DNA of 64,000 bases from Candidatus Omnitrophota bacterium (GCA_041653115.1 JBAZGA010000003.1:1832-65831), one strand, 5' to 3'; positions 1-64,000 are shown, numbered from the stretch's first letter. The notes: a model not told the origin generated them from the sequence alone. Numbers and translations are program-made.

Positions 1-32911: not shown

Positions 32912-34968
32912 TTATTAAATTTATATATCCTTATCGTATCGTTTGAAAATACCAGCTCAAAAAGACCGGGGCGAGCCCTGGCCCAGGGATCTTCAAGGGG
33001 AAATTCTATTCCACTGCCGAGTAAATCGGAATAGACAAAAAAATAATCGATATTTCTCTTTCTCAGATTTTCAACCCAGACGTTATAATCGGCGCGGCCA
33101 CGATAATTATTTTCATCTTCAAAATTCCTGAATATTATATCGCCATCATAGCCCCAAACATATTTGGAATTCGGGAAATAATGCAACATCGCCGGCTCAA
33201 CCCTATTCACTGAAACATAATAAACATTATTCTTGAAATTTGTCCCGTAGAGAGGTAAAAGAACGGGCCTTCCTATATAAGCGATATTGTTACCGCGGGT
33301 ATTCTGGTTGAGCCAAAGCCAGGCCTTAGTTGCATCTGGCCAGAAACCGGAATAATTTACCATTTTGACATAACGGATATATTCATTTTTGATATAATCT
33401 TTTTCTAAAAAGCTTGATATTAAAATAATCGCGATGAAAAAAACAATTACCAGTTTAGTTAAATCTATGCTTTTTATAAATCTTACAATATAAGGTGACA
33501 AGAAAAATAAAAGGAGGGAAAGGACAAACGAAATAATTAATTCTAAATGCCCGGCTAATTCTATACTAGAAGCGAATATACATATTAATATCAAAATTTT
33601 TAAAAGTAATTTTGGTATCTTTAGCATATCTGCTACATAAAAAGCAATTATAGAGGCTATTGCAAATAAACCATAGATATAACGTAAGTTAGCTATCGGA
33701 ATTATAAATCGAAAAATCAGGATTAAAAAAAATGGCAAAATCAGAAAATAAATAAGATAAAAATTCAAATCTTTCCTTCTTTTTATTATAGTAACGGGTA
33801 AAGCTAATAATATGGCTGGCAGTAAAAATATTACCGTTTGAGCCCCGAGGCCTTCTGAAAATAATATCCTGGCCAAACTGAAGTCTCCGGGGCGTATGGA
33901 TGTTCTGTAGATCTCATTTTCTACTACACCTTTAAAGATAACAGTGTTAAATAATCTAAAATTTAGTGGATATAAGGGATTACCAGTCTGAATAACATTT
34001 CTTATATAACCGAATCCTCCAAAAATTATTATCAGCAGAATAGCAAGCGCTAAGACAGCCGGAGATTTTTTAAAAGGGTACCTAAAAAAATAAAACCATG
34101 CTAAAGGAATAAGTAATATAAGGGCTATCGGCATAGCGGTGATTTTGGTTCCCAGTAACAATCCTAATGCGATACTATAAAGTATAGTATTTTGGATAAT
34201 CCTTTCCCGCTTATATATTAGAAAAAGGTAATTTAATACTATCAGAAATAATGTCGAGACCATGATATCTATATAGGCAATTTCTAACTGCTTAAAATAA
34301 TTTGGAATTAAATTAAATATGATTACGGAAAATAAAGCGTATTCTTTGGACAAATTTAATTTTCTTGCTAAAGAATATAGAGCGAAAAAGGAGATAACAA
34401 AGAAAGGAACCTGGCCCAAGTCTGCGATAAAAACATTTTTAAGCGGAAATATAAACCATAAAAAAAACAGGCTTGCATTTACAGGGTAATACGAAACCGC
34501 GGGATCTCCGGATATACTGATAGGGTTATCAAGGTTGCCGTGCTTTAGCCACTCTACAGGAAAAGTAAAATGGTAATTTAAACAATCCCAACCAAAAGGA
34601 GGGTTAACCAGGTTAATAGAAATCTTAACTAAACCGAATCCCAGGATTAAACAAACGCCCATTAATATAACTTTATTACTAAAGAACCCGGATAATACAT
34701 CCTTTGCTCTATTAAAACTAAAATAGGAATTTTTATTTCTTGCTACAAACCAGATAATCAGAAGAATAAACAGATTAAATAAAATAACATTATTTAAATA
34801 AAGTATGCCAAATATTCCTAAAAGGAGTTGGGTAAATACAATTTGGCTGAAATAAAGAATAAATAACGATAACAATGCATCAATAAATTTAGAGGGTTTT
34901 AATATTCTATAAGTCAATAGGAATGCTGAAGACCCGGCTATAAGATTCATTAAAAGAAGAATGATCAT
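32908..34968 (-). CDS. Large polytopic membrane protein, a possible GT-C (ArnT/PMT-like) glycosyltransferase
   Basis: 686 aa. At least 12 hydrophobic helices followed by a roughly 170-aa soluble C-terminal domain. AGGAG RBS. Confidence 0.4.
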   Translation of the reverse strand: MIILLLMNLIAGSSAFLLTYRILKPSKFIDALLSLFILYFSQIVFTQLLLGIFGILYLNNVILFNLFILLIIWFVARNKNSYFSFNRAKDVLSGFFSNKVILMGVCLILGFGLVKISINLVNPPFGWDCLNYHFTFPVEWLKHGNLDNPISISGDPAVSYYPVNASLFFLWFIFPLKNVFIADLGQVPFFVISFFALYSLARKLNLSKEYALFSVIIFNLIPNYFKQLEIAYIDIMVSTLFLIVLNYLFLIYKRERIIQNTILYSIALGLLLGTKITAMPIALILLIPLAWFYFFRYPFKKSPAVLALAILLIIIFGGFGYIRNVIQTGNPLYPLNFRLFNTVIFKGVVENEIYRTSIRPGDFSLARILFSEGLGAQTVIFLLPAILLALPVTIIKRRKDLNFYLIYFLILPFFLILIFRFIIPIANLRYIYGLFAIASIIAFYVADMLKIPKLLLKILILICIFASSIELAGHLELIISFVLSLLLFFLSPYIVRFIKSIDLTKLVIVFFIAIILISSFLEKDYIKNEYIRYVKMVNYSGFWPDATKAWLWLNQNTRGNNIAYIGRPVLLPLYGTNFKNNVYYVSVNRVEPAMLHYFPNSKYVWGYDGDIIFRNFEDENNYRGRADYNVWVENLRKRNIDYFFVYSDLLGSGIEFPLEDPWARARPGLFELVFSNDTIRIYKFNK

Positions 34969-34986
34969 TTCACTCCTGTAAGTCTT

Positions 34987-35145
34987 TTAAAATAAGGTAT
35001 AAATAAAAGGCGCTACTGCCGAAGACTGGGTAAAGAAAATCAAAAAACCCAGTAAAAGAAGCACGATGATGATCGGCGCCAGCCACCATTTTTTACGCGC
35101 GCATAAAAAGTCCCAGAATTCCTTTAAAATCGCTAATTTGCCCAT
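34987..35145 (-). CDS. Unannotated 52-aa membrane protein (DUF5989-like 'RKKWWLxPII' family)
   Basis: Own translation: MGKLAILKEFWDFLCARKKWWLAPIIIVLLLLGFLIFFTQSSAVAPFIYTLF. A GAGG RBS lies about 5 nt upstream. It is below the 60-aa cutoff of the ORF track. Confidence 0.55.
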   Translation of the reverse strand: MGKLAILKEFWDFLCARKKWWLAPIIIVLLLLGFLIFFTQSSAVAPFIYTLF

Positions 35146-35161
35146 TGCATCCTCTCTTGAG

Positions 35162-35563
35162 CTAAAATAACCTTTCGTAATCCAGGCGGTTAAAGTCCTT
35201 TGCCTCTTTTTTCTTCCAATAGGAATCTTTACCCTTTTCTATTTTTCTATCCAGCAAGTCCATTCTAAATAATTTAATCATTAGCCCGATGGGAATAAAA
35301 ATCAAATAAAAGATAATAACTAAAATCAGGCGCGTATTAAGCCATCCTAAGATGAATGCCAACTTCATCCAGGCTATATATATAGGCTTTAATAAACCCG
35401 GCATAGCAACCGCTGATATAAAAAAAATTAATGAGGTTATATAAACGGATACAGGGTTGTGCTGATCCCTAAAAAGAATAATCAGGGCAATTACAAGAAA
35501 CGCTATCCCCATGATTATCCCGAACTTCCTCAACGTTTCTTTATTTAAGTTGATTTTTTCCAT
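35162..35563 (-). CDS. Small two-TM membrane protein (SxtJ-like?)
   Basis: 133 aa. Two hydrophobic helices. Immediately downstream of the carbamoyltransferase. Confidence 0.4.
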   Translation of the reverse strand: MEKINLNKETLRKFGIIMGIAFLVIALIILFRDQHNPVSVYITSLIFFISAVAMPGLLKPIYIAWMKLAFILGWLNTRLILVIIFYLIFIPIGLMIKLFRMDLLDRKIEKGKDSYWKKKEAKDFNRLDYERLF

Positions 35564-35605
35564 ACCTGCCTAAATACTATATGCTGTCTACTTTCTATAT
35601 TATTC

Positions 35606-37426
35606 CTAATCCAGCTCAAATACTTCCTGCCATCCAATATCTCCCTGTACCGGTTTTTGCTCCCCCTTACCCAGCAAAAAAGGACCCATTACCAGATAAT
35701 CCATTTCTGTACGCATAAAACATTTAAATGCGTCTTCGGGCGTACAGACCAGGGGTTCACCCCTGACATTAAACGAAGTATTAATTATCGCCGGGCAGCC
35801 GGTTTTCCTATAGAAGGCATTAATCATATCATAATACAGAGGATGGTCTTCTCTCTGAATTGTCTGTACACGCGCTGAATAATCTACATGAGTGACTGCC
35901 GGAATCCTTGAGCGCGTTACTTTTAATTTTTCAAATCCCTTCGCATCTTCAGGGCTGTTTAACTTTATTTGTTTATCTGTTCTTACGGGCGCCACTAAAA
36001 GCATATACGGGCTTTCCCTGTCTAAGGCAAACCAATCAGAGACATAATCTTTTAAAACGGTCGGCGCAAAAGGCCGGAATGACTCGCGGTATTTAATCTT
36101 TAAATTCATCCTTGACTGCATTTGGGGGCTGCGCGCATCGCCAATAATGCTTCTTGCGCCTAATGCTCGCGGACCAAATTCTAAAGCCCCCTGGAACCAA
36201 CCGATTATTTTACCTTCTATAATCAAATCCGCTACTCTCTGCGGTATATCCGAATACGAGATTTTCTGATAAGACAGGCCCTCCTTCTTCAGGAAATCCT
36301 CTATATAGCAATCGCTATAAGAAGGCCCTAATAACGACGCCTTCTGCTTGTCTTTCTTGCCGTCTACAGCGCGTTTATTCCCTAAATACTTGTACCAAAC
36401 CAGAAGCGCCGCCCCTAATGCCCCTCCGGCATCGCCGCTCGCCGGCTGAATCCAGATTTCCTGAAAAGGGCCTTCGCGTAAAATCCTGCCATTACCCACA
36501 CAGTTCAAGGCAACGCCCCCGGCAAGGCAGAGCTTATCCTGGCCGGTAACTTTATATACATAGTGCGCCATGCGCAGCATAATCTCTTCGGTTACCTTCT
36601 GAATCGAAGCGGCAATATCCATGTCTTTTTGGGTTATGCGTGTTTCCGGCCTTCTCGCAGGGCCGCCGAATAACCGCTCAAATCTAGAGTTAGTCATCCG
36701 TAAGCCGTTGCAATAACCAAAATATTTCATATCTAATTTGAAAGAACCATCTTCCTTTAAATCAATCAGGTTATCCATTATTAAATCTGTGTATTTAGGC
36801 TCTCCGTAAGGTGCCAGCCCCATCAGCTTATATTCGCCGGAATTTACCTTAAATCCCGCATAATAAGTAAACGTCGAATATAACAAACCTAATGAATGCG
36901 GGAACCTTAAATTTTCTAAAATTTCGATATTATTATTCCTGCCTATCCCGAAACTGGCGGTATCCCACTCCCCTACGCCGTCCACGGTTAAAAAAGCTGC
37001 CTGATTAAACGGCGAAGGATAAAATGCGCTTGCCGCGTGCGATGCGTGGTGTTCCGTAAAAAGGATTTTCCCTTTGTAATTTAATTCCTTGCGTATCAGC
37101 TCGGGGATCCAGAGCTTTTGCTTCAACCATAAAGGCATCGCCTGGATAAACTGCCTGATGCCGGAAGGCGCATAGGTAAGCGCTGTCTCAAGTATCCTTT
37201 CGAATTTAATAAAGGGCTTGTCGTAAAAAACTATAAAATTTAAATCGGAGGTATCGATCTCTCCTTCCTTAAGGCACCACTTTATTGAATTTATCGGAAA
37301 ATTAAAATCGTGTTTCTTGCGCGTAAAACGCTCTTCCTGCGCTGCGGCAATTATTTCTCCTTCACGGACAAGGCAGGCGGCACTATCGTGGTAATATGCG
37401 GAAATCCCTAAAATATTCATAAACAA
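35606..37426 (-). CDS. Carbamoyltransferase (NodU/CmcH/NovN family)
   Basis: 606 aa. N-terminus ILGISAYYHDSAACLV (Kae1/HypF-like domain) plus a C-terminal YrdC-like domain. Confidence 0.85.
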   Translation of the reverse strand: MFMNILGISAYYHDSAACLVREGEIIAAAQEERFTRKKHDFNFPINSIKWCLKEGEIDTSDLNFIVFYDKPFIKFERILETALTYAPSGIRQFIQAMPLWLKQKLWIPELIRKELNYKGKILFTEHHASHAASAFYPSPFNQAAFLTVDGVGEWDTASFGIGRNNNIEILENLRFPHSLGLLYSTFTYYAGFKVNSGEYKLMGLAPYGEPKYTDLIMDNLIDLKEDGSFKLDMKYFGYCNGLRMTNSRFERLFGGPARRPETRITQKDMDIAASIQKVTEEIMLRMAHYVYKVTGQDKLCLAGGVALNCVGNGRILREGPFQEIWIQPASGDAGGALGAALLVWYKYLGNKRAVDGKKDKQKASLLGPSYSDCYIEDFLKKEGLSYQKISYSDIPQRVADLIIEGKIIGWFQGALEFGPRALGARSIIGDARSPQMQSRMNLKIKYRESFRPFAPTVLKDYVSDWFALDRESPYMLLVAPVRTDKQIKLNSPEDAKGFEKLKVTRSRIPAVTHVDYSARVQTIQREDHPLYYDMINAFYRKTGCPAIINTSFNVRGEPLVCTPEDAFKCFMRTEMDYLVMGPFLLGKGEQKPVQGDIGWQEVFELD

Positions 37427-37665
37427 AAGTAAAAAAGCAATAAAATAATCAAACTAACCAGTGTTACGCTATTGGCTACGATTATTATCGGGTCCCTTAA
37501 ATAGACGCCGTAAGAAACCCATAAAGAAACGCCCAGGGAGAGCTGTAAGAGCGTAATCAGGCTGACGTCCTTTACCGACTTAGTCTTCCATGCCTTGATA
37601 ATCTGGGGGATGAAAGCAAACATCGTCAAGAGCGCGGCGGTTGAGCCGACTACTGGCCAAAGCAT
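37417..37665 (-). CDS. SemiSWEET / PQ-loop family small transporter
   Basis: 82 aa. Three TM helices with a PQ motif (FIPQIIKAWKTKS). Confidence 0.58.
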   Translation of the reverse strand: MLWPVVGSTAALLTMFAFIPQIIKAWKTKSVKDVSLITLLQLSLGVSLWVSYGVYLRDPIIIVANSVTLVSLIILLLFYFCL

Positions 37666-37726
37666 AATTAGTTATCTCCTTAAATGGTATGCACATTCCC
37701 GCCTCGAATGCGGGCGTATCTATATT

Positions 37727-38986
37727 TCATGCCTCCTGCTTTACGCGGCATTCTTTATACGCCAGGCCCAGGTGAATGGAAAAAAGTAAAATTGCATTGA
37801 CGCAAAGCACCAGTTGTACCTGCGCGAGGCTTTGATGAAGCAGGCTGATCGTCAGGAACTGCAGGAATGTAAAACCGACCAAATACTTGACGAAACGCAA
37901 ATCCTTGATCGAGAGCAAATAAAAGATTAAGATATATAAAACGGAAAAAAAACTCATCGAAATACTGAAGAGCCTGCCTAAGGATATTGATTCCGGATAA
38001 GCCTTGCCTGTCAGAAGCTTCAGGATGAAAGCGGGAAAAAGATTATAGATTAATGCGGCGCAAATACATAAGCCAAAAACATAGAAGAGCGACTTTTTTA
38101 AAGTTGAAAACGTGCCCAGATTCTGCGCCTTTAAGCCGCTGGTCCTGGGAAAAAGCACGATGCTTATTGCTGCCGGCAAAAAAAGAAAAATTTTTCCTAC
38201 CATATGGGCTAAAGAATAAAGGCCGGAATCGAAGCCCGTAAAAAAATATTTTACTACTACCATGTCCAGGTTTACCAGGGCGATGAAACAGAAGTTGCTG
38301 ATTGCCACGGGGAATAAATAACTAAGCATCTCTTTATATTCAATATCCTGCCTCGCGCTTTTTAAGGAAATAAAATGCCTGACGGGGGCATAATAAATCA
38401 CCAGGCCGATTAAGATGGAAGCCAGTAACGCGCCCAGGGCGCTGGCAATATTAAATCCGAAGAGAATCAATAAAAAAGCGAGAGCTAATTTTAAGCCGCC
38501 GGTGATGACTGATGCGGCAGTCAGCCACCTAAAGAGCTCTAAGCCCTGGACAGCGCCTGAAAAAACCGGGCTTATCCAGGCCGAAGCAATCAGGAGAGGA
38601 AAAATATATCGGCCATATACCGTGGGGATCCTCAGCGTATTTATTATGTATGGCGAGGCAAGCCAAAAAATAAAAAAGGTAAAAAGTGCCAAGAGAGAAG
38701 TTTTTTTGAGGAGGTCCGATAATAAAAACCTGATTTTATTAACCTGGTTACGCGCATTAAATTCCGCACTATATTTAGCTACTGCCGTACCGATAGTGCT
38801 TAAAGGAACGGAGATTACCATAAATATGGAAAGCAGGGAATTGAACGCCGCGAAATCGGGGGTGGAAAGCTTATGCGCAATCAATAGCTGGTAAAGCAGG
38901 TTAAATAAATGGACTAAGGCAATCCCCGCAAAGACAATAACTATATTTTTGCTAAAGGAATCTAATTTCCTTATTTGTCTAAGCAT
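37727..38986 (-). CDS. Polysaccharide flippase (Wzx/MOP superfamily)
   Basis: 419 aa. About 12 TM helices. Follows tyrS with an 8-nt overlap. Confidence 0.62.
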   Translation of the reverse strand: MLRQIRKLDSFSKNIVIVFAGIALVHLFNLLYQLLIAHKLSTPDFAAFNSLLSIFMVISVPLSTIGTAVAKYSAEFNARNQVNKIRFLLSDLLKKTSLLALFTFFIFWLASPYIINTLRIPTVYGRYIFPLLIASAWISPVFSGAVQGLELFRWLTAASVITGGLKLALAFLLILFGFNIASALGALLASILIGLVIYYAPVRHFISLKSARQDIEYKEMLSYLFPVAISNFCFIALVNLDMVVVKYFFTGFDSGLYSLAHMVGKIFLFLPAAISIVLFPRTSGLKAQNLGTFSTLKKSLFYVFGLCICAALIYNLFPAFILKLLTGKAYPESISLGRLFSISMSFFSVLYILIFYLLSIKDLRFVKYLVGFTFLQFLTISLLHQSLAQVQLVLCVNAILLFSIHLGLAYKECRVKQEA

Positions 38987-40160
38987 CTACGATTATTCTT
39001 AAGAACCTCTTCGGGCCCAACTTGATTGTGCCGCTTTGCTTAAGGATAAAATTCTCGTCTTCAATCTTTTGGTTCTCGAACAATACAGCGCCCTGCTTAA
39101 TCAATCTGCGCGCTTCGTTCCCGCTTTTGGCTAATCCGCTCTTCAATAATACAGCCAAAATCGCTTCCCTGCCGTCGCTTTTATATTCGGCGATATCTTT
39201 CGGCAGCTCCTTTTGGCTGAATACCCGTTCAAATTCCTGGCGGCTATCTAAGGCGGTTTCCCGGGAATGGTACTGCCCGACGATATTCTGGGCAAGTTTC
39301 AATTTTGCCTCCTTGGGGTGCAGCTTCTTTATCGTATTTAAATCCTCCTCCGTCAATAACTCATAATATTTGAGCATCAGCTTATCGGATATGGACATCA
39401 ACTTCCCGAACATCTCGTTTGGCGGCTCATTAATACCGATATAGTTTCCGTAAGACTTGCTCATTTTCTGTACGCCGTCGGTTCCCTCCAAAAGCGGCAT
39501 GGTAATTACTACCTGCTGCGCCTGGCCGAAATCCTTCTGGATATCCCTTCCCACCAAAAGGTTAAATACCTGGTCTGTCCCGCCTAATTCAATGTCCGCT
39601 TCTAATTTAACGGAATCATACCCCTGTAAGAGCGGGTACATAAACTCTAAAAGCGAGATATCCTCGTTCCTGGCTAATCTTTTTTTAAAATCCGCGCGCG
39701 CCAATAGCTGGGAAATGGTCGCGTGCGTGGTTAATTTCAGTATCTCCAATACCGACATTTTCTCAAACCATTGGCTGTTAAAGACAATTTTAATCTTATC
39801 GACATCGAGTATTTTAGACACCTGTTTTTTATAAGTTGCGGCGTTATCTAACGCTTCTTCCCTGCTTAACTGTTTTCTTATCTCGGAGCGGCCGCTGGGA
39901 TCTCCGATGCGGGCGGTAAAGTCGCCGATTAAAAAGAAGACCTGATGGCCCAACTCCTGGAATTGGCGTAATTTTCTTAAGAGAACCGCGTGCCCCAAAT
40001 GGATATCGGGCGCGGTCGGGTCAAAGCCTGCCTTTATCACCAGCGGCCTTTTTTGCCTGACACTCTCTTCTATTTTTTTCTTTAACTCTTCTTCGGAAAT
40101 TATTTCCACAGTGCCGCGCTTAATAATGTTCCATTGCTGAGCGATATCTGATTTCTCCAT
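38979..40160 (-). CDS. tyrS: Tyrosine--tRNA ligase
   Basis: 393 aa. HIGH-type motif PDIHLGHAV, KMSKS, and a C-terminal S4-like domain. Confidence 0.9.
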   Translation of the reverse strand: MEKSDIAQQWNIIKRGTVEIISEEELKKKIEESVRQKRPLVIKAGFDPTAPDIHLGHAVLLRKLRQFQELGHQVFFLIGDFTARIGDPSGRSEIRKQLSREEALDNAATYKKQVSKILDVDKIKIVFNSQWFEKMSVLEILKLTTHATISQLLARADFKKRLARNEDISLLEFMYPLLQGYDSVKLEADIELGGTDQVFNLLVGRDIQKDFGQAQQVVITMPLLEGTDGVQKMSKSYGNYIGINEPPNEMFGKLMSISDKLMLKYYELLTEEDLNTIKKLHPKEAKLKLAQNIVGQYHSRETALDSRQEFERVFSQKELPKDIAEYKSDGREAILAVLLKSGLAKSGNEARRLIKQGAVLFENQKIEDENFILKQSGTIKLGPKRFLRIIVDA

Positions 40161-40202
40161 CGTCCTACCTCTTGTTAGGAGACACTTTTCCTATTGAATT
40201 TA

Positions 40203-40234
40203 AAAACGTTTTCCGCTTGAATTAAAAACGTTTT
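40203..40234. promoter_or_regulatory. Two copies of a 10-nt perfect palindrome, AAAACGTTTT, 22 nt apart
   Basis: Read directly at 40203-40212 and 40225-40234, in the rpsA-tyrS spacer. The second copy abuts the rpsA stop. Confidence 0.25.
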
Positions 40235-40236
40235 AC

Positions 40237-41778
40237 TTAAATTTTGGCGGTGAGGCCGATTTTGCCCTGCTCAATGTCAACCTTAATTACTTTGACCATC
40301 AGCTTATCTCCGGGCTTTAACTGAGAAACTTTCTCCTTATCTATTTCACTGGTATAGACCAGGCCCTCCAGATCCTCTTCTAACTTAACAAATACTCCGA
40401 AATCGGTAATACTGACTACCTCTGCTTCCAATGCCGTATCTAAAGGGTATTTTGCGGCAATCTCCGGCCAGGGACTCGGCTGCAGTTGTTTCAGTCCCAA
40501 AGTAATGCGCCGGTTTTGCGCATCTACGGAAAGCACGAGCACTTCGATTTTCTGCCCTTTTTTCAAGACATCCTGCGGATGGGCTATCCTTTTGGTCCAG
40601 GACATATCCGAGACGTGAATCATCCCTTCTAAATTACCGTCTAACTCCACAAATACCCCGTAGTCGGTAAAACCCCTTACCTTTCCGGAAACCTTTGTTC
40701 CCCCCGGGTATCTGGCTTCTGCTTCCAGCCAGGGGTTCTGCTCCAGCTGCTTCAAGCTCAAAGATATCCTGCGGCTGTCTTTATCCACGCTTAAAATCTG
40801 CGCCTCTACCATATCTCCGATGGCGAATATTTCAGTGGGATTATTTACGCGTTTTGTCCAGGATATCTCGGAGATGTGGATTAGGCCTTCAATGCCCTTT
40901 TCCAGCTCTATAAATGCTCCGTAAGGGAGGATATTGACGACTTTGCCTTTTACCTTGGAGCCGACGCTATATTTTGTCTCAATATCCTGCCAGGGATCGG
41001 GAAGCCTTTGCTTCAGACCCAAAGAAACCTTCCCCGAATCTTTATCCATGTTAAGGACCATCACCTCAATCTTATCCCCCAAAGCCACGGCTTCGGAAGG
41101 ATGGCTGATCTTGGACCAGGACATATCCGTAATATGTAAAAGCCCGTCCACTCCGCCCAAGTCAATAAACGCGCCGAAGTCGGTAATTGCCTTGACTGTC
41201 CCGGTATACACCCCTCCGATTTTTAAGTTCTGCCAGATTTTCTCCTTGGCCTCTTCTTTCTGTTTCTGGATGGCTTCGCGGCGGGACAAGATAATACTCC
41301 GCCTGAGATTATTGACCTTGACAATTTTAAACTTAAAAGTCTTGTTTAATACTTCTTTATCCGGCACGCCCTTAAAGGCGGAAAGCGAAGCCGGCAGGAA
41401 CCCTTCGATCCCGGAACAATCCACGAGAAAACCGCCTTTTACTTTTTTCATCGGCCTCCCGTCTATCAACCCGCCTTCCTGCGAATATTTAACAATGGTG
41501 TCCCATCCGCTGATGCGCAATGCCTTCTCCCGGGAAAGAGCAATTGAGCCGGAATCATCCTCTATTGAGTCAACGAAAAAATCCAGCTCATTGCCTACTT
41601 TTAAATCCTCCGGGCTGAACTCGGAAATCGGTATCATCCCTTCGGATTTAAAGCCCACGTCCACAATCACTTCCTTGGACTTGACCAGGACAATCTTGCC
41701 TTTAATAACCTGGCCCTCCTTGATTATTTTGATGCTCTCGTTGTAAAGCTGTTCCATCTCCGTTCTGTCTTTGTTCAT
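40237..41778 (-). CDS. rpsA: 30S ribosomal protein S1
   Basis: 513 aa. Several tandem S1 (OB-fold) repeats. An AAAGGAGAAAAG RBS. Confidence 0.82.
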   Translation of the reverse strand: MNKDRTEMEQLYNESIKIIKEGQVIKGKIVLVKSKEVIVDVGFKSEGMIPISEFSPEDLKVGNELDFFVDSIEDDSGSIALSREKALRISGWDTIVKYSQEGGLIDGRPMKKVKGGFLVDCSGIEGFLPASLSAFKGVPDKEVLNKTFKFKIVKVNNLRRSIILSRREAIQKQKEEAKEKIWQNLKIGGVYTGTVKAITDFGAFIDLGGVDGLLHITDMSWSKISHPSEAVALGDKIEVMVLNMDKDSGKVSLGLKQRLPDPWQDIETKYSVGSKVKGKVVNILPYGAFIELEKGIEGLIHISEISWTKRVNNPTEIFAIGDMVEAQILSVDKDSRRISLSLKQLEQNPWLEAEARYPGGTKVSGKVRGFTDYGVFVELDGNLEGMIHVSDMSWTKRIAHPQDVLKKGQKIEVLVLSVDAQNRRITLGLKQLQPSPWPEIAAKYPLDTALEAEVVSITDFGVFVKLEEDLEGLVYTSEIDKEKVSQLKPGDKLMVKVIKVDIEQGKIGLTAKI

Positions 41779-41896
41779 TTCTTTTCTCCTTTAGATTTAA
41801 TAATTTTATTTTTAAAAAGGTAAACTTTTTCTTTGGTTATATTTCTGGCAGCGCTGTTGGGTAAATCTTTGCGGAAATTGCGGAGGGCTGTGCTAT

Positions 41897-42481
41897 TCAG
41901 CATGCAATACGCCTGATATTTGCCATTATCTGTTGAGCAATATCTTGATAAGGCAACCTCCTCTCTATGGGAATTTGCTTTCCAAAACACACGGAAATCC
42001 TTGCCGGCTTTAAGAATTTTGCGCCCCGCGGCAGGGCTCTTTCAGTGCCCCTGACAAATGCGGGTATCACCGGCACATCGAGTTTAGCGGCTAAGAATCC
42101 GACACCCGGCTCTGCTTCGGCAGAGGAACTATCGAGCCTGCGGCTGCCCTCGGGGAAGAGAACCAGGCCCTCGTCATTTCTTACCCGGCGCAGCGCTTCT
42201 TTTAAGGCTGAAATATCTGCGGAGTCCCGCTTAATCGGAAAAATATGCAACTTAGAAAAGAACCAGCTGGAGGCGCGATTGCGAAACAACTCGCGTTTAG
42301 CCAGGTAATTTAATTTCCTTGGCACCGCTACCCCGATCACTACGGGGTCCAGATAACTGATGTGGTTGCCGGCTAAAATAAAGCCTCCTTTTTTGGGCAG
42401 ATTTTCCCTCCCCTTTACTTCTAAACGAAAGAATATTTTCAGGATTAAAAAAGACAAAAACCTAAGAAACCAATAAAGCAT
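41897..42481 (-). CDS. plsC: 1-acyl-sn-glycerol-3-phosphate acyltransferase
   Basis: 194 aa. HxxxxD motif (AGNHISYLD); FPEGSR. Confidence 0.8.
   Translation of the reverse strand: MLYWFLRFLSFLILKIFFRLEVKGRENLPKKGGFILAGNHISYLDPVVIGVAVPRKLNYLAKRELFRNRASSWFFSKLHIFPIKRDSADISALKEALRRVRNDEGLVLFPEGSRRLDSSSAEAEPGVGFLAAKLDVPVIPAFVRGTERALPRGAKFLKPARISVCFGKQIPIERRLPYQDIAQQIMANIRRIAC

Positions 42482-64000: not shown

Follow-up and report, generated by a model that had tools for sequence, protein, structure and literature searches.

Three adjoining minus-strand genes in a 64,000-nt stretch of DNA from an uncultured Omnitrophota bacterium (the window), encoding a carbamoyltransferase (CT), an SxtJ-family membrane protein and a DUF5989-family protein, form a cassette of an already named kind, the SxtI/SxtJ/SxtK trio. 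We consider it probable that this cassette is a variable module in an LPS/O-antigen-like locus, in which SxtJ and DUF5989 would act as membrane subunits, the acceptor would be polyprenyl-linked, and the SemiSWEET transporter encoded just upstream would be a separate element. Most likely, the cassette decorates a cell-surface glycan.

The carbamoyltransferase and the small proteins encoded beside it

All four ORFs that a first-pass annotation had placed between 34987 and 37665 were found there on the minus strand, and all four proteins reach the curated Pfam or NCBIfam cut-offs on which our family calls are based; the assignments of the three small proteins to the PQ-loop, SxtJ and DUF5989 families hold. 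The operon is tightly packed. The stop codon of the SemiSWEET gene and the start codon of the CT gene overlap as ATGA, and the two genes therefore appear to be translationally coupled, while the other gaps measure 16-42 nt, with 42 nt between CT and SxtJ.

The CT gene (35606..37420) most likely starts at ATG 37420, within this overlap, and thus encodes 604 aa rather than the 606 aa previously read from TTG 37426; the 604-aa product is identical to NCBI MFA5410479.1, named 'carbamoyltransferase'. It has the two-domain chain that defines the family, an N-terminal Kae1-like domain (Carbam_trans_N, 5e-101, 339 bits, cut-off 24) followed by a C-terminal YrdC-like domain (Carbam_trans_C, 1e-71, 240 bits, cut-off 27), and its alignments with NovN (9s2t, 5e-88), GdmN and TobZ (to 4e-78) cover the full length. 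In TobZ, the C-terminal YrdC-like domain forms carbamoyl-AMP out of carbamoyl phosphate and ATP, and the metal site of the Kae1-like domain moves the carbamoyl group onto the acceptor hydroxyl. The metal-binding and nucleotide-binding motifs HHxxH, DGxGE, GDAG, GPRALGxRS and NTSFN, aligned with those of NovN, are all kept in the window CT, and H124-H128, D147, D330, GPRALGARS (416-424) and NTSFN reach 95% conservation or more among 80 homologues; GPRALGRS has been cited as the putative catalytic site of SxtI. These features place the protein, a predicted O-carbamoyltransferase, in the SxtI-like subfamily of the TobZ/NodU/CmcH family. It shares 64-81% identity with the CTs of 80 related loci across phyla, and this subfamily alone conserves a Trp-rich segment, MPLWLKxKLW, at 94-105 and a C-terminal FELD. 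Both elements are missing from NovN and from a paralogue at locus L025, whose gene has no adjoining SxtJ/K.

The second gene (35162..35563) encodes a 133-aa protein that scores 34.3 bits against SxtJ (PF19588, cut-off 24.4), and an identical protein (P0001) carries the NCBI name 'SxtJ family membrane protein'. Hydropathy gives four hydrophobic stretches (13-31, 38-56, 58-75 and 79-99), flanked by K/R-rich termini (4 and 11 K/R), and the AlphaFold2 model (pLDDT 81) has three helices (8-33, 38-53 and 55-98). With three or four hydrophobic helices, it is therefore not the two-TM protein it had been taken for. Its C-terminal tail is basic and conserved, and W74, N76, D102, L104, W116, Y129, E130 and F133 are invariant in our alignment (A1). 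A structural search with the model gave no significant match. At one locus (L079), the CT gene is immediately followed by an in-frame fusion of SxtJ with a GT2 of the DPMS/ArnC/GtrB class; this fusion is known from a single MAG, and none occurs among the best 150 of 12,232 representatives of the SxtJ family.

The third gene (34987..35145) encodes a 52-aa protein of the DUF5989 family (PF19451, 87.6 bits, cut-off 27, 5.4e-25), with a basic amphipathic N-terminal segment, a single TM helix (one hydrophobic segment, 21-40) and a conserved C-terminus, APFIYTLF. As had been proposed, this ORF fills the 193-nt gap between the 133-aa and 686-aa ORFs (34969-35161), with 16 nt to spare upstream and 18 nt downstream, and is preceded by a GAGG ribosome-binding site (35154-35151) 5 nt ahead of its ATG (minus strand, ...CAAGAGAGGATGCA-ATG). 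The frame is conserved, and a comparison of 48 homologues shows purifying selection on it: pN/pS is 0.25 (pS 0.83, near saturation), versus 1.03 and 3.18 in the other two frames. At 90% identity, homologues fall into no fewer than 3020 clusters, the best 120 of which are 77-92% identical to the 52-aa protein. The description of this ORF as unannotated is true relative to the 60-aa cut-off then applied; NCBI, however, names its relatives 'DUF5989 family protein'. The gene is also overlooked in the recorded gene calls of three related loci (L161, L164 and L167).

Conservation of the trio

SxtJ adjoins the CT in 79 of the 80 related loci, DUF5989 accompanies it in 57 of the 71 that have room for it, being truly missing from 14, and a reverse check centred on SxtJ agrees with this linkage. 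The loci span Omnitrophota, anammox Planctomycetota, KSB1, Bacteroidota, Ignavibacteria, Calditrichia and delta-proteobacteria. The earlier proposal that the small proteins are of a type found beside carbamoyltransferases in many bacteria thus stands for SxtJ and DUF5989 but not for SemiSWEET (1/80). Neighbouring genes across the 80 loci include GT2, GT4, GT9, Wzy_C, WecA-like, DegT and ABC-2 Wzm/Wzt families, and a carbamoyl-phosphate synthase gene is found in eight. The commonest neighbour family is a TM-less GT2 of the DPMS class (17/80), of which the window has one too. Neighbours of the GT-C-like and DPMS-like kinds belong largely to Omnitrophota-like loci: 36 of the 41 loci outside this phylum encode neither within 6 kb.

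An SxtL-like SGNH/GDSL protein, anchored by a TM segment at its N-terminus, is the fourth partner found repeatedly across phyla; it adjoins the trio in 13 of the 80 loci and in two of them (L034 and L050) is encoded between SxtJ and DUF5989; 67 loci have none within 6 kb, and no SGNH homologue was found in the whole window. In the cultured Paludisphaera, the trio lies inside an exosortase/EpsI EPS locus. On pSymB of Sinorhizobium meliloti, the order SGNH-SxtJ-DUF5989-CT is found beside a two-component system, with no glycan genes nearby, and plasmid p1 of Planktothrix carries SxtJ-DUF5989-SGNH but lacks a CT gene within 7 kb, so that the SGNH partner, rather than the CT, may be what the small proteins serve. 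The L079 fusion, the recurrent SGNH partner and the presence of complete modules in the culturable S. meliloti and Paludisphaera are new clues.

The surrounding glycan locus

The first-pass annotation had placed the module between Wzx and a putative GT-C enzyme, and both flanks bear this out. The upstream flank (37727..38986, minus strand) encodes a 419-aa Wzx-like flippase of the MOP superfamily with multiple hydrophobic segments (PF01943 Polysacc_synt, 36.9 bits, cut-off 28.2; MatE, 25.9 bits). The downstream flank (32908..34968, minus strand) encodes a 686-aa polytopic membrane protein for which a local scan gave no Pfam family over cut-off and a PDB sequence search came back empty; the family is on record as PF26626 (DUF8201), with PMT_2 for two homologues. 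Its AlphaFold2 model (pLDDT 77.6, pTM 0.83), which includes a C-terminal extracytoplasmic domain, has only GT-C proteins as significant PDB matches in Foldseek: the top 14 are all of this class and the best 11 reach a probability of 0.99-1.0 with E from 3e-4, at modest TM-scores of 0.32-0.43 (STT3, ALG9, AglB, AftD, ALG12, Pmt4, PimE and AftA). The protein is thus predicted from its model to have a GT-C fold. D30, right after helix 1, is invariant, as are D128, E139 and D155 within a conserved loop, and homologues recur close to the trio in 12 of the 80 loci.

Next in the row, a SAM-dependent methyltransferase gene (32093..32911, minus strand; 272 aa; Methyltransf_23, 2e-14) has its start overlapping the stop codon of the 686-aa gene. 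The TM-less GT2 of the window (30613..31332, minus strand; 239 aa; Glycos_transf_2, 2e-27) belongs among the polyprenyl-phosphate sugar synthases (DPMS/ArnC/PgfS-like); its closest NCBIfam models, all under cut-off, are PgfS, ArnC, dolichyl-phosphate hexose transferase and AglJ, and its orthologue (9e-95) at other loci is the GT2 encoded after the 686-aa homologues. The glycan genes of the window comprise Wzx, three GT2, Wzy_C, two GT9, a ManC-like enzyme, DegT and a GmhB-like HAD protein, and the ORFs scanned from 11.8 to 39 kb are all glycan, nucleotide-sugar or housekeeping genes. Given these surroundings, glycan carbamoylation is the most reasonable reading, and the proposed O-carbamoylation of a glycan at this locus is well supported by the context.

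Proposed function and alternatives

How would two small membrane proteins serve such a reaction? In the reading that we favour, SxtJ, with both termini inside, probably four helices and a conserved cytosolic tail, would be an obligate membrane subunit by which the CT, soluble on its own, is kept on the inner side of the cytoplasmic membrane, and DUF5989, with its cytosolic amphipathic helix and one TM helix, would be a frequent second subunit. The CT would probably contact them via its Trp-rich 94-105 segment and its FELD tail. The acceptor at this locus would most likely be a polyprenyl-phosphate-linked sugar on the cytoplasmic face, and two candidates may be considered: an Und-P-monosaccharide that the adjoining TM-less DPMS-like GT2 would supply for later use by the GT-C enzyme, or an Und-PP-linked repeat unit prior to flipping by Wzx.

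The K/R-rich termini and invariant tail of SxtJ, together with the CT elements missing from NovN and the L025 paralogue, speak for the idea of membrane subunits, and the L079 fusion, the TM-less GT2 in 17/80 loci and in the window, and the neighbour with a predicted GT-C fold speak for a lipid-linked acceptor. Several observations count against our preferred explanation: the trio is also found in the saxitoxin cluster, whose acceptor is a soluble alkaloid, and in the glycan-free pSymB setting; GT-C-like and DPMS-like genes are scarce outside Omnitrophota; DUF5989 is missing from 14 loci; Planktothrix p1 has a lone SxtJ-DUF5989-SGNH; the GT2::SxtJ fusion comes from a single MAG; and the SxtJ model is without a structural match.

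The acceptor could instead be soluble, a nucleotide sugar or a small cytoplasmic metabolite, with SxtJ and DUF5989 merely localising or stabilising the CT or linking it to product export. We regard this as rather unlikely. The substrate of SxtI/J/K in the saxitoxin pathway is indeed a soluble alkaloid, the S. meliloti trio has no glycan neighbours, and thus the small proteins cannot be specific for lipid-linked glycans; moreover, the structurally characterised TobZ, NovN and GdmN use soluble substrates, and the 36 loci outside Omnitrophota that have no GT-C-like or DPMS-like gene would fit. However, a soluble acceptor leaves unexplained why two membrane proteins are kept by this CT subfamily alone (79/80 loci), CTs of soluble substrates such as NovN, and the L025 paralogue, do not have the subfamily motifs, and the GT2::SxtJ fusion points toward polyprenyl-phosphate chemistry. 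In addition, SxtJ and DUF5989 together amount to some five helices, unlike any transporter.

A more ambitious proposal, which we consider doubtful, makes SxtJ, with DUF5989, a general membrane platform for enzymes whose substrates are polyprenyl-phosphate-linked monosaccharides. In Omnitrophota, a TM-less DPMS-like GT2 and the CT would both dock on it, such that an Und-P-sugar would be made, O-carbamoylated on the cytoplasmic side, flipped and finally attached to the surface glycan by the DUF8201 GT-C enzyme. If true, this would be a previously undescribed carbamoylation of a lipid-linked sugar donor and would provide the first function for a family of more than 12,000 representative clusters.

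The recurrent SGNH partner raises the prospect of a relay across the membrane, comparable to the O-acetylation systems AlgI-AlgJ-AlgX and PatA-PatB, in which the CT would load the carbamoyl group, SxtJ and DUF5989 would form the core, and an anchored extracytoplasmic SGNH/GDSL protein (AlgX/AlgJ-like, SxtL-like) would deliver it to, or trim it from, a polymer outside. The 13 loci with such a protein next to the trio, its position between SxtJ and DUF5989 in L034 and L050, the S. meliloti and Planktothrix arrangements and the GDSL lipase gene sxtL, which comes after sxtK in the sxt cluster, all fit a relay. In enzymes of the TobZ type, however, the carbamoyl group passes straight from carbamoyl-AMP to the final acceptor within the enzyme, the five small helices show no carrier chemistry, and neither the window nor 67 of the 80 loci (within 6 kb) have an SGNH gene; we consider a relay improbable.

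Finally, the SemiSWEET gene (37417..37665, minus strand) is predicted to be co-transcribed with the CT gene, yet lies outside the conserved cassette. Its 82-aa product is a PQ-loop protein (PF04193, 2.7e-11, 43.5 bits, cut-off 22; MtN3_slv, 1.2e-10; NCBIfam SemiSWEET_2, 83.1 bits, cut-off 80), the same as NCBI MFA5410480.1, named 'SemiSWEET transporter'. It aligns with the solved structures 4rng (3.6e-13), 9kax and 4qnc, also at its PQ motif, which lies inside FIPQIIK, and matches the Trp and Asn of 4rng with W49 and N65, whose counterparts in the solved SemiSWEETs are residues of the sugar-binding pocket. A synteny check gave no conserved quartet, contrary to what had been suggested: since SemiSWEET adjoins the CT in only 1/80 CT-centred and 6/79 SemiSWEET-centred loci, it is not part of the module. 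Its clade usually adjoins RmlB-, RmlA- and RmlD-like genes (45, 16 and 16 of 74 loci, respectively), just after rpsA-tyrS, an association already published for Omnitrophica (PMC5972207), and SemiSWEET is a fixture of the Omnitrophota glycan locus, separate from the carbamoyltransferase module. That it would nevertheless be a functional fourth member, flipping or exporting the carbamoylated sugar or its lipid-linked form, just as using Dol-P-sugars requires the eukaryotic PQ-loop protein MPDU1, is very unlikely. The ATGA overlap, the recurrence of the pairing (L018, L084, L105, L106 and L110, with one gene between in L128 and L147) and the need of the DPMS-like GT2 and GT-C enzyme for a flippase would suit it, but these counts and the rml association speak against it, and the retained Trp and Asn fit an ordinary small-sugar uniporter.

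Comparison with known systems

The closest known counterpart is SxtI-SxtJ-SxtK, which has the same gene order and similar sizes (1839/405/165 bp in sxt, 1815/402/159 bp in the window), and after whose middle member the Pfam family of the window's middle gene is named. SxtJ and SxtK of the sxt cluster have been hypothesised to be partners of SxtI. The row SxtJ family - DUF5989 family - SGNH/GDSL hydrolase in Planktothrix RefSeq mirrors sxtJ-sxtK-sxtL; from this row, the 165 bp size and the place after sxtJ, we infer that DUF5989 is the counterpart of SxtK. The window trio differs from sxt in its setting, a surface-glycan locus instead of a toxin pathway, and in having no SxtL-like SGNH gene. 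The ORFs scanned around the trio (11.8-39 kb), all of them glycan, nucleotide-sugar or housekeeping genes, include none of the core sxt genes (sxtA-type PKS-like, sxtG amidinotransferase) nor any other sxt gene that would mark a saxitoxin gene cluster.

TobZ, NovN and GdmN share the two-domain architecture and the metal-binding and nucleotide-binding motifs of the window CT. They are soluble antibiotic-tailoring enzymes, whereas the window CT subfamily adds MPLWLKxKLW and FELD, and we know of no SxtJ/K partners for them. NodU, the Nod-factor 6-O-carbamoyltransferase, and WapO belong to the same family and carbamoylate a sugar hydroxyl of a glycoconjugate; to our knowledge, they have no SxtJ/K partners either. 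Against the NodU equivalog model (NCBIfam NF041651, cut-off 1000), the window CT scores 128.6 bits, over residues 266-559 only, and so does not count as NodU. WapO (PA5005), the 7-O-carbamoyltransferase of LPS-core heptose, provides a glycan precedent in the same enzyme family (PMC8005017). Genes for two heptosyltransferase-like GT9 proteins and a GmhB-like phosphatase are present in the window too.

For the arrangement of subunits, an analogy may be drawn with human dolichol-phosphate-mannose synthase, DPM1-DPM2-DPM3, whose substrate is a polyprenyl-phosphate and whose TM-less catalytic subunit is tethered and stabilised at the cytoplasmic face by two very small membrane proteins. In L079, SxtJ sits where a DPMS-class GT2 would have its TM domain. 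The likeness is an analogy only: DPM2/DPM3 have no sequence or demonstrated structural kinship with SxtJ/DUF5989, and the catalytic chemistry differs. For the order of events, ArnC-ArnD-ArnE/F-ArnT and GtrB-GtrA-GtrC likewise combine a GT2 polyprenyl-phosphate sugar synthase with a GT-C transferase in one locus, although no ArnD, ArnE/F or GtrA homologue was identified at the window locus. While we know of no carbamoyl modification described for an Und-P-sugar donor, ArnD provides a precedent for a lipid-linked monosaccharide being modified at the cytoplasmic face before flipping.

Gene layout and family assignments

All genes of the region are on the minus strand, with little space between them. 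A Wzx-like flippase gene (38986-37727) is followed after a 61-nt gap by the gene of an 82-aa SemiSWEET (37665-37417), whose stop codon overlaps the start of the O-carbamoyltransferase (CT) gene (37420-35606) as ATGA. The 133-aa SxtJ-family ORF (35563-35162) comes 42 nt further on, the 52-aa DUF5989 ORF (35145-34987) after another 16 nt, and, across an 18-nt gap, the gene of a 686-aa membrane protein (34968-32908), the stop of which overlaps the start of a methyltransferase gene (32911-32093) with three GT2 genes behind it. When started from the ATG at 37420, the CT has 604 aa and is exactly NCBI protein MFA5410479.1; the ORF list placed its start at the TTG at 37426. Our scan for promoters and terminators over 32.5-40.4 kb gave counts equal to the shuffled expectation and was uninformative, and Rfam and tRNA scans of the window returned no matches.

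Profile searches against Pfam and NCBIfam placed every family guess of the first-pass annotation above the curated cut-off. The 82-aa protein matches PQ-loop, MtN3 and the NCBIfam model SemiSWEET_2, the CT matches Carbam_trans_N and Carbam_trans_C, and the two small proteins behind it match SxtJ (PF19588) and DUF5989 (PF19451, 5e-25). In public records the CT is named 'carbamoyltransferase', the 82-aa protein 'SemiSWEET transporter', a protein identical to the 133-aa product 'SxtJ family membrane protein', and close homologues of the 52-aa product 'DUF5989 family protein'. The CT can be aligned end to end with the solved O-carbamoyltransferases NovN, GdmN and TobZ and retains all of the HxxxH, DGxGE, GDAG, GPRALGxRS and NTSFN motifs; it does not qualify as a NodU equivalog, scoring 128.6 bits where the cut-off is 1000. 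The SemiSWEET can likewise be aligned with solved SemiSWEETs, and the PQ motif and the Trp and Asn of the pocket line up. The earlier reading, made on raw sequence, was sound as to families, and was over-extended only in giving the 133-aa protein two transmembrane segments and in treating SemiSWEET, CT, SxtJ and DUF5989 as a conserved quartet.

The 52-aa ORF is a genuine gene. As had been proposed, it lies inside the 193 nt that separate the 133-aa ORF from the 686-aa ORF, with a GAGG 5 nt before its ATG, and its frame is conserved: among 48 orthologues from related loci, a set in which synonymous sites are near saturation, pN/pS is 0.25 in the annotated frame versus 1.03 and 3.18 in the other two. 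DUF5989 comprises at least 3020 homologue clusters at 90% identity, the best 120 being 77-92% identical over the full length. A spurious ORF is ruled out by the Pfam match, the pN/pS ratio and these thousands of homologues. The gene is systematically under-annotated, since three comparison loci from other genomes, L161 (GCA_001805465.1), L164 and L167, carry a DUF5989 ORF in a gap of the same size (10417-10575, 6422-6577 and 5491-5667, respectively) with no gene on record. The exact 52-aa sequence of the window is found on a Logan contig and has no entry in the cluster table, and a literature search for DUF5989 found no paper. The protein itself has a basic amphipathic N-terminus, a single TM helix and a conserved APFIYTLF end.

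Conservation of the trio

Scanning one genome per species gave 80 CT-centred loci, with CTs 64-81% identical to that of the window, which span Omnitrophota, anammox Planctomycetota, KSB1, Bacteroidota, Ignavibacteria, Calditrichia, delta-proteobacteria and others. The best CT relatives agree with the origin of the window, an 85-kb contig of an Omnitrophota MAG. In profile searches of their six-frame translations, SxtJ was present in 79 of the 80, the one exception being cut by a contig end. DUF5989 was present in 57; nine loci had no room for it, and 14 had room yet lacked it, with no alternative small TM gene found in those 14. The reverse check, starting from SxtJ homologues, showed CT and DUF5989 adjoining wherever the contig was long enough. 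The usual order is CT-SxtJ-DUF5989; Sinorhizobium and some of the anammox loci have SxtJ-DUF5989-CT. Four Omnitrophota loci without DUF5989 have an ABC-2 permease and ATPase pair directly after SxtJ; this permease and long, Wzm/Wzt-like ATPase characterize one Omnitrophota CT clade (L058 3366-5698, L061 8192-10778, L071 8270-10827, L074 8219-11843), and the arrangement possibly reflects a link to ABC-transporter-dependent glycan export.

The SxtJ family holds 12,232 representatives at 50% identity, and nearly all of the best 150 stand alone, with lengths of about 112-155 aa, apart from four truncated, shorter ones. For so small a protein, absence by tblastn is unreliable and HMMs are needed: searched against plasmids in this way, the window SxtJ matched only Planktothrix and missed both the annotated Paludisphaera SxtJ and that of S. 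meliloti.

Synteny rules out that the SemiSWEET is a conserved cassette member. It occurs in only one of the 80 CT loci (L018), and in metagenomic loci with close SemiSWEET relatives the CT follows it directly in 4/79 and one gene further in 2/79. The genes usually found beside it encode an RmlB-like dehydratase (45 of 74 loci), RmlD-like (16) and RmlA (16) proteins and GT2 (15). In SemiSWEET-centred loci tyrS and rpsA lie just upstream, and the window shares this anchor (rpsA, tyrS, then the glycan locus). Together, the Rml neighbours, the anchor and the rarity beside CT indicate that the SemiSWEET is a regular gene at the head of a variable glycan locus in Omnitrophota; that it clusters with RmlA/RmlB in Omnitrophica has already been published (PMC5972207). 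In many genomes this locus starts right after rpsA-tyrS with varying gene content (window 38979-41778; L082-L155), and its behaviour is that of a variable hot spot for surface glycans in which the SemiSWEET is the constant early gene. A second sugar-nucleotide block (window 11812-14698), separated from the main glycan locus by about 7 kb, contains an HTH_24 regulator, RmlA-like and RmlD-like genes and another nucleotidyltransferase; in other Omnitrophota these genes adjoin the SemiSWEET.

Glycan surroundings of the trio

The glycan locus of the window (about 21.9-39 kb) encodes Wzx, three GT2 enzymes, a Wzy_C protein, two GT9 heptosyltransferase-like proteins and a ManC-like nucleotidyltransferase, together with DegT, a radical-SAM enzyme, an epimerase and a GmhB-like phosphatase. 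Elsewhere in the window, a tandem pair of paralogous GalT/HIT-like genes (331 and 341 aa; GalP_UDP_transf, DUF4921) stands between the genes gap and fmt (15920-17940). Across the 80 CT loci the trio is the sole universal element, and its recurrent neighbours are GT2 (17), AlgX-like SGNH/GDSL (13), the 686-aa family (12), Wzy_C (10), DegT (10), GT4 (8) and the carbamoyl-phosphate synthase large subunit (8), with GT9, WecA-like GT4, ManC and ABC-2 permeases recurring as well. The carbamoyl-phosphate synthase genes lie no more than a few kb from the trio in Ignavibacteria/Bacteroidota-like loci (L040, L041, L051, L053, L054, L057, L066 and L072; for example L041 2041-3519 and 3997-5862), which suggests a dedicated donor supply. 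The glycan-gene context supports glycan O-carbamoylation, for which there is a precedent in WapO/PA5005, acting on Pseudomonas LPS core heptose (PMC8005017).

No Pfam family scores above cut-off for the 686-aa protein; DUF8201 is its precomputed family, and PMT_2 is assigned to two homologues. Since a sequence search of the PDB gave no match, its fold was inferred from a model built from 40 homologues (pLDDT 77.6, pTM 0.83). The best Foldseek matches of this model in the PDB are all GT-C enzymes (STT3, ALG9, AglB, AftD, ALG12, Pmt4, PimE and AftA; probability 1.0, E from 3e-4, with modest TM-scores of 0.32-0.43), lending fold-level support to its earlier designation as a putative GT-C enzyme. 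Two paralogues of this DUF8201 protein occur in one locus in L161 (3435-5480 and 11587-13458) and in L084 (10682-12691 and 13706-15760), and other polytopic proteins (DUF2079, DUF6311) recur near it (L164). Behind members of the 686-aa family there is regularly a GT2 that has about 235 aa and lacks a TM domain, and its best NCBIfam matches are to synthases of polyprenyl-phosphate sugars (PgfS, ArnC, dolichyl-phosphate hexose transferase and AglJ); the window copy of this DPMS-like GT2 (30613-31332) matches the cluster representative at 9e-95. The pairing near the trio is mostly confined to Omnitrophota, where both genes occur in 13 of 39 such loci, while neither occurs in 36 of 41 loci from other phyla.

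Features of SxtJ, the CT subfamily and a natural fusion

Instead of two TM segments, SxtJ has four hydrophobic stretches between K/R-rich termini (4 and 11 K/R), and its tail, of the pattern DLLD...SYW...YERxF, is invariant at D102, L104, W116, Y129, E130 and F133. As judged from the sequence, an N-in/C-in topology with four helices would fit best. In the AlphaFold model (pLDDT 81) the last two hydrophobic stretches form one long helix, and the model has no significant structural neighbour in the PDB. The CT subfamily carries two elements of its own, a Trp-rich MPLWLKxKLW at 94-105 and a C-terminal tail ending in FELD (601-604); both are missing from NovN and from a second CT in L025, whose gene has no adjoining SxtJ/K.

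In L079, an Omnitrophota MAG locus (JAHIPS010000068.1), the gene after CT is a single 362-aa ORF (7797-8885). Over residues 5-225 it matches the dolichol-phosphate mannose synthase catalytic domain (5mlz, 8e-26), ArnC and GtrB, and from about residue 232 to residue 362 it is a complete SxtJ domain (1e-48); the junction contains no stop or start codon. From this layout, SxtJ takes the place of the TM domain of DPMS/ArnC/GtrB-class enzymes. The locus has no DUF5989, and no further SxtJ fusion was found among the best 150 of the 12,232 representatives.

The SGNH partner and cultured hosts

An SGNH/GDSL protein with an N-terminal anchor is encoded beside the trio in the 13 loci counted among its neighbours, lying between SxtJ and DUF5989 in L034 (6905-7987) and L050 (8574-9656); L040 (8521-9717) and ten other loci complete the set. 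Complete SxtJ/DUF5989/CT modules also exist in cultured, tractable bacteria. In Paludisphaera borealis PX4 (PALBO1 46.1-48.7 kb; L171 6992-9551), RefSeq lists a carbamoyltransferase, an SxtJ family protein, a DUF5989 family protein and a sugar O-acetyltransferase in a row within an exosortase/EpsI exopolysaccharide locus. On pSymB of S. meliloti 1021 (L170 6376-8833, NC_003078.1 about 483.9-486.4 kb), a divergent SGNH gene (L170 4631-5959) precedes SxtJ-DUF5989-CT beside a two-component system of a histidine kinase and a LuxR-type regulator, with no glycan genes nearby. A paper matched in a literature search for the pSymB carbamoyltransferase mentions only ornithine/aspartate carbamoyltransferase. 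That the S. meliloti trio lies outside glycan loci, and that in the sxt pathway the trio works on a soluble alkaloid, argues against a glycan-specific role.

Planktothrix agardhii plasmid p1 is an exception to the linkage of CT and SxtJ: sterol desaturase, SxtJ, DUF5989 and SGNH genes stand in a row (NZ_LR882945.1 43893-46726; the SGNH gene at L169 7575-8825) and no CT is found within 7 kb. This companionship of SxtJ/DUF5989 with an SGNH protein alone would suit a relay in which the two membrane proteins pass the carbamoyl group from the cytoplasmic CT to an extracytoplasmic SGNH protein, but the window has no SGNH gene, and we consider such a relay quite improbable.

Discussion

The best-supported reading of the window cassette is an SxtI/J/K-type carbamoyltransferase module, one exchangeable decoration module of an Omnitrophota surface-glycan locus. 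Enzymes of the TobZ family make carbamoyl-AMP in a YrdC-like domain and transfer the carbamoyl group at a Kae1-like metal site, and by family the CT is predicted to follow this catalysis. The genetic linkage, the topology and the subfamily-specific CT elements suggest that SxtJ, usually with DUF5989, would serve as membrane subunits tethering the CT to the cytoplasmic face. In the genome of the window the acceptor is probably a polyprenyl-phosphate-linked sugar, to which the adjoining DPMS-like GT2, the GT-C enzyme, Wzx and the L079 fusion all point.

SxtJ and DUF5989/SxtK are very widespread and are kept beside one CT subfamily across many phyla. SxtJ and SxtK were named eighteen years ago, and what they do would matter both for the tailoring of saxitoxin and for the decoration of glycans. 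The comparison set provides three testable clues, namely the GT2::SxtJ fusion, the recurrent SxtL-like SGNH partner and the motifs restricted to the CT subfamily. The window itself shows that in an uncultured phylum the cassette is a mobile module of loci for surface glycans.

The system in the window is not new in kind; the protein families, the SemiSWEET context and the occurrence of the families beside carbamoyltransferases have all been named or published previously. In the literature, SxtJ and SxtK are proteins of unknown function 'hypothesised to work in conjunction' with SxtI. The order and sizes of sxtI-sxtJ-sxtK (1839, 405 and 165 bp; proteins ABI75099-ABI75101) in the cyanobacterial saxitoxin cluster are those of the CT-SxtJ-DUF5989 trio, and sxtL, the GDSL lipase gene that comes after sxtK in the same cluster, parallels the SGNH partner of the trio.
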